A stretch of DNA of 64,000 nucleotides from assembly GCA_963674965.2 (NCBI GenBank), contig CAXXFL010000004.1:370221-434220 (forward strand). Direction: 5' to 3'. This document shows, piece after piece, positions 1 to 64,000 of the stretch (positions are counted from its first letter, which is position 1; every line of letters starts with the position of its first letter). Origin of the DNA: a bacterium. Lineage in GTDB: Bacteria > RBG-13-61-14 > DATKZS01. The notes under the pieces were generated by a model. It was not told the DNA's origin and searched no databases. It saw only the letters and a list, made by a program, of their open reading frames with translations. Position numbers and translations under genes: made by a program.

Positions 1-1782
1 GTAGGGGTTGTAGGTGGAGGTTTGGGCTCCGAAGGGGGAGTATTCGGAGCGCATGAAGACGGCGCCGTTGGACTCGAACTCGGTGAGGGAGCCGAGACCG
101 TCGGTGAGGGGGAAGGCGGCACCCCCGGCGGAGTCCATCCCCTGGAGGAGGTCGTCGACGCCCGGGCCGTGGACGTAACGATTCACCACCGTCGCCCCGT
201 CGAACGACTGCACCACGTCCTCGCCGTCGTAAAAATAAATCGTCTCCTCCGTCCCAAGGTCCTTCAGCACCCGCCGCCCAAGCGCGTCGTAGACATACTC
301 CACCACCGTGGTCGAGCCTTCCTTGACCTCCACCAGCATATCGTCGGCGTCATAATAATAATCACGAGCCTCCACCGTCGTGGTACCGTTAATCACGTCC
401 CGGGAGGACATGGCGCCGGCGTCATCGTACTCGTACCGGACCACGTAATCCGCCGCCTCCGACGTGTTCCCGTCCGCGTCCATGTCATACCAGATCGCCT
501 CCAGCCGGTTCATGCCGTACGCGTCGTAAAAGTACGTCTCCTCCTCCAGGTCGAAACCGCCGTCAACCTCGGTCACGGACAGGATATTCCCCAGGGTATC
601 ATACTCGTACTCCAGCGTCGAGCCGTCCCAAGTCCCCGCCCTCGAAAGCCGATAAAACGAATCGTACTCGTACTCGACCCGCACCGACGAACCGCTCAAG
701 GTCCGTACCTGCGCCGTTCGCTGCCCCTTGGCGTTGGCGCCCGAGTCGTATTCGTACTGATACCTCGACAGCGTGGTACTCCCGTCCTTGTGATGGATGT
801 CCGTCAATCTCCCCTGCTCGTCGTAACCGTATTCCGTCGCCGACGACGCCGTCACCCCGTCCGCCCGGTACCGCGTAACCTTGCTCCGCATGCCCTGCTC
901 ATCGTACTCGTACTCCGCCACCGTCGTGCCGTTCCTGCTCACCGTTTGCAAAGACCCGTCGTCGTAATACCCGTACTCGACCGTCTCCCCGTCCGCCGTC
1001 GCCATCCTCGTCACCCGGTCCCCGGCGTCATACTCATAATACACGGTCTCCCCGACCGTCGACCCGCAAGCCGCGTCCGCGCAAACCGTCTGCTCGACCG
1101 ACGAAACCCGAAAGTACTCGTCATACTCGTAATCCAGCGCCGTGCCCCCAACCTTGTCGTCCTTGACGTAATCGATCCGCCCGCCAATATACCCCACCTC
1201 GATCGTCCTCAGAAGCGACCCCTTGTTCGCGCAGCTCGAACCGGCCCAATACTTCCTCTTCCAAGGCCGGTTCATGCCGTCGTATTCATAAGACACAACC
1301 GAGTTGCCCGCGTTCACCACGCACGTCACCCGTCCGATCTCATCGTAAGTATAGCTCGCCGTCGGGTCCCCCGCGCTCGCGTCCTCCCGGATCACCTTGT
1401 CCATCCGCCCGAAGTCGTCGTACGTGTACAGCGTCTCCAGCGCCGCGCCGGCCGGTTCCGCCGTGAAGCCGACCAGGTTGCCGACGCCGTCGTAGTCGAA
1501 GGTGGTGATGGACGCCGCGCTTCCGATCTCGACCTCGGCCAACCGCCCCCTGGCGTCGGACAGGTACTTCGCGTCCCTGCCGTTCACGTCGTTGACCGTC
1601 ACCAGCGTCGCCGTGGCCGTGGTCCCGCCGATGGCCTCGGTCCCGTAGGTCACGCCGGTGTTGAAGCTCACGCCGTCCACCTCGGGCAAAGTCACCTCGG
1701 TCATCCTGCCGATATCGTCCCAGGTGGCCTGCACTTTCCTGTGCGTGTCGCCGTTTAGCATGACGGACGCGGGCAGACCCAA
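1..1782 (-). CDS. Rhs/YD-repeat protein, N-terminally truncated core fragment, runs off the left edge
   Basis: Not in the ORF track because there is no stop in the window. Manual translation from TTG 1782 / ATG 1761 gives YD repeats (FDYDGVGNL, YTYDDFGRM, YEYDEQGMRSKVTRY); bases 1-915 are near-identical to the cores at 2930-3843 and 10600-11384. Confidence 0.88.
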   Translation of the reverse strand, partial: MGLPASVMLNGDTHRKVQATWDDIGRMTEVTLPEVDGVSFNTGVTYGTEAIGGTTATATLVTVNDVNGRDAKYLSDARGRLAEVEIGSAASITTFDYDGVGNLVGFTAEPAGAALETLYTYDDFGRMDKVIREDASAGDPTASYTYDEIGRVTCVVNAGNSVVSYEYDGMNRPWKRKYWAGSSCANKGSLLRTIEVGYIGGRIDYVKDDKVGGTALDYEYDEYFRVSSVEQTVCADAACGSTVGETVYYEYDAGDRVTRMATADGETVEYGYYDDGSLQTVSRNGTTVAEYEYDEQGMRSKVTRYRADGVTASSATEYGYDEQGRLTDIHHKDGSTTLSRYQYEYDSGANAKGQRTAQVRTLSGSSVRVEYEYDSFYRLSRAGTWDGSTLEYEYDTLGNILSVTEVDGGFDLEEETYFYDAYGMNRLEAIWYDMDADGNTSEAADYVVRYEYDDAGAMSSRDVINGTTTVEARDYYYDADDMLVEVKEGSTTVVEYVYDALGRRVLKDLGTEETIYFYDGEDVVQSFDGATVVNRYVHGPGVDDLLQGMDSAGGAAFPLTDGLGSLTEFESNGAVFMRSEYSPFGAQTSTYNPY

Positions 1783-1802
1783 AAAGTAACTATCTCCCCT
1801 TT
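1781..1802. repeat. Half-site of the Rhs junction motif (AAGTAactatcTCCCC)
   Basis: Resembles the element arm AAGTActctgTCCCC and lies between the stop at 1807 and the start of the Rhs fragment. Confidence 0.5.
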
Positions 1803-1806
1803 CCGT

Positions 1807-2181
1807 TCAGTCAATTGGCGGTTTGAACTCGAACTCTTTTTTGCCGACGGGAATTAACTGGAGATCGCCGAATTCAATGGTTAAGAAATGTTCGCAATCA
1901 TCCGGCGTCCAAATTTCGGCACGATATCCATTATCCAATAATGTCACTTTAATATCAGTAATCCAATCCCAACTCTGTCTATCTTTCATAATGATTTCAT
2001 ATGAGGTGACTTCCTGAAAAAGTAATATTCCAGGCTCCGGTATATATCCTTCAGCGTATTCCCAGTCGAAGTTGACGTTCTTGAGATGAAGAGCAATCGA
2101 TTTTTCTTGTTTGTCAATGATGGTTTTCAGTATTCTTCCATCATGAAAACAGCCATAATCCTTTATAATTTCAATTCCCAT
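1807..2181 (-). CDS. Putative immunity protein (124 aa)
   Basis: AT-rich small ORF with GGAGG RBS, directly downstream of an Rhs toxin tip; FHDG motif near the N-terminus. Confidence 0.6.
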   Translation of the reverse strand: MGIEIIKDYGCFHDGRILKTIIDKQEKSIALHLKNVNFDWEYAEGYIPEPGILLFQEVTSYEIIMKDRQSWDWITDIKVTLLDNGYRAEIWTPDDCEHFLTIEFGDLQLIPVGKKEFEFKPPID

Positions 2182-2257
2182 CTAAGTCCTCCCATTAATT
2201 GTCGAGAAAACATCTGAAGTAACTAAAACATTCTGACTTACTATAGAATCCTCACTT

Positions 2258-3868
2258 TTAATAAACGAAAACGAACGATGGTGAAGGGGATACCATGAAC
2301 GCTGATGAACCACCTAACATATAGGGACTTATCATTGGGGAAAATAATAGCTGGGGAGTCGCTGGATTTCCAAATTGATCTACTCCATATATTTCTTTTA
2401 ATGCCCATTCCCTATCCATGCGTTCTTTTTCTCTATTTGAGAGTGCTTCATTCCACGAGCAAGCCAATCTATTGAGCGTCGATGGGGGTGACAAATCAAC
2501 TTCATCTCCAGGGCGGAGATGGTCGTCTCCGTCATTAAAATGCCAATGATCCTTTCCACCAGGTGCTTTCGGGCCTTTATCAGGATTTGCAGGATGGTAA
2601 TCAAGATAGTCATTAGTGTATGCGTTTCTGTATCTCATGCCGTTCGGATGTTTATGGGTCCAATCGGTTCTCCATTCAGGTCCCAAACCATTCGGGCCAC
2701 TGGGCAATCTCATTCTGGTGAGACCAAACGCATCGGTGAACTGGGCGGGGGAATTGTCAACGTAACTGTATTTGTTCGCATAAGTAATTGGAAGCACCAA
2801 AATCCCGGCAAATTTATCCTCCTGCACGAATCGTCTTTGTTCGGGGCTGTAGTAGCGGGAGCGGTAGAACATGAGGCCGGTTTCGTCGTCGTGTTCGCGG
2901 CCGGTGAAGCCGTAGGGGGACTGGAGGGAGTAGGGGTTGTAGGTGGAGGTTTGGGCGCCGAAGGGGGAGTATTGGAAGCGCATGAAGACGGCGCCGTTGG
3001 ACTCGAACTCGGTGAGGGAGCCGAGACCGTCGGTTAACGGGAAGGCGGACCCGCCGGAGTTTTCGCCCTGGAGGACGTCGTCGACGCCCGGGCCGTGCAC
3101 GCAGCGGCCTACCACCGTCGCCCCGTCGAACGTCTGCACGATGTCCTCGCCGTCGTAGAAGTATATGGTCTCGTCCGTCCCCAAGTCCTTCAGCACCCGC
3201 CTCCCAAGCGCGTCGTAAACATACTCCACCACCGTGGTCGCGCCTTCCTTGACCTCCACCAGCATATCGTCGGCGTCATAATAATAATCCCGAGCCTCCA
3301 CCGTCGTGGTCCCGTTAATCACGTCCCGGGCCGACATGGACCCCGCGTCGTTATAATCGTACCTCACCACGTAATCCGCCGGCTCCGACGTGTCCCCGTC
3401 AGCGTCCATGTCGTACCAGATCGCCTCCAGCCGGTTCATCCCGTAACTATCGTAAAAGTATGTCTCCTTCTCCAGGTCGAAGCCACCGTCAACCTCGGTC
3501 ACGGACAGAATATTCCCCAGGGTATCATACTCGTACTCCAGCGTCGAGCCGTCCCACGTGCCCGCCCTCGAAAGCCGATAAAACGAATCGTACTCGTAGT
3601 CGACACGCACCGACGAGCCGCTCAAGGTCCGCACCTGCGCCGTCCTTTGCCCCTTGGCGTTGGCGCCCGAGTCGTATTCGTACTGATACCTCGACAGCGT
3701 GGTACTCCCGTCCTTGTGATGGATGTCCGTCAATCTCCCCTGCTCGTCGTAACCGTATTCCGTCGCCGACGACGCCGTCACCCCGTCCGACCGGTACCGC
3801 GTTACCTTGCTCCGCGCGCCCTGCTCATCGTACTCGTACTCCTTGACTTTACTTATCATGGATGTCAC
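2258..3868 (-). CDS. Orphan Rhs module with His-rich putative nuclease/RNase tip
   Basis: Rhs-associated core (YGFTGREHDDETGLMFYRSRYYSP...DAFGL) followed by AT-rich tip THKHPNG..YLDYH..KDHWH; core homology starts near 3843. Confidence 0.85.
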   Translation of the reverse strand: MTSMISKVKEYEYDEQGARSKVTRYRSDGVTASSATEYGYDEQGRLTDIHHKDGSTTLSRYQYEYDSGANAKGQRTAQVRTLSGSSVRVDYEYDSFYRLSRAGTWDGSTLEYEYDTLGNILSVTEVDGGFDLEKETYFYDSYGMNRLEAIWYDMDADGDTSEPADYVVRYDYNDAGSMSARDVINGTTTVEARDYYYDADDMLVEVKEGATTVVEYVYDALGRRVLKDLGTDETIYFYDGEDIVQTFDGATVVGRCVHGPGVDDVLQGENSGGSAFPLTDGLGSLTEFESNGAVFMRFQYSPFGAQTSTYNPYSLQSPYGFTGREHDDETGLMFYRSRYYSPEQRRFVQEDKFAGILVLPITYANKYSYVDNSPAQFTDAFGLTRMRLPSGPNGLGPEWRTDWTHKHPNGMRYRNAYTNDYLDYHPANPDKGPKAPGGKDHWHFNDGDDHLRPGDEVDLSPPSTLNRLACSWNEALSNREKERMDREWALKEIYGVDQFGNPATPQLLFSPMISPYMLGGSSAFMVSPSPSFVFVY

Positions 3869-3874
3869 CAGATC
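3858..3874. repeat. Half-site of the Rhs junction motif (ATGGATGTCaCCAgATC)
   Basis: 15/17 match to the reverse complement of the left arm at 11389 (ATGGATGTCCCCATATC); lies between the stop at 3876 and the Rhs core start. Confidence 0.65.
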
Positions 3875-3875
3875 A

Positions 3876-4109
3876 CTAACGCGCTTCTAATTCAGCAATT
3901 TGCCAATAATATGTGCAGCCTTTCTCAGAATTTAGCGTATTCAATCTATTCACTTCTAATTTGGCTCTTTCTAATGTTCGTACAAGCTTTTTAATTGTAA
4001 AATAAGTTCGCATGCCAGGCTTATGATCATAGTGATCTACTCGTACTATTGCATATACCTGATTCGCTGAAGTTTTATCCGTTGTATTCATGATGCTATC
4101 CTCATTCAT
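3876..4109 (-). CDS. Small hypothetical protein, candidate immunity; paralog of 4260-4475
   Basis: Shares VYA..R..H, ERA..EV.RLN..N..G..YYW with its neighbour. Confidence 0.65.
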   Translation of the reverse strand: MNEDSIMNTTDKTSANQVYAIVRVDHYDHKPGMRTYFTIKKLVRTLERAKLEVNRLNTLNSEKGCTYYWQIAELEAR

Positions 4110-4259
4110 TATTCAGCATACTTGGGTAAAAGCGTTAGCCTCATATAAAGTCCAACAATCGTGATTATAAATCCGCTATATTTACAGGCCGGATATCACG
4201 TTCTCTCACATTTGCACATACTGTCGAGATTATCTGCATTTCTCGCACTAAATTAATAC

Positions 4260-4475
4260 TCACCGCTCTTCCAGTCGAGTATATCCCCAATAGTAATTAC
4301 TGCCGTTTTCTGGATTAGTAGCGTTCAACCGCTCAACTTCAGACTCGGCTCTTTCCATAGTCCATACAATTTTTTCTATTGCAAGTTTCATCATAAATTC
4401 CCCATCGATTGATAAATGAACAATCCGCATTACCGCATATACCGGTTCAACCGGCCTACGATTCTTTTCTTTCAT
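4260..4475 (-). CDS. Small hypothetical protein, candidate immunity; paralog of 3876-4109
   Basis: Same shared motifs; AGGA RBS; downstream of a toxin remnant. Confidence 0.65.
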   Translation of the reverse strand: MKEKNRRPVEPVYAVMRIVHLSIDGEFMMKLAIEKIVWTMERAESEVERLNATNPENGSNYYWGYTRLEER

Positions 4476-4582
4476 AAATAATTCCTATCATTTTTGCTCA
4501 ATCCCTGTAAAACCAATAAGCCAATCAATTTTTCCCGGTGAAATGAGGGCTTCGATTTATATTAGCGTTCAACTTGCTCTTG

Positions 4583-4705
4583 CTAATCCCATGATGAGTC
4601 AGTCATGGTGCCCAGAAACTTACGTGTAACCGGATCATGCACGCCACCGCTATGATCGAACAGTACATTATCTGAAGGACCACGGCCCCAGTACTTCTTA
4701 ATATG
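4583..4705 (-). pseudogene. Start-less 40-codon remnant, probably a toxin C-terminus
   Basis: HIKKYWGRGPSDNVLFDHSGGVHDPVTRKFLGTMTDSSWD* begins at the edge of the repeat element at 4707. Confidence 0.5.
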
Positions 4706-4843
4706 AGATCTGGGGACAGCATACTTATCTCGCCTTTATTTACGGCTAGAGAGGTGTTTATAAATATTCCATCAATATTCATCGTCGAAGAACCCAGGTG
4801 ATTCGGAATGTGTCAAGCAAAATGAGACACGCCTTTCCTGAAT

Positions 4844-5860
4844 TTAGTGTGGCAAACTGTTTGTTTCCTCCGGTTTCTCCGGTGGGTTGATCCACGCTTT
4901 GCCGGGCAACTCCGGCGCCGTCGGCGGTCTTTTCACGAAGCGCTCCGGGTTTTTTTCATAGGCGTGGTCGAGCGTTTTTTGCCGGGCGGCCACGATCTCG
5001 CTCGCCATTCCGTAATGGACCATCTCGGGCGTCATCAGGCCGATCCCGGTGTGCCGATGCTCGCGGTTGTACCAATCGAAAAACTTCACGCAAAAGGCCC
5101 TGGCGTCCTCGATGGAGCCGAACCGGCTCGGGAACTCGGGCCGGTACTTCATGGTCTTGAACTGGCTTTCCGAGTAGGGGTTGTCGTCGGACACGTGGGG
5201 CCGCGAGTGGCTCTTGGTCACGCCCAGGTCGGCCATCAAGAAGGCCACCGGCTTTGATTTCATCGAACTCCCCCGGTCGGCGTGGATTGTGAGTTGTCCC
5301 GGCTCGATCTCCTGTTTTCGGATGCTGTCCCCGATCAGGCGGCGGGCCAGCTCGGCGCTCTCGCGGCGGGCGATCATCCAGCCCACCACGCAGCGGCTGA
5401 AGATATCCATGATCACGTAGAGCTGGTAGCAGGTCCATTTGGCCGGTCCCTTGAGCTTGGTGACGTCCCAGGACCAGACCTGGTTGGGGGCCTCGGCCAG
5501 CAACTCGGGTTTTTTGTATCGGGGATGCCGAAGCTGGTTGCGCCGCTCCCTGACTTCCTTTTCCGAGTCGAGGACGCGGTACATGGTGCGGACCGAGCAC
5601 AGCCATGTCCCCTCGTCCAGGAGCGTTGCCCAGACCTCGCGGGGGGCCTTGTCGGCAAAGCGCTCGGAGTGGAGTCCGTCCAGCACCCGGCGCCGCTCGT
5701 CCTCGCTCAACGACCTTGCCGGCTTGGCCGCGCGCCTCGGCGGCGGAGGCCCGAAGGGAATTTTAGCGCGGCGGTCAAACGTTGCCCGCGACAGGCCCAG
5801 GGCCTCGCAGGCGGCCTTGACGCCGACCCGGGGAGCGGCCGTGCTTGCCGATTCCATCAT
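4844..5860 (-). CDS. IS3-family transposase OrfB (DDE/rve core)
   Basis: WSWDVT, IHADRGS, DNPYSESQFKTMK motifs. Confidence 0.95.
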   Translation of the reverse strand: MMESASTAAPRVGVKAACEALGLSRATFDRRAKIPFGPPPPRRAAKPARSLSEDERRRVLDGLHSERFADKAPREVWATLLDEGTWLCSVRTMYRVLDSEKEVRERRNQLRHPRYKKPELLAEAPNQVWSWDVTKLKGPAKWTCYQLYVIMDIFSRCVVGWMIARRESAELARRLIGDSIRKQEIEPGQLTIHADRGSSMKSKPVAFLMADLGVTKSHSRPHVSDDNPYSESQFKTMKYRPEFPSRFGSIEDARAFCVKFFDWYNREHRHTGIGLMTPEMVHYGMASEIVAARQKTLDHAYEKNPERFVKRPPTAPELPGKAWINPPEKPEETNSLPH

Positions 5861-6396
5861 TCGCTCTCTTCGCCGGGCGGCTTGGCCAGGGGTATCCCCA
5901 GCAGATCGGCAACTTTTTTTTGGAAGTCGATTATCATCTCGGCCTGTTCGAGCCGCTTTTGGAGCTTCCGGTTCTCGCGCTCGAGGCGGGCCACTTCATC
6001 GGCCAGCGGGTTTTTGGCCTTGGGCTTGCGGCCCCGCTTTACGGGCGAAAGCGCTTTCAAGGCCCCCTCGTCCCGCTGCTTGCGCCAGGCCGTCAGGTGC
6101 GACGAATAAAGGCCCTCCCGGCGCAGCAGGGCGCCGACCTCGCCATGCCCCGAGCAGGCGTCGGCCTTCCCGAGGATTGCGAGCTTGTAAGCCGCGGTGA
6201 AGCGCCGCCGGGCGGGCTTTTCCGGGACCTCCGGGTCGGGAAGAATGATCGGCGCCCCTCCCCGCTCGGGCCGCTTGGCCGGAGTGTCCTCCGGCTCGGC
6301 CGTCCCGGTTGGGGAGACTCCGGTCGCCCTACGGGCTCCCTCCGTCTCCCCAACAATCCCTGCCTTCTTCCTGTCTTCATCCATCTCTCTATACAT
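5857..6396 (-). CDS. IS3-family OrfA (HTH plus coiled coil)
   Basis: RRRFTAAYKLAIL...LLRREGLYSSHLTAWRKQ; A8G slippery run at 5921-5913 leads into the open -1 OrfB frame. Confidence 0.9.
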   Translation of the reverse strand: MYREMDEDRKKAGIVGETEGARRATGVSPTGTAEPEDTPAKRPERGGAPIILPDPEVPEKPARRRFTAAYKLAILGKADACSGHGEVGALLRREGLYSSHLTAWRKQRDEGALKALSPVKRGRKPKAKNPLADEVARLERENRKLQKRLEQAEMIIDFQKKVADLLGIPLAKPPGEESE

Positions 6397-6503
6397 CCTA
6401 ATACCTCCCCCGCCCTACAGTAATTTAACATAGGGGAAGTGTCTCATCTACGTTGGCACAGAGGGATTTTCATAAATTAAGTACTCTGTCCCCAGAACTC
6501 CCA

Positions 6504-7427
6504 TCAACGGTCGTCATATTTATTGAGCAATTCCAATATCTCAAGTTCACCACGATTCTTCGCAATGTCAAAAGCATTGTTACCTTTGTCGTTGCGGATT
6601 GTCGGGTCGGCGCCGTTCTCCAATAGTATTTTCACCATTTCGATGTGTCCCCAGAAAATGGCACGATTAAGCGGCGTATCTCTTTTAGAAGTTAGGGCAT
6701 CAATTTCAGCTCCTTTTGATATTAGATATTTGGCCACTCCAGCTTTGCCATAGGAAGCAGCATGGTGTAAAGCCGTGTATCTTGAAGAGCTGTTGCAAAA
6801 GTGTATGTCGGCGTTATGTTTTATCTGATCAGCAATTCTTTTTCTTTCAAAAAATCTATCCGCGATCTCTGGAGAAATTGTATTTCCAAGAACAATATCA
6901 TACACTCCATTGTCGTTTAAGTTGAGATAGTAATCTATCAGTTCCCTATTATCATTGCGAACGGCATCCGCTAATGGATGATGTCCTCCTAAGTTATGAA
7001 TATCAGCGCCATAAGTAAGAAGTAGATTTATCATTTTTGTGTCACAAGCTGTTGCATAATTTATCGGACTTTCAAATTGGGCGCAAACATCGGGATTTGC
7101 ACCACTTTTCAATAATTTTTCAGCTTCTTTATAATTGCATGCAATTACAGCTTTATGCAGGGGCGATAAGGGAGTGGGAATTATATCAGAACCCTCTATT
7201 TCTTTTAACGACTCATTCTCACATGTACGATATTTTTGTTGAACTCTTGCTTCGTACAAAGGGCTCTCAGGACTGATACGCATGTGGTTTTTATAATTTT
7301 TTAAAAATGTGCTTGCGGAGAAAAATATAATGATAATAAATACCATGAAAACAACTGAAATAATGGCCAGGGTTTTGCCCCGATGCATCCAAAAACTTGT
7401 TTTTGAAGTTGTATTTAGGTTGTTCAT
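6504..7427 (-). CDS. Ankyrin-repeat protein with N-terminal TM segment, putative immunity
   Basis: SPLHKAV, TALHHAASYG, TPLNRAIFWGH repeats; starts 1 bp after the Rhs stop. Confidence 0.85.
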   Translation of the reverse strand: MNNLNTTSKTSFWMHRGKTLAIISVVFMVFIIIIFFSASTFLKNYKNHMRISPESPLYEARVQQKYRTCENESLKEIEGSDIIPTPLSPLHKAVIACNYKEAEKLLKSGANPDVCAQFESPINYATACDTKMINLLLTYGADIHNLGGHHPLADAVRNDNRELIDYYLNLNDNGVYDIVLGNTISPEIADRFFERKRIADQIKHNADIHFCNSSSRYTALHHAASYGKAGVAKYLISKGAEIDALTSKRDTPLNRAIFWGHIEMVKILLENGADPTIRNDKGNNAFDIAKNRGELEILELLNKYDDR

Positions 7428-7428
7428 A

Positions 7429-8328
7429 TCACTTGAATCCTAAATCATAGCAGGCTTGGCAGTAATCGCTACATGCTTCGGCACAGTCAGTTGTTTGAGG
7501 GTCTAGTCCTGCTTGAACTCCCTTCCGATTTGCCAAGATATCTCCTGCGCATTCTTCTGGTTGTGTATCAAGATATCTATACTCTTGTAGATATCCATAC
7601 ACTTCTGATCCTAACACCCCCGTAACTCCATACTTTTGTGTAACTTCACAGTGAGCATTACAATGAGCATATTCATCCCAATTCATCCCACCCTGTTTTT
7701 TCAGTTCATCCTCAAAGTATGTTATTAATGGACCTCTTTTATTTCCTCTATTTGCTTTTCGCTCTTTCGCTAAATCCCGCTTAAAATTGCGTTTAGCACG
7801 CCAAAAATGTAGCGGGATTAATACCGCAAAATCAAGTAGAGCTAAAGGGGCCTCTGTAAATGGATTATGTCTTCGTTCACCTTCCGGGTCAATATAAATT
7901 ATTGGATTATTATAGACGTAAAGATATTTATCCACATAGGTAGCAGGGTCACTGATTTCTCCCCTCCACTTATCCTCCTGCACAAACCTCCGCTGCTCGG
8001 GGCTGTAGTAGCGGGAGCGGTAGAACATGAGGCCGGTTACGTCGTCGTGCTCGCGGCCGGTGTAGCCGTAGGGGGACTGGAGGGAGTAGGGGTTGTAGGT
8101 GGAGGTTTGGGCGCCGAAGGGGGAGTATTCGGAGCGCATGAAGACGGCGCCGTTGGACTCGAACTCGGTGAGGGAGCCGAGACCGTCGGTGAGGGGGAAG
8201 CCGGCGCCCCCGGCGGAGTCCATCCCCTGGAGGAGGTCGTCGACGCCGGGGCCGTGGACGTAGCGGTTCACCACCGTGGCCCCGTCGAACGTCTGCACGA
8301 TATCCTCGCCGTCGTAAAAATAAAGCAT
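7429..8328 (-). CDS. Short orphan Rhs module with Cys-rich helical tip
   Basis: Rhs core ending YIDPEG; tip contains EYAHCNAHC and DILANRKG. Confidence 0.85.
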   Translation of the reverse strand: MLYFYDGEDIVQTFDGATVVNRYVHGPGVDDLLQGMDSAGGAGFPLTDGLGSLTEFESNGAVFMRSEYSPFGAQTSTYNPYSLQSPYGYTGREHDDVTGLMFYRSRYYSPEQRRFVQEDKWRGEISDPATYVDKYLYVYNNPIIYIDPEGERRHNPFTEAPLALLDFAVLIPLHFWRAKRNFKRDLAKERKANRGNKRGPLITYFEDELKKQGGMNWDEYAHCNAHCEVTQKYGVTGVLGSEVYGYLQEYRYLDTQPEECAGDILANRKGVQAGLDPQTTDCAEACSDYCQACYDLGFK

Positions 8329-8408
8329 TGATTGTTTTTAGCTCCTCCACTTGAAAAAGGGCCGTTCAATACGATTGGCGTCAGGAACGTTCAGCCCGCG
8401 GCTTCGCC

Positions 8409-8442
8409 GCCCACGCAATATTGAAGACAATATTGCGTGGGC
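8409..8442. repeat. Perfect 15-bp inverted repeat at a module boundary
   Basis: GCCCACGCAATATTG-AAGA-CAATATTGCGTGGGC. Confidence 0.85.
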
Positions 8443-8487
8443 CACCCCGCAGATTGTCCTCTCAATGAACTGGTAGAACACTGCCAG

Positions 8488-9069
8488 TCACAAAACGGAT
8501 AGCCTCTTCAGATCGTAAATATCAATTTGTTTTTCCACAAAGATATCTTCTAAAGCATCCGGCCCATTTTTTTCAGCAAAATCAATTTCCTTTTCAGAAA
8601 TAGGAACCGCTAATAACCACGCTACAGTCTTTTTTTCAAAGTACATTGTTTTCAATGTATCTTCCCATAAAAATGGAGGGACGAATAAAAAATGCTTCAT
8701 TGTTGGGGACAAGTTATACATTTTAAGTACGTCCGGGAAAATAGCCCCCGGGTAACAAGGCCATTTTGAGTTAATAATGCAAAATGCTGCCGTCCCTAGC
8801 GCAAGATCAAAGTCCGTGAATTCCGAGTAGCAAGCTCCCACAATTTCAAGTCGTGTTGGATACTCTAAGCCTTGCATGATAAGCGGCGAGTCAGACAATC
8901 CGATCGTTGAATAAGACGACACGCCTTTTTCCGGATGATTAGGGCAAGTTAGTATGTCGACAAAATTCTCCTCCGCATCATCCAGATGCCGACGTACTGT
9001 TGATTCCCTCCCGAAAGCTTGTACTAATGCCCTAGTGATTTCTAAGTTCTCTTCGGAAATGGCGCGCAT
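8488..9069 (-). CDS. Suppressor-of-fused (SUFU) domain immunity protein
   Basis: SYSTIGLS, RLEIVG, PGAIFPDV, PPFLW, VAWLLAVPISEKE motifs typical of bacterial SUFU. Confidence 0.85.
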   Translation of the reverse strand: MRAISEENLEITRALVQAFGRESTVRRHLDDAEENFVDILTCPNHPEKGVSSYSTIGLSDSPLIMQGLEYPTRLEIVGACYSEFTDFDLALGTAAFCIINSKWPCYPGAIFPDVLKMYNLSPTMKHFLFVPPFLWEDTLKTMYFEKKTVAWLLAVPISEKEIDFAEKNGPDALEDIFVEKQIDIYDLKRLSVL

Positions 9070-9093
9070 AGTTATCCCCCCTGATGTGGTCTG

Positions 9094-9132
9094 TTATGGA
9101 ATTTCGCTTCTATGATTACGGTTTGAACTTGT
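9094..9132 (-). pseudogene. 12-codon remnant resembling the end of a GH-E/HNH-type nuclease toxin
   Basis: TSSNRNHRSEIP* between the repeat element and the SUFU RBS; very short, so weak. Confidence 0.35.
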
Positions 9133-9133
9133 A

Positions 9134-9262
9134 GATCTGGGGACAGCATACTTATCTCGCCTTTATTGACGGCTAGAGAGACGTTTATGAATATTCCATC
9201 AATATTCATCGTCGAAGAACCCAGTTGATTTTCAAAAATTAAGTACACTGTCCCCAGAACTC
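9134..9262. repeat. ~129 bp inverted-repeat element, copy 2, intact
   Basis: Arms GATCTGGGGACAGCATACTTA and TAAGTACACTGTCCCCAGAAC; internal palindrome ATGAATATT-CCATC-AATATTCAT. Confidence 0.9.
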
Positions 9263-9300
9263 AATATAGGTGATCTAAATTCTCCCATTAGGCCTGACCC

Positions 9301-9894
9301 TCACTTCTTCCTGTTAGTAAATTTGGGATCATCTACATTTAATGAAGGTCCGGATATGCGATAATCATCCTGCAAATGATAAATATCCCCCTTTTCATCA
9401 ACCATCCAGATATCTAATCCACTATCCGCGTCTAAATTTGCCACCGCATATGCATTCCATTTGTCAACTTCCCTGACGCATTTATAATAAGATGGTAAAG
9501 ACTCCTTTAGATTCCATACGCTTGGCATTAAAGTATCATTGTAGAAAATTGTATATCTCCCTTTGTTTGTAATATACCCCATGTCAGCAAAATTTACAGC
9601 GAAATATCCCTTTTCTTTTCTATAAATCAGTTGCTTAGAATGAACTGAACGCAATTCACGTTGCGCCTCAAGACCATTTCCTCGATAGTTGAAAGCCTTG
9701 TAATTATCAATGTTGAGTGCAAACAGAAAAGTTGCAAGAATTATTAATAGGTAGGATAGCGTCAATTGAAAAATTGTCATGCTATACTTCCTGTTAATAC
9801 TTTTTATCCATATCATCAAATCTTTCATGCCATACCTTTTACTTTCTAATGTTCTATTAACTCGGTTTATTAGGGATATGCCGGCTAATCCCAC
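9301..9894 (-). CDS. Pilin-like membrane protein in the immunity position (true start may be downstream)
   Basis: TM helix, EAQRELRSVHSKQ..Y and AVANLDADSGLDIWMVD, paralleling the pilin at 26893; no prepilin G/FTxxE site. Confidence 0.6.
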   Translation of the reverse strand: MGLAGISLINRVNRTLESKRYGMKDLMIWIKSINRKYSMTIFQLTLSYLLIILATFLFALNIDNYKAFNYRGNGLEAQRELRSVHSKQLIYRKEKGYFAVNFADMGYITNKGRYTIFYNDTLMPSVWNLKESLPSYYKCVREVDKWNAYAVANLDADSGLDIWMVDEKGDIYHLQDDYRISGPSLNVDDPKFTNRKK

Positions 9895-11384
9895 GGCTTA
9901 CCTGTTAGGAATAGAGGGCCGAGCTTCCACCATGGGTCAAGTGAAAAAGATGTTCCATCGTCAAAGTTAACGTATGTGCGATCATGAGATCCACCTGAAT
10001 AACCAGGCACTTGGTGTGCATTAATCGTGACGTCATCAGGGAAATATCCCCAATTATTCATGAAATCAGCAAGGTCCTGTGAGTACACACTGCACTGAAA
10101 ATCATCATCGATCCCGCCATCACACTTGCCCCCAAAAGCGCAGTCAACGACCACAAAGTAATTTAAAGGCCCGCTGAACACTAAGCCATTTAGAGCTTTT
10201 AGTGGTGGAGGCACATCTGATGTCAACATCGATCTAAAGAAGTTGTTTGCAGGACCCCACATCCAATAGCGTGGGCTAGTAATTGACCATATTTGCATTA
10301 AAGCAACGGATTCAGCAGCAACCCATACTTTATCCTTAGCAGCCCATGCTTTATCCTTCAAATTCATTAAATATTTAATATCTCGCCATATATAATCATT
10401 CGGGTTAAACTGATATTCTCTTCTTCCTGTTGGGTCAATTAGATTGACTGGATTATTGTCAACATATTTGTATTTGTTAACGTAGGTTCCAGGATCATTA
10501 ACTTCTCCCCTCCACTTATCCTCCTGTACAAACCTCCGCTGCTCGGGGCTGTAGTAGCGGGAGCGGTAGAACATGAGGCCGGTTTCGTCGTCGTGCTCGC
10601 GGCCGGTGAAGCCGTAGCCGCCCAGGCCGATGGAGTTGGGATCGTAGGTGATGGTTTGGTCGCCGAAGGGGGAGTATTCGGAGCGCATGGTGAGGGAGCC
10701 GTTGGCTTCGAGTTCCGTGAGGGAACCGAGCCCGTCGGTCAGGGGGAAGGCCGACCCGCCGGAGCCGACGTCCTGGAGCACGTCATCTATCCCCGGCCCG
10801 TGCACGTAGCGGCCTACCACCGTCGCCCCGTCGAACGACTGCACGATATCCTCGCCGTCGTAAAAATAAATCTCCTCGTCCGTCCCCAAGTCCTTCAGCA
10901 CCCGCCGCCCCAAAGCGTCGTAGACATACTCCGCCACCGTGGTCGCGCCTTCCTTGACCTCCACCAGCATATCGTCGGCGTCATAATAATAATCCCACGC
11001 CTCCACCGTCGTGGTCCCGTTAATCACGTCCCGGGAGGACATGGCGCCCGCGTCGTTATAATCGTACCGCACCACGTAATCCGCCGCCTCCGACGTGTCC
11101 CCGTCAGCGTCCATGTCGTACCAGATCGCCTCCAAGCGGTTCATGCCGTAACCGTCGTAAAAGTATGTCTCCTTCTCCAGGTCGAAGCCACCGTCAACCT
11201 CGGTCACGGACAGAATATTCCCCAGGGTATCATACTCGTACTCCAGCGTCGAGCCGTCCCAAGTCCCCGCCCTCGACAGCCGATAAAACGAATCGTACTC
11301 GTACTCGACCCGCACCGACGAACCGCTCAAGGTCCGCACCTGCGCGGTTCGCTGCCCCTTGGCGTTGGCGCCCGAGTCGTATTC
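9885..11384 (-). CDS. Orphan Rhs module with putative Cys-His-Asp enzyme tip
   Basis: Rhs homology starts at 11384 (EYDSGANAKG); core ends LIDPTG; tip has CSVYSQDL, SHDRTYV, LDPW. The track's extension to 11558 reads through the repeat element. Confidence 0.85.
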   Translation of the reverse strand, partial: EYDSGANAKGQRTAQVRTLSGSSVRVEYEYDSFYRLSRAGTWDGSTLEYEYDTLGNILSVTEVDGGFDLEKETYFYDGYGMNRLEAIWYDMDADGDTSEAADYVVRYDYNDAGAMSSRDVINGTTTVEAWDYYYDADDMLVEVKEGATTVAEYVYDALGRRVLKDLGTDEEIYFYDGEDIVQSFDGATVVGRYVHGPGIDDVLQDVGSGGSAFPLTDGLGSLTELEANGSLTMRSEYSPFGDQTITYDPNSIGLGGYGFTGREHDDETGLMFYRSRYYSPEQRRFVQEDKWRGEVNDPGTYVNKYKYVDNNPVNLIDPTGRREYQFNPNDYIWRDIKYLMNLKDKAWAAKDKVWVAAESVALMQIWSITSPRYWMWGPANNFFRSMLTSDVPPPLKALNGLVFSGPLNYFVVVDCAFGGKCDGGIDDDFQCSVYSQDLADFMNNWGYFPDDVTINAHQVPGYSGGSHDRTYVNFDDGTSFSLDPWWKLGPLFLTGKPWD

Positions 11385-11388
11385 GGAA

Positions 11389-11569
11389 GATATGGGGACA
11401 TCCATACTTAATTCGCTGTTTGGCAAATTATCTCCTCCGAGTGCCCGGGATAATATTTCGTTTCCCGCTTGTATTAAGCTATTCAAAAACCGGCCTCTAT
11501 AACTATCATTGTCGATATTGACGTGATATACCGGAAACGTCCAATAATTTAGTATCATATCCCCAGATC
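11389..11569. repeat. ~180 bp inverted-repeat element, copy 3, same arms with a different interior
   Basis: GATATGGGGACATCCATACTTAATT ... AATTTAGTATCATATCCCCAGATC. Confidence 0.8.
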
Positions 11570-11726
11570 CCGCGCTATCTTAATATCTCTGAACTATAAG
11601 GGACCCATTTAGCTATAGAGGCGGCTATGTGTAACCTGTTTGAGAATCGCTCCGGGAGTAGCTGTCCCTGGCGGGAAGCCCGAGGTTTTTAGAAAAACCG
11701 TATGATGCGTCCGCCGTACGGCGGCT

Positions 11727-14549
11727 TCAGGTCAGGCCCAGCTCGCGGAACCTGGCGACGTAAAGGGCGCCCACCTTGGCGGGGTCGTACTTCTCCCTGA
11801 TGAAGCGGGCGGCTTCGCGGCCGATCTTTCTTCCCCTGGCGGGGTCATCGAGAAGGAGCCTCATTTGCGCGGCCGCCTCCTCCACGTCGGGCTCGGCCCA
11901 GTACTTGCCGTTCCAGCGGGGGTAGGATCCACGCTCGATTGGGACCAGCTTATAACCCACGGGCAGGGAATTTTCCGGCAGGGTGAAGTCGAGGTTGCCC
12001 GAGTAGCCGGTGGCGATGACCGGCTTGCCCAGGTACATGGCCTCGGCCAGTCCGCGGCCGAACCCCTCGGCGCGGTGCAGGGAAACGTAGCAGTCGCACG
12101 AGTCGATAAGCGAGATCACGCGGTCCCTGTCCAGGCTGCCGGTTATCATTTTAATTCTGGGGTCTCGCCTGGCCGCCTCCCGCGCCTTCATGTAGGCCAG
12201 GGCCTGGTGGGAGGCGTTGACGCTCTTTATAACAAGGCCGACCTTTTCATCACCCGAGGGAAAGGCGGTCCTGAACGCCTCGATAACGGCCAGGGGATTT
12301 TTTCGGTCCAGGAAGGAACTCGAGTCGAAATGGAAATGAAAGAGGTAGTCCTCCTCGGGCAGAGCGAACTCATCCCGGCCGTAAACGGCCGACCTTTCGA
12401 TCACGACCGCCGCGGGAGCGGTGACGACCGGCTTGTTCACCTTTTTAGCGATGGCTTCTCTTACGAAGTCCGATCCCACCCATATCTCGTCGAACAGGTC
12501 GGCCATGGGCGCGAACTCGTCGGGGAAATCCTCCAGCTCCCAGAACCAGTAGCCGATATTGTACCTGCCGGCGAAGGCGGAAAGGCCCAGAGTGCGCAGG
12601 GCGTGGAAGGCCTGGTCCGCGTTGACGTGGACCAGGTTGATCCGGTAGGGATTGTCCCGCTCGACCCGGTCCGCGAGGATCGGCTCCGCGTGGCGCGAGC
12701 GTCCGTCCTCGAAGGGGTCGAGGGCCGCCGCGGGAACGCCCGCCGCGTCCAGGCCCTTGATAACCATGCGCAGGTTCTCGCCCAGCCCCTGCCGGCTGAG
12801 AACGTAGCCGATGGCGTTCACGCCATAGGGACGGGTGAAAATCCTTCGAGCCGCGGCCGGAGGATCGACGCTTTCCTCCGAGCGTTCATCGATAATGCTC
12901 TCGCCGGGTCCCTGCCCGCCAAGAAGCAATAATTTCTTGAGGCCTATCCAGGTCTCCCGCGCCTTGGGCTCGAGACCGGGCCACCTCGAGGCTATCGCCT
13001 CCCGCGCCCAGGGCCGGGCGCCGTCGAGAAAAAGATAAAGCTTGTTTTTTAAACGGGAGGCCAGTCCCCGCCCATAAACCGTTCCCACCCCCGCCCGCCT
13101 TTGCAGGGCGTGCTCGATGCCGTAATCGTCCACGCCCTGGACCAGGAACCAGTCGATGAATTCGGACCGTCCCTCCTGGTCCACGACGCTGAACCTCTCC
13201 GACAGCGTGTAGTCCGAGTTCCAGAGCATGTGCATGATCCGGGAAAGGGGATGTTCCTGGCCCAGATACTCCCGGGCCGGCTCGGTGAGAAAGTCGGCCA
13301 GGGCCATGGCTTCCGCGTCCAGGCCCTCCGATACTGCCCGCTTCTCCAGGAGGACGTGGGACGAGGAGTATTTCTCGAGTATGGCGTGTTCCACAAGTCC
13401 CGTCGAGTCGAACCACTCGGAAAACTTTTTTGCGGCCTTCGGGCTTCGGAAAGTAAACTCCCGCATCAGGTCCTCGCGCTCCCGCCAAATCTTGTACATC
13501 AGTCTCGAGATCGGCGCCTTGGGATTTCGTGGAAGTCCCGGCTGGGGCGCGTTGCAAATGGGCCCGCCCCCGGCGAAGGGGTCCAGCCCGAGGGCCGACC
13601 CGTCCTCGATCATTTCGCGGTAAATCCTTCTGGCCTGGGGAAGTATCTTTTCGCCGTCGTCGTAATAATCGAACTTATAGGGAAGGTCCCTGGTCTCTTC
13701 CCAGCCGTTCTGGCTCGCGAGGCGGGAGTATTCCTCGATCAGCTTTTTCACCTCCGGCAAGTCATCTCTTTCAAACCTGGTCTGGTGTTTGGACAAACAG
13801 TTCTCGTCGCCGATCACGAGGCCGCTGAAATGAAAGAAGGCCAGGGGCCTTCCATTGGCCATCCATGTCCCGTCCTTGTTTTGTATCTCGCGGTGGGCAA
13901 GGTTCCAATAGGCGGCGTTATAGCCCGGGTCGCGCAGGATACAAACGTCTTCCAGGAAGGCGGGCAAAAGGTCGCACCATTTCTGGTCCGTGAACAGTCC
14001 GTACCAGGGGTCGTTGAAGCACTGAGTCTCGAGCCTTTGGGCCCACCACCTTAAGAAGTCGTCCGTTTCCTCGCCCCGGGCCAGGGCCAGGAACCCGAGG
14101 TTGTATACGCCCATGCGCAGGAAAGTGAAGTCGTCCGGATACTTCCCGTCCTGAAGGGGGCGGGTAACGTGCGGGGTGACGACCGCTTGTTTGCCGTCGG
14201 CCAGTTCCTTCTCGACCTTTTCCATGGGGGCGGTGACCAGTATGTCCGGGTCAAGGTATATAACGGCGTCCGCTCCCGACTCCTTGAGCACGCGGAGAAA
14301 GGAGAAGGGCTTAAGGGCGGTGCAAAACTCGGTCACGTCGTACAGGAAGCTCATGCGCCGGAAGTCGGGAAGGTCGGCCTCTCCCATCTCGATGAGGTTG
14401 ACGTCTTCCAGGTCCAGCGCGGCCGGGAGCTCGTGGGGCGCGATGAAATAGTACTCGTAATCGGGATGATGGCGCGCGGCGGAGCAGAGCATGGTCTTGG
14501 CCAGGGACAAATAATTGGGGGCCGCTATGGTGAACAGGGCTATCTTCAT
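11727..14549 (-). CDS. Multidomain glycosyltransferase (N-terminal GT-A-like plus C-terminal GT4/GT-B)
   Basis: YLDPDI DxD, YNLGF and DQKWCD; C-terminal RKNP and SLHRAEGFGRGLAEAM. Confidence 0.9.
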   Translation of the reverse strand: MKIALFTIAAPNYLSLAKTMLCSAARHHPDYEYYFIAPHELPAALDLEDVNLIEMGEADLPDFRRMSFLYDVTEFCTALKPFSFLRVLKESGADAVIYLDPDILVTAPMEKVEKELADGKQAVVTPHVTRPLQDGKYPDDFTFLRMGVYNLGFLALARGEETDDFLRWWAQRLETQCFNDPWYGLFTDQKWCDLLPAFLEDVCILRDPGYNAAYWNLAHREIQNKDGTWMANGRPLAFFHFSGLVIGDENCLSKHQTRFERDDLPEVKKLIEEYSRLASQNGWEETRDLPYKFDYYDDGEKILPQARRIYREMIEDGSALGLDPFAGGGPICNAPQPGLPRNPKAPISRLMYKIWREREDLMREFTFRSPKAAKKFSEWFDSTGLVEHAILEKYSSSHVLLEKRAVSEGLDAEAMALADFLTEPAREYLGQEHPLSRIMHMLWNSDYTLSERFSVVDQEGRSEFIDWFLVQGVDDYGIEHALQRRAGVGTVYGRGLASRLKNKLYLFLDGARPWAREAIASRWPGLEPKARETWIGLKKLLLLGGQGPGESIIDERSEESVDPPAAARRIFTRPYGVNAIGYVLSRQGLGENLRMVIKGLDAAGVPAAALDPFEDGRSRHAEPILADRVERDNPYRINLVHVNADQAFHALRTLGLSAFAGRYNIGYWFWELEDFPDEFAPMADLFDEIWVGSDFVREAIAKKVNKPVVTAPAAVVIERSAVYGRDEFALPEEDYLFHFHFDSSSFLDRKNPLAVIEAFRTAFPSGDEKVGLVIKSVNASHQALAYMKAREAARRDPRIKMITGSLDRDRVISLIDSCDCYVSLHRAEGFGRGLAEAMYLGKPVIATGYSGNLDFTLPENSLPVGYKLVPIERGSYPRWNGKYWAEPDVEEAAAQMRLLLDDPARGRKIGREAARFIREKYDPAKVGALYVARFRELGLT

Positions 14550-14629
14550 GAAGACTCCAGGGCGAAAGAGCGCCTTCGTAGCCGGAGGGCAAAGCTCCGG
14601 GCGAAGGGCTTTTCATTCCTCGGGAAAAT

Positions 14630-14989
14630 TCAGGCGTTGAAATTAACCTGGTTTATCACCTCGCGCTTCATGATGGCGCCGGTGATCTCTTTTCGCTCGG
14701 CCTCGTCGGTAACGGGCGTGACGACGCTGATGGGCAATCCATCCGTGCTCTTTCTCGACTTGTACTCGACGAGGTATCCGGGCACGAGGGCGTAGGCGCA
14801 TCCGCCGAAGCCGCAGCAGGTCGCGTCAAAGGACCCGGCGCCGACGAGATAGAGGACCTCGCGTCCACCCACTTCGAGTCGCTCCTCCTTGGTGAGGACG
14901 TATCTTCCGCCAATGGAGGCTATCTCCTCCCCCAGCGGGTCGTGGATGAATTCCTTGGCCGCCATTTCCGATTTGCTTGGTGCGTCCAT
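14630..14989 (-). CDS. Hypothetical protein with CCGxGGC motif
   Basis: Well-formed ORF, co-oriented with neighbours. Confidence 0.7.
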   Translation of the reverse strand: MDAPSKSEMAAKEFIHDPLGEEIASIGGRYVLTKEERLEVGGREVLYLVGAGSFDATCCGFGGCAYALVPGYLVEYKSRKSTDGLPISVVTPVTDEAERKEITGAIMKREVINQVNFNA

Positions 14990-15103
14990 TTCATCTTCCT
15001 TCCGGAAAGTATTGCTTGAGGTCCGATTATAGGACGGCGGGAGGGATAATGGAAAGCGCCCCGGCCACTCGCTGGTCGAGCTTTGCCGGGGCGCCTTTTT
15101 CCG

Positions 15104-16573
15104 TTACTTGTTGGGGATCAGCTTTTCGGGCGACAGGGACATGTTCTTGGCGGTTTTTCCACCGATGGAAATGACGATGGGCGCGTCCTTGATATCGAGG
15201 AAGTCCTTGAGCATCTGCTTGTCGTATCCGTCCTGTTTGTAGAAGTTGGGCGGGAAGTACCACTCGATCTGGAAGTCGTACTTTCCGGGCTTGACTGAGG
15301 TCACCTCGATGTTGGTCCTGGCGTAACCGATGCTTCCGGGCACGTCCTCAGGCTCGAGTTTCTGCTCGAGGTCGTCGATGTAGGTCAGCTTGTTCACCGA
15401 CTGTTCCATGAGGGCCTTCTCGATTTTGACCCTGAAGATGAGGCTGCCCTGGGGACCGGTCACCAGGTACCAGGGGACCCAGTCTTCGGGGATGGCCTTT
15501 TCCTTGTCCGTCATCTTGCCGTCGATGGTCACTCCGTCCATACAATTGGGACTGTAAAAGCGCATGCCTATGCCCTTCTCGTTGAAGTCGTAGCCGAACT
15601 CGATCCCCGCCCGGGTGATGATGGCGTCGGGGTTGATGGGGATGTTGAGCTGCATGGGGGACACGATGACCCGGTCGTAGGTGAACACGTCCGAATAGAT
15701 GCGGGACGACTCGATGTCCAGCGGCAGCTTGACCGTCAGCCACTGGCGGCCGTAGCCCCTGACTTTCCCGTGTCTGAGGCTGTCGATGCCGCCGATCATG
15801 CTGTACTCGGTCTTATCCACCCTGATCTTGCCGAAGAAGAGCTCCATGTAGGCCCGCATCTTCTGGCAGTCCAGTATGTCCTCGCCGCTTCCTCCCGCGT
15901 CCTTGGGCACGATGAAGCTTTTGTTGATGGCGGTCTTGTAGTACTTGTCGCCGAAGCGGTTGACCAGGCCCTCGATGCGGTAGCTTTTTCCGCTCACGAT
16001 AAAGGGCAGCTCGGGGCTTTTCCATGGGTCCCAGTGCTCGAGGACCACCGTGTCGATATCCAGCTCCGGCGGAGCGGCGCCCTCGAATAAAATGAGATAG
16101 CAATAGGACAAGCCACCGGTGATCGGGTCCTTGAGCTCGATCTCGAGGCCCTCGGGGGCCGGCCATCCTTCCTTGGCCATCCTGTCGCCCGTGTCTCCCA
16201 GCCTGAAGATGAGGTAGTCCTGGGGATCGAGCTTGTTGTTGTGCTTGTCGGCGTTGGCCTTCTCCCCCAGGTCCATGATGAAGGTCCCGTCCGGAAGGCG
16301 CTCGTCGAACTGGTAGACGATCTGCTCCATTTTGCCGTTCTTGCAGGCGAAGAGCCTGAGGGAGGCGAAATCCTTGCCCAGCATGGACTCGAGCATATCG
16401 CCGGGGACCTGGATGGGGTCGTGCTCCCGGGGCATGGTGGCGGCCGTAATGGCGGGGGTTGAGCCGGCGTTTTGCGCGCCTTCCGATTCCTTGTCCTGGG
16501 CCATCATGGCGCCCGCGGCCAAAAGCGCCAGCGCCAGGGCCGGCGCCAGGACCGATTTAATCGTGGTCTTCAT
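15104..16573 (-). CDS. Secreted hypothetical protein
   Basis: Signal peptide, GAGGTG RBS, host-like codon use. Confidence 0.8.
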   Translation of the reverse strand: MKTTIKSVLAPALALALLAAGAMMAQDKESEGAQNAGSTPAITAATMPREHDPIQVPGDMLESMLGKDFASLRLFACKNGKMEQIVYQFDERLPDGTFIMDLGEKANADKHNNKLDPQDYLIFRLGDTGDRMAKEGWPAPEGLEIELKDPITGGLSYCYLILFEGAAPPELDIDTVVLEHWDPWKSPELPFIVSGKSYRIEGLVNRFGDKYYKTAINKSFIVPKDAGGSGEDILDCQKMRAYMELFFGKIRVDKTEYSMIGGIDSLRHGKVRGYGRQWLTVKLPLDIESSRIYSDVFTYDRVIVSPMQLNIPINPDAIITRAGIEFGYDFNEKGIGMRFYSPNCMDGVTIDGKMTDKEKAIPEDWVPWYLVTGPQGSLIFRVKIEKALMEQSVNKLTYIDDLEQKLEPEDVPGSIGYARTNIEVTSVKPGKYDFQIEWYFPPNFYKQDGYDKQMLKDFLDIKDAPIVISIGGKTAKNMSLSPEKLIPNK

Positions 16574-16815
16574 TTTTTCACCTCGTTTGGCGGTTATTCA
16601 GGCCTCCAACCTCGATGGCCTCGCGGTATAGTCACTTCAAATAACAAATGTTATAATGTCGAGACAATATATAACATCTCGAAAGATATGACAAGTAAAA
16701 AATGAAATGTCAAACTTACAAAAAAAAATTGATTCGGCTTTGGCCCTCTGATAAATTGATGCACGGAAAAGGCAGGCGGACGGCCAAACCTGGAATCGAA
16801 AAAAGGAGATTACCC

Positions 16816-17898
16816 ATGGACGGATACGACGACCTCATGGCCCTGCTGGATAAATACCCCACCGGGGCCCCGCCAACCGAGCACCTGAGACAAATCCTCC
16901 AGATCATTCTCACCGAGGAGGAGGCCGCCCTCGCCGCCAGGCTGGCGCCCCATCCCCTTCGCGAGACCTTGAACCGCTTGTGCGACAGGATCGGCATGCC
17001 GCCGGAAAAGGTCGGGCCCCTTTGCGAGAGCATGGCCGACAAGGGCGTGGTCTACGCCGAGAAAAAGGACGGCGAGACCAGGTACGCCGTCCTGCCCCTG
17101 GCGCCGGGCATATTCGAGCTTCAGTTCATGAAGGGAGAATACGATATCAAGTCCAAGAAACTGGCCCAGCTTTTCCACGACTATTATTACGAGGGCTGGG
17201 GCGCCGAGAGCTTCGCCATCGGCGAGCCCTTCGCCCGGGTGATAACGGTCGAGAAGGAAATCCCCGCCTCCCAGGAGGTCCAGCCCTACGACAAGGTGAA
17301 AGAGCTGATCCTTAACCACAAGCACAAGGCCCTTACCACCTGCTTTTGCCGGCACGAGCACGAGCTTATAGGCAAGGGCTGCGGCCGGCCCAAGGACGTG
17401 TGCATGGTGGTGGGACCATTCGTGGATTACGCGGTCGAGCGCGGCTTTGCCCGCCGTGCCTCGGACGAGGAGATGCTCATGGCCCTCGAGCGGGCGGAGG
17501 AGGCGGGCCTTGTCCACTTGTCGGACAACATCCAGGAGAAGGTCAACTTTATCTGCAACTGCTGCGGCTGCTGCTGCGGGATTCTCGGGACCATCACCCG
17601 GCTGAACGTTCCCACGGCGGTGGCTCACTCGAGTTATATCGTGGCCTGGGATGAGGACGCCTGCGTGGATTGCGGGGCCTGCGTCGACCGCTGCGAGGTG
17701 GGCGCCCTCAAGATGGATGGCGGGGGCAAGCTTGAGGTCGACTTCGGAAGGTGCATCGGCTGCGGCCTGTGTATAAGGGTCTGCGACGAGAAGGCCCTTT
17801 CCCTCGAGCGCCGGCCGGAGGACGACGTGAACGTGCCCTACGACAGCTTCTTCAAAATGGGCATGGCCATCTCCAGGTCGGTCAAGCGCAAAAGGTGA
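16816..17898 (+). CDS. 4Fe-4S ferredoxin-domain protein
   Basis: CFCR, CNCCGCCC and two CxxCxxCxxxC motifs; AGGAG RBS before ATG 16816. Confidence 0.9.
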   Translation: MDGYDDLMALLDKYPTGAPPTEHLRQILQIILTEEEAALAARLAPHPLRETLNRLCDRIGMPPEKVGPLCESMADKGVVYAEKKDGETRYAVLPLAPGIFELQFMKGEYDIKSKKLAQLFHDYYYEGWGAESFAIGEPFARVITVEKEIPASQEVQPYDKVKELILNHKHKALTTCFCRHEHELIGKGCGRPKDVCMVVGPFVDYAVERGFARRASDEEMLMALERAEEAGLVHLSDNIQEKVNFICNCCGCCCGILGTITRLNVPTAVAHSSYIVAWDEDACVDCGACVDRCEVGALKMDGGGKLEVDFGRCIGCGLCIRVCDEKALSLERRPEDDVNVPYDSFFKMGMAISRSVKRKR

Positions 17899-17913
17899 TC
17901 GGGCGGGGGAGGA

Positions 17914-18774
17914 ATGGACTTGAACAAGCCTCGCATGAAAAAAGTCAAGGGCGCTGGCGCCACGCTCCAGGCCCGCGTCTGGGAGGGAAAAGGCGAGCCG
18001 GTCATATTGATCCACGGGCTTACGGCCAACCTTATGTGCTGGGACGCGATGGCCGGGTCCCTTTCGCCCGCCCATAAGGTCGTTGCCTACGACCTCCGGG
18101 GCAGGGGACTATCTGAGGACCCGGGCGCGGGATACGATATCCAGGCCCACGTGGACGACCTTGCCGCCCTGATGGACCGCCTCAAGATCGGGAAAGCGAA
18201 CATAGTCGGGCACTCATTGGGCGCGTCCATTGCCCTGGCCTTCGCGGCCGCTTTTCCCGAGAGGTCGTCGCGCCTGGTGTTGTTGGACGGCGCGGGCAAG
18301 CTGACGGAGGCCCAGGTGAAAAGGGTCTTCCAGGGCATCAAGCCCAGCCTCGAAAGGCTGGACAGGGTCTTTCCCAGCGAATCCGAGTTTATAAAACTCA
18401 TGAAGGCGGCCCCCTTTTTCAAGACCTGGACCCGGGCCCACCACGAGTATTTCAGGTACGACCTGGAAAAGGTGGAGGGGGGAGTGAGGTCTCGAGTCCG
18501 TCGGGACAGGATCATGCGCGAGAGCGTGAACCTGGTCGCCTTCAAGCCGGCGGACCTTTATAAAAAGGTCTCGTGTCCCACCCTCATCCTCCGCGCGCCC
18601 GAGGGCATGATGGGAGGACGCGACGCGCTTCTGCCCAGGAACGCGCTTAAAAGGATGGTCGGTTCCATCAAGCGGACGTGGCTGGTCGAGATCGAGGGGG
18701 CGAACCATTACTCGATCATAATAAACCCCAGCAAGACCAGGGACAGGGCGCTGGCGGCGTTTTTAAGCTCGTGA
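17914..18774 (+). CDS. Alpha/beta hydrolase
   Basis: IHGLT, DLRGRG, GHSLG nucleophile elbow, C-terminal His. Confidence 0.9.
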   Translation: MDLNKPRMKKVKGAGATLQARVWEGKGEPVILIHGLTANLMCWDAMAGSLSPAHKVVAYDLRGRGLSEDPGAGYDIQAHVDDLAALMDRLKIGKANIVGHSLGASIALAFAAAFPERSSRLVLLDGAGKLTEAQVKRVFQGIKPSLERLDRVFPSESEFIKLMKAAPFFKTWTRAHHEYFRYDLEKVEGGVRSRVRRDRIMRESVNLVAFKPADLYKKVSCPTLILRAPEGMMGGRDALLPRNALKRMVGSIKRTWLVEIEGANHYSIIINPSKTRDRALAAFLSS

Positions 18775-18810
18775 GCGGGCGTGACAATTCAGGATTGGCA
18801 GGGAGACGAA

Positions 18811-19650
18811 ATGGATATAAACGAGCCCAGGATAGTCAGGGAAGAGATACTTCTTCTTGACGACGCGAATTTCAACGGCGACAACGTGGCCCTGGTAACG
18901 GGGATCGGGGGTGGGATCGGCAAAGCGGCTGCCCTGGCCTGCGCGGCCAACGGCCTCACCGTGGCGGGGCTGGACGTCAACGAGGAGACGGCCAATAAGA
19001 CGGCGGCCGAGGCCGAGGCCCTTGGCGGCAAGGTGGTGGCGATCAAGGCCGACCTGACCAGTGACGAGGATATCGAGTCGGCCGTCTCGAGGGCCGCCGG
19101 GCTGGGCCACGTGAAGTTTTTGGCCAACGTGGCGGGCATACAGCATATAGACCCGATCGAGGACTTTCCCATGGACAAGTACGACCTCATGCAGAGGATC
19201 ATGCTGCGGGCGCCCTTTTATCTTTCCAAGCTGGCCATTCCCCTCATCCGTAAAAGCCCGGGGGGCGACGGGGCCATCGGCAACATGGCCAGCGTCCACG
19301 CCCATATCTGCACCGTGAACAAGCCCGTTTACAACATTACCAAGTTCGGCCTGCGGGCCCTGACCCAGTCCATCGCCGCCGAGGGGGAGGGAAAGATCAG
19401 GTCCTTCAGCGTGAGCACCGGGTTTGTAAAGACGGGACTGGCACTCGGCCAGATACCGGCCCAGGCGAAACAGCGGGGAATCACGGAGGAGGAAGTGGTG
19501 CGCGACGTGATGATGGGCAAGTCGCGGACCAAGGAGATGACGTCGCCCATCGAGGTGGGCAACCTCTTCGTCCTGGGCTTCTCCCGCTTCTCGAGATGCC
19601 TGATCGGGGGAGACCTCCTTTTTGACGGCGGCATGGTCCTCACCTATTGA
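18811..19650 (+). CDS. SDR oxidoreductase, 3-hydroxybutyrate dehydrogenase-like
   Basis: TGIGGGIG, AGIQH, ASVH, YNITK, QIPAQAK. Confidence 0.85.
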   Translation: MDINEPRIVREEILLLDDANFNGDNVALVTGIGGGIGKAAALACAANGLTVAGLDVNEETANKTAAEAEALGGKVVAIKADLTSDEDIESAVSRAAGLGHVKFLANVAGIQHIDPIEDFPMDKYDLMQRIMLRAPFYLSKLAIPLIRKSPGGDGAIGNMASVHAHICTVNKPVYNITKFGLRALTQSIAAEGEGKIRSFSVSTGFVKTGLALGQIPAQAKQRGITEEEVVRDVMMGKSRTKEMTSPIEVGNLFVLGFSRFSRCLIGGDLLFDGGMVLTY

Positions 19651-19670
19651 CCTTTCCATCGAGAGTGAAA

Positions 19671-20480
19671 ATGGAAACCACCCCCAACGACGTTATAGCC
19701 GAGAGCTGGCCCGACCTTTGCGACAAGCTTTACGCCGAGGCCTGGCGAGAGGACATCGACCGGTGGCGCTCGCCCTACGTGTTCCGCGGGCTGTCCTGCT
19801 CGGATTATGAACTTATACACAGCCTGATGAGACTGGGCGGCGACTACGCCGATATGGAGTGCCACCTCCTGGGAAGTTTCAAGAAATACGCCGAGATCAA
19901 CGGCGGCAGCGGCGAAATGTCCGACTGGAAATGGATCACCCTCGCCCAGCACCACGGACTGCCCTCCCGGCTCATCGACTTCACCCACTCGCCCTTCGTG
20001 GCCCTCCACTTCGCCACGGCCAACATGAGGCATTACGACCGCGACGGCGTGATCTGGTGCGTGGACTCGAAGAAGGCCCACCAGCTTCTTCCCGGCGCGG
20101 GCTGGGAGAGCCTGCGCCTCGAGCGCGTCTTCTCGATCGGCAAGCTCGAGACCACGGCTCGGGACCTTATCGAGTTCGACCGCGTCAGCGAGGAGGTGGT
20201 GACGGTGTTCTTCGAGCCGCCCTCCATGGATGCCCGCATCGTCAACCAGTTCGGGCTGTTTTCCGTCATGTCCAGCCCCACCTCGAGGCTCGACCACTGG
20301 CTCGTGAACCACCCCTACCTGTACAAGCGGGTGATCGTTCCCAGGGAACTGAAATGGGAGGTCCGCTGCAAACTGGACGACGCCAACATTACCGAGCGCA
20401 TGCTCTTTCCGGGCCTGGACGGGTTGGCCTCCATGCTCGCGAGATACTACGGCCCCCGGCCGGACGCCCGCAAGAAATGA
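19671..20480 (+). CDS. FRG domain protein
   Basis: VFRG, AQHHGLPSRLIDFT, RIVNQFGLF, LFPGLDG. Confidence 0.92.
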   Translation: METTPNDVIAESWPDLCDKLYAEAWREDIDRWRSPYVFRGLSCSDYELIHSLMRLGGDYADMECHLLGSFKKYAEINGGSGEMSDWKWITLAQHHGLPSRLIDFTHSPFVALHFATANMRHYDRDGVIWCVDSKKAHQLLPGAGWESLRLERVFSIGKLETTARDLIEFDRVSEEVVTVFFEPPSMDARIVNQFGLFSVMSSPTSRLDHWLVNHPYLYKRVIVPRELKWEVRCKLDDANITERMLFPGLDGLASMLARYYGPRPDARKK

Positions 20481-22528
20481 CCCGCGCCGAGCGTCTCGAC
20501 CTACCTTTGCCGGCCCGCGCCCGGTTCGCCATAATCCTTTTCGCGATTTTTCTCGCCGCGTCCTGCGACGAGCCTTTCAAGGGAAACGCCGTCCTCTCTC
20601 CCCTGCCCCCCGACGCGGCCGGCCTGGTTGAAGACGGCCGGGCCGGGCCGCCGCCCGCTCGCGATATCGAGGAGTACTTCAAGTCCTTCCGGATCATGCA
20701 CCCGAGCTTTTCCGGGAAGGGCGGCCGGGTCCTTTACTCGAGCAATGAGACGGGCGTCTATAACGTTTTCGCCGAGAGCGTGAACGGCGGAAACAGGGTC
20801 CAGCTCACCCGCTCGGAGGACGATCCCCGCTTCGCCGTCGCCTTCTTCCCGGAGGACGGCCGGGTGCTTTTCCGCGGGGACAAGGGCGGGGACCAGATGG
20901 ACCGCCTGTACGTGATCGAGAAGAACGGCGGGGTGATTGACCTGAGCGGCGGCCGCGAGGTATATCAGAAATTCAAGGGCTGGAGCGGGGACGGAAAGAG
21001 CATGTACGTGGCGGACAACTCGAGGGACCCCGAGGTCTTCGATCTTTATCAATGGGACCTCGAGTCCTTGAATCCAAAGATGGTATTTAAAAACGACGAC
21101 TCCCGACCTTACGGCCTTGGCCCGGTATCCGGCGACGACGGGACCCTGGTCCTGTCAAGGGCGGAGGATGAAAACTACGGTCTTATCCAGTTTTACGACC
21201 TCGAGTCGGGCAAGATCACCCGGGCCCGGGCCAGGATGCAAGGCCCGGACAAGGAAGGAAAGAAAAGGAGCCGAGCGAGCTTTAGAAAAAAGCCCGTTAA
21301 CGGCACGCCCAAGTGCTTCTCGCCCGACGGCCGATACCTCTTCTATCTGGACGGCCAGGGACGAGAGTTCAGGTACCTGATGCGCCTGGACCTTAAAAGG
21401 GGAATCAGCGAGCTGGCCTACGCCTTCCCCTGGGACATAGTGGACGCCGAGGTCGCCCGCGGCCGGGACCTCCTTGTCCTGACGGTCAACTGGAACGGCG
21501 TCTCCCGGTTCGCGCTGGTGAAAGCCTCGACCGGAGAAGCCGCGGACCTGCCGGGTCTTCCCGAGCTCGCGGCGCGCTCGGTCTCGGTCAGTCCCGACGG
21601 CGAGCGCCTGGTTTTCCTGGCCGGCGGCGACGCGGTCTCGGACCGCTTGTACGAATATGAAATAAAGGCCCGGCGCCTCAGCGTGATACGCGACCCCAAC
21701 AACGTCTCACTGCCGGAGGTGGACCTGGTGCGGTCGCGTCCGATACGGTTCGAGGCCCGCGACGGCGTGAGCATACCCGCCTACCTTTACCGACCCAAGG
21801 GGGCCGGCCCGAGCGGGAAGGCCCCGGCCATGATCTGGGTCCACGGGGGACCGGGCTTCCAATACAAGCCCGAGTACTCTCCAGAGTTTCAATTCCTTCT
21901 TGGCCGCGGCTACGCCATACTGGCGCTTAACAACAGGGGCTCGATCGGGTACGGCGCGAGCTTCTTCGCCTCCGACTATAAAAAGCACGGTCGGGAGCCG
22001 CTGTGGGATTGTCTTGACGCAAGAGACCACCTTGCCTCCCTGGATTGGATCGACGAAAAAAGAATCGGCGTCATGGGCAGAAGCTATGGCGGCTTCATGA
22101 CGCTCATGGCCCTGGCCGAGGCCCCGGAGAAGTTCGCGGCGGGCGTGGATTTTTACGGCGTGACCGACTGGGTCCATTGTCTTTCGAACATGCCGGGCCA
22201 TTGGAAGAACGCCGAGGGGCTCCTGTTCGCCAAGATCGGCCATCCCGAGGCCGACGCCGAGTATCTGTCCCGGATATCTCCGGTGAACCATCTGGACGAT
22301 ATCAAGGGACCTCTCCTGGTGGTGCATGGGTTCGGGGACGTGAGGGTGGATAAGAAGGAAAGCGACGAGCTGGTGAAGTCCCTTTTGGCAAGGGGCGTCA
22401 AGGTCGAGTATCTCGAGTATGAGGGGGAGGGACATCGGCTTAACCGGGTAAAGAACAGGATCGACTGCTGGTCCCGCGTGGCGGATTTCCTGGACGAAAA
22501 CATGGGAGTCGATCCGGGGCCCGAATGA
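20477..22528 (+). CDS. S9 family (prolyl oligopeptidase-like) peptidase, probable lipoprotein
   Basis: LAASC lipobox-like, VHGGP, GRSYGG, D.RV, EGH; ATG 20477 overlaps the FRG stop. Confidence 0.92.
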   Translation: MTRAERLDLPLPARARFAIILFAIFLAASCDEPFKGNAVLSPLPPDAAGLVEDGRAGPPPARDIEEYFKSFRIMHPSFSGKGGRVLYSSNETGVYNVFAESVNGGNRVQLTRSEDDPRFAVAFFPEDGRVLFRGDKGGDQMDRLYVIEKNGGVIDLSGGREVYQKFKGWSGDGKSMYVADNSRDPEVFDLYQWDLESLNPKMVFKNDDSRPYGLGPVSGDDGTLVLSRAEDENYGLIQFYDLESGKITRARARMQGPDKEGKKRSRASFRKKPVNGTPKCFSPDGRYLFYLDGQGREFRYLMRLDLKRGISELAYAFPWDIVDAEVARGRDLLVLTVNWNGVSRFALVKASTGEAADLPGLPELAARSVSVSPDGERLVFLAGGDAVSDRLYEYEIKARRLSVIRDPNNVSLPEVDLVRSRPIRFEARDGVSIPAYLYRPKGAGPSGKAPAMIWVHGGPGFQYKPEYSPEFQFLLGRGYAILALNNRGSIGYGASFFASDYKKHGREPLWDCLDARDHLASLDWIDEKRIGVMGRSYGGFMTLMALAEAPEKFAAGVDFYGVTDWVHCLSNMPGHWKNAEGLLFAKIGHPEADAEYLSRISPVNHLDDIKGPLLVVHGFGDVRVDKKESDELVKSLLARGVKVEYLEYEGEGHRLNRVKNRIDCWSRVADFLDENMGVDPGPE

Positions 22529-22656
22529 CGGCCCGGGCTTTTTGCCCGTTTCATTATTCTTGGATATAATCTTGACCCAGGAAAGCGGCCCCGCCCCCGG
22601 GGACAATCACGAGGCAATTCCAAATTGCCCGGCACTTGCACGTTGAGGGAGAGGTT

Positions 22657-24594
22657 ATGGTGACCGAAAGGCGACCTGAGAAGAGCTTGGCGCGGTTGTT
22701 GATATCCCCGGGTCCGATCAGGCAGTTGGTAGGAAGGGCCATCGCCCTGACCTCTATTTTAGGCAACATTCAGATCGTCTTTATCGTGTATCTTGTTCAC
22801 CGCTTCGTGCCGATTCTGGACTCGGATTTTTTTCCCATGGTGAAATGGGCTTTCCCCTACGTTTCGGTCCTTTTCCTGGTTTTTTTCCTGTGGCTTTTTT
22901 ATTACTCCCGTCCGCTCATATCTTTCCTCTTGAGCGTCGAGAACGGCAAGGAGCAGACGGAGGAGCGAGTAAGGTTCATCCAGGAGAGGTGTCTCAGGCT
23001 TCCCTACGTGACGGCCATCGTGGCGCCTCCCTTTTACGTTATCGGCGGCTTGCTCACGGGTTACGTGGTCTATGCCACCAAGGACTGCTTCTTCGACGTA
23101 ATTTATTACGCCATGATAGCGGGAGGGCTGAGTTCCTTCCTGATCACCCCCGTTCTGGTCCTTTGTTTCCACTGGTTCGCCGAGCCGGTCGTGGCCCTGG
23201 CCTCCGAGTCGGTCCCCGGTCTCGAGCCCGCCCGGCACGCCGGTTTCAAGAGCATGACCATACGGCGCAAGCTCATCGTGGCCATGTTCACCCTGGTGGT
23301 GGCGACAACCGGCTACGTGGTGCTTATTGGCTACGGCCAGTCGGATATCATGCTCGACAACATGCGTCTTATCGAGGCCAACTTGCCGCCGTCCGTAAAA
23401 GCGGATATGGCGGCCAAGGGCGTCAGCTTCGCCGGCGACTTCGAGGCCAGGTGGGGCAACCTTGCCGCGGTGTACGCCACGCTTATGATCATCGCCTGCA
23501 TGGAGGCCCTGATCGTGGCGGCCCTGGCCTCGCGCGAGGTGGTGGGCCCGATAAAGCTCCTGGCGGGAGCGGCGGACAAGATCAGGAAAGGCGGCTACGA
23601 CGATCCCGTAAGGTTGGTTAACGACGACGAGTCCACCATACTGGCGGCGGCCGTCAACCGGATGATGGCCACCATCCTCGGGCACGTGCGGGACATGGAG
23701 GCCGTGATCGAGGAACTCCGCCATGGAATCGCCCGCATGGACGAGACGGCGGGAGAACTGAAAGAGGTCAGTCTCGAGCAGAGCAGCGGGGCAACCCAAC
23801 AGGCCGGCGCCATCCAGGAGGCGTCCTCCATAGCCGAGGAAATCGTGGCCACGGCCAGGCAGATAGCCGAGAGGGCCAGGTCAGTGGACGACGTGGCCTC
23901 GAACACGCTCGAGTCGGTCAGGTCGGGAGAGTCCAAGCTGGCCGACGCCCTCGAGGCCTTCAAGCGAGTGGCCGAGCAGTCGGAGCTGACGGGCGGGGCC
24001 ATGCGCCGCCTCGAGGACAGGTTCCAGGAGACCTACCGGATCGTGGAGATGATCAAGGACGTGGCCGACCGCACCGAGCTGCTCTCCCTTAACGCCTCCC
24101 TCGAGGCCGCCGGCGCGGGCGGACACGGCCGCAGGTTCGCGGTGGTGGCGGCCGAGACGAGGCGGCTGGCCATCAAGTCGGAGGAGGCCACCGAGGAGAT
24201 AATGTCCCTGGTAAGGATCATCGAGGACGCCACCCTCGAGAGCACCCGGCTGGCCGAGGAAGGCAAAGTAAGGGTGACGGAGGGAGGCATGGCCATACAC
24301 GAGGTGGTCGAGGCGCTTAACACCATCTCCCGTTTCGCCGAGTCGACCTCGAGCTCGGTCAACGAGATCACCCTGACCACCAGCCACCAGACCACCGCCT
24401 CCGAGCAGCTCGCGGCCTCCGTCTCCGAGGTCCACGAGGTGGCCATCCAGATCGAGGAGGGCGCCAAAAGGGTTGAGAACCAGATCGCCAACCTAAGGGA
24501 CTTCGCCGAGGCCTTGAGAAAAACGGTGGAAGGAAAGGGAAACGGGGCAGCGCCGGGGTCCACCTCCCACCAGGCCCGGGAAACCGAGCATTGA
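22657..24594 (+). CDS. Methyl-accepting chemotaxis protein (multi-TM, HAMP)
   Basis: LLSLNASLEAAGAGGHGRRFAVVAAETRRLA signalling hairpin. Confidence 0.93.
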   Translation: MVTERRPEKSLARLLISPGPIRQLVGRAIALTSILGNIQIVFIVYLVHRFVPILDSDFFPMVKWAFPYVSVLFLVFFLWLFYYSRPLISFLLSVENGKEQTEERVRFIQERCLRLPYVTAIVAPPFYVIGGLLTGYVVYATKDCFFDVIYYAMIAGGLSSFLITPVLVLCFHWFAEPVVALASESVPGLEPARHAGFKSMTIRRKLIVAMFTLVVATTGYVVLIGYGQSDIMLDNMRLIEANLPPSVKADMAAKGVSFAGDFEARWGNLAAVYATLMIIACMEALIVAALASREVVGPIKLLAGAADKIRKGGYDDPVRLVNDDESTILAAAVNRMMATILGHVRDMEAVIEELRHGIARMDETAGELKEVSLEQSSGATQQAGAIQEASSIAEEIVATARQIAERARSVDDVASNTLESVRSGESKLADALEAFKRVAEQSELTGGAMRRLEDRFQETYRIVEMIKDVADRTELLSLNASLEAAGAGGHGRRFAVVAAETRRLAIKSEEATEEIMSLVRIIEDATLESTRLAEEGKVRVTEGGMAIHEVVEALNTISRFAESTSSSVNEITLTTSHQTTASEQLAASVSEVHEVAIQIEEGAKRVENQIANLRDFAEALRKTVEGKGNGAAPGSTSHQARETEH

Positions 24595-24688
24595 CGGTCT
24601 CGCGCCCGCGGCGTTGCCCGCCGGCTTATGATCTGATATCTTCCCCAAAAGCATTCCGGCCGATCGCGGCCCATGGTCCCTGGAGGGT

Positions 24689-25738
24689 TTGGTTTTGATT
24701 ATTTTCCTGTTAAAGGCCTTTCGAGTCATCGAGAGGAGCGGATGGAAGGTCAGCCTTTGGGCCCTGTTCATCCTCTTCATCGCCGGCTATTTCGCCATGA
24801 ACCTGTTCGAGCCGGCGGGTGGAGACATAGCGCGCCTCGACGTCTACTGGTGGTGGTTCATGGTCACCACCACCACCGTGGGCTACGGGGATTTCTATCC
24901 CTCGTCCACCGGCGGAAGGGTCGCGGCCTCCATAATTATGCTCGGAGGCATCGGGGCCATAGGCATAGTGATCACGCAGATAACGGCCATGGGCATGAAG
25001 ATAAGGAGCATGATGATGGAGGGGACCGGTACCTATAACATGGAGGGACACCTTGTCATACTCGGATACCACCAGGGCAGGACCGAGAAAATAATCGAGG
25101 AAATTCTGGCCGACGAGGCGCAAACCAACGACGTCATCCTTTGCTACGATCCCGAGCAGGCCGACGAGACGCCCATGCACGACCTGGTCAAGGGCGTCAA
25201 GGGAAGACTGACCTCGCGGGACGTGATGGAAAGGTCGGCCATCGCCCGGGCCGGAAGGATCGTGGCCGACGGAAGGGACGATAACGAGACCCTGGTCATG
25301 GCCCTGGCCGCCTGCAAGGAAAACAAGACCGGCCATGTCGTGGCCGCCGTGGACGACGTCGAGCAGAGCCAGGAACACCTCTCGAGGCTCGACAGATGGA
25401 TCGAGTGCGTGCCCGCCGACCTGGTCACCATGGTGGTCCAGGCCGTCCAGGACCCGGGCATCACCCGCGTTTACAACCGTTTCCTCTCCAACCTGGAGGG
25501 ACACTCGGGCTTCAGGATGGACCTGGCGGGGGACGCGGGCAAACACAAGTACGGGGACCTTTTGGTCCACTTCAAAAAGCAGCACGACGCAACCCTGCTG
25601 GGGATCGCGCTCTCCCACGCCTACGACGCCGAACTGATCGAGAACCCGCCCTGGGACCGGGAGGTGGAGGGAGGCATGTCCCTTTATTACATCGCCGCCA
25701 AAAGACTCTCGAAGGTGGACCTTTCCAGGGTTAAGTAA
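24689..25738 (+). CDS. Potassium channel with RCK/TrkA-like domain
   Basis: TTVGYGD selectivity filter between two TM helices, then cytoplasmic domain. Confidence 0.92.
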   Translation: MVLIIFLLKAFRVIERSGWKVSLWALFILFIAGYFAMNLFEPAGGDIARLDVYWWWFMVTTTTVGYGDFYPSSTGGRVAASIIMLGGIGAIGIVITQITAMGMKIRSMMMEGTGTYNMEGHLVILGYHQGRTEKIIEEILADEAQTNDVILCYDPEQADETPMHDLVKGVKGRLTSRDVMERSAIARAGRIVADGRDDNETLVMALAACKENKTGHVVAAVDDVEQSQEHLSRLDRWIECVPADLVTMVVQAVQDPGITRVYNRFLSNLEGHSGFRMDLAGDAGKHKYGDLLVHFKKQHDATLLGIALSHAYDAELIENPPWDREVEGGMSLYYIAAKRLSKVDLSRVK

Positions 25739-25786
25739 AGAGATGGCAAAAACAAAGAGCTGCCGGACGCGAACGGAGAAGACAAG

Positions 25787-26755
25787 ATGAATGAACTGAT
25801 AAAAGTAAGGCGGGAGGGGGAGGTCGAGATAATCGAGTTCTGTAACCCGCCCATGAACTTCATTTCCAACCGGATGCTGAAGGAGTTTCACGCGGAGCTT
25901 TGGCGGGTCCGCAAAGACCCGGCCGTCAGGGTCCTGGTCCTTACGGGCGGGATGAAGGACTCCTTTATTACTCATTACGACGTGGCCGAGCTCCTGAGGT
26001 TCGCGAGGCTGGGAGACCGGACCCGGGGCAGCTTCACGGCGGCCCGCGTAATGTCCTGGTTCACGGGCAGGATGACGGCCCATCCATGGCTCGAGAATAT
26101 GGTGGCCAAAGCCCTCGAGAAAAGGCCGCCCGAGGAGGCGGGGATTTTCTACTGGTCCCGCTGCCTCGAGCTTCTCGATACCACGCCCCAGCCCGTGATC
26201 GCGGCCATCTCCGGCATGTGCCTGGGCGGAGGGGTCGAGATATCCCTCTGTTGCGACTTTCGGTTCATGGCCAGGGGCGAGAACTACCGGATCGGTCTTC
26301 CCGAGGTACTGGTGGGCATCATTCCCGGCGGGACCGGCACTCCCCTCCGGCTGCCCCGGGTGGTGGGCGAGGCCAGGGCCCTCGAGATGATCCTGACCGG
26401 GGAGCTATATACTCCCGAGGAAGCCGAGGCCATGGGCCTGATCAACAAGGCCCTTCCCGCTGAGGACCTCATGCCCCGGGCCATGGCGCTGGCGCACAAG
26501 CTCGGGAGAGGGGCCCCCGCGGCCCAGGCCATGGCCAAGGATGACATAAGGCGCGGAAGCAGGACCTCATATCCCGACTCCCGGGCCATCGACCTTTTCG
26601 CCTCCCTCCAGGCCATCTACTCGAGGGACGCCGACGCGGGCATGGAAAGGTACGTCGAGATCACCGGCAAATACGATTCCCTCCAGATCAAGAAGGTCCT
26701 CGAGGACGTGGCCGACCTGCGCGAGGGAAGGGAAGTCAAGTACAAGGGGAAATGA
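25787..26755 (+). CDS. Enoyl-CoA hydratase/isomerase family protein
   Basis: NPPMN, GGGVEISLCCDFR, GLPEVLVGIIPG. Confidence 0.9.
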   Translation: MNELIKVRREGEVEIIEFCNPPMNFISNRMLKEFHAELWRVRKDPAVRVLVLTGGMKDSFITHYDVAELLRFARLGDRTRGSFTAARVMSWFTGRMTAHPWLENMVAKALEKRPPEEAGIFYWSRCLELLDTTPQPVIAAISGMCLGGGVEISLCCDFRFMARGENYRIGLPEVLVGIIPGGTGTPLRLPRVVGEARALEMILTGELYTPEEAEAMGLINKALPAEDLMPRAMALAHKLGRGAPAAQAMAKDDIRRGSRTSYPDSRAIDLFASLQAIYSRDADAGMERYVEITGKYDSLQIKKVLEDVADLREGREVKYKGK

Positions 26756-26892
26756 GCGGCAAAAGCCGCGCGGGCGGTCCGGCGGCGCGGGCCGGGTATA
26801 AAGAGTGGGACTCGGCGTTCGCCTGGCGCTTGGCTCGGGGCCTGGCGTCGGGGCCGATATCGGGTCCTCGCCCGGATGGAGAAAGCTAAGGA

Positions 26893-27360
26893 TTATAGAT
26901 CGATCTGGACATTTCGCAGGTCCTTGCCGTCGTTTATCGTCCACTGATCGCAAGTGTAGTCCTCGTCGATATTGCCCGAAGCCCCGGCCGTGAAGGAACT
27001 CTCATCGGAATATACGTCCATGGGTGTATGCCCAATGCACCCGCGGCCGCCGGCCGTGGCTTCTATCTCCTGCCAAGCTATGAAATAGGAATAAAAGGTC
27101 GGTCCCTCGGGGCTCCAGTTTAGATAGGTAAAGCCCCCGAACCCTCCCGCGTATTCATTGTTGTCTCCGAAGTACGCCATTTGCAGCGCGAAAATCTGGC
27201 CCAGGTTGTGTTTGGCCTCGGCCTGCTTGGCCCGCTTAAATGCCGAAATAAAATGGGGAACGCTGATAACGGCCAGCATACCGATAATAGCCACCAGTAT
27301 CATAAGCTCGATGACGGTGAATCCTTTTATACTAATCTTGTTCATGACTATCCTCCTCAT
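26893..27360 (-). CDS. Type IV pilin
   Basis: KG/FTVIELMILVAIIG prepilin site, QAEAKHNL, GNIDEDYTCDQW. Confidence 0.92.
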   Translation of the reverse strand: MRRIVMNKISIKGFTVIELMILVAIIGMLAVISVPHFISAFKRAKQAEAKHNLGQIFALQMAYFGDNNEYAGGFGGFTYLNWSPEGPTFYSYFIAWQEIEATAGGRGCIGHTPMDVYSDESSFTAGASGNIDEDYTCDQWTINDGKDLRNVQIDL

Positions 27361-27394
27361 AATGGGGCGAAGTAATCTTTCCCATGGAATCGAT

Positions 27395-29821
27395 TCAGGG
27401 GTTTAACCCCGACACGGCAACGGGCTCGATCGAAAAGGCGGCCGCCGGCTCCGCCTGGCCGAACAGATATTTGCTCGAGTGTCCCCAGCACTTGACCGAG
27501 CCGTCCGAGATGGCCGCGCACGCGTGGAACTCGCCCGCGGAGATGGACACGGCCCCTTCCACGCCGCCGATTTCCACCGGCGTGGATACTATATCGAGGA
27601 GTTGTACTCCCTCCCCCGACGGAGAAGTCTGGCCTTCGGCGTTTTGGCCCCAGCAACGGACCGTCGAGTCTCCCATGAGCGCGCAGGTATGATTGAGGCC
27701 CGCGTCGATATCCACGGCCCCGCTTATGCCGACCACCGCCTGGGGGTCGGGCGAAGAATAATCACCCCACCAGTAATCCTCCCAATTGTACGAGGTTTCT
27801 CCATTTCCAAGCTGGCCCCAGTTATTGTATCCCCAACAGAAAACCGAGCCGCCCTCCAGAAGAGCGCAGGAATGGAAATAGCCCGCGGCCACCCGGGACG
27901 CGTTTTCGATCGATGACAAAATACAGGGTTTCTTAACGTCACAGGTGGAAGTGGAACTGACCTTGTATCCCCAGTCGGACCCCCAACAGGCCACCGACCC
28001 TCCGGCCAGGACCGCGCAGGTATGGGTAATTCCCGCGTCCACGTCGATGGCGGCCGGCAGTCCCGTGGGTATCACGGGGATATTCGAGGCGTAGTAATAA
28101 TAACCCCATGGCCATTCGTATAACTCATATCCCCCGCTTCTTCCGTTTCCGAGTTGGCCGTTACGATTGCTCCCCCAGCAGAGAACCGATCCTCCGTCCA
28201 TGAGGGCGCAGGAGTGCATGAACCCGGCGCTGACCTGGTAGGCGTCCGACAGGCCCGAGACGAACACGGGCGTCTTGGTGGCCGGCGCGGCCGTGTCGCC
28301 GTCGCCCAGGACGCCCAGGTAATTCGGGCCCCAGCAGGCCACCGAGCCCGAGTCCAGCACGGCGCAGGCGTGGATCATGCCCGCCGAGGCGTCTATTGCC
28401 GGACCCAACCCGGACGGGGTGATGGGAGTATGGGAGCTTACGGTCACGCCGTCGCCCAACTGGGCCTTCTTGCCCCATCCCCAGCAGAGCACGGAGCCGC
28501 CGTCAAGCAAGGCGCAGTTATGGTCGAACCCGGCGGAGATCGAGGCGACGCCCGAGGGAGGAAGCACGGTCGTGGGCGTCCGTATTACGGCCGGGTCCGT
28601 TGCCGCCCCCAGTTGGTTAAGGAGGTTGTTGCCCCAGCAAAGGATCGAGCCGCCGTCAACAACGGCGCAGGTATGGGTGTATCCACCCGCGGCCTTTTGG
28701 GCCGCTTTGGTGAGTCCCGGCTTTCGAACGGGGGAGAGAGCGTATCCGCCCAGGTCGTTACCCAGGGCATATTCGAAGTTATTGCCCCAGCACTCGATCG
28801 ATCCGCCCTCCAGCACGGCGCAGACGTGATATTCGCCCGAGGCTATCTCGGCGGCGGGAGCGGACTGGCCGGCCGGCGTGGGCGAGGTCGAGTAGGAATG
28901 GGTCCCGTTTCCAAGTTGGCCGTATTCGCCGTCGCCCCAGCAGGTGATGGACCCGCCCTCGAGCAGAGCGCAGCTATGCCACGCCCCGACGCTGAGGGCC
29001 GCGGCGTTGGACACGTTAGCCACGTTCACCGGATAGGGGGAGTCGGCGGTGCTCCCGTCCCCAAGCTGGCCGCCGCGAAAATGCTCGACGCAGGGATTGC
29101 CGCAGCAGCAATCGAAGTAATGTTTCCTGGTATTAGAACCCCAGCACTTGATATCGTTGTTCTCGAGGATGGCGCAGGAGTGTCTGAGCCCAAGGGATAC
29201 GCCTACCGCGTTATTGATGCCCAGGACGTTTACCGGGGTCGCGGAGTCCTGGGTGGTCCCGTCTCCCAACTGGCCATAACCGTTATAGCCCCAGCAATAG
29301 ACCGAGCCTCCCTCGATGACCGCGCAGGAATGAGAGCCCGGGGCGTATTCGTCATCTTCGTAATCATACATTTGTTGGCTCCATAGCCCCGCGTCCACGT
29401 CGATAACGGCGGTCAGGCCCGCGACCGTGACGGCGACGCTCGAGCTCGAGGTGGTCCCGTCCCCCAGTTCTCCCCGGTAGTTGGCGCCCCAGCATTTGGC
29501 CTTGCCCGAGTCCACCGCGCAGGAGTGGAAGCCGCCCAGCCCCAGGGACGTGACGTTCGCCAGGCCGCTTGCCTTGACGGCGGACTGGCGGGGAAGTTCG
29601 GTCCCGTCCCCCAACTGGCCGGCCTCGTTGTGGCCCCAGCACTTGACCGACCCGCCGTCCACGATGGCGCAGGAGTGGAAGGCCCCCGCGTCCAGGTCTT
29701 TTGCCTTGTGCTCGAGCTTGGGCGCGCTGATACTGAACGTACAGTCGGGAGAGGAAAATCCTCCCAGTCCGAGAGTTACACATGCCAGCCCCATTAGCTG
29801 GATGATTCTCAATCGCTTCAT
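27395..29821 (-). CDS. Exported RCC1/BLIP-II repeat protein
   Basis: Many AGxxHSCA....GSVxCWGxNxxGQLGxG repeats; hydrophobic N-terminus; GGAGG RBS. Confidence 0.92.
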   Translation of the reverse strand: MKRLRIIQLMGLACVTLGLGGFSSPDCTFSISAPKLEHKAKDLDAGAFHSCAIVDGGSVKCWGHNEAGQLGDGTELPRQSAVKASGLANVTSLGLGGFHSCAVDSGKAKCWGANYRGELGDGTTSSSSVAVTVAGLTAVIDVDAGLWSQQMYDYEDDEYAPGSHSCAVIEGGSVYCWGYNGYGQLGDGTTQDSATPVNVLGINNAVGVSLGLRHSCAILENNDIKCWGSNTRKHYFDCCCGNPCVEHFRGGQLGDGSTADSPYPVNVANVSNAAALSVGAWHSCALLEGGSITCWGDGEYGQLGNGTHSYSTSPTPAGQSAPAAEIASGEYHVCAVLEGGSIECWGNNFEYALGNDLGGYALSPVRKPGLTKAAQKAAGGYTHTCAVVDGGSILCWGNNLLNQLGAATDPAVIRTPTTVLPPSGVASISAGFDHNCALLDGGSVLCWGWGKKAQLGDGVTVSSHTPITPSGLGPAIDASAGMIHACAVLDSGSVACWGPNYLGVLGDGDTAAPATKTPVFVSGLSDAYQVSAGFMHSCALMDGGSVLCWGSNRNGQLGNGRSGGYELYEWPWGYYYYASNIPVIPTGLPAAIDVDAGITHTCAVLAGGSVACWGSDWGYKVSSTSTCDVKKPCILSSIENASRVAAGYFHSCALLEGGSVFCWGYNNWGQLGNGETSYNWEDYWWGDYSSPDPQAVVGISGAVDIDAGLNHTCALMGDSTVRCWGQNAEGQTSPSGEGVQLLDIVSTPVEIGGVEGAVSISAGEFHACAAISDGSVKCWGHSSKYLFGQAEPAAAFSIEPVAVSGLNP

Positions 29822-30170
29822 AATCCCTCCTCCTTTACGGTATGGCGCTTTAAGTTGGCGATCGGAACTTTTGTCGCGCTTACAAGATTGCGCAATTTAT
29901 TGCCGTTGGCCTCATCTTCAATCCGTGCCATTGAATCCTCTTTTAAAGAGTACTTTCCCCATTTGATCAGGATGCGAGCCGGGCCTAAAAAAGGCCGCAA
30001 TCTAGAAGCACCCACCAATAAAGCAACCTTTATGCCGGGAGGCGATTTTTTCCGGAAAAAGTTGAAAAGGGAAAAATCGAAAAAAGTATTCAGTCGCTAT
30101 TACAACGGGATATATGCTATTTTTTCTTTTGGCCCGTTTCTTGATAGGCGAAATTTCAATAACCTGAAAA

Positions 30171-30248
30171 GTGACGTTTTTTGTCACAAATTTTGGGGTT
30201 GGCCGACAAAAATCGTCAGCGCTCTGAGGTGGTGACAAAAATTGTCAC
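30171..30248. promoter_or_regulatory. Three spaced palindromic operator-like sites (GTGAC-N7-GTCAC)
   Basis: 30171-30187, 30203-30219 (degenerate) and 30232-30248, upstream of the RCC1-pilin genes. Confidence 0.55.
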
Positions 30249-30308
30249 CTTGTAAATGCTTGAAATATGGGGGAAAACGAAATAATCGTGCCGAAGCCTG
30301 GTGGGTGG

Positions 30309-31479
<1,171 letters not shown>

Positions 31480-31480
31480 G

Positions 31481-31516
31481 AAAAAGAAGGCGGAGAAAGT
31501 ATCCAATCTCCGCCTT
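31481..31516 (-). terminator. Rho-independent terminator, intron target
   Basis: 10-bp stem AAGGCGGAGA/TCTCCGCCTT plus T-run, 18 bp after the stop at 31535. Confidence 0.85.
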
Positions 31517-31534
31517 GTTCCATCGGTCTCGATC

Positions 31535-33373
31535 CTACATTTTTTTGAAGCCTCCGCCCTCGCAGGGAATCCACACGTGCACTCCGTCAAAGGCGGGCAT
31601 TCGCGGCGTGGTACAGGTTGGGAAAGGCTGGGGATTTATGGTCCCGTCTATCGTCCTGATCTTGAAGACGATATTAGTCGTGGAGTCCGTCACCCAGACG
31701 TTGGACCCGTCGAAAACCACCCCATAAGGGTTGGTGGTGAAGGCCAAGGTCTGGAGTATGGCGCCGTCGGTTTCTCTTACCTTGAAGATGGAGTTTGACG
31801 ACCCGCCGGCTATCCACATGTTCTGACCGTCAAAGGCTATGCCCTGCGCGGGAGCGGACAGGTTATAATAGTTGAAGACGCCGACGTTGTTTTTATCGTA
31901 GACGTAAACGTTCATACTGCCGGGACAGGTGACCCATACCCGGTCGTAGGAACAGGCGCACCACAGCGGCGTCGCTCCCGAGGGGAGGGTGGCAAAAACG
32001 GAACTGGTTGTTGGATCGACGACGCTGACCGATCCCGTCCCGTAATTGGCCACCCATAAATACCTTCCGTCAAAGCATACTCCCATTGGCTGATTGCCCA
32101 CGGCGACGGAAGACCCGGTCGTAATGTTTCTGATGTAATTACTGCTTCTGGCGGCGGCCCAAAAGTATTGCCCGTCGCAGGCTATTCCCGTGAGGTTGTT
32201 TCCCACTCCGCCAATCAAGCCGCCGGTGGCCATGTCAAGGGTGGTTTTATAGGCGCCGTTGCCGGTGAATTGCGTGAGCGCCACGGAGTTGGCCCCGTCG
32301 TAGGCGGCGGCGAAATATCCTCCTCCCGGCGAGGCCGAGGTCACAAGGTTGGCCTCGTGCCACTTGAGGGCGCCGATTTGCTTTTTTGTCCTTCTGTCCT
32401 GGGAAATGGCGCTGACGCCCAGGCCTCCCTCGACGAAGGCGTTGCCGTTCGAGAACACCCCGTACGCGTCGGGAGAATCGACGCTTCCGTAGACCCCATA
32501 GTGGGTCCCGTCTTCGCCCATGGCCCTTCCATACACGCCGTATCGGGTCCCCGATCCGTCGTCCCAGGCCAGGAAGTATCCTCCCGCGGCGTCCCCGGTC
32601 CCGTAGTTATGGGCTATTCCCATCACGGCCCGGGAGGGCGAGGCGCCGTGGGCGCTCGAGGATGCCGAGGCGCCGATGGCGGTGGCGGATGAGGACGCGC
32701 TGAAGTCTCCGCCTATCCTGGTGGAGGTGGCGGCGGTGTTGCCCGCTTGGCCGTAAACGCCGCTTATGGGCATGGCCAGGGCCCCCACCGTCGAGTCGGT
32801 CGCCCCCTGGTTTACCCCGTACAAGGCGAACTGATCGCCGGTAACGTAGGCCCCATAAGTGGGAACGTTGGTGTTGGAATAAAGGATGCCGAAGGACCCG
32901 CCCGCCTGATGATTCACGAGCAGGGCCCCATGCAGCTCAAGGTCGCCGGTGACCGTGTCGCCGGAGTTCAACACGTAGTCGTCTCCCGCGAGCCCGGCGG
33001 CGGAGAAGGCGTAAGGCGCCGTAACCATGGGCTGGCGAGGGGAAAGGGTCTCGCCGTCCACCGCCACCTCCAGCCAGGCCTTGCCCGAGGAGAAAACCGG
33101 AGAACTGAGGGAAGAGGCGTCTCCCAGGTTGACCTCGTAAAGCCCGTTGGTCACGGCCACGTCCTCTTGGGTTTCGGACCAAAGCAAGGTCCCACCAGAT
33201 TGAGAAGCGTAGATCGCAAAGGACATGTCAACCGTGGCCGCCGTTAGCGGAGCGCCGGAGGAATCGAAAAGACGCCCCTGGTAGCCGATCTTGCCGGGTA
33301 CGGACTGGGAAAAAGCGGCGGCCGCGATAATAAGCGAGCCGAAGGCCGTTAAAAGGATTGCTTTTAGCTTCAT
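31535..33373 (-). CDS. Secreted fibre/adhesin-like protein with C-terminal propeller-like repeats
   Basis: Signal peptide; YQGRL..G.P, LWSET, PRQPM..APYA N-domain; GVYG repeats; FDGxxxW repeats. Confidence 0.75.
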   Translation of the reverse strand: MKLKAILLTAFGSLIIAAAAFSQSVPGKIGYQGRLFDSSGAPLTAATVDMSFAIYASQSGGTLLWSETQEDVAVTNGLYEVNLGDASSLSSPVFSSGKAWLEVAVDGETLSPRQPMVTAPYAFSAAGLAGDDYVLNSGDTVTGDLELHGALLVNHQAGGSFGILYSNTNVPTYGAYVTGDQFALYGVNQGATDSTVGALAMPISGVYGQAGNTAATSTRIGGDFSASSSATAIGASASSSAHGASPSRAVMGIAHNYGTGDAAGGYFLAWDDGSGTRYGVYGRAMGEDGTHYGVYGSVDSPDAYGVFSNGNAFVEGGLGVSAISQDRRTKKQIGALKWHEANLVTSASPGGGYFAAAYDGANSVALTQFTGNGAYKTTLDMATGGLIGGVGNNLTGIACDGQYFWAAARSSNYIRNITTGSSVAVGNQPMGVCFDGRYLWVANYGTGSVSVVDPTTSSVFATLPSGATPLWCACSYDRVWVTCPGSMNVYVYDKNNVGVFNYYNLSAPAQGIAFDGQNMWIAGGSSNSIFKVRETDGAILQTLAFTTNPYGVVFDGSNVWVTDSTTNIVFKIRTIDGTINPQPFPTCTTPRMPAFDGVHVWIPCEGGGFKKM

Positions 33374-33596
33374 GGGACGTCCTCCTTGGAAAAGTGGAAA
33401 AAGTCAGGTTCGATTTTCGCTCGCGTTTATCATAGCAAAAATTGTACTATCTTGTAAAAAAACGCGCGTGAAGATCGAATTGTCCAGCTAGACGAACAGG
33501 CGGCTTATAGGTCAAAACTTCAAAGTTCCGTTTCGTTGTCGCAATCAAGCGGCTTGGCGTAGTATAATACATGGGCCTGATATTAAGGAAGGAGCA

Positions 33597-34517
33597 ATGG
33601 TTATGATCGTGAAAAAGATATCGTTGGTTCTGGTGGCGGCCTTGGCCCTTTTCGTTTCATCTTGCGAGACCCGGCAGGAATCGATAGACCGAGAGAATCG
33701 ATACATATCCGAGCATCCGCCCGAGGACGTGGCAAAATATTATCGGGACGTGACCTACGCCGAGGTGGCGGGAGAGAAATTAACCCTGGACGTTAGCGTT
33801 CCCGATGGTGAAGGACCTTTCCCCGTTCTTATGATCATTCACGGCGGCGGCTGGAGCATGCATACGAACACCATCATGGAGGGCATGGCCAGGTATATTA
33901 CCAACCGGGGATACGTTGTTTTCAACGTGAATTACCGCGTTTTGCCCAACGTTGACATGAAGACCATCGTGGAGGACTGCCTGGGGGCCCTTCTTTGGGT
34001 CAAGGACCACGCCTCGGAATACAAGGGCGATTCCACCAGGGTGGCGGTTACGGGAGACAGCGCCGGCGGCCATTTAACGGCCATGCTGGTAACTCAGGCG
34101 GAGGACCCGGCCTTCAAGCCCACCTATTCGAGCGCGACAAAAGATTTCTCGCTCACTTGCGCCGTGCCGACCTATGGCATCTACGACTTTATCGGCCTTA
34201 GCAGGCTTTCGCCCGGGATCGCCAAATCCTTCCTTGGGGCCGGCTACAAGGAAAACCCTGAGCTTTATCGTCTGTTATCGCCTTACTATCACGTCAGGAA
34301 GGACCTGGCTCCCCAACTGGTAATGGTCGGGACCGCTGATTTCCTCTATTCGGAAAATATCAAGTACGTGAAGGCCCTGGAAAAGGCCGGCGCTCCGGTC
34401 GAGCTTTGGAAATATCCCGGCAAGCCTCACGCGTTTTTAAACGAATACTGGAACGATAACGGCAGGAAAGGATACGACCGCATGGTCGAGTTCCTCGACA
34501 AGCACATGAAACAATAA
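33597..34517 (+). CDS. HSL-family alpha/beta hydrolase (esterase), lipoprotein
   Basis: HGGGW, GDSAGG, lipobox-like VSSC. Confidence 0.9.
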   Translation: MVMIVKKISLVLVAALALFVSSCETRQESIDRENRYISEHPPEDVAKYYRDVTYAEVAGEKLTLDVSVPDGEGPFPVLMIIHGGGWSMHTNTIMEGMARYITNRGYVVFNVNYRVLPNVDMKTIVEDCLGALLWVKDHASEYKGDSTRVAVTGDSAGGHLTAMLVTQAEDPAFKPTYSSATKDFSLTCAVPTYGIYDFIGLSRLSPGIAKSFLGAGYKENPELYRLLSPYYHVRKDLAPQLVMVGTADFLYSENIKYVKALEKAGAPVELWKYPGKPHAFLNEYWNDNGRKGYDRMVEFLDKHMKQ

Positions 34518-34531
34518 CCGGTTAGGGTCGT

Positions 34532-35446
34532 TTAGAATATCGAGTCGGGCACGGTGATGACGTCTCCGGGTTTAAGAGGGATATCTTCTCTTCTGCCTTT
34601 TCTTACGTCTTTTAATCTTACTTTTATTATCGTAGTGCTTCCATCCGGTTCTTTCCTTGTGATAGTCGATCGGTTGGGAGCGGACACGTCGGAGAAGCCT
34701 CCAGCTCTAATAACGGCCTTAAGCGCGGTCATGCCTTCAAGGTAGGCGATTTCCTGGGGGGAGTTAACGGCTCCCTGCACGTATATGTAGTTAATGTCCT
34801 TTTTGGGCAATATCACTACCAGGTCGTTTGGCATAATGGTTAAATTCTGGGAAATGTCTCCCATTTCATAAAGCTTGGAAAGGCTTGCAAGCTCGTAATT
34901 TTTTTGATCAGCGCCATCATCCAAGTTATCGGTTATCTTCTCTGGCGGTTGACTTTTTCCAGAGCCGGTCGCCAAGGCCCCTCCCCGGAAAACTTTTGCC
35001 TCGTCTCCAAAGTTATCCGTGGGTCCTCCGGCCATGGCAATCAGGTTAAGTAAGGTGATTGAATTGGTTTCCAGCGCGTAACTGCCAGGATGGTTGACCG
35101 CGCCGATAATAGTGACCGTTTTCGATTTGTACTGCGTCACTCGAAGCTGCACCACGGGGTTTTTCAAATAGCCGTCCGCCAGCCTCTCGACTATTTTCCG
35201 TCTGGCTTGGATAACCGTGAGCCCGCCGATTTTAACTTCTCCGGCGAAAAAGACGACTATGGTCCCGTCGCTTGAGACTTCTCTATCCCCGTCGATATTC
35301 TCCGTTCCCCAAACGCGAAGGTTAACCACGTCACCCGGCCCGATGACGTAATCATCCCGCGTCGGCGCGGCGGCATGAAGAACAATAGGCGCTCCCACCA
35401 GCAAAACCAGAAGGAGCGCCAAAAAGACTGGCAACTTATTTTTCAT
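34532..35446 (-). CDS. Polysaccharide export protein (OPX/Wza-like, SLBB domains)
   Basis: DYVIGPGDV PES motif and two SLBB-like domains; ends PGDVITVPDSIF with no OM helix. Confidence 0.9.
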   Translation of the reverse strand: MKNKLPVFLALLLVLLVGAPIVLHAAAPTRDDYVIGPGDVVNLRVWGTENIDGDREVSSDGTIVVFFAGEVKIGGLTVIQARRKIVERLADGYLKNPVVQLRVTQYKSKTVTIIGAVNHPGSYALETNSITLLNLIAMAGGPTDNFGDEAKVFRGGALATGSGKSQPPEKITDNLDDGADQKNYELASLSKLYEMGDISQNLTIMPNDLVVILPKKDINYIYVQGAVNSPQEIAYLEGMTALKAVIRAGGFSDVSAPNRSTITRKEPDGSTTIIKVRLKDVRKGRREDIPLKPGDVITVPDSIF

Positions 35447-35474
35447 TTTTCGACCTGAGAAGATATATAGTTTG

Positions 35475-36884
35475 TCACTTTCCTATTAAAATCGTCGGCA
35501 ACACCTGCACCTGGAAATAGAAATAATTAATAGTGGAATCGTATGATTGCACATTGGCGCCGGGAATGGACGCGTAGATATCATTGTAAGCCTCGGGACT
35601 ATCGAGGTTAGAATCTCTCAACTGATACCTGTATCCGCCCTCGATGGAAAGCGTTCCCTGGCCTCCCTTTTGAAGGATATCGTAATGGGCGATCGCCTCG
35701 AGTCTGGTGTTACGGTCTATCCGGTCCTCATCCCACATCCATTCCTTGTTGTTTTTCTCCATGTCATAGGTGGCCTGGCGATAGTCGGCGATAAATTGCA
35801 AATTTATTTTCGGGGTCACGAAATAGGTCACTCTTCCGTTACCGCTGGTGTAAACGAAGAAAAGGTCCTGGCCATAGGTGCTTATTCCCTGAGTTCCCCT
35901 CAGGCTGATCTCTACTTTTTTCGATAACGTATACTGGTAGAGAAGTGAAGCCAAGGGATCGGCCATATCCTCGATATCGTTCCTGGTCGTGCCCGCCGGC
36001 CAAGGCGCCGGCAGTGGAATGGGGGTAACGTCACTATAATTCCTCCAGCCGTATCCTCCCAGGACCTCGATGCTCGAATTCGAGTCTATTTTATACCTCA
36101 ATCCGATCATGGCCTGTATTCTGTCGAAGTCCACATAGTCCACATTATCGACTTCCTCTATCACGTTGGTGGAGTACTGAGCGTCGATAATGCCCGTGGT
36201 TTTTCCCGTGAAGTCTATTTCGTTTCTGACTATCCCGTTATGGGAATATGAATCGGACGGCCGCGAAACGTTTTCGGCTTCCGGGTCAGAAAAGATTAAG
36301 GTGGCGTACTGGTATTCAAGAAGGGTCCTTACCTTGCCCATGGGATTGAATTTGACCGAAGCGGAAGCCAGGTTGTTGGTGTACAATGACCAGTATCCTA
36401 TCGCGTCGGTGTTTTCGCCGAAGACTTTCTCCAGACTCCTGGTCTGGGTTATCTCGTCTCGAAGAGAAAACATGACGTTCCGGCCGGAATAACTGTAAAT
36501 GACGTTGCCGCTGATGGTGAAAAAGTCGTAATCGGAAACGTTCACGTTCGCCGTGTCCGAGTCCATGACCCATCCATCCATGCTGATGAACTGCTCGTAT
36601 CCGGCGTCCCCGCCCACGGAAATCCTGCTCCTCCCGTCCTGATAGACGAACGTGATGCCCACCAGATAATCCAGATAGGAGGCGGACACCGGATCCATGT
36701 TCGCCGCGTCAAGCTCGTCCAGGTCCTGGCCGTACATGTTGTCGTTGTAGTTGTACTTAACGCTGATCCTGGGCGTCATCTCCAAGGTACCGGCTTTTGC
36801 CTGTCCGGCAAAGGTCGTCAACGTCAGCGCCAAGATAAGCGCCAGTAAAACGACCACACTCTTACCCGATGAAATATTTTGCAT
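35475..36884 (-). CDS. Putative outer-membrane beta-barrel partner of the OPX protein
   Basis: Signal peptide from ATG 36884, alternating Tyr-rich beta strands, adjacent to OPX. Confidence 0.7.
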   Translation of the reverse strand: MQNISSGKSVVVLLALILALTLTTFAGQAKAGTLEMTPRISVKYNYNDNMYGQDLDELDAANMDPVSASYLDYLVGITFVYQDGRSRISVGGDAGYEQFISMDGWVMDSDTANVNVSDYDFFTISGNVIYSYSGRNVMFSLRDEITQTRSLEKVFGENTDAIGYWSLYTNNLASASVKFNPMGKVRTLLEYQYATLIFSDPEAENVSRPSDSYSHNGIVRNEIDFTGKTTGIIDAQYSTNVIEEVDNVDYVDFDRIQAMIGLRYKIDSNSSIEVLGGYGWRNYSDVTPIPLPAPWPAGTTRNDIEDMADPLASLLYQYTLSKKVEISLRGTQGISTYGQDLFFVYTSGNGRVTYFVTPKINLQFIADYRQATYDMEKNNKEWMWDEDRIDRNTRLEAIAHYDILQKGGQGTLSIEGGYRYQLRDSNLDSPEAYNDIYASIPGANVQSYDSTINYFYFQVQVLPTILIGK

Positions 36885-37482
36885 GGCATAGCTCCTGATC
36901 ACCTTCAACCCTCCATCGCCATTACGTTGGACCTCGTTTTTGGAAATGGTCATCGACCCCAACCGTTGACCGCCGTACGCCAAGGCTTCCGGTGTCGGCT
37001 CGGGACTCTTTTCCAAAAGTTCCGCAAACGATGTCTTCCCTGTTTGACGCCCCTTTTAAATGATTACAAGGTTATCTCATGGAACGAATTTTGTAAATTC
37101 CATGTAACCTTGGGCCGGTTCCTGCCAAGTATTTTCATCTAACGGCTTCACCGGCCTGCCGGCCTGATTCTAATCTTTGTCGCTTTGTGATCGATCATAC
37201 TTACAAATCAATAGCTTGTCAAGCCAGGATCAAATAAAAAATCAATCCTCGTCCCTTTTACGCGTGAACTTCTTTTTATCAAACCAAATTTACCATGTCA
37301 AGTGAAACTTGACGGTGCGCGGTAATTACTCGATCCGGCCGTGGACGGCCAAGTCATGTACAAGATCGTTTCCATCCATCCCGTTCCCATTGGCCCTTCC
37401 GGCAAAGCTTATCTCAAATCATTTTCCATCTTGTCCTGGGGTAGTTTTTGACTGTTGCCGCCAATAAATGTATTATTATCGA

Positions 37483-39108
37483 ATGCTTATTGAAACGGAC
37501 TACCTGGTGATCGGGACGGGCGTCGGTGGGCTCAGCTTTGCTCTTAAGGCGTCCACTCACGGAAGCGTGGCGCTGGTGACCAAGAAGGAAGCCGACGAGT
37601 CAAGCACCCGTTACGCTCAGGGCGGCATCGCCTCCGTTCTGGACCACAAGGACTCCTTCGAGTCCCACATCGGGGATACCCTGGAGGCTGGAGCGGGACT
37701 GTGCAATGAGGAAGCGGTAAACATAATCGTCCGGTCCGGCCCCGAGCGCATCAAGGAGTTGATCAGAATAGGGGTGAAGTTCACTCCTCGCGAGGGAAAA
37801 AAGGATGAGTATCATCTTACCAGGGAAGGCGGGCACTCGAACAGGCGCATAATCCATGCCGAGGACCTTACCGGGGCCGAGGTCGAGCGGGCCTTGATCA
37901 CGGCTTGCCGTAAAAACAAATCCATCACTTTTTACGAATTCCATACCGCCGTGGATTTGATCACCACCGATAAAGCCAGGACAAGGAAGAAACTGAAAAG
38001 ACGATGCCTGGGGGCATACGTTTTGGACAACGCCGCGGGGGAGGTCCATACCTTCGTGTCCAAGGTGGTGGTGCTGGCCACCGGCGGTGCGGGAAAGGTC
38101 TACCTTTACACCTCCAACCCCGACGTCGCCACGGGAGACGGGGTGGCCATGGCCTTCAGGGCCGGATGCGACGTGGCGAACATGGAGTTCATCCAGTTCC
38201 ATCCCACTTGTCTTTACCATCCCCTGGCCAAGTCCTTTCTCATCACCGAGGCCATGAGGGGCGAGGGGGCCGTCCTCCGCAGGATGGACGGCGAGCGCTT
38301 CATGAGGAGCTACCACCCCAAGGAGGAACTGGCGCCAAGGGACATCGTGGCTCGGGCCATCGACCATGAGATGAAGGTCAGGGGCGACGACCACGCGCTC
38401 CTGGATATAACCCACAAGTCCTCCGGTTTTATCAAGAAGAGGTTCCCCAACATCTACCGCACCTGCAAGGAGTACGGGGTCGATATTACAAAGGAGCCCA
38501 TTCCCGTGGTCCCGGCGGCCCATTATTCATGCGGTGGAGTGGTAACCGATCCCAGCGGCGCGACGGACGTCCCGGGACTTTACGCCATTGGCGAGACCGC
38601 CTGCACCGGTCTTCACGGGGCCAACCGGCTGGCCTCGAACTCCCTGCTCGAGGCCCTGGTCGTGGCCCACAGGGCGGTGGAGGACTCGGAGGGATTCATC
38701 GGAAGGGACAGGCTGAAGATCGGCATACCGGAATGGGACATTGGACACGCCGTGGACTCGGACGAGGTGGTGGTCGTTTCCCACAACTGGGATGAAATCC
38801 GCATGGCCATGTGGAACTACGTGGGGATCGTAAGAACGAACAAGAGACTGGCCCGGGCCCTTAGCCGGATCGGCATGATCAACCGAGAGATAGACGACTA
38901 TTACTGGGATTTCCTTTTAACCTCGGACCTTATCGAGCTTCGGAACATCGCCCTCGTGGCCGAGCTCATTATCAGGTCGGCCATATCCAGAAAGGAAAGC
39001 CGGGGCCTCCACTATAACCTCGACTACCGGACGGCGGACGATTCCCTGAAAAAGGACACGCTTATTAACCGTGAAAAGATGGGCTGGAAAATCAATTCTC
39101 ACCAATAA
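37483..39108 (+). CDS. nadB: L-aspartate oxidase
   Basis: [40 protein letters not shown]. Confidence 0.96.
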
Positions 39109-39111
39109 AAA

Positions 39112-42069
39112 TCAACTCCGGGAAGCCGCCCTCTTAACCATCTCGTCCAGGTCCCAGTCCAGGGACAGTTCCAGCATGCCCCTCCTCTTGTCCATGAACT
39201 TGAACTTTCCCTCGGTAAGGCCAAGCCTGAAAAGGTCCCGCGTTATCTCCACGTCCTTTTGGCAGTATTCCTCCACCAGGTCCAGGCGGCCCTCCTTGAC
39301 CCACTGAAGGCTCTGGAGACCGTCGGCGCTTTTTTGCGACCCCAGGTTGTGCTCGGCCAGATGGGCCAGGCTCAGCCGGTATCCCAGTCTCGAGTGAACG
39401 TCGGCCAGGATATCGAAGGTCTGGAGACGGCCAAGGGTCCCGTCGTCGTAGGCCGACAGGACCTTGTAATCGAAACCGATCACGTTAAAGCCCACCACCA
39501 GGTCGGCCTCGGCCAGAAGATGGAGCATCTTCTCCACCTCGTCCTCCTTGAAGGATAAAAACCTATCCGGCCTCGAGTCCCAGACCACGGCCACCGCCAC
39601 CCTCATCAGGTGCGCCTTGCCCCAGCCGCCCACCTCCTCGGCGCTCCGCATGGTCTCCACGTCCAGGACCATGACCCGGGGCGCGTCTTCCTCCTCCGGC
39701 TCGGGCGGGGCCGCGGGGGGAATTTCGCCAAGGGGGGCGTCCTCGGCGACCTGGCCCAGGCCCATCCACTCCCGGGCCTCGGGCTTGTCCAGCAGCATGG
39801 ACAAAACCATGGCCGCCGCCTCCTTGTCCAGGGGCACGTTGCCGTTGCCGCACTTGGGAGAGTGGATGCATGAAGGACACCCGTTCTCGCAGTCGCACTC
39901 CAGGATAAGCTCGAGGGTCTTGTCCAACAGGTCCTCGATCGAGCCGTGACTCCTCTCGGAAAGGCCAACGCCGCCCGGATAACCGTCGTAAATGAATACC
40001 GCCGCCTTGCCCACCTGGGGGTGAAGGGGAATGCTGATACCTCCGACGTCATCTCTCTCGCAAAGGGCGAACAAGGGAAACAAGGCGATGGCCGCGTGCT
40101 CGACCGCGTGGATGCCGCCCATGAAGTTAAGTCTCCTGGCTTCCACCGCCCTTCTGATGAAGTCGTCTATCTCGATCCACAGCCCCACGGTCTCGAAGGT
40201 GTAAGGGGGCAGGTCCAGCTCGTGGACCGAGAGCCTCTCCCCCGAGGACACCCGGCGCTTCTCGTATCCGATCACCCTCTCCGTCACCTTCAGTTCGCCC
40301 AGGCGCGCCACGAAGTTCTTCACCGGCTTGCTTCGCCGGATGGACAGTATCTCCGTCTCCTTTTCCCGCCGGGGCATGGTGTAATAGTTGACCGTTACGG
40401 GTTTGGCCATGAGGTTCTTCCGGGCCAGGTCGAGCCTGGTCACCTGGTACTGGACCGCCCGGTGCAAATAAATGGCCCCGGGATGCCCCTCCGCGTACAC
40501 CCTGTTGCCGTCGATGCTGCCGATTACGCGGGGCTTCTTGCCCGGAGGAAGGGGCGTCCTGGGTTCCTCGAAGATAACGTTGTTCTCCCCTATCCCTCGT
40601 ATGTTCACGAACCGCTGCGGATACCTCCGGTTGGCGTGCCACAGGTCTCCCTCGATCGACTTCAGCAGCCGGCCTTCCTTCTCCAGTTCCGAGACGGCCG
40701 TCTGGGCCGGGCTTCCCTCCTCGATCCGGAACCAGCGGTCGTCCCGGAAAAGGGGCATCTCAGCGGCCGCGCTCTCGAGGTGGGACTTGAGGATCAAAAC
40801 GTTGTCGGGGTCCACCACCGCCGGCTCGAAGCCGCGCTCGAAGAAAGCGCGGGGATGCTTCATGAAATACTGATCCAGGGCGTCGGGCTGGGCCACCATA
40901 ATGATCAAAGAGTCCCGGTCCTGCCGGCCCACCCGTCCGCCCCGCTGCCAGGTGGTGGTCACCGCTCCCGGGTAGCCCACCAGCACGCAGGCGTCCAGGG
41001 CCCCGATATCGATGCCCATCTCGAGGGCCGAGGTGCTGACCACGCCCTTTATCCGTCCGGAGAAGAGCTTGGCCTCGATCTCCCGCCTTTCCTCGGGAAG
41101 GTAGCCAGCCCGGTAGGCGCTGATCCAGCGTCTCATTCTCGGGTCGCTCTGCACGGCCCAGGTATAGATAAGCTCCGTCATCTTGCGGGCCTTGGTGAAG
41201 ACGATGGTGGCCAGGTCCCGCTCCACCGCCCGCCCTAACAGCCTGGCCGCCGCGGTCGAGGCCGCGACCTTCCTCGGGTTGATGAAGAGGAAGCTCCGGC
41301 CCGCGCTGGGCGCCCCGTTTACGTCCACCACCTCCACCTCGCGGCCCAGGAGGTTTCGGACCAGCTCGCCCGGGTTACCGATGGTGGCGGAGCAGGCTAT
41401 CACCCGGGGCTCGGAACCGTAACTCGCGGCCGTCCGGAACAGGCGCCTTAAAATTTGAGCCACGTGGGAGCCGAACACTCCCTTGTAGGTATGGACCTCG
41501 TCGAGCACGAGATACTTGAGGGACGACCAGAGCTTTTCCCATTTCTCGTGATAGGCCAGCATGCCCACGTGGAGCATGTCCGGGTTGGTGATGACCACGC
41601 CGGGCGGGTCGTTCCTTATCTTGCACCGCTTGTGGGAGGGCGTGTCGCCGTCGTAGATGTCGGCCTGGACCTTGCCGGCCAGGCCGCAGGCCGCCGCCAG
41701 GTCGCGGAAGGACCCGAGCTGGTCCTGCTCCAGGGCCTTGATGGGAAAAAGATAAAGGGCCTTCGCCTCCGGGTCCTCGGCGCAGGCCTTGAGCACGGGA
41801 AGGTTGTAGCAAAGGGTCTTGCCCGAGGCCGTGGGCGTCACCACCACCACGTCGCCTCCGGCCAGTATCTTGCCGATGGCCTCGGATTGATGCGAGTAGA
41901 GCCGGTCCACCCCCAGCCGGGCCATGCCCGCCTCCAGCTCCGGGCCGAGGGCGTCGGGAAAGCCGCTCCATTCAGCGGGCCGGGGCGGGATACTCTCGAG
42001 ATGGACTATCTCGGGTCCCAGGTCGCGGCTTCGAGATATCTCCTTTATATAGTCGTCCAGAATGGCCAT
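39112..42069 (-). CDS. DEAH helicase with DUF1998 (YprA/MrfA/Hrq-like) fused to a DEDD/RNase H-like exonuclease
   Basis: TASGKT, DEVH, SAT, QRGGRVGR, CDCENGCPSC; C-terminal LDVET, GFNVIGFD, YCQKDV. Confidence 0.92.
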   Translation of the reverse strand: MAILDDYIKEISRSRDLGPEIVHLESIPPRPAEWSGFPDALGPELEAGMARLGVDRLYSHQSEAIGKILAGGDVVVVTPTASGKTLCYNLPVLKACAEDPEAKALYLFPIKALEQDQLGSFRDLAAACGLAGKVQADIYDGDTPSHKRCKIRNDPPGVVITNPDMLHVGMLAYHEKWEKLWSSLKYLVLDEVHTYKGVFGSHVAQILRRLFRTAASYGSEPRVIACSATIGNPGELVRNLLGREVEVVDVNGAPSAGRSFLFINPRKVAASTAAARLLGRAVERDLATIVFTKARKMTELIYTWAVQSDPRMRRWISAYRAGYLPEERREIEAKLFSGRIKGVVSTSALEMGIDIGALDACVLVGYPGAVTTTWQRGGRVGRQDRDSLIIMVAQPDALDQYFMKHPRAFFERGFEPAVVDPDNVLILKSHLESAAAEMPLFRDDRWFRIEEGSPAQTAVSELEKEGRLLKSIEGDLWHANRRYPQRFVNIRGIGENNVIFEEPRTPLPPGKKPRVIGSIDGNRVYAEGHPGAIYLHRAVQYQVTRLDLARKNLMAKPVTVNYYTMPRREKETEILSIRRSKPVKNFVARLGELKVTERVIGYEKRRVSSGERLSVHELDLPPYTFETVGLWIEIDDFIRRAVEARRLNFMGGIHAVEHAAIALFPLFALCERDDVGGISIPLHPQVGKAAVFIYDGYPGGVGLSERSHGSIEDLLDKTLELILECDCENGCPSCIHSPKCGNGNVPLDKEAAAMVLSMLLDKPEAREWMGLGQVAEDAPLGEIPPAAPPEPEEEDAPRVMVLDVETMRSAEEVGGWGKAHLMRVAVAVVWDSRPDRFLSFKEDEVEKMLHLLAEADLVVGFNVIGFDYKVLSAYDDGTLGRLQTFDILADVHSRLGYRLSLAHLAEHNLGSQKSADGLQSLQWVKEGRLDLVEEYCQKDVEITRDLFRLGLTEGKFKFMDKRRGMLELSLDWDLDEMVKRAASRS

Positions 42070-42190
42070 GGGTTTACATTATCTCAGATATTTCCGCCAA
42101 TGGAACGGCGCCGCCGGAAAAGGAGAGGAATCGGGCGGGAGAGGACCGGGCGGGCCCGCCTCACTATCAAGACGGGCCCGGACTTGGCCG

Positions 42191-43453
42191 CTACTGCATT
42201 ACGTAGGGGAAGGATGAATCCACGGGCTTTTTCTCGACGTATTTTCCATCAAAGGCGTTTTTAATAACGCACATGATCTCGGTGTCGTCCATGTGTTCCT
42301 TGATGGCGCCGGCGTTGGGTCCCTTCGCGAAGATGGGAACGCGCTGGCTCGAGTGATAAGCGTACCCGATGGTGACCATGGATGACCAGGAAACCCTTAT
42401 ATAATCGCCCTTTTTATAATCTCCCGGCTGGACCTCGATCCCGCCGCACTCGTGGTCGGCCGTGATGATGAGAAGAGTGTCGGGATGGGACTCCATCCAT
42501 TCCATGACCATGTTGACGGTCTTGTCGAACTCGACCACCTCACCCACCAGCTTGTCCACGTCCACCCGGTGGCTCGAGTGGTCGATCCTGGCGCCCTCGA
42601 TCATTAAAAAGAAGCCGCGCGGGTCGTTAGCCAGAACGTCAAGGGCGGCCTTGGACATTTCCGACAAGTGGGGCTCGTAAGACTCGGGAGAACGGTTGGC
42701 CTCGTATCTCAGCTTCTGATGAGCGAAAAGCCCGAGGAGGCGAGTGGTGGAACTCGCGTCCAGGCCCAGCAGTTCTTCCCTGGTCCTGACCACCTTGTAG
42801 CCGTTGCCCTCGGCCGCCGCGACGGAGTCGAACCTGGCTTTTTCACCGCCCAGGGGCAAAGGCTCGAAGGCCGCCCGTCCTCCTCCCATGATCACCTCGG
42901 GCAGGCTCTCCGTGGTCATCTGGCGGGCGATCTCCCTGTCCATGTTCCGGCTGAGGGCGTGGGACACGAAGGCCGCCGGGGTCGCGTCCCATACCTCGGT
43001 GGTGGTTACCACGCCGACCGCTTTTTTGTCGTGGACCATGTCCAGGATGTTGGGTACCTTCTCGTAAGAGCCATCGTCCTTCATGCTGATCACGCCGTTA
43101 CTGGTTTTATGTCCCGTGGCCATGGCCGTGGCCGAGGCCGCCGAGTCGGTCACCTCGCCGATCGAGCAGGTGGTGACCAGGCCCCGGTGGGGCAAGGTCT
43201 CCCAGTTCAAGGGCTTGTCCGGCCCGTTAAGATAAACCCGGCCCGAGTATATCTGGTTGATTCCCATGCCGTCGCCGATCATCAGGATCACGTTCTTGGC
43301 CTCGCCGGCCCCGGCGGCGTTGAAGCCCGAGCAGTCGGCGTGAGAATACCCGATCTCCTTGCACTCGTCGTAATAAACGTCCGACGGCTCGAAAGCCCAA
43401 AGCCCCGAAAGCGAGAGAAGGAACAACGCGATTGTTAAGCCGGTTCTTTTCAT
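42191..43453 (-). CDS. Alkaline phosphatase (PhoA family)
   Basis: IGDGMG, VTDSAASATA, EGARIDHSSH, TADHECGG; signal peptide. Confidence 0.93.
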   Translation of the reverse strand: MKRTGLTIALFLLSLSGLWAFEPSDVYYDECKEIGYSHADCSGFNAAGAGEAKNVILMIGDGMGINQIYSGRVYLNGPDKPLNWETLPHRGLVTTCSIGEVTDSAASATAMATGHKTSNGVISMKDDGSYEKVPNILDMVHDKKAVGVVTTTEVWDATPAAFVSHALSRNMDREIARQMTTESLPEVIMGGGRAAFEPLPLGGEKARFDSVAAAEGNGYKVVRTREELLGLDASSTTRLLGLFAHQKLRYEANRSPESYEPHLSEMSKAALDVLANDPRGFFLMIEGARIDHSSHRVDVDKLVGEVVEFDKTVNMVMEWMESHPDTLLIITADHECGGIEVQPGDYKKGDYIRVSWSSMVTIGYAYHSSQRVPIFAKGPNAGAIKEHMDDTEIMCVIKNAFDGKYVEKKPVDSSFPYVMQ

Positions 43454-43637
43454 TTTATTACCTCTTTCATGTCTTATTATAAACGTTCTTTCGCGGGGGT
43501 CGAAAGACCCTCGGCCCGGCCCCCGCCGGACCCGCCGCGGCCCCAAATTATAGCATAAGCAAAATTGGACGTATGTTAGAAATCCATTCGGATTTTTAGC
43601 CGGATGGAAAGCCGGCTCAATAGCTAATAATCAAGAC

Positions 43638-45899
43638 CTATGAAATCCATATCAGATATCTTTCCTTCGCGACCCAGGAACCGTTTTCCTTGGCGAGAAG
43701 GCAGTAGAAACCACGCGAGGCCAAATCCCCGAAGGTAAAGCGTATATAAACCAGGGCCAGGTCTTTGTTTTTGTTGAAGCCAACGCGGGACATCCCGATA
43801 ATTCCCGAATAGCCGGGGAAGTTCTGATGAAATCTTTCCCAGCCTCCGTCCCGGGAGAAGAGATGATCGATCTCGTTTTTCCCTATAATGTAGTATGGGC
43901 CGGATATCTTGAAATGAGGGCCGAGAGCGAAGGCCTGCTCGTTTTTCTTCTCAAAGTCGGCGTATAGCTCGGGAGTCAGCGAGGGCATTTCCTCAATCGC
44001 CTTTTCCAAATCCGTGAGTCTGGTATGCTCTCCGACAAGGCCGGTATGTCCTCTAATAACGACCCTGCCGCTTTTCGAGTTTTGGATATAGCCCGAATAG
44101 ACTTCATAGTCTTCCGCGTCTTCAGGAAGCTGGGGGTATTTATCGTCATCGGGATAGGTTTTGCCGTTGGTCCCGGAGGGACGGGCTTCTTCTATGGCGT
44201 TATGCTCGAGGAGAAACCGGGCCACTTCGTCATTCATACTTTGTCTGGCCATGCTCAGCGGCGTCCTGGAATATGTCGAGCGAGCGTTTACGTCCGCGCC
44301 GGCCGCGATAAGCTCCTTTGCCACGTCTTTGCAGATCGCCTTATGCAGAGGCGTCAGGCCCATGCCGTCCAGCGCGTTCGCGTCGGCCCCGGCCTCGATG
44401 AGGACCTTGACCAATTGCGCGTTTGTCCGGCAATTTAAATCCAGGCTGATGCCCCTCCATTGGCGGTATTGAGTCCTGTTGATCGCCGAGGCCATATGTA
44501 TGGGCCTATCGCCGTTATGGTCCGCGGCGTCGATTTTGGCGCCTTTTGAAAGAAGGAGCCTGGCGAACTGTGGCGAACATGAAAAAATCGATACGTGCAG
44601 GGGCGTAAAATTACAGGTGTCCCTGGCGTTGACGTCCGCTCCAGCCTCGATAAGGCGCTCGCCAATCTCTAAGCCCTTGTCATAAGGACTCCCCGCCGCC
44701 ACGTGCAGGGGAGTTGTCCCTTCCGAGGCGTCCCACTCCTGGCTCGTCTCGGAGGCAATGTAGCTGGACGGATTCATGCACCATGAACTGAAAATGATAT
44801 TCTCCACCATCGTGCCTACGGCTTTCGCGTTAACGTCCACTCCAAAGTCGATCAGCATCCCGGCGATATCGAATTTACCTTTTTGTATAGCGTAATGAAG
44901 AGGAGTATAACCGCGCCGTCGCTCAACCTCCTTCATCCGTTCGGGACCTCTATCAAGGAACTTTTTAACTTCCCTCGTTCTTCCCAGAAACGTCTCGACG
45001 AATATATTCGTTTCCGCTCCGCTATCCAGCAGGTAATATATATACTCACGAAAATCTTGCTCGTCCGGCTCGCGGCCGGGGAACTCTTTCGAAAGGTCCG
45101 TACATGACGGAAATTCCGCTTCCTTGATCGCTATTAGGAGCGGAGTCCTTCCACTATAGTCCAGCGCGTTCACGTTCGCGCCGTTCTCAACAAGGAGCCG
45201 GGCTATTTCCGCGTCCGCGCAATTCGCGGTCTCGTGTAAAGGGGTTGAAAAAATTTCTCCAACGCACTCCCGACATTCGGGCGTTTCATTGTTGCATTCA
45301 AAAAACACCGGGGCGTAGGCTTTGGCCCCGTTCTCTATCAGTATCCGGCATATTTCCAGGTCCCTTTCCTTGATGGCCTGGAAAAGCGGGCCCCATCGCG
45401 CGGGGTCCGTCTCATTTACCGGCGCTCCCTTGGAGATAAGCAGCTTGACCATTTCCACGTTTTTGTTTCTTATGGCCTGTGTCATGGGACTTCCTTCTAT
45501 GAGCCGATTAATGCTTGGATTCAGTATTTCCCTCAATGGATCGGGATTGGCGCCTCGGTCCAATAATATTTTAGCCGCCTCGATACTGTCCCACTTGGCG
45601 GCGTGCCATAAAGGCGTGAGGCCGTTGGCGTCCTCCGCGTCAACCGCCGCGCCCTCGCCAAACAGCCTGACGATTTCCTCCGCGTCGTTTAATACCGCCG
45701 CTTTATGCACGGGAGTAAGCCTGTCCCTTTCGGCGGAAAGAAGTTTCTCCTCGTCCGGCGACTCGGCCTGTCCCACGCGCTTCTCGGGCGTCTTCTTTTC
45801 AGGAGAGGCGTGGCCGAGAAAGAAAAGCGAAGCGATAATCAGGCATGAAATAAAAATCGAAAAAACGGTAAATCCTGCTTTTATGAAATATGGCCTCAT
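43638..45899 (-). CDS. Membrane-anchored ankyrin-repeat protein with C-terminal non-repeat domain
   Basis: Numerous TPLH repeats after an N-terminal TM helix. Confidence 0.9.
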   Translation of the reverse strand: MRPYFIKAGFTVFSIFISCLIIASLFFLGHASPEKKTPEKRVGQAESPDEEKLLSAERDRLTPVHKAAVLNDAEEIVRLFGEGAAVDAEDANGLTPLWHAAKWDSIEAAKILLDRGANPDPLREILNPSINRLIEGSPMTQAIRNKNVEMVKLLISKGAPVNETDPARWGPLFQAIKERDLEICRILIENGAKAYAPVFFECNNETPECRECVGEIFSTPLHETANCADAEIARLLVENGANVNALDYSGRTPLLIAIKEAEFPSCTDLSKEFPGREPDEQDFREYIYYLLDSGAETNIFVETFLGRTREVKKFLDRGPERMKEVERRRGYTPLHYAIQKGKFDIAGMLIDFGVDVNAKAVGTMVENIIFSSWCMNPSSYIASETSQEWDASEGTTPLHVAAGSPYDKGLEIGERLIEAGADVNARDTCNFTPLHVSIFSCSPQFARLLLSKGAKIDAADHNGDRPIHMASAINRTQYRQWRGISLDLNCRTNAQLVKVLIEAGADANALDGMGLTPLHKAICKDVAKELIAAGADVNARSTYSRTPLSMARQSMNDEVARFLLEHNAIEEARPSGTNGKTYPDDDKYPQLPEDAEDYEVYSGYIQNSKSGRVVIRGHTGLVGEHTRLTDLEKAIEEMPSLTPELYADFEKKNEQAFALGPHFKISGPYYIIGKNEIDHLFSRDGGWERFHQNFPGYSGIIGMSRVGFNKNKDLALVYIRFTFGDLASRGFYCLLAKENGSWVAKERYLIWIS

Positions 45900-46402
45900 C
45901 CGAGCTGTCCCTCCATCCGCCGAGCCTCTCCCGTCTTTATTCGTAACCAAGGTTGAATACGCGACGCCTCAAAGGATACCTCGTTTTAGAAGAGAATTGA
46001 AGTGGATGAATCTTCGGATGAATAGGGTCAGAGCCTTTTTTAATACGTATTCAAGCGTTCCATTGCAGATGGCGCAAATGTTGGGGCTTAGCTCATTTCA
46101 TTTCCCTTTGCCCCGCTTGGGCTGAATATCGCGGTCCAGAGATGACCCGCCAGGGTCTACCCTGGGTCGGCATGGTTGATAAAATTCCTTGCTAAAAACC
46201 ATCCGGGCCTTCTAGCCAAAGTCCCCCCGTTTTCACTTGGATAGAAACTAAACTTCTCGATCAATAATGGATATCGGGGACAATGCATATAAAAATGGGT
46301 GACGTTCTCGGATTATATCGACAAATTACCATGAGGTCGGCAGGCTGGTTGACAACTCCCTTTTTAAATACTATCTTAACGATAGGATTAATAGGAATTA
46401 AA

Positions 46403-46807
46403 TTGAAGGCCATCGGCATTATAATCTCCATACTGATGATCATGAACTCGGCCCTTGCCAGGACCTGCAACTGCGAGGTCAAAGACGGTCGAGAAGGGAA
46501 AATGGCGGGCCGGACCGATCAAGGGTGTTGCCATGGCGTAAGCCACGAGCGGCGCGCTTTCGCCCTGGCCGCGATTTGCGATTGTATGGCCCTGGAAAAG
46601 CACGGCCAAAAGGGGACGAGCAAGTGCCGCAAGCGCCTCGGCGATGACGGGCTTGTCTCGCGCGGCGATCAAGAGGCGAAGTCTCCACCGGTCCTTTCCC
46701 CGGCTCGGGAAGGAGATGGCCAAAAACCCTCCATCATGTCGGCCGCGGTCCTCGAGGCCGCCATACCCGTTCATCCAGTAATTCCATTCACCGTTATGCT
46801 TTGCTAA
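46403..46807 (+). CDS. Exported Cys-rich small protein (possible metal-responsive leader)
   Basis: In-frame TTG 46403 after AGGA; signal-like MKAIGIIISILMIMNSALA; CNC, CCH, CDC; Pro-rich end PVHPVIPFTVMLC. Confidence 0.55.
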   Translation: MKAIGIIISILMIMNSALARTCNCEVKDGREGKMAGRTDQGCCHGVSHERRAFALAAICDCMALEKHGQKGTSKCRKRLGDDGLVSRGDQEAKSPPVLSPAREGDGQKPSIMSAAVLEAAIPVHPVIPFTVMLC

Positions 46808-46889
46808 TTTTCGCGGCATTCCAATCGCGCTTATAACCTTCACCCTTAAAAACAATCCGGCCCAGCCGGACCGCAATGGAGGAATTACC

Positions 46890-47231
46890 GTGAAAAGAGA
46901 ACGTATTGTTCGATTTGTGATGGCCGTCTTCATGGCCTTGGCCTTGACTTTCGCCGTCTCGGGCCCGTCCCTGGCGGAACAGGATGACCCTGGCCCCAAC
47001 AAGGAATGCCCATGCGGAAAGGAATGCAAATGTGGAGACTGCAAGTGTGACTGCAAGGGATGCGACTGCAAGGACAAGGGCGAGTGCCCCTCGGATGGGT
47101 GCAAGTGCAAGGACGCGGGATGCAAATGCGAAAAATGCGAATGCAAAGACTGTCCATCCCAGGACTGTCCTTGCAAAGACTGTAATTGCAAGGACAGTAA
47201 AAGCATGGGATGTAAAAACAAAATGCATTGA
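46890..47231 (+). CDS. Signal-peptide-bearing metallothionein-like protein
   Basis: GGAGG RBS and GTG; signal peptide ending SLA; 22 Cys, mostly CxC, in the mature part, which has no aromatic residues except a terminal His. Confidence 0.8.
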   Translation: MKRERIVRFVMAVFMALALTFAVSGPSLAEQDDPGPNKECPCGKECKCGDCKCDCKGCDCKDKGECPSDGCKCKDAGCKCEKCECKDCPSQDCPCKDCNCKDSKSMGCKNKMH

Positions 47232-47273
47232 CGGTTTAAATCGCTACAAGTCGCAAAAGGATAGATGAAAGGC

Positions 47274-47312
47274 CGGTCTTCGAGGCGGGTAAAAAGCCCG
47301 TCTCGAGGGCCG
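47274..47312 (+). terminator. Stem-loop after the metallothionein-like gene
   Basis: CGGTCTTCGAGGCGGG / CCCGTCTCGAGGGCCG with G-U pairs; no clear T-run. Confidence 0.5.
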
Positions 47313-47491
47313 CCCAAATTAGATTGTTGAAAAATCGGGAAAAATGCACTATTGATATACGGTAAGGTTCCGACGGGGGAAAGGATTTCCGCCGATCCTT
47401 GACCGCCGGCAAGGAATTCCAGCCTGGAGCTCCAAGCGGGCCTCGATGCAGTTTTCTTAAATCTTATTCTACTTCAGGGGGTAGTTTGATT

Positions 47492-48421
47492 ATGTCCGTG
47501 AAAGCTAAATTCATCATCGCCATATTCGTCATGGCCGCCTTGGTCCCTCTCGCCGCGGCCAACGCGGGCAAAGTGGGCCGCTACGGAGAGCGTTTCTGCG
47601 AGGACCCGGATTATCACTGCGTTAACATCGGCTCTCATGAGGAAGTTAACGTGATCACCCTTGACAACGGAGACACGGTAAGCAAGACGAAAAAGGTGCG
47701 CGATACGTGGGAGAACCTCTGGCCGGACGAGCGGGAGCGCGACATAGTGATGAAGCTCAACCGCATGAACATCCGGCTCCGGTCGGGTCACGTTATCGCC
47801 GTTCCCAACGACATGGACGGGAAGACCTATATGGACTTCTCGCCGTACCCCGAGTTTCTTGACGAGGCGCCTCAGCACGAGGGAGCCCCCGAGGGAGTGC
47901 TCGAGGGAGAGCTCGAGGACGAGTTCCCCTTTATCGCCGGCGAGGGAAAGGGCGAGGATCTCGAGGGCGATCCCATCGCGGACCTGCTCGAGAGCGAGGA
48001 GGTCGAGGAGCTCGAGGCGGGGCTCGGCGGCGACAAGCTCCTTATTTACGATCCCAAGCTCCTGGCCTGGGGCGCCTACGAGAACGGCGAGCTGGTGAGA
48101 TGGGGTCCGGGAGTGGGCGGCAAGAGCTACTGCGGCGACGTCAAGCGGGCCTGCTACACCAAGACCGGCCATACCCGAATCTATTCCAAGCGCGGAAGGT
48201 ACGCCAGGTCGAGCAAGTATCCGCTCGACTGCCAGGGAAGCGGCTGCGCGCCCGTCCCCTATTACATGGGGTTCTTCACCGGGTATGGCTTCCACGCCTC
48301 GAACAACGTGCCGGGCATGCACGCCAGCCACGGGTGCATCAGGCTGTTCTTCGACGACGCCATGTGGCTCCACGAGGAATTCGGCTACGTGGGAATGAAG
48401 GTCATCGTAAGGCCCTATTGA
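47492..48421 (+). CDS. L,D-transpeptidase (YkuD family)
   Basis: GYGFH...HASHGCIRL catalytic motif; signal peptide. Confidence 0.9.
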   Translation: MSVKAKFIIAIFVMAALVPLAAANAGKVGRYGERFCEDPDYHCVNIGSHEEVNVITLDNGDTVSKTKKVRDTWENLWPDERERDIVMKLNRMNIRLRSGHVIAVPNDMDGKTYMDFSPYPEFLDEAPQHEGAPEGVLEGELEDEFPFIAGEGKGEDLEGDPIADLLESEEVEELEAGLGGDKLLIYDPKLLAWGAYENGELVRWGPGVGGKSYCGDVKRACYTKTGHTRIYSKRGRYARSSKYPLDCQGSGCAPVPYYMGFFTGYGFHASNNVPGMHASHGCIRLFFDDAMWLHEEFGYVGMKVIVRPY

Positions 48422-48445
48422 GGTCTCATCCGCTGCGGATAAACG

Positions 48446-48474
48446 ACGGGCGTCCTCGGGCGTCCGTTTTTTTT
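48446..48474 (+). terminator. Rho-independent terminator
   Basis: ACGGGCGTC-CTCG-GGCGTCCGT followed by a T-run, between convergent genes. Confidence 0.7.
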
Positions 48475-50785
48475 ATCCCGGCGCGATTACGCGGAAGTTG
48501 ATGGAATGGCTTTTTCCCGCCTCGTTCATCACCCTCAGCTCATGGTTACCCGGCTCGGGCGAGAGCCATAATTTCTCAGTGGGGGGAGCGGCCGCGTGGA
48601 GACGGCCGTCCACGAACCAGTAAAGCTCGCCCGTGCCCGTCCCGGTGACGGCCTCGAGGGGAATTTCCTGGCGCTCGGCCTTGAGGCCGGGGATGATAAG
48701 GAAAACCGCCTCCGAGCGCGGGGAGACGATGAGCGGGCCGTCGTCCCGAGCCGCGGCCCGCCGGCAATAGGGCGCCAGGGGAGGCGGTGAGTAGGCGGCG
48801 ACGCTTTGTTCCTCGATCCAGCCTCGGGCGTTGGAGGGCAGGATGGTAAAGGTCCTGTTCTCGGTCCTGGCCCCGCCTCGGCAAAGGGGATTGACTCGAT
48901 ATCCGGTTTCCACGTCCACCTCGTAGGTTTTATGGTAAGGGCAATAGTCGCGGGGCACGGCGCTCTTCACGGCCCAGGCCTTCCTTACGCTGGGGCAGGA
49001 GGGCCCGGCCAGGTGTCCGGAAAAAGCGCAGACCTTGACCTGGACGAGGTCGGGCGGCCTTTGCCCGTCCTTCTCCGCGGGAAGAGACTCGAGCACGTCG
49101 AAAAGAATCGGGCCCGACCTGTCGGCCCCCACCAGGTAGCGGCTGGGGGACCCGTCGAAGTTGCCCGTCCAAACGCCCGCCGCGTACTTCCCGTTGCCGC
49201 CCAGGGCCCAGGCGTCGCGGTGACGCGCCGAGGTGCCGGTCTTCCAGAATACGCCCGCCGGCCTTCCCGCCCGCTTTCTTTTCGGAAAGTCGGGCCTGTC
49301 CCTTATGGTCAGGGCGGCCCTGGTCAGATACGAGGCGCCCGGCGAAAGTATCCTTTTCGGGCTCGAGTCCGTCTCGTCCATGGTCCAGGCGAGCTTACGA
49401 TATTCACCGCCCGCGTCCAGCGCCGCGTAAAGGCCGGTAAGCTCGGCCAGGGTCATGTCGCAGGCGCCGATGGAGATGGAAAGCCCGTAGTATCCCGGCT
49501 CGCTCTTCAGCCCCTTGATCCCGCCCGCTTTAAGGAAATCGATAAAGCTCTCCAGCCCCAGGTCTCGCGTGAGGTTGACGAAGGGAACGTTGAGGCTTTG
49601 CGACAGTGAATCGTCCAGCCTTACCAGTCCCCTGAACTTGTGATCGTAATTGATCGGCTCGTATCCCGCGTACCTCACCGGCACGTCGGGTACCAGGTAC
49701 TCGGGAAGCGCGAGGCCCCGGTCGATGGCCATGGCGTAGACGAAGGGCTTGAGAGTGGAACCGGGGGAGCGGGGGGCGTTGAAGCCGACGTTCTGTCCCC
49801 CGTGCTCGGAGTCGTAAAAATCGAAGTTGCCCGCCGCCGCGACCACTCTTCCCGTCCTTGACTCGATCACCACCACCGAGGCGTTGTGGACGCCCATGCC
49901 GGCGTACTCGGTCCGATACGAGGCCAGGGCGTCCTCCACGGCCGCCTGCACGTCGCGCTCGATCGCGCTTCGGACCCTGTCCCCGCCGCGGCCGCCGTAG
50001 AGGAAATACGCGGCGTGAAGAGCGTCGCGGGGGAAGGGCTTAAGCTCGGTCGGGACCTCGCCCTCCCTGGCGCGAGCCGCCTGGCGCTCGTCCAGTACCC
50101 CTTTTTCTTCCAGGAGGCCGCTGATCCTGGCTATGACCTCCTTGGCTTGGGCCGCGTTTTCCGGAGACGGGTACCTGTCGTTGGGACGTTGGGGCACGCT
50201 TAAAAGGTAGCAGACCTCGAGGGGGGACAGGTTCTTGGCGCGGTGGCCGAAGTAGGCCAGGGCGGCCGACTCGACGCCGTCCAGGTTTTTGCCAAAGGGA
50301 GCGAACTGGAGGTAGGCCTCGAGGATTTCCTCCTTGTCCATCCTGGCCTCGAGCTGGGCGGCGCGGAGGGCCTCGATTATCTTCGAGCCAATCGTTCGCG
50401 GCCGGGGCTCGAGTATCCTCACGAGCTGCATGGTGATGGTGCTGGCGCCGGACACCACCTCGCGGTTCGAGAGGTTCTGCCGGACCGCCCTGGCCAGCGC
50501 GAGGGGATCGACCCCAAGATGGTAGTAGAAGCGCTTGTCCTCATAAGCCACCAGCGCCTTGAGGTAAAGAGGGTCGATTTCATCCAGGTACACCGGCGCT
50601 CGCCACTTGTCGTCGGGGGAGAGGAAAACGCACATGGGAGAGCCGTCGGCGTACTCGATGACCCTCGAGCCCGGCGAGTGGAGCCGCTCGGGAAGAGGGA
50701 CCAGCCAGGCCGCGGCGAGGGCGGCCGCCGCTAAGAGGACGGCCGCCAGGGCCGCGGCGAGGACCATTTGCCCAAGTCTTTTCAT
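48473..50785 (-). CDS. pbpC: Penicillin-binding protein 1C
   Basis: EDKRFYYH, GASTITMQL, STLK, SLN, KTGT; follows alpha-2-macroglobulin. Confidence 0.95.
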   Translation of the reverse strand: MKRLGQMVLAAALAAVLLAAAALAAAWLVPLPERLHSPGSRVIEYADGSPMCVFLSPDDKWRAPVYLDEIDPLYLKALVAYEDKRFYYHLGVDPLALARAVRQNLSNREVVSGASTITMQLVRILEPRPRTIGSKIIEALRAAQLEARMDKEEILEAYLQFAPFGKNLDGVESAALAYFGHRAKNLSPLEVCYLLSVPQRPNDRYPSPENAAQAKEVIARISGLLEEKGVLDERQAARAREGEVPTELKPFPRDALHAAYFLYGGRGGDRVRSAIERDVQAAVEDALASYRTEYAGMGVHNASVVVIESRTGRVVAAAGNFDFYDSEHGGQNVGFNAPRSPGSTLKPFVYAMAIDRGLALPEYLVPDVPVRYAGYEPINYDHKFRGLVRLDDSLSQSLNVPFVNLTRDLGLESFIDFLKAGGIKGLKSEPGYYGLSISIGACDMTLAELTGLYAALDAGGEYRKLAWTMDETDSSPKRILSPGASYLTRAALTIRDRPDFPKRKRAGRPAGVFWKTGTSARHRDAWALGGNGKYAAGVWTGNFDGSPSRYLVGADRSGPILFDVLESLPAEKDGQRPPDLVQVKVCAFSGHLAGPSCPSVRKAWAVKSAVPRDYCPYHKTYEVDVETGYRVNPLCRGGARTENRTFTILPSNARGWIEEQSVAAYSPPPLAPYCRRAAARDDGPLIVSPRSEAVFLIIPGLKAERQEIPLEAVTGTGTGELYWFVDGRLHAAAPPTEKLWLSPEPGNHELRVMNEAGKSHSINFRVIAPG

Positions 50786-50807
50786 CGCGACTCCCGCCCG
50801 CTCTGGA

Positions 50808-53800
50808 TCAGTCCGACAGGACGTTCCACGGGTCGTGGATAAGGACCTTGCCACCCGGCTTTTGGGCGAGGACGCTCGGGTCGTACATGGCCTCGGCCCG
50901 GAGGGGCGGCGTGGCGAACTTTCCGCTCACCACGGCCCTCAGGACGTACATGGCCGTGACGGTCTGGTTCCTCTCAAGTCCGCCGAATATCTCGACCCTG
51001 TCGTCGCGGGGATTCATGTGGTCGGCCTTCCAGATGGAGTCCGTATCGGTCAGCCTCGAGGCGTGCTCCCGGTTGAGTCTCGGGTTCTCGACGTCGAAGC
51101 CGGCGGCGAACCTGTCCACCAGGGCCACGTTCCTTACCCTGTCCATGGACTTGTTGGTCAGCGTGAGCCTGACGAAGGCGAGCTGGCCAAGCTCGAGGTT
51201 GCCAAGGTCAAGAGGGGCGCCGTCGGCGTCCAGGTATTCCCTGGTCACCTCGAGGCCCTGGCTTTTCTCCTCGAAGACCTTGCCCGGCTTGATGCCCTCG
51301 ACCCTGACCAGGGCGAAGAGGTCGCCGCCCTCGATCGAGTCAACCTTCAAGACCATGTCCTTTATCCCGCTGGCCCCGCGTATCTGCCAGGCCGTCTCCG
51401 CCGCGTTGGCCAGGCTCGTCGGCTCCGGCTTTACGACTTTGCCCGCCAGGGCGAGCGTGGGCCGCGACCAGCTCGAGGCCCCGCTTCCCGCGCGCTTGCC
51501 CAGGCCGCTCACGCACCAGGAGAGCTCCTGGGTGGTATAGTGGTCGCTTTCATTCGACAGGCGCTCGGATATCGACCTGGCCAGGGGCTCGAGCGCCGGG
51601 TCGTTGGGAAACAAGTCCTCCAAGACGTTCATCATCAAACCCCGAGTGCGAAGGGCCGACCAGAACGACCAGTCATTCAGGCGCTTCTCGCCCAGCTTGG
51701 AGTAGGCCGTCTTCAGGTCGTCCTCATAGGAGCGGTCGCCCGAGAGGTAGAGCGCGGCCTTGAGGAGGAACATGTTTTCATCCTCCATCTCGTTCCAGTC
51801 CGATCCGTGGTTCTCGATGAGGGACTTTATCCGGCCCTGCCGGGCCTTTCCGGCCTTGGCCAGCACGAACTGCATGTAGGGCTCGGACTTGGCCACCGAG
51901 TATCCGTACTTGGGGTCGATGAGGCTGGGGTTGTCGGTAAGGACCCGCTCGATGAAGGCCACGGCCTCGTCCACCCTGTCCTTGTCCACCGGGTATCCGG
52001 CCTCGATCCCCTCGAGCAGGACGTGGGTGGCGTAAGCCGTTCCCCAATAGGTGTTCTCCCTCTGGCCGGGCCAATAGGAGAAGCCCCCGTCCCGGGTCTG
52101 CATGCTGAAAAGCCGCCTGACGCCGAACATGAACTTTTCCTCGATGTTCCCGTCCCTGGTGACCTCGGGATCGAGGCTCGAGACCAGGTTGCCCACGTAA
52201 AGTAGCGGCCTGGTGGTCGAGGTCGTCTGCTCGATGCATCCGTAAGGGTAGCGAATAAGGTACTTAAGGTGCGCCATTTCCATGGCGTAGGGATTGGCCG
52301 TGGCCGTGACGGTGGTCATCTCGTGGGACGGGACCCAGCCCTCGAGGTACTCGCTGAGGTCGTTCTCGCCCGGCTTGATGGTCCTGGAGTTAAGCTCCTG
52401 GATCACGGGGCCGTTGGGGACCAGGGGAATACGGGCCGAGTCGCGGGAAGCGTTTTTAGCGCCAGAGGCCGTGACGTCGAACTCGGCCGCCCCGAAGACG
52501 CCGCTCGCCTTGCAAAGGAAAGTGACCACTCCCGACTGGTCCTTTTTCAGGACGATGGACTTGGTATTCTCTCCCTCGATCTTGACCTTGTCGTTGACGT
52601 TGATGGTGACCTCGATGGTATCGGTCTCGCCCGTCAGGTTGGAAAGAAAAACGGGCGTCACGAACTCGTCCCCATCGGAAAGGAACCGGGGAAACGTGGG
52701 CTGAAGCACGAGGGGATCGCGCACCAGGACCTCGGCCTGGCCCGATCCGACCGCGTTCTTGCCCGCGACCACCGCCATGACCCGGAGCTTGCCCCGGTAG
52801 GAGGGCACCTCGAAATCGACGGAGGCCTTGCCGTCCGGGCCCACCTCGAGAATACCGGACCAGAGGGCCGCGGGCTTCACGGGCTGGACGCGGGTCGAGG
52901 CCTCCTCCTGGTACTCCTCGCCCCAGGAGTCGCCGCCGCCGGTGGTCTTCTCCCGAGTGGCCTGGGGAAGAAGAAGGGTCCAGCCCACCGTCTCGTAGGT
53001 CTTGACGCCAAGCGCCCTTTTCCGGAAAAGGTCCTCCAGGGGAGCGGGCGTCTCGAAATCGGTCAACTGAAGAATGCCCTCGTCCACCGCCGCCACGGTG
53101 GCGAAAACGGGCCCGGCGCCGGCGTCGGTCTCGAGCTCGATGGTGAGCGTCTCGTTGGGTTTCACTTCCCCGGGCGCCTTGACGGAGAGGTTCGCCTCGA
53201 ACCGGGAGGGGTTGACCTTCACGCTCTTCACGCCGAAGCTCCTGCCCGGCACGAAAAGCTCCTTGCTCTCGTAGTGAGGGTCCTTTATAAGAAGGGCGCT
53301 AACGTACACGTTGGGCGCGAACTCCGGGAGGGTGAAGCTCGAGATCCACTCACCCGCCTTGACGTCGATCCATTTTTGCTCGATCACCTTGTCCGTTTCC
53401 ACGGTGAAAAGAAGTTTTCCCGCATAGGGCAGCATGGCGCCGACCTCGGCCGGCATTCCCACCTTGACCTCTCCGTCCATGGTCAGGGCCAGTCCCTCCG
53501 GAGAGCCGGGCCGGGGGGTCTTGTCTCCCTCGTCCCCATCCCATCCGTACCAGTATCCCTCGTCGCCCTTGACGAAAAGATCGGTCCTCACGTTGGCCCC
53601 GGCGCTCGCCCGGACCAGGTATCCGTAGGAATAATCCGAGGTCGGCATGAAGCCGGTCTTAAATCTTCCATCCGTGACGCTGACCACGTCGGAAACCGCG
53701 GGGGACTCGCGCAGGAACCTTCTCCAGGTGCTCCGCCCCTCGTTGGGATCGTATTCCCACACGTACTCGGACTGGAGCTCGACCACGTTTATCTCGACTT

Positions 53801-56084
53801 GGCCTGGCTCGGGAAGAAGGTTGCCGTCCCAGTCCACCACCACGCCCTCGACGTCCACGTACTGGCCGCTAACGGCCTTGTCCGCCTTGGTGATAAGGCC
53901 CAGGTAATAGGCGGCGGGATGGACGGCGATCGCGTCGCGGGCGGCCGTGACCCTTCCGCTTCCCGACTCGAACACCGAGGCCATGACCTTGATCTCGCCC
54001 GGCCCGAAAAAGGCGGCCACGTCGCTTACCGCGGGGCAGGAAAACTCGATGGTCCCATTTTCGTTCAGGTTGCCCTTCACGCGTCCCAGCGGCAGCGGCC
54101 GGAAGGGATCGGGCCGGAACACGCCGAACTGGTAGCCGGGAAACTCCTCCGGTTTGAACCGGCCCTCCCCGAGCACGCACTCGGCCTCCATCCTCTCCCC
54201 CTTGGCCTTGGAGCCGAACAGGTACTGGGCGCTGAGCTCGAAGGCGGCCGCCTCCGAGGAATCCACTTTGTCCTTCATGGCCTCGACCGTCGCCTTCATC
54301 CTCTCGGGCATGAACTCCTCCACGTGGAAGGAATGGGAACCCGCGGCCCAGTCGCCTATTTTCAGGGTGAAGTCGTACTTGCCCGTGTCCGCGTAGTCGG
54401 CGAAGTCGAACTCGAACTCGGCCATGCCCGCCTCGTTGGTGAAGGCCCTTATCTTCTCCGTCGCCTTGCCCCTGGGGTCGGTGAGCACGCCCATCAATGG
54501 AAGCCCGGCGTCGGGCGCGGCGTTCTTGTCCTCCCAGACCACGGCGGCCAGGTGGGCCGTCTCGCCGGGACGGTAGACGCCCCTGTCCATGTAAAGGGCG
54601 GCCCGGTAGGGCTTATCGTCCTTGTAGGGCGTCCCCTGGGCCTCGAACTCGGAGAGAGAGGTCTCGAGGTCCTCGAACTTCATCACCGTAAGGTCGTCGC
54701 CCTTTTTCGCCATCACGGCGAAGGCTCCGCCTCCTCCGGGGGTTTGCAGGCCCGAGGCCTTGAACCTGGCCAGTCCGTCCGCGTCGGTAACGGACGAGGC
54801 CAGGACCTGGCCGCTCATGCTCATGACCTTTATCTCCGCCGCCTTGGCCGGTCTCAGGTCCTCCGAGCCCAGCGCCCAGACTAAAAGCTCGGCGTCCTCG
54901 CCTTCCCCGGTCTTGGATACCAGGGTAAGGTCGGTGAGAATGAGGCGGACGGCGTCGGAGTTTTGTCCACCGGCAAGGGTCAGCTCGAAGGCGCCCTTCT
55001 TGTCCGCCGGCACGAGCCCGGAAAAGTCCAGCCATGAGGTCAACTGGACGTCTTCCTTTTTCTCGACGGCAAAGGTCTTCTGGGCGATGACGTCGGAGGT
55101 CCGGTTGTCGGCTTTTTCCCGGCTTCCCGAGAGCCAGAAGATGAGGTTGTGCTCGGGAATCTTCCTTACCACCACGTCGACCTTGTCCACGTTCATGTGC
55201 CGGATGGGCACGGAGGCAAGGCCGTTCCGGGGCAGGTATCTGCCCTTGGCCAAAAAGGAGGCGCTGGGATTTCGGGAGGGAACGACGAAGCGCCGCTCGA
55301 AGTCCTGGAGCAGAAATCCGCCGCCCTCGCTCCTCATGCCCTTTTTGACCTTCATCACGTATTCGCCCTTTTTGAATTCTCCGAACACCTTGAATCCATA
55401 GGCCTCAGGGGCGAAGGTGACCGAGGCGTCGGGCGTTATCCCGACCGACTTCTTGAGCGTTTCCTTGTCTATCGAGCAATGCCCGCTGTAGCGCTCCGAG
55501 TAGTCGTCGCAGTCCACGAACAGGTAGAAACCGCCGGCCCCCTCCCTGACGGACACGGAGTAAAAGTTGAGTCCCGGCGGCTGTCCAAGCTTGACGTGGG
55601 AGACGTAATTTCTCTCCATTTTGGTCTTGCCGTCCTTGTCTCTCAGTCCCTCCAGGACCCTGACGGTGTAGGAGTTGTTCAACTGGGTCGATCCCAATCG
55701 AGTCGAAAGGGACAGCTTGTTTTCCTCACCGGCCCGCTCGACCTGGAACTCGGTGATTTTTTCCTCGTTGAAGAAGACCTCGATTTTTTTCGCGGCCTCC
55801 CCGGGGTCCACGGGGTGATTGAACTCGAGGGTCAAGTCGGCCGTCCGGTCCGGGTAGTCGGCCTTGTCGAGCACCACTCGGGCTAGGACCAACTCGTTTT
55901 CCTCCGCGTTGGGAGGGAGGGCCGAGTTATCTCCCGAGGTTTCGGGCCCGGTGACTCCCACCCGGACCTCGTCCCGCCCGCTTTTTTGCGAGTCGTTCCG
56001 TATGCATCCGAAGTCGGCCAGCGCCGCCGCCAGGGTCAAGACGGCGGCGACAATAATTCCATTTATCCTTTTGTTCATTTTCAT
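50808..56084 (-). CDS. Bacterial alpha-2-macroglobulin
   Basis: YPYGCIEQ thioester, DRGVYRPGE, AAVDEGIL, AEAMYDP. Confidence 0.95.
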   Translation of the reverse strand: MKMNKRINGIIVAAVLTLAAALADFGCIRNDSQKSGRDEVRVGVTGPETSGDNSALPPNAEENELVLARVVLDKADYPDRTADLTLEFNHPVDPGEAAKKIEVFFNEEKITEFQVERAGEENKLSLSTRLGSTQLNNSYTVRVLEGLRDKDGKTKMERNYVSHVKLGQPPGLNFYSVSVREGAGGFYLFVDCDDYSERYSGHCSIDKETLKKSVGITPDASVTFAPEAYGFKVFGEFKKGEYVMKVKKGMRSEGGGFLLQDFERRFVVPSRNPSASFLAKGRYLPRNGLASVPIRHMNVDKVDVVVRKIPEHNLIFWLSGSREKADNRTSDVIAQKTFAVEKKEDVQLTSWLDFSGLVPADKKGAFELTLAGGQNSDAVRLILTDLTLVSKTGEGEDAELLVWALGSEDLRPAKAAEIKVMSMSGQVLASSVTDADGLARFKASGLQTPGGGGAFAVMAKKGDDLTVMKFEDLETSLSEFEAQGTPYKDDKPYRAALYMDRGVYRPGETAHLAAVVWEDKNAAPDAGLPLMGVLTDPRGKATEKIRAFTNEAGMAEFEFDFADYADTGKYDFTLKIGDWAAGSHSFHVEEFMPERMKATVEAMKDKVDSSEAAAFELSAQYLFGSKAKGERMEAECVLGEGRFKPEEFPGYQFGVFRPDPFRPLPLGRVKGNLNENGTIEFSCPAVSDVAAFFGPGEIKVMASVFESGSGRVTAARDAIAVHPAAYYLGLITKADKAVSGQYVDVEGVVVDWDGNLLPEPGQVEINVVELQSEYVWEYDPNEGRSTWRRFLRESPAVSDVVSVTDGRFKTGFMPTSDYSYGYLVRASAGANVRTDLFVKGDEGYWYGWDGDEGDKTPRPGSPEGLALTMDGEVKVGMPAEVGAMLPYAGKLLFTVETDKVIEQKWIDVKAGEWISSFTLPEFAPNVYVSALLIKDPHYESKELFVPGRSFGVKSVKVNPSRFEANLSVKAPGEVKPNETLTIELETDAGAGPVFATVAAVDEGILQLTDFETPAPLEDLFRKRALGVKTYETVGWTLLLPQATREKTTGGGDSWGEEYQEEASTRVQPVKPAALWSGILEVGPDGKASVDFEVPSYRGKLRVMAVVAGKNAVGSGQAEVLVRDPLVLQPTFPRFLSDGDEFVTPVFLSNLTGETDTIEVTINVNDKVKIEGENTKSIVLKKDQSGVVTFLCKASGVFGAAEFDVTASGAKNASRDSARIPLVPNGPVIQELNSRTIKPGENDLSEYLEGWVPSHEMTTVTATANPYAMEMAHLKYLIRYPYGCIEQTTSTTRPLLYVGNLVSSLDPEVTRDGNIEEKFMFGVRRLFSMQTRDGGFSYWPGQRENTYWGTAYATHVLLEGIEAGYPVDKDRVDEAVAFIERVLTDNPSLIDPKYGYSVAKSEPYMQFVLAKAGKARQGRIKSLIENHGSDWNEMEDENMFLLKAALYLSGDRSYEDDLKTAYSKLGEKRLNDWSFWSALRTRGLMMNVLEDLFPNDPALEPLARSISERLSNESDHYTTQELSWCVSGLGKRAGSGASSWSRPTLALAGKVVKPEPTSLANAAETAWQIRGASGIKDMVLKVDSIEGGDLFALVRVEGIKPGKVFEEKSQGLEVTREYLDADGAPLDLGNLELGQLAFVRLTLTNKSMDRVRNVALVDRFAAGFDVENPRLNREHASRLTDTDSIWKADHMNPRDDRVEIFGGLERNQTVTAMYVLRAVVSGKFATPPLRAEAMYDPSVLAQKPGGKVLIHDPWNVLSD

Positions 56085-56124
56085 CCTCCCTCGAGGTCGG
56101 AGTCCCTCTTTGACGGGGAACTCG

Positions 56125-57729
56125 TTACTTGCCTTTCTTTTCCTTGAAGCTATTGAAAACGACCGTGAAGACGGTCCCATTCTCGTCGGATTCCACTTCG
56201 ATTTTGGCGTCGTGCGCCTGGGCGATGGCCTTTACCATGGACAGGCCGAGGCCGGTGCCCCCGCTTTTTCTGGCGGTGGTGAAGAACCTGTCGAACACGC
56301 GGGGCAGGTTTCCCGGCGATATTCCCGGCCCCTTGTCCTTGACCGAGAGCGTCGGGCCCTTGCCGACGGCCACCGTCACCTCCTTGCCCTCGCCGTGGCT
56401 AAAGGCGTTCTCGATAAGGTTGATCAGCATGGTCTCGGCCATGTCGGTCTCGATCTCCGCCATGGCCGAGTCGGCCGTCTTTTCCAGTTTTATTTTTTGC
56501 CCGTTTTCCTCGAAGGCGTGTATCAGGCGCTCGGCCAGGGCCACGAGGTCGGTTTTGGGGGCCGACTCCGCCGGGAGGCTGGTCTCGATCCTGGCCAGCT
56601 TGATAAGCCTTTTCACCAGCCTGTCCATGCGCCTCACGTCCGAGTCGATGATCGTCAGGAACCGCTCCCTTTCCTCCTCGGTCATTTCGCCCCAGCCGTC
56701 CTTTAAAAGCTCGATGGCGCCCTGGATGCTGGCCAGGGGCGTCTTGAACTCGTGGGAAACGGCCCGGGTGAACTCGCCCACGTAGGTCATGCGTTCGTTC
56801 ATTTTCTCCACCATGGTCGAAAGGGCCCGGGCCACCTGATGCGCCTCCCTCGGCGCGTGCCCGCTCACGGCCAGGGACACGCCCGACTCGCCGTCCGAGA
56901 TGCGGCGCGCCTGCCCGATGATGGAGTCGAGGGGCCGGATGACGATTACCGCCGCGAGCAGGCTGACGGTCAGGGTGGCGGCCACGATTAGGGCGATGGC
57001 CACTCCGTAACGGACGTCCACCAGGGACCTGATGGGCGACAGACTGGTGCGGCTCAGGTAAACCACGCCCAGGAGCTTGTCGCCCTTGAGCATGGGCATG
57101 GCCACGAAGACCCTGATCTTGGAATGCCTGCTGATGGTGCCGAGGGGAGGGGGCTTGTCCCAGACCCTGGCCCTGAAGACCGAGGCGTAGTGGCCCTCGA
57201 GGGCGCGGGCTATTTCCTCCCTGTTGGAAAGGTCCTCCCAAAGCTCGGCCCCCGTGGTGGCCACCACCACCCCCGTGGCGTCAAGCACCCTCACGCCCGA
57301 GAGGTTCTGGAGCTGGGCTTTCTTGAGGATGGGCTGGATGCTTCTTCCCGCGGCCCGGGCAAAGGGGTGGACCTCGGTAATGGGTTTCCTGCCCTCCGGG
57401 GCGGGGGGAAGCACGCCCTGCCTGGCTATGTCCAGCGTGGGCGAATAGGGCCTGGTGTCTCCCAAAAGCGGGGGAGGAGCGTCGGGAACGCGCCGGAAAA
57501 GTGGCTCGTGCATGACCTTGCCTCTTAGCTGTCCATCCAGGGCGTTAAGATAAAGGGCCTGAACGTAAACGCCCTCGCTGATCAGCTTGGCCTCGGTCTG
57601 ACGATGGATGACGTTCTCGAAAAGCCGCACCGAGGCGATGGCCAGAATGGGCAAAGCCAGTATGACCAGGTTGATCGACAGGAACAGGGTCCTGAGCGAT
57701 ATGGCGAACCTCGGTATCTCGCGGGGCAT
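56125..57729 (-). CDS. Sensor histidine kinase, CreC-like
   Basis: SHEFKTPLASI H-box, NLIENA, FFTT, GTGLGL; two TM helices. Confidence 0.9.
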   Translation of the reverse strand: MPREIPRFAISLRTLFLSINLVILALPILAIASVRLFENVIHRQTEAKLISEGVYVQALYLNALDGQLRGKVMHEPLFRRVPDAPPPLLGDTRPYSPTLDIARQGVLPPAPEGRKPITEVHPFARAAGRSIQPILKKAQLQNLSGVRVLDATGVVVATTGAELWEDLSNREEIARALEGHYASVFRARVWDKPPPLGTISRHSKIRVFVAMPMLKGDKLLGVVYLSRTSLSPIRSLVDVRYGVAIALIVAATLTVSLLAAVIVIRPLDSIIGQARRISDGESGVSLAVSGHAPREAHQVARALSTMVEKMNERMTYVGEFTRAVSHEFKTPLASIQGAIELLKDGWGEMTEEERERFLTIIDSDVRRMDRLVKRLIKLARIETSLPAESAPKTDLVALAERLIHAFEENGQKIKLEKTADSAMAEIETDMAETMLINLIENAFSHGEGKEVTVAVGKGPTLSVKDKGPGISPGNLPRVFDRFFTTARKSGGTGLGLSMVKAIAQAHDAKIEVESDENGTVFTVVFNSFKEKKGK

Positions 57730-57774
57730 TATCTCTTGTCCCTTACCGGGCGTCCCATTGCCGGGCCGCCATGG

Positions 57775-58458
57775 TTACTCCGCCAGCCTGTAGCCCACGC
57801 CGTGGACCGTGTCGATGGGAGAGCCGCCGGCGGCCTCGAACTTTTTCCTGATGCGCTTGATATGGGAATCGATGGTCCTGTCGCTTACCACGTTGCCCTC
57901 GGGATAGGCCAGGTCCATCAGGTCGTCGCGGGAGTAGACCTTGCCGGGATAGGAGATGAGGGCTTGAAGCACCCTGAACTCGGTCACGGTCAGTTTGACC
58001 TCGACGTCGCCCTGGTAGGCCTTGTAGCGGTCCAGGTCGAGGCGCAGGCCGCCGTGGACCAACTCCTTGGGCTCGTGGGAGTCGCCTCGCTCCGTCTTGG
58101 ACGATCGCCTGAGCACGGCCTTGACCCTGGCCACCAACTCGCGGGGACTGAAGGGCTTGGTCACGTAGTCGTCGCCTCCCATCTCGAGGCCGAGGACCCG
58201 GTCGATCTCGTCGTCCACCGAGGTCAGGAACACGATGGGAGTCTCCGACTCGGCCCTTATCCTTTTGCATACCTCCGTGCCGTCCATTTCCGGCATCAGG
58301 ATATCGAGCACGACCAGGTCGGGGCGTTCCATCTCGAAAGACTGAAGGCCACACTTGCCGTCCTCCGCCACCGAGACCTTGAACCCGGACTTTTTAAGCG
58401 TGAACTCGACTATCTCCCGGATGTGGGGATCGTCGTCTATTACCAGTATATGATTCAT
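57775..58458 (-). CDS. OmpR-family response regulator, CreB-like
   Basis: Receiver plus wHTH; DRTIDSHIKRIRKK, TVHGVGY. Confidence 0.92.
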   Translation of the reverse strand: MNHILVIDDDPHIREIVEFTLKKSGFKVSVAEDGKCGLQSFEMERPDLVVLDILMPEMDGTEVCKRIRAESETPIVFLTSVDDEIDRVLGLEMGGDDYVTKPFSPRELVARVKAVLRRSSKTERGDSHEPKELVHGGLRLDLDRYKAYQGDVEVKLTVTEFRVLQALISYPGKVYSRDDLMDLAYPEGNVVSDRTIDSHIKRIRKKFEAAGGSPIDTVHGVGYRLAE

Positions 58459-58523
58459 GAGGCTCCTCTCGTTTAAACCAACGTCCCGTTCGTTATTTGG
58501 ATTCACTTCGCCGCCATATAATA

Positions 58524-59366
58524 TTAGCAAATACTCTCCCGCCCTGAAACGGTTAAATCCCTCTTCGCCTTTTTTATTCCCGTCCGTCCCAGTCTCATGA
58601 AAACTCTTCGATTGTGGTCCAGGCGCCCGAGGCGGGAGGGGTCCGACCTTTTTTCGGTCTCCACCCTAAGGCGCGAGAGGTATTCCTTAAAAGGAAAGGA
58701 CCGCCCCGGACATTCGGTGGGGTTCACCTTGCGGTGGGGAAGGACGTTTTTAAGTTTGAGATCGTATTTATTTATCAGGTCGGCGGAAAGATTTACCAGG
58801 GAATCCATCTGCTTCCCGGTGGGCCGATGGTATTTTTTGTTTTTCCATTTCGGGTCGAAATAACCCACCAGGCAAATGCCCACCCAGTAATTATGACTCC
58901 ATGATCTGGTATGAGCGCCCCTGCATCCCACCGGCCGTCCCTCTTGAATCTCGCCGTTGGGCAGGATCACGTAGTGATAGGCCACGTGGTAGGTTTTTCC
59001 TTCATAAGACACGCCCATGCCTCTTTTCTGGTGATAGGAGTCCAGGGTTTTCACGCTGACGAAATTTTGTCTCGAGGGCCGGGTGGCGGAATGGTGTATT
59101 ACGATGCCGCCGGGTTTCTTCGTGAGCGAGGGCAGGACCCTCCTTACGCGCCGGCGCAGGAGATCGCGAAGCCGGGGGATTTTGCTCGATAATATTTTGG
59201 CCACGCCGACCGCCGCGCCGGGCATAAGGATGGTCGAGAGGATGGCGGCCAGAAAGAGTCGCCTGGTCCTTCCAGGCCTGGGCTTCTGGACCCTTTCCGC
59301 TTTCGGCTTTTCGGACTCCGTGGTCTTTTCGATCTCCGTCTTGAATTTTCCGTCATCCCGATTCAT
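58524..59366 (-). CDS. N-acetylmuramoyl-L-alanine amidase (Amidase_2/PGRP-like)
   Basis: IVIHHSA, YHYVI, GAHT, GICLVG, PHR, TECPG. Confidence 0.92.
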   Translation of the reverse strand: MNRDDGKFKTEIEKTTESEKPKAERVQKPRPGRTRRLFLAAILSTILMPGAAVGVAKILSSKIPRLRDLLRRRVRRVLPSLTKKPGGIVIHHSATRPSRQNFVSVKTLDSYHQKRGMGVSYEGKTYHVAYHYVILPNGEIQEGRPVGCRGAHTRSWSHNYWVGICLVGYFDPKWKNKKYHRPTGKQMDSLVNLSADLINKYDLKLKNVLPHRKVNPTECPGRSFPFKEYLSRLRVETEKRSDPSRLGRLDHNRRVFMRLGRTGIKKAKRDLTVSGRESIC

Positions 59367-59424
59367 GATAATTCCCGCTATTACAATTGGTTAGTCGTTT
59401 TTATCGACGCGAAATCCGCGCTTT

Positions 59425-60849
59425 TTATCCCGCTTCCGGGGTCTGTCCAGCCGGCATGGGCGGAGGAATGGACGGACCGCCGATATTGGTCGAGGCCATG
59501 CGGGACCAGGTCTTGTCCTTGAATATGGCCTCCCAATCCAGCCTGGCCGTAAGATGCATAACCGCGGCCAGAGTCAATATAGCCCCTATGGTTATGGCAA
59601 GACCGGTATAACCCTCGAAGAAATGAGCGAAAGCGAAAAGTATCTGGAAGATGAACTGGCTTATACCGGCCTCGATGATGGCGAAGCGCGCTCCCACCGC
59701 CACCTTGAGGTAGCTCACCACCAGGAATATGGAAACGGCCGAACTGATGGCGAAAGCCCAATGAAGCGACAAATGATCGACCAGGTATCCGAAAAGCAGG
59801 TTAAAGGAGAAAAAGCTGGCCGCGAGGAAAAAGTAGTTCATGGGATGAATCTTGATGCCCTTGAGCACCTGAAGAAGGAAGATGACGAAGAAAAAGAACA
59901 CCAGCGACACGGGCGCGTGTCCGCTCATGGATGAGGCCAGGGGCCCCGGGTTAAGCCTCGTGGGCATGACCATGCCGATCTGGAAGGCGCTGACCAGGGA
60001 TTCCTTGTCCCACTCGAGCGTCCATCCGGCCCCGTCTTTTTTCTTGGTTTTTTTATCGGGACTGATGGAGTTCCTGGGGAAATCGACGTCGTCGAAGTTG
60101 GTGTTCATGGTCAATTTGAAGTTTTCCACCATCTCGGAGTTATCGCCGAAGCGGTAGGTCCATTGGTCCAGGCCCCGTGACTGGTACCTGAACTTCACCT
60201 TTTGTTTCGCCTGGGGCGGCAGGGTAAAGGTGGCGATCATGGGGTCGCCCGCGGAGTGGGTGTCCATGACGGCTCGATATTCAAGGTCCGAAACCCCCTG
60301 GGCCTCGATTTTTAAGTTGTCGTAAACGGCGGAGACGCTGGGAAAGGGAAAGACCATGGTCACCTTAGCCGGGTACTCGACGGGGTTTTCCAGTCCGTAA
60401 TCGGCGTTAAAGTCCACCTTGTAAGTGGCGAACCAAAGTAGCCCTTTTTGCCGATGTTCCAGGTCCAGGTCCACCTTGACGTCGCTGCTTTTCAGCGAGA
60501 CCTCGCGCTCGTGGGGTTCCTTGACGACCTTGAAGAATTCCTCTTCCGGCACCTCGACCCGGCGCGGCCTTCTCCTTTGCCTTTTGGCCTTGAGGTTTTC
60601 CTCCTCCTGTTTCTCGGCGATATAAGCGGCCTTTTCCTGCTCCGTCATCTCGGTCTTTTGCTCGACTTCCCACTCGATACGCGCCATGGGCGCGGCCTGG
60701 CCGTGAGGGGTCCCCCACAAGCCGCCCACCGCGTCGGTCATGGTCTCGCTTTTGTCATTAGTCCTGAAGTTCATTGCCGCCGCCAGGTAAAGCCAAGCGA
60801 CGCTTGTACAAATCACTATGAACGAAAGAGCTACAATCCTTTTAATCAT
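59425..60849 (-). CDS. Inner membrane protein CreD-like
   Basis: N-terminal TM, large periplasmic domain, IHPMNY followed by several TM helices ending TARLDW. Confidence 0.8.
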   Translation of the reverse strand: MIKRIVALSFIVICTSVAWLYLAAAMNFRTNDKSETMTDAVGGLWGTPHGQAAPMARIEWEVEQKTEMTEQEKAAYIAEKQEEENLKAKRQRRRPRRVEVPEEEFFKVVKEPHEREVSLKSSDVKVDLDLEHRQKGLLWFATYKVDFNADYGLENPVEYPAKVTMVFPFPSVSAVYDNLKIEAQGVSDLEYRAVMDTHSAGDPMIATFTLPPQAKQKVKFRYQSRGLDQWTYRFGDNSEMVENFKLTMNTNFDDVDFPRNSISPDKKTKKKDGAGWTLEWDKESLVSAFQIGMVMPTRLNPGPLASSMSGHAPVSLVFFFFVIFLLQVLKGIKIHPMNYFFLAASFFSFNLLFGYLVDHLSLHWAFAISSAVSIFLVVSYLKVAVGARFAIIEAGISQFIFQILFAFAHFFEGYTGLAITIGAILTLAAVMHLTARLDWEAIFKDKTWSRMASTNIGGPSIPPPMPAGQTPEAG

Positions 60850-60927
60850 TTTTTCCTCCCGCCTTTAAGTTTTGACTATTAGTGCATCGAGGGGTGGGAG
60901 CCGTGATGTCCGACAAAAGGAAAATGC

Positions 60928-60969
60928 GTGACATTATGTGGCGAAAATAAGGCGTGAAATTTATGTGAT
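60928..60969 (-). promoter_or_regulatory. cre-tag-like direct repeat
   Basis: Minus strand ATCAC-ATAAAT-TTCAC at 60969-60954 (1 mismatch to TTCAC-N6-TTCAC) plus a degenerate copy at 60942-60928. Confidence 0.6.
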
Positions 60970-61177
60970 TAATTTCAAAGGCTTGCAAACGTCATGAGCG
61001 CCGCCTTCTTCGCGGCGGCCAGGAGCCCGCCAGAATAAGGCGGCCCACGAAAGCAAAAAGGTTTTCGAGGGACCGCCCCGATCTCGGATTTACTAACCGA
61101 TTATTCATAAATCCCGCGGGGACAAGTAATACTATGCTGACGATCCCCTAATATAGCTCCCCTAAAATCCTGGGCGT

Positions 61178-61972
61178 ATGCGGAGCCAAGCGCAATTATC
61201 GGAGGATTGCATTATTGATGGATCGGCCGGGTCCGAGTCCGGAGCCGGTAATCCTTTTATGGCCGGCGGGAGAGCGGGTTTTAGAATTTTCCTTTTGTTC
61301 GGATTATCGGTTTATTACATATTTTTATATTTCTTGAATCGGCTGGCCTTGTGGAGACCGCCTCGAAAGAGCGTCTGGTATAGCCATCTTTGGGCGCGTT
61401 CCATCGAGCGTTTTCTTGGCCTGGAGGTGGAGGTTTCGGGCAAGGAGCCTCCTCCCGGCTCGCTGATCGTTTCCAATCACCGTTCTTACATTGACGTTAT
61501 TCCGGTCCTTGGCCGCGTTCCCTGTTCTTTTCTGGCCAAGGCCGAGGTCAGGTCTTGGCCGATAATAGGATACGGGGCTTCTCTCGCGGGCGTGGCGTTC
61601 GTGGACCGCTCGAGCGCCCGGAGCCGCCGGGCCTCGCTGGGCCGGATCGAACAAATCCTGGCCTCTGGAGTAAGCATGGCGATATATCCGGAGGGGACGA
61701 CCTCGGCCGGACCCGGGGTTTTGCCTTTTAAGAAGCGAGCGTTCGAGATCGCCGAGCGCTTCGGCTCCGGGGTGGCGCCCATGGCCGTGTCTTATGAAGA
61801 CCCCGCCTGCGCCTGGGTTGGCGAGGATTCCTTTATCAGGCATTTCCTGGAGATTTTCGGCAAGAAGAGAAACAAGGTCTTCGTCCGGTTCGGTCCCGTC
61901 CTGGAGGCGGGGGCCGAGGCGGACGTGGGGGAGGCCGCCCGGCGCTGGATAATCGAGGCGCTGGACGAGTGA
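61178..61972 (+). CDS. Lysophospholipid acyltransferase (PlsC-like)
   Basis: NHRSYID, FLAKAEVRSWP, YPEGTT; start uncertain. Confidence 0.9.
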   Translation: MRSQAQLSEDCIIDGSAGSESGAGNPFMAGGRAGFRIFLLFGLSVYYIFLYFLNRLALWRPPRKSVWYSHLWARSIERFLGLEVEVSGKEPPPGSLIVSNHRSYIDVIPVLGRVPCSFLAKAEVRSWPIIGYGASLAGVAFVDRSSARSRRASLGRIEQILASGVSMAIYPEGTTSAGPGVLPFKKRAFEIAERFGSGVAPMAVSYEDPACAWVGEDSFIRHFLEIFGKKRNKVFVRFGPVLEAGAEADVGEAARRWIIEALDE

Positions 61973-62095
61973 GGAGGTGGGCCGCGGCGCCGCCCGCCGC
62001 GAGTCCGTTAAACCGGTTTCAAAGATTTTGCCGCCAAGGTTTTCACATAATGGGAGCTTTAGCAAACGTGGATCGGCCAGCGGGAGGAAAATACT

Positions 62096-62911
62096 ATGAA
62101 CAAGAGCGGCTATAGAATTGAATATTTGTATCGTCCGGGGCTGAAGCGCTCCGAATCCGATCTCAAGCACTTGGTAAAAGAAATTCGCGAGGCGGCCTCG
62201 ACCTGCTTCGATGATCTTCCCGGCTACCAGGCGATGGCGGGAAGCCGCGAGGAAATGTCGGACAAGGTGATCGCCCTGGCCTGGAGACCGGACGGAAAAA
62301 TCGCGGGCTTCTGCTCCATGGTCGTGCTTCCCGTCCCCGGGGTGGGGGACGTTTTGCACACGGGCCTTACCTGCGTGCGCCCGGAGGACAGGAGCTCGGG
62401 CCTGACCCACGTCCTTGCCTCCCGCGCCACCGTCCAGTACCTGGCGCGGCAAAGCCCGGTGGGCCGGGTTTGGGTCAGCAACGTGGCCTGCGTGCTTTCG
62501 AGCCTGGGCAACGTGGCCATGCATTTCGATAACGTGTATCCGAGTCCGTATTTGAAACGCGGGCCCGGGGCCGTCCACTTTATGATCGCTCGCGCCATCG
62601 ACGAGCACTACAGGGACAAGATTTTCATCAGCCCCGAGGCGGAGTTCGATTACGAGAACTTCGTGTTCCGGCGCAGCGTCGAGGGGACCGTGTTTCAAAA
62701 GGACCGGGAAGACTCCCGCTACCATCACCGGGACAAGGTCCTGAACGATTATTACGCGTCGCTCATGGACTTCGGCCGGGGCGACGAGGTCTTGCAGGTG
62801 GCGTCGGTAAGTCTTCTTACCATCATGCGCCACGCCCGTAGCCGGGGGAAAGCGGCCAAGGGCAAAACCGCTCGGTTGATCGGCCGGGGAAAGGCGCGGC
62901 GAGTCGCCTGA
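62096..62911 (+). CDS. Hypothetical protein, possible GNAT-like fold
   Basis: GGAGG RBS; LTCVRPEDRSSGL resembles the GNAT acyl-CoA binding motif. Confidence 0.6.
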   Translation: MNKSGYRIEYLYRPGLKRSESDLKHLVKEIREAASTCFDDLPGYQAMAGSREEMSDKVIALAWRPDGKIAGFCSMVVLPVPGVGDVLHTGLTCVRPEDRSSGLTHVLASRATVQYLARQSPVGRVWVSNVACVLSSLGNVAMHFDNVYPSPYLKRGPGAVHFMIARAIDEHYRDKIFISPEAEFDYENFVFRRSVEGTVFQKDREDSRYHHRDKVLNDYYASLMDFGRGDEVLQVASVSLLTIMRHARSRGKAAKGKTARLIGRGKARRVA

Positions 62912-63272
62912 AGTCCTCTTTTATATAATAAGCCGAATCGTCATTAACGGGGGCCATGCCGCAAGCCTTGAAAGGGCCTGAGCAAAGCTCCCTTTGCTTC
63001 TGGTTCCCCTGAAAAATCCAAACGCGCCCGGGCCAACTTTGCCTCGATTTTATAATCGCGCCAGGGCAGTATCATCCCGCAAAATCCGACCGCGAGTAAA
63101 AGTTATCAAATACGCGCTTTGTTTTCGCGAGGGTGGTCATATGAAAAGCGCGCTACTGTAGATTGTCTTTTCTTGAGAAAAAATCGGGGCTTTTCTCGGC
63201 ATGACAGGACCCGTTTTTTTGGCTATAATAATCGAGTCCAATGGGGGACGCTAAGCATTGGGGGAAATTAAG

Positions 63273-63869
63273 ATGAGAGCAATTATTAGAGGAGGCGGGT
63301 CCGCGTGGCTCGCGGCCATTTTTTTAGTCATGTTTTCGCTGGTCCCGCTTGGATGCGACGAAGGCTCCGGCAGCAGCGAGGAGGCTGAGATATTCACGGG
63401 CATCGTCGAGGGGGAGAAGGTCGAGACCATTCGTCTGGGAGATACCTACGCCGAGTTGAAGGACCACTACGGCTCTCCGGACAAGTCGGAGGATTGTTTT
63501 TTCGACGGCGTGGACGGCGAGTGCGAGGCCCAGTGGACGACGCCCTTCAGGTTCAGCGTCTACCTTCGAGGTTACGACGCGGATTATGAATCCTATGAAG
63601 TGGTCTGGATCAAGTTGTTCAAGTCGGACCCCAACACATATCCGGGAGAGACGACGAAGGGAGTTGGCATCGACACCATAAGGGGCGTTATGCTCCAGCA
63701 ATACGCGAGCCCATTGGACTCCGGTTGCGACAATCCCGTGACCGAGTGTTATTACCACTATGATCATATTGGGATAGATTTTTACACCAATGAAAACGAC
63801 GACACGTCGCCCATCGACAGAATAGACGTATACGACGTATGGTCCACGTGGAGATCGGATTACCGATAA
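63273..63869 (+). CDS. Acidic putative lipoprotein
   Basis: Hydrophobic stretch ending PLGC; two similar halves, each with a Cys pair. Confidence 0.7.
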   Translation: MRAIIRGGGSAWLAAIFLVMFSLVPLGCDEGSGSSEEAEIFTGIVEGEKVETIRLGDTYAELKDHYGSPDKSEDCFFDGVDGECEAQWTTPFRFSVYLRGYDADYESYEVVWIKLFKSDPNTYPGETTKGVGIDTIRGVMLQQYASPLDSGCDNPVTECYYHYDHIGIDFYTNENDDTSPIDRIDVYDVWSTWRSDYR

Positions 63870-64000
63870 TTCCGGTATCGAGGTTTTGGCAAGGTATTGG
63901 CAATACTCTCCGATCATGAGGCTCTATTGCCTTTGCGAGAAGGCGGTTGCAAAAGAAAATCATTTAATCAAGTCACTTATTAAGGAGGAGTGGAAATGAC

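Follow-up and report, generated by a model that had tools for sequence, protein, structure and literature searches.

Orphan Rhs toxin-immunity arrays are exchanged via homologous recombination, and integrons combine attI and attC sites with a tyrosine recombinase. The TIRtron with its transposase TIRYT (Di Nocera et al. 2013, PMC3733652) corresponds to TnpA-Y1 subclass 2.1 (Quentin et al. 2018, PMC6006769), and TIRYTs are recognized by NHVH, W[EQ], YIELNP-like and SS motifs, a length near 238 aa and a C-terminal helix-turn-helix-like extension. According to the 2018 survey (PMC6006769), this subclass is the second largest of TnpA-Y1 and occurs in about 15% of strains. For the related TnpA-REP, HUH chemistry and a nick-extend-rejoin model have been published (PMC3333891); the literature searched gave no report of biochemical activity for any TIRYT and no publication tying HUH/TIR elements to Rhs.

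The 64,000-nucleotide bacterial stretch analysed here (the window) contains an Rhs array in which a short motif had been read, in an earlier note, as marking five module junctions of a dedicated toxin-immunity cassette system. The motif proves to be a terminal inverted repeat (TIR), belonging to a TIRtron-family element (Table 1); its arms carry GGGGACAG/C, which fits the TIR core GGGG[AT][CG]A[CG]. The three two-armed inverted elements of that note were confirmed at 4706-6499, 9133-9261 and 11388-11570, with ends shifted by one base (the true conserved ends are AGATCT...AGAACT) and with scores of 24-36 bits for all six arms; the scoring matrix was built from 32 arms, all from outside the window, and gave no site of at least 18 bits in one block-shuffled genome. 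Across the genome, about 40 non-autonomous relatives are dispersed over 25 loci, three of these elements lying in the window. The single arm proposed at 1781-1802 fell away, while the one at 3858-3874 survives as a degenerate half arm (3858-3875) whose outer half scores 13.7 bits and whose whole length scores only 6.

Table 1. Features of the Rhs array in the window
Feature	Coordinates	Strand	Evidence or remark
183-bp non-autonomous TIR element, MITE family 2	11388..11570	.	arm scores 31 and 24 bits; an Rhs core is beheaded at its left outer end
Beheaded Rhs core and toxin tip	9885..11385	-	TIGR03696 match; paralogues extend beyond the break
Immunity-type ORF	9301..9894	-	immunity role suggested by position and low GC; no family match at cut-off in Pfam and NCBIfam profile searches; stop 39 nt from arm
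129-bp non-autonomous TIR element, MITE family 1	9133..9261	.	arms 36 and 35 bits
20-codon putative toxin tail remnant	9072..9132	-	predicted from sequence; stop 2 nt before SUFU start
SUFU-family immunity gene	8488..9069	-	PF05076, E 3e-27
REP-like repeat, unrelated to TIR	8330..8450	.	marks orphan Rhs start at 8328
Orphan Rhs core and toxin tip, own start	7429..8328	-	TIGR03696 match
Ankyrin-repeat immunity-type gene	6504..7427	-	Pfam Ank; stop 4 nt from arm
Second 129-bp TIR element, IS-split	4706..6499	.	arms 36 and 35 bits
IS3-type element, two ORFs, rve	4804..6465	-	Pfam; clean insertion, 3-bp target duplication
40-codon polymorphic-toxin tail remnant	4583..4705	-	begins at TIR outer end
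Two small paralogous immunity-type ORFs	3876..4475	-	without assigned family
Collapsed TIR remnant, 34 bp	3842..3875	-	sits between ORF stop and Rhs core
Beheaded Rhs core and toxin tip	2258..3842	-	TIGR03696 match; junction sequence
Claimed arm, rejected	1781..1802	-	-5 bits; ribosome-binding-like sequence preceding the longest Rhs fragment

Both the 129-bp and the 183-bp families are MITEs, being short, non-coding, multi-copy and equipped with TIRs common with the autonomous element; internal deletions of the TIRtron, 340-360 bp long, are MITEs as well. The 129-bp element at 9133 has full copies on contigs C1, C2, C3, C4 and C7 at 87-98% identity and is predicted to fold into a panhandle (z -6.2), and its IS-split counterpart, interrupted by an IS3-type element with 24 full copies, has an unsplit twin at C2:1176-1304. 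Local hopping between the two window copies was considered and rejected, as their mutual identity of 94-95% lies below the 97-98% shared with distant copies. The 183-bp element shows no significant fold (z -1.1) and has homologues on C1, C3, C4, C5, C6 and C7 at 78-87%. The 34-bp remnant matches C6:487149-487182 at 97%, a site adjoining a transposase remnant, and 24 bp of it match within a tip stutter on C1.

The earlier note had also suggested that REP- or MITE-like elements are acted on by a trans-encoded HUH transposase or a tyrosine recombinase. The former proved right and the latter is not needed: the genome's one intact TIRYT, a Y1 HUH transposase of 221-226 aa (PF01797, 47 bits), lies at C7:625993-626743 with arms on both sides. 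It carries NHVH (HUH), YVEMNP (Tyr), WQ and FSSA motifs, compared by eye with the published Table 1, and a C-terminal tail of about 80 aa that matched no helix-turn-helix model in an NCBIfam scan. The arm consensus agrees with the published TIRYT consensus GGGGWSAS, and 58 of 80 related transposase genes likewise have arms on both sides. Membership in the REP/REPIN (RAYT) group was rejected, since the arms are non-palindromic TIRs and the score against NF047646 (73.9 bits) is under the cut-off of 80. That the window MITEs are served in trans by the C7 TIRYT is the best explanation. In a scan of 118 ORFs around the 80 related transposases, most neighbours have nothing to do with toxins, and a clear Rhs core occurs in four of these loci.

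The outer ends of the TIRs serve as breakpoints of deletions and duplications, and in this respect the claimed coincidence of motif and breakpoints is borne out. None of 13 testable TIR elements is a clean insertion, compared with 8 of 12 IS3 copies, although the two tests used slightly different thresholds and two of the 13 are the ankyrin twins and not independent. No target-site duplication was found in the aligned flanks of TIR elements, an absence that is expected for an HUH enzyme. In the genome, 18 of 47 arms have tip stutters, as do 31 of 142 arms at related loci (controls: 2 of 3000 random sites, 0 of 51 IS3 ends); the stutters always run into the element, beginning at -7 to -10, and tandem duplications of 340 bp and about 141 bp begin at a TIR end. 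Paralogue homology of the flanks ends 0-3 nt from the TIR, which fits the position at which stutters start. On the partner side of each junction the position is arbitrary: toxin breakpoints differ at every site, no conserved base was seen by eye, and the same ends also behead non-toxin DNA, namely an FGE-sulfatase paralogue, IS pieces, the TIRtron itself and other repeats.

Beheaded toxin frames had been claimed at five motif sites, and those at the 11388 and 4705 outer ends stand. At the former, Rhs-core homology ends 2 nt from the arm; at the latter, the 40-aa frame found no match in a word-index protein search, while a full HMMER search matched it to 17 proteins near their C-termini, six of which carry an Rhs core match. 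The 20-aa frame at 9132 is plausible as a toxin tail, with no Pfam match and no database support, and the frame at 1782 has no arm. At about 3843 an Rhs core does adjoin the TIR remnant, but the remnant turns its inner side toward the core, unlike the other arms. An in-frame fusion of MITE and toxin remnant is present at 11388 and 9133 and absent at 4706, and is thus not systematic. Immunity-type stops do lie close to arms downstream of ORFs 9301 and 6504 (Table 1); as a trait specific to TIRs, such closeness was rejected (13 of 54 arms against 11 of 51 IS3 ends genome-wide). A sixth toxin start at 8324-8328, overlooked earlier, has no arm and adjoins a different, REP-like repeat that occurs at 28 loci in the genome; its junction with this repeat is identical at three C2 orphans. 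Altogether three of the six toxin-frame starts in the array lie at TIR outer ends, one at the TIR remnant and two at neither, and the Rhs family of the window has no surviving full-length parent.

A counterpart lies in another genome (G072), where one locus carries a TIR, 1.1 kb, a full 2629-aa Rhs gene and an immunity gene (L130), while at two others (L127 and L128) the same element is joined to the last 30 toxin codons, with about 8.9 kb missing and 3 nt of the old flank retained; these before and after loci are 94-97% identical and represent paralogues, not a time series. Among 21 Rhs-proximal arms in eight other genomes, five adjoin beheaded Rhs frames and two a toxin tail (one event), and five of the same 21 lie 1-36 nt past an immunity-type stop. 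Other phyla also show this order of an immunity stop, a TIR and a beheaded Rhs.

Based on these scars, the cassette-swapping reading is replaced by one in which TIR tips appear to delete adjoining DNA, beheading toxin genes while immunity genes survive. The TIRYT would nick one strand 1-4 nt outside the TIR, judging from the scars, and would remain bound to the element-side 5' end, which could then be joined to any available 3'-OH. A polymerase-extended 3'-OH would give a tip stutter or a longer tandem duplication, one further out in the flank a TIR-anchored deletion, and a distant one would move the element, sometimes with flanking DNA. Several MITEs may have landed in the Rhs array, Rhs loci being sinks for mobile DNA, and repeated TIR-anchored deletions would have removed the toxin heads. 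Selection is assumed to halt erosion at two limits, immediately beyond the immunity stop on one side and, on the opposite side, a little ahead of the next immunity gene, and the outcome would be a compacted, disarmed immunity array. That one-ended HUH nick-and-rejoin erodes flanks while selection spares immunity genes, so that the array is disarmed and is not a cassette shuffler, is given a probability of roughly 0.6. The 3842 junction, at the remnant's inner side, is not accounted for by an outer-end nick.

Alternatively, TIR elements could be preferentially recruited to polymorphic-toxin loci and bring or spread immunity modules by one-ended transduction or tip capture, as a semi-domesticated editor. 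The enrichment near Rhs loci that the earlier note anticipated does exist, with 19 of 220 TIR loci within 3 kb of an Rhs core in 27 genomes (1.2 expected, 16-fold) and 18 of 103 Rhs loci having an arm (1.3 expected); arms are present at every Rhs locus of G065 (three) and of G048 (two), whereas only 2 of 141 ParE toxin genes have one equally close (counted by hand). The outer end faces the Rhs module in 25 of 29 proximal arms, one further arm being mis-scored at 1 nt distance, although part of this polarity stems from very short doublets in which the far arm has degenerated too much to fit the pattern. Ordinary IS are likewise enriched near Rhs (6 of 127, 7.5-fold), and the difference from TIR loci is not significant (p = 0.20). 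The association is moreover uneven, with 12 of 29 TIR loci in five Rhs-rich genomes against 7 of 191 in the other 22; G007 has 53 arms yet none at its five Rhs loci (counted by hand), and in the source genome 2 of 25 TIR loci lie within 5 kb of an Rhs core. The ankyrin gene was partly copied together with its MITE to C2 and C7, from one Rhs locus to another, the copies being 98-99.7% identical and ending at the TIR outer end; gene conversion with a crossover at the invariant end of the MITE could also explain this. Recruitment is seen as possible and rather doubtful. The same holds for a wider proposal, in which TIRYTs would be one-ended HUH editors with tips drawn to polymorphic-toxin loci in different phyla; by deleting toxin heads there, and by spreading or capturing immunity genes, they would provide a general route to orphan-immunity arrays.

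Perhaps, instead, a break or deletion in the Rhs array, a locus of nuclease toxins that would be under pressure to lose them, was sealed by the one-step insertion of a TIR element; or else DNA beside a hairpin was deleted by host repair without any transposase. One-step IS insertion accompanied by deletion and lacking a target duplication has been reported (PMC11708052), the 129-bp element folds strongly and no clean insertion was seen. Yet stutters and duplications start at a fixed 1-4 nt outside the tip with strict polarity, deletion joints retain the same 1-3 nt, the G072 element already lies upstream of an intact gene and the 183-bp element lacks a significant fold, which together make such sealing unlikely. 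Still less probable is an integron-like dedicated system in which toxin-immunity modules would be cut out and inserted through recombination of one motif copy with another, even though module boundaries coincide, within 8 kb, with three independent elements and one remnant and the junction anatomy is found again in other phyla. It is largely refuted, because the motif is dispersed and partner breakpoints are arbitrary. Only 5 of 32 Rhs cores in the source genome have an element within 5 kb, leaving 27 without, and the nearest arm to either of its two largest Rhs arrays, of 10 and 6 cores, is more than 77 kb away. Module bounds are whole two-armed MITEs and not directly repeated half-sites, two of six toxin starts have no arm, and the only before and after pair is a deletion. 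Throughout the array, contigs from two sequencing runs on one sample agree with the assembly, bridging 11388 and 6499 and, with fewer than 31 letters on one side, 4706, 9133 and 9261; no alternative joint at an arm is among the joints listed, contigs being blind to circles and rare joints. Co-oriented solo arms every 1-3 kb in G047, a candidate cassette array, are actually 57-60-bp TIR doublets between housekeeping genes (10 of 20 regions analysed). In 30 relatives, none of the same genus, a search for empty sites of the window elements gave only weak matches, to the REP-like repeat.

A cassette system, more striking had it held, is thus not supported. Flank erosion would give Rhs arrays an additional route, beside core recombination, to shed toxins yet keep immunity genes. 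The locus and its comparisons also predict where the enzyme cuts, 1-4 nt outside the TIR, distinguish stutters, long duplications and flank deletions as its three types of product and supply ready substrates, and TIRYT function is therefore directly testable.

As in orphan Rhs arrays, core-toxin-immunity modules stand in series with cores 88-93% identical, and other arrays of this genome have identical orphan starts, as core recombination predicts. In contrast, TIR ends cut three of the window starts, each at a position of its own, and two of these leave no core, and thus nothing for core recombination. A short repeated site between genes is shared with integrons, but the window sites are dispersed, form inverted pairs and not directly repeated hairpins, need no integrase and join partner DNA that has no fixed crossover. 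Deletions that begin at an element end and can grow stepwise are known from IS150 and IS903 (PMC11708052); those are DDE elements with target duplications, and in the genome studied here IS3 inserts cleanly in 8 of 12 testable cases, TIR elements in 0 of 13. With REPtrons, TnpA-REP (RAYT), BIMEs and REPINs (PMC3333891, PMC3116915), the window elements share one transposase serving many non-autonomous doublets, clustering, a presumed 5'-phosphotyrosine chemistry, the nick-extend-rejoin amplification model and a suggested flank capture. They differ in having no GTAG-tagged hairpin, an apparently non-palindromic TIR as recognition site, a probable nick just outside the element and flank deletion as the commonest scar. 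The closest likeness is to TIRtrons, with a Y1 HUH gene between GGGGWSAS TIRs, the NHVH, WQ, Y---NP and SS motifs and dispersed TIR dimers and clusters. The predicted cut site, fixed-length MITE families, tip stutters, flank deletions and Rhs link go beyond what the available portions of PMC3733652 and PMC6006769 describe.

Both the window motif and the Y1 HUH transposase gene at C7:625993-626743 belong to a known transposon type. This gene, one of five Y1 matches in the genome, encodes a protein of 221-226 aa and is framed by the same terminal inverted repeats (TIRs, singly called arms) as the window elements; a transposase flanked by these arms, which the earlier note had proposed to look for, thus exists. 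Its ends are common to its internally deleted derivatives and to two MITE families (129 and 183 bp). Of 80 loci from many phyla with a related transposase gene, 70 have an arm to the left of it, 65 have one to the right and 58 have arms on both sides. The motif and the transposase are the TIRtron and TIRYT described by Di Nocera 2013 (PMC3733652), and Quentin 2018 (PMC6006769) equates TIRYT with subclass 2.1; a literature search on the name 'TIRYT' returned no other work. A RAYT-like ORF (C7:507.8-508.7 kb; L118:305-1228), 1.7 kb away from a cluster of TIRs, has an HTH-like tail and HUH and catalytic Tyr positions that look degenerate.

A matrix built from 32 arms that all lie outside the window (C4:370221-434220) gave 24-36 bits for all six paired arms claimed previously. 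At a threshold of at least 18 bits it found 62 sites in the genome and 0 in one block-shuffled genome; two of the 62, within coding paralogues on C1, were left out of element, locus and stop-codon counts, and merging gave 40 elements at 25 loci. The single arm proposed at 3858-3875 is not a full arm but the remnant of a collapsed one, 97% identical to a twin on C6, and 1781-1802 scored -5 bits and was rejected. An ATG in the right TIR of the 183-bp element begins a reading frame (window 9885-11558) that crosses the element in phase with the Rhs core and toxin tip.

TIR elements with paired arms in the window
Feature	Position	Length	Remark
TIR element	4706-6499	129 bp	Interrupted by an IS3-type element that has a 3-bp target duplication
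TIR element	9133-9261	129 bp	Arms score 36 and 35 bits
TIR element	11388-11570	183 bp	Arms score 31 and 24 bits

The earlier note had placed the motif before five toxin frames of the array. Three of six toxin-frame starts do lie at TIR outer ends and one at the remnant, but two have no arm, and that at 8328 follows a REP-like repeat unrelated to the TIR. The remnant at 4705 is a real toxin tail (17 homologues, six with an Rhs core match). For the window's Rhs family, the assembly retains no full-length parent. REP-like repeats, rather than TIRs, border orphan Rhs starts with identical breakpoints at window 8330-8450, C2:79-100 kb and C6:735-750 kb, and another Y1-served repeat family may have made these starts. 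The window also holds a pair of small paralogous ORFs that belong to no known family (3876-4109 and 4260-4475; Atlas neighbours are unnamed clusters, some viral) and a short ORF (30380-31027) that probably resembles the N-terminal part of a group II intron reverse transcriptase.

TIR ends carry characteristic scars. Perfect tandem duplications (tip stutters) abut 18 of the 47 arms in this genome and 31 of the 142 in related loci, compared with 2/3000 random sites, 0/51 IS3 ends and 0-1/47 at offsets inside the element. The duplicated unit starts 1-4 nt outside the conserved end and runs inward for 8-32 nt in this genome and for as much as 64 nt in others, and longer duplications (340 bp on C1, about 141 bp in genome G072) begin at the same point. 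In flanks that have a paralogue, the match usually breaks off 0-3 nt from the TIR while the paralogue runs on. The damage at TIR ends is not toxin-specific, since its victims include an FGE-sulfatase paralogue, pieces of IS, repeats of other kinds and the TIRtron itself. Of 18 TIR elements examined, 13 were testable (two of them twins), and in none did the flanks rejoin as after clean insertion; of 24 IS3 copies examined, 12 were testable and 8 had rejoining flanks, at slightly unequal thresholds. The 4706 MITE and much of an ankyrin gene were copied at 98-99.7% identity to a second Rhs graveyard at the starts of C2 and C7, the common block stopping at the TIR tip; transduction and gene conversion both fit. 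These contig starts (C2:1-17400, C7:1-2237) look like two sides of one IS-riddled graveyard paralogous to the window array.

At C2:268.5-271.8 kb (L107:3004-6288), tandem FGE-sulfatase/MopE paralogues, whose differing C-termini presumably resemble diversity-generating retroelement targets, each have a MITE behind them, and a partial copy lies beheaded at the TIR tip. A lone orphan-Rhs head of the other Rhs family (C1:1464728-1464927; L106) is truncated at the 3' side, where a MITE of the 183-bp family cuts it. In G047, TIR doublets of 57-60 bp lie between housekeeping genes (L140-L144), and several long ORFs end within the TIR, as though the tip had replaced the stop codon. In two genomes (L135:138 and 1496; L009:3519-3545), a different terminal motif, identical in both, replaces the full TIR at the end of the far arm.

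The window anatomy recurs elsewhere. Among 21 Rhs-proximal arms from eight genomes, five adjoin beheaded Rhs frames (Syntrophales, Planctomycetales, Phycisphaerae and Armatimonadota records), two adjoin a 30-codon toxin tail (one event) and five sit 1-36 nt past an immunity-type stop. G072 gives a before/after view of TIR-anchored deletion, the toxins compared being paralogues: at one locus a full Rhs gene (2629 aa) has the element 1.1 kb upstream, and at two others the same element (93-97%) is fused to the last 30 codons of a paralogous toxin, with about 8.9 kb gone, 3 nt of old flank retained and the immunity gene intact.

Within this genome the link of TIR elements to Rhs is weak: an Rhs core is found no more than 5 kb from 2 of 25 TIR loci (p 0.12) and from 2/28 IS3 copies, and 5 of 32 cores have an element that close. 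Arrays of 10 and 6 cores have no element within 77 kb; what they share is identical orphan starts. Of the genomes that carry 50 of the 80 transposase loci, 27 contain Rhs cores (150 of the 158 core matches were listed). With one fixed arm pattern and among the matches listed in these 27, 19 of 220 TIR loci are no more than 3 kb from a core, where 1.2 would be expected, and an arm accompanies 18 of 103 Rhs loci, against an expectation of 1.3; for the TIR loci, the count is 12/29 in five genomes chosen for their wealth of Rhs and 7/191 in the other 22. Hand counts gave 2/141 for ParE genes with an arm and, in G007, a genome with 53 arms, 0/5 for Rhs loci. As rve and IS110 transposases are also enriched (6/127, 0.8 expected; TIR vs IS p 0.20), Rhs loci are collectors of mobile DNA of any kind, and TIR elements may or may not have a preference of their own. 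Between two Rhs modules (L139:2032-2820; G039:C44) lies a Y1 transposase gene that lacks the TIR pattern used in the search.

From the motif, the element ends and the scars and their positions, all directly observed, the best explanation (probability about 0.6) is nicking and rejoining by TIRYT at the TIR tip, with selection sparing immunity genes. Cleavage by HUH enzymes links the 5' end to the protein as a 5'-phosphotyrosine and frees a 3'-OH. TIRYT would nick 1-4 nt outside the TIR, and the element-side end could be rejoined to any 3'-OH, yielding a stutter, duplication, deletion or relocation; selection would then keep immunity genes whole while silent toxin heads are lost. A nick-extend-rejoin model has been put forward for BIME amplification by TnpA-REP (PMC3333891). 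Nick-and-rejoin does not account for the 3842 junction, on the inner side of the remnant, or for the 25 of 29 Rhs-proximal arms that are turned toward the Rhs module.

Alternatively, TIR elements could be recruited to toxin loci and capture immunity genes, an unlikely reading. Break-patching or host repair (cf. PMC11708052) seems less probable still, as the duplications start at a fixed point beside the TIR. The dedicated, integron-like cassette system of the earlier note, which the recurrent junctions past immunity stops had suggested, is very improbable given the dispersed motif and the toxin starts without an arm.

Literature searches, which covered few subscription papers, found neither TIR-anchored flank deletion nor the recurrent Rhs anatomy, and both are absent from the available portions of a 2026 Rhs/poly-immunity preprint and of Bertels and Rainey 2011. 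The element type, the TIRtron, is already known. IS elements are well known to delete adjacent DNA; new and testable is the flank-deleting behaviour predicted from sequence for TIRYT-type elements.
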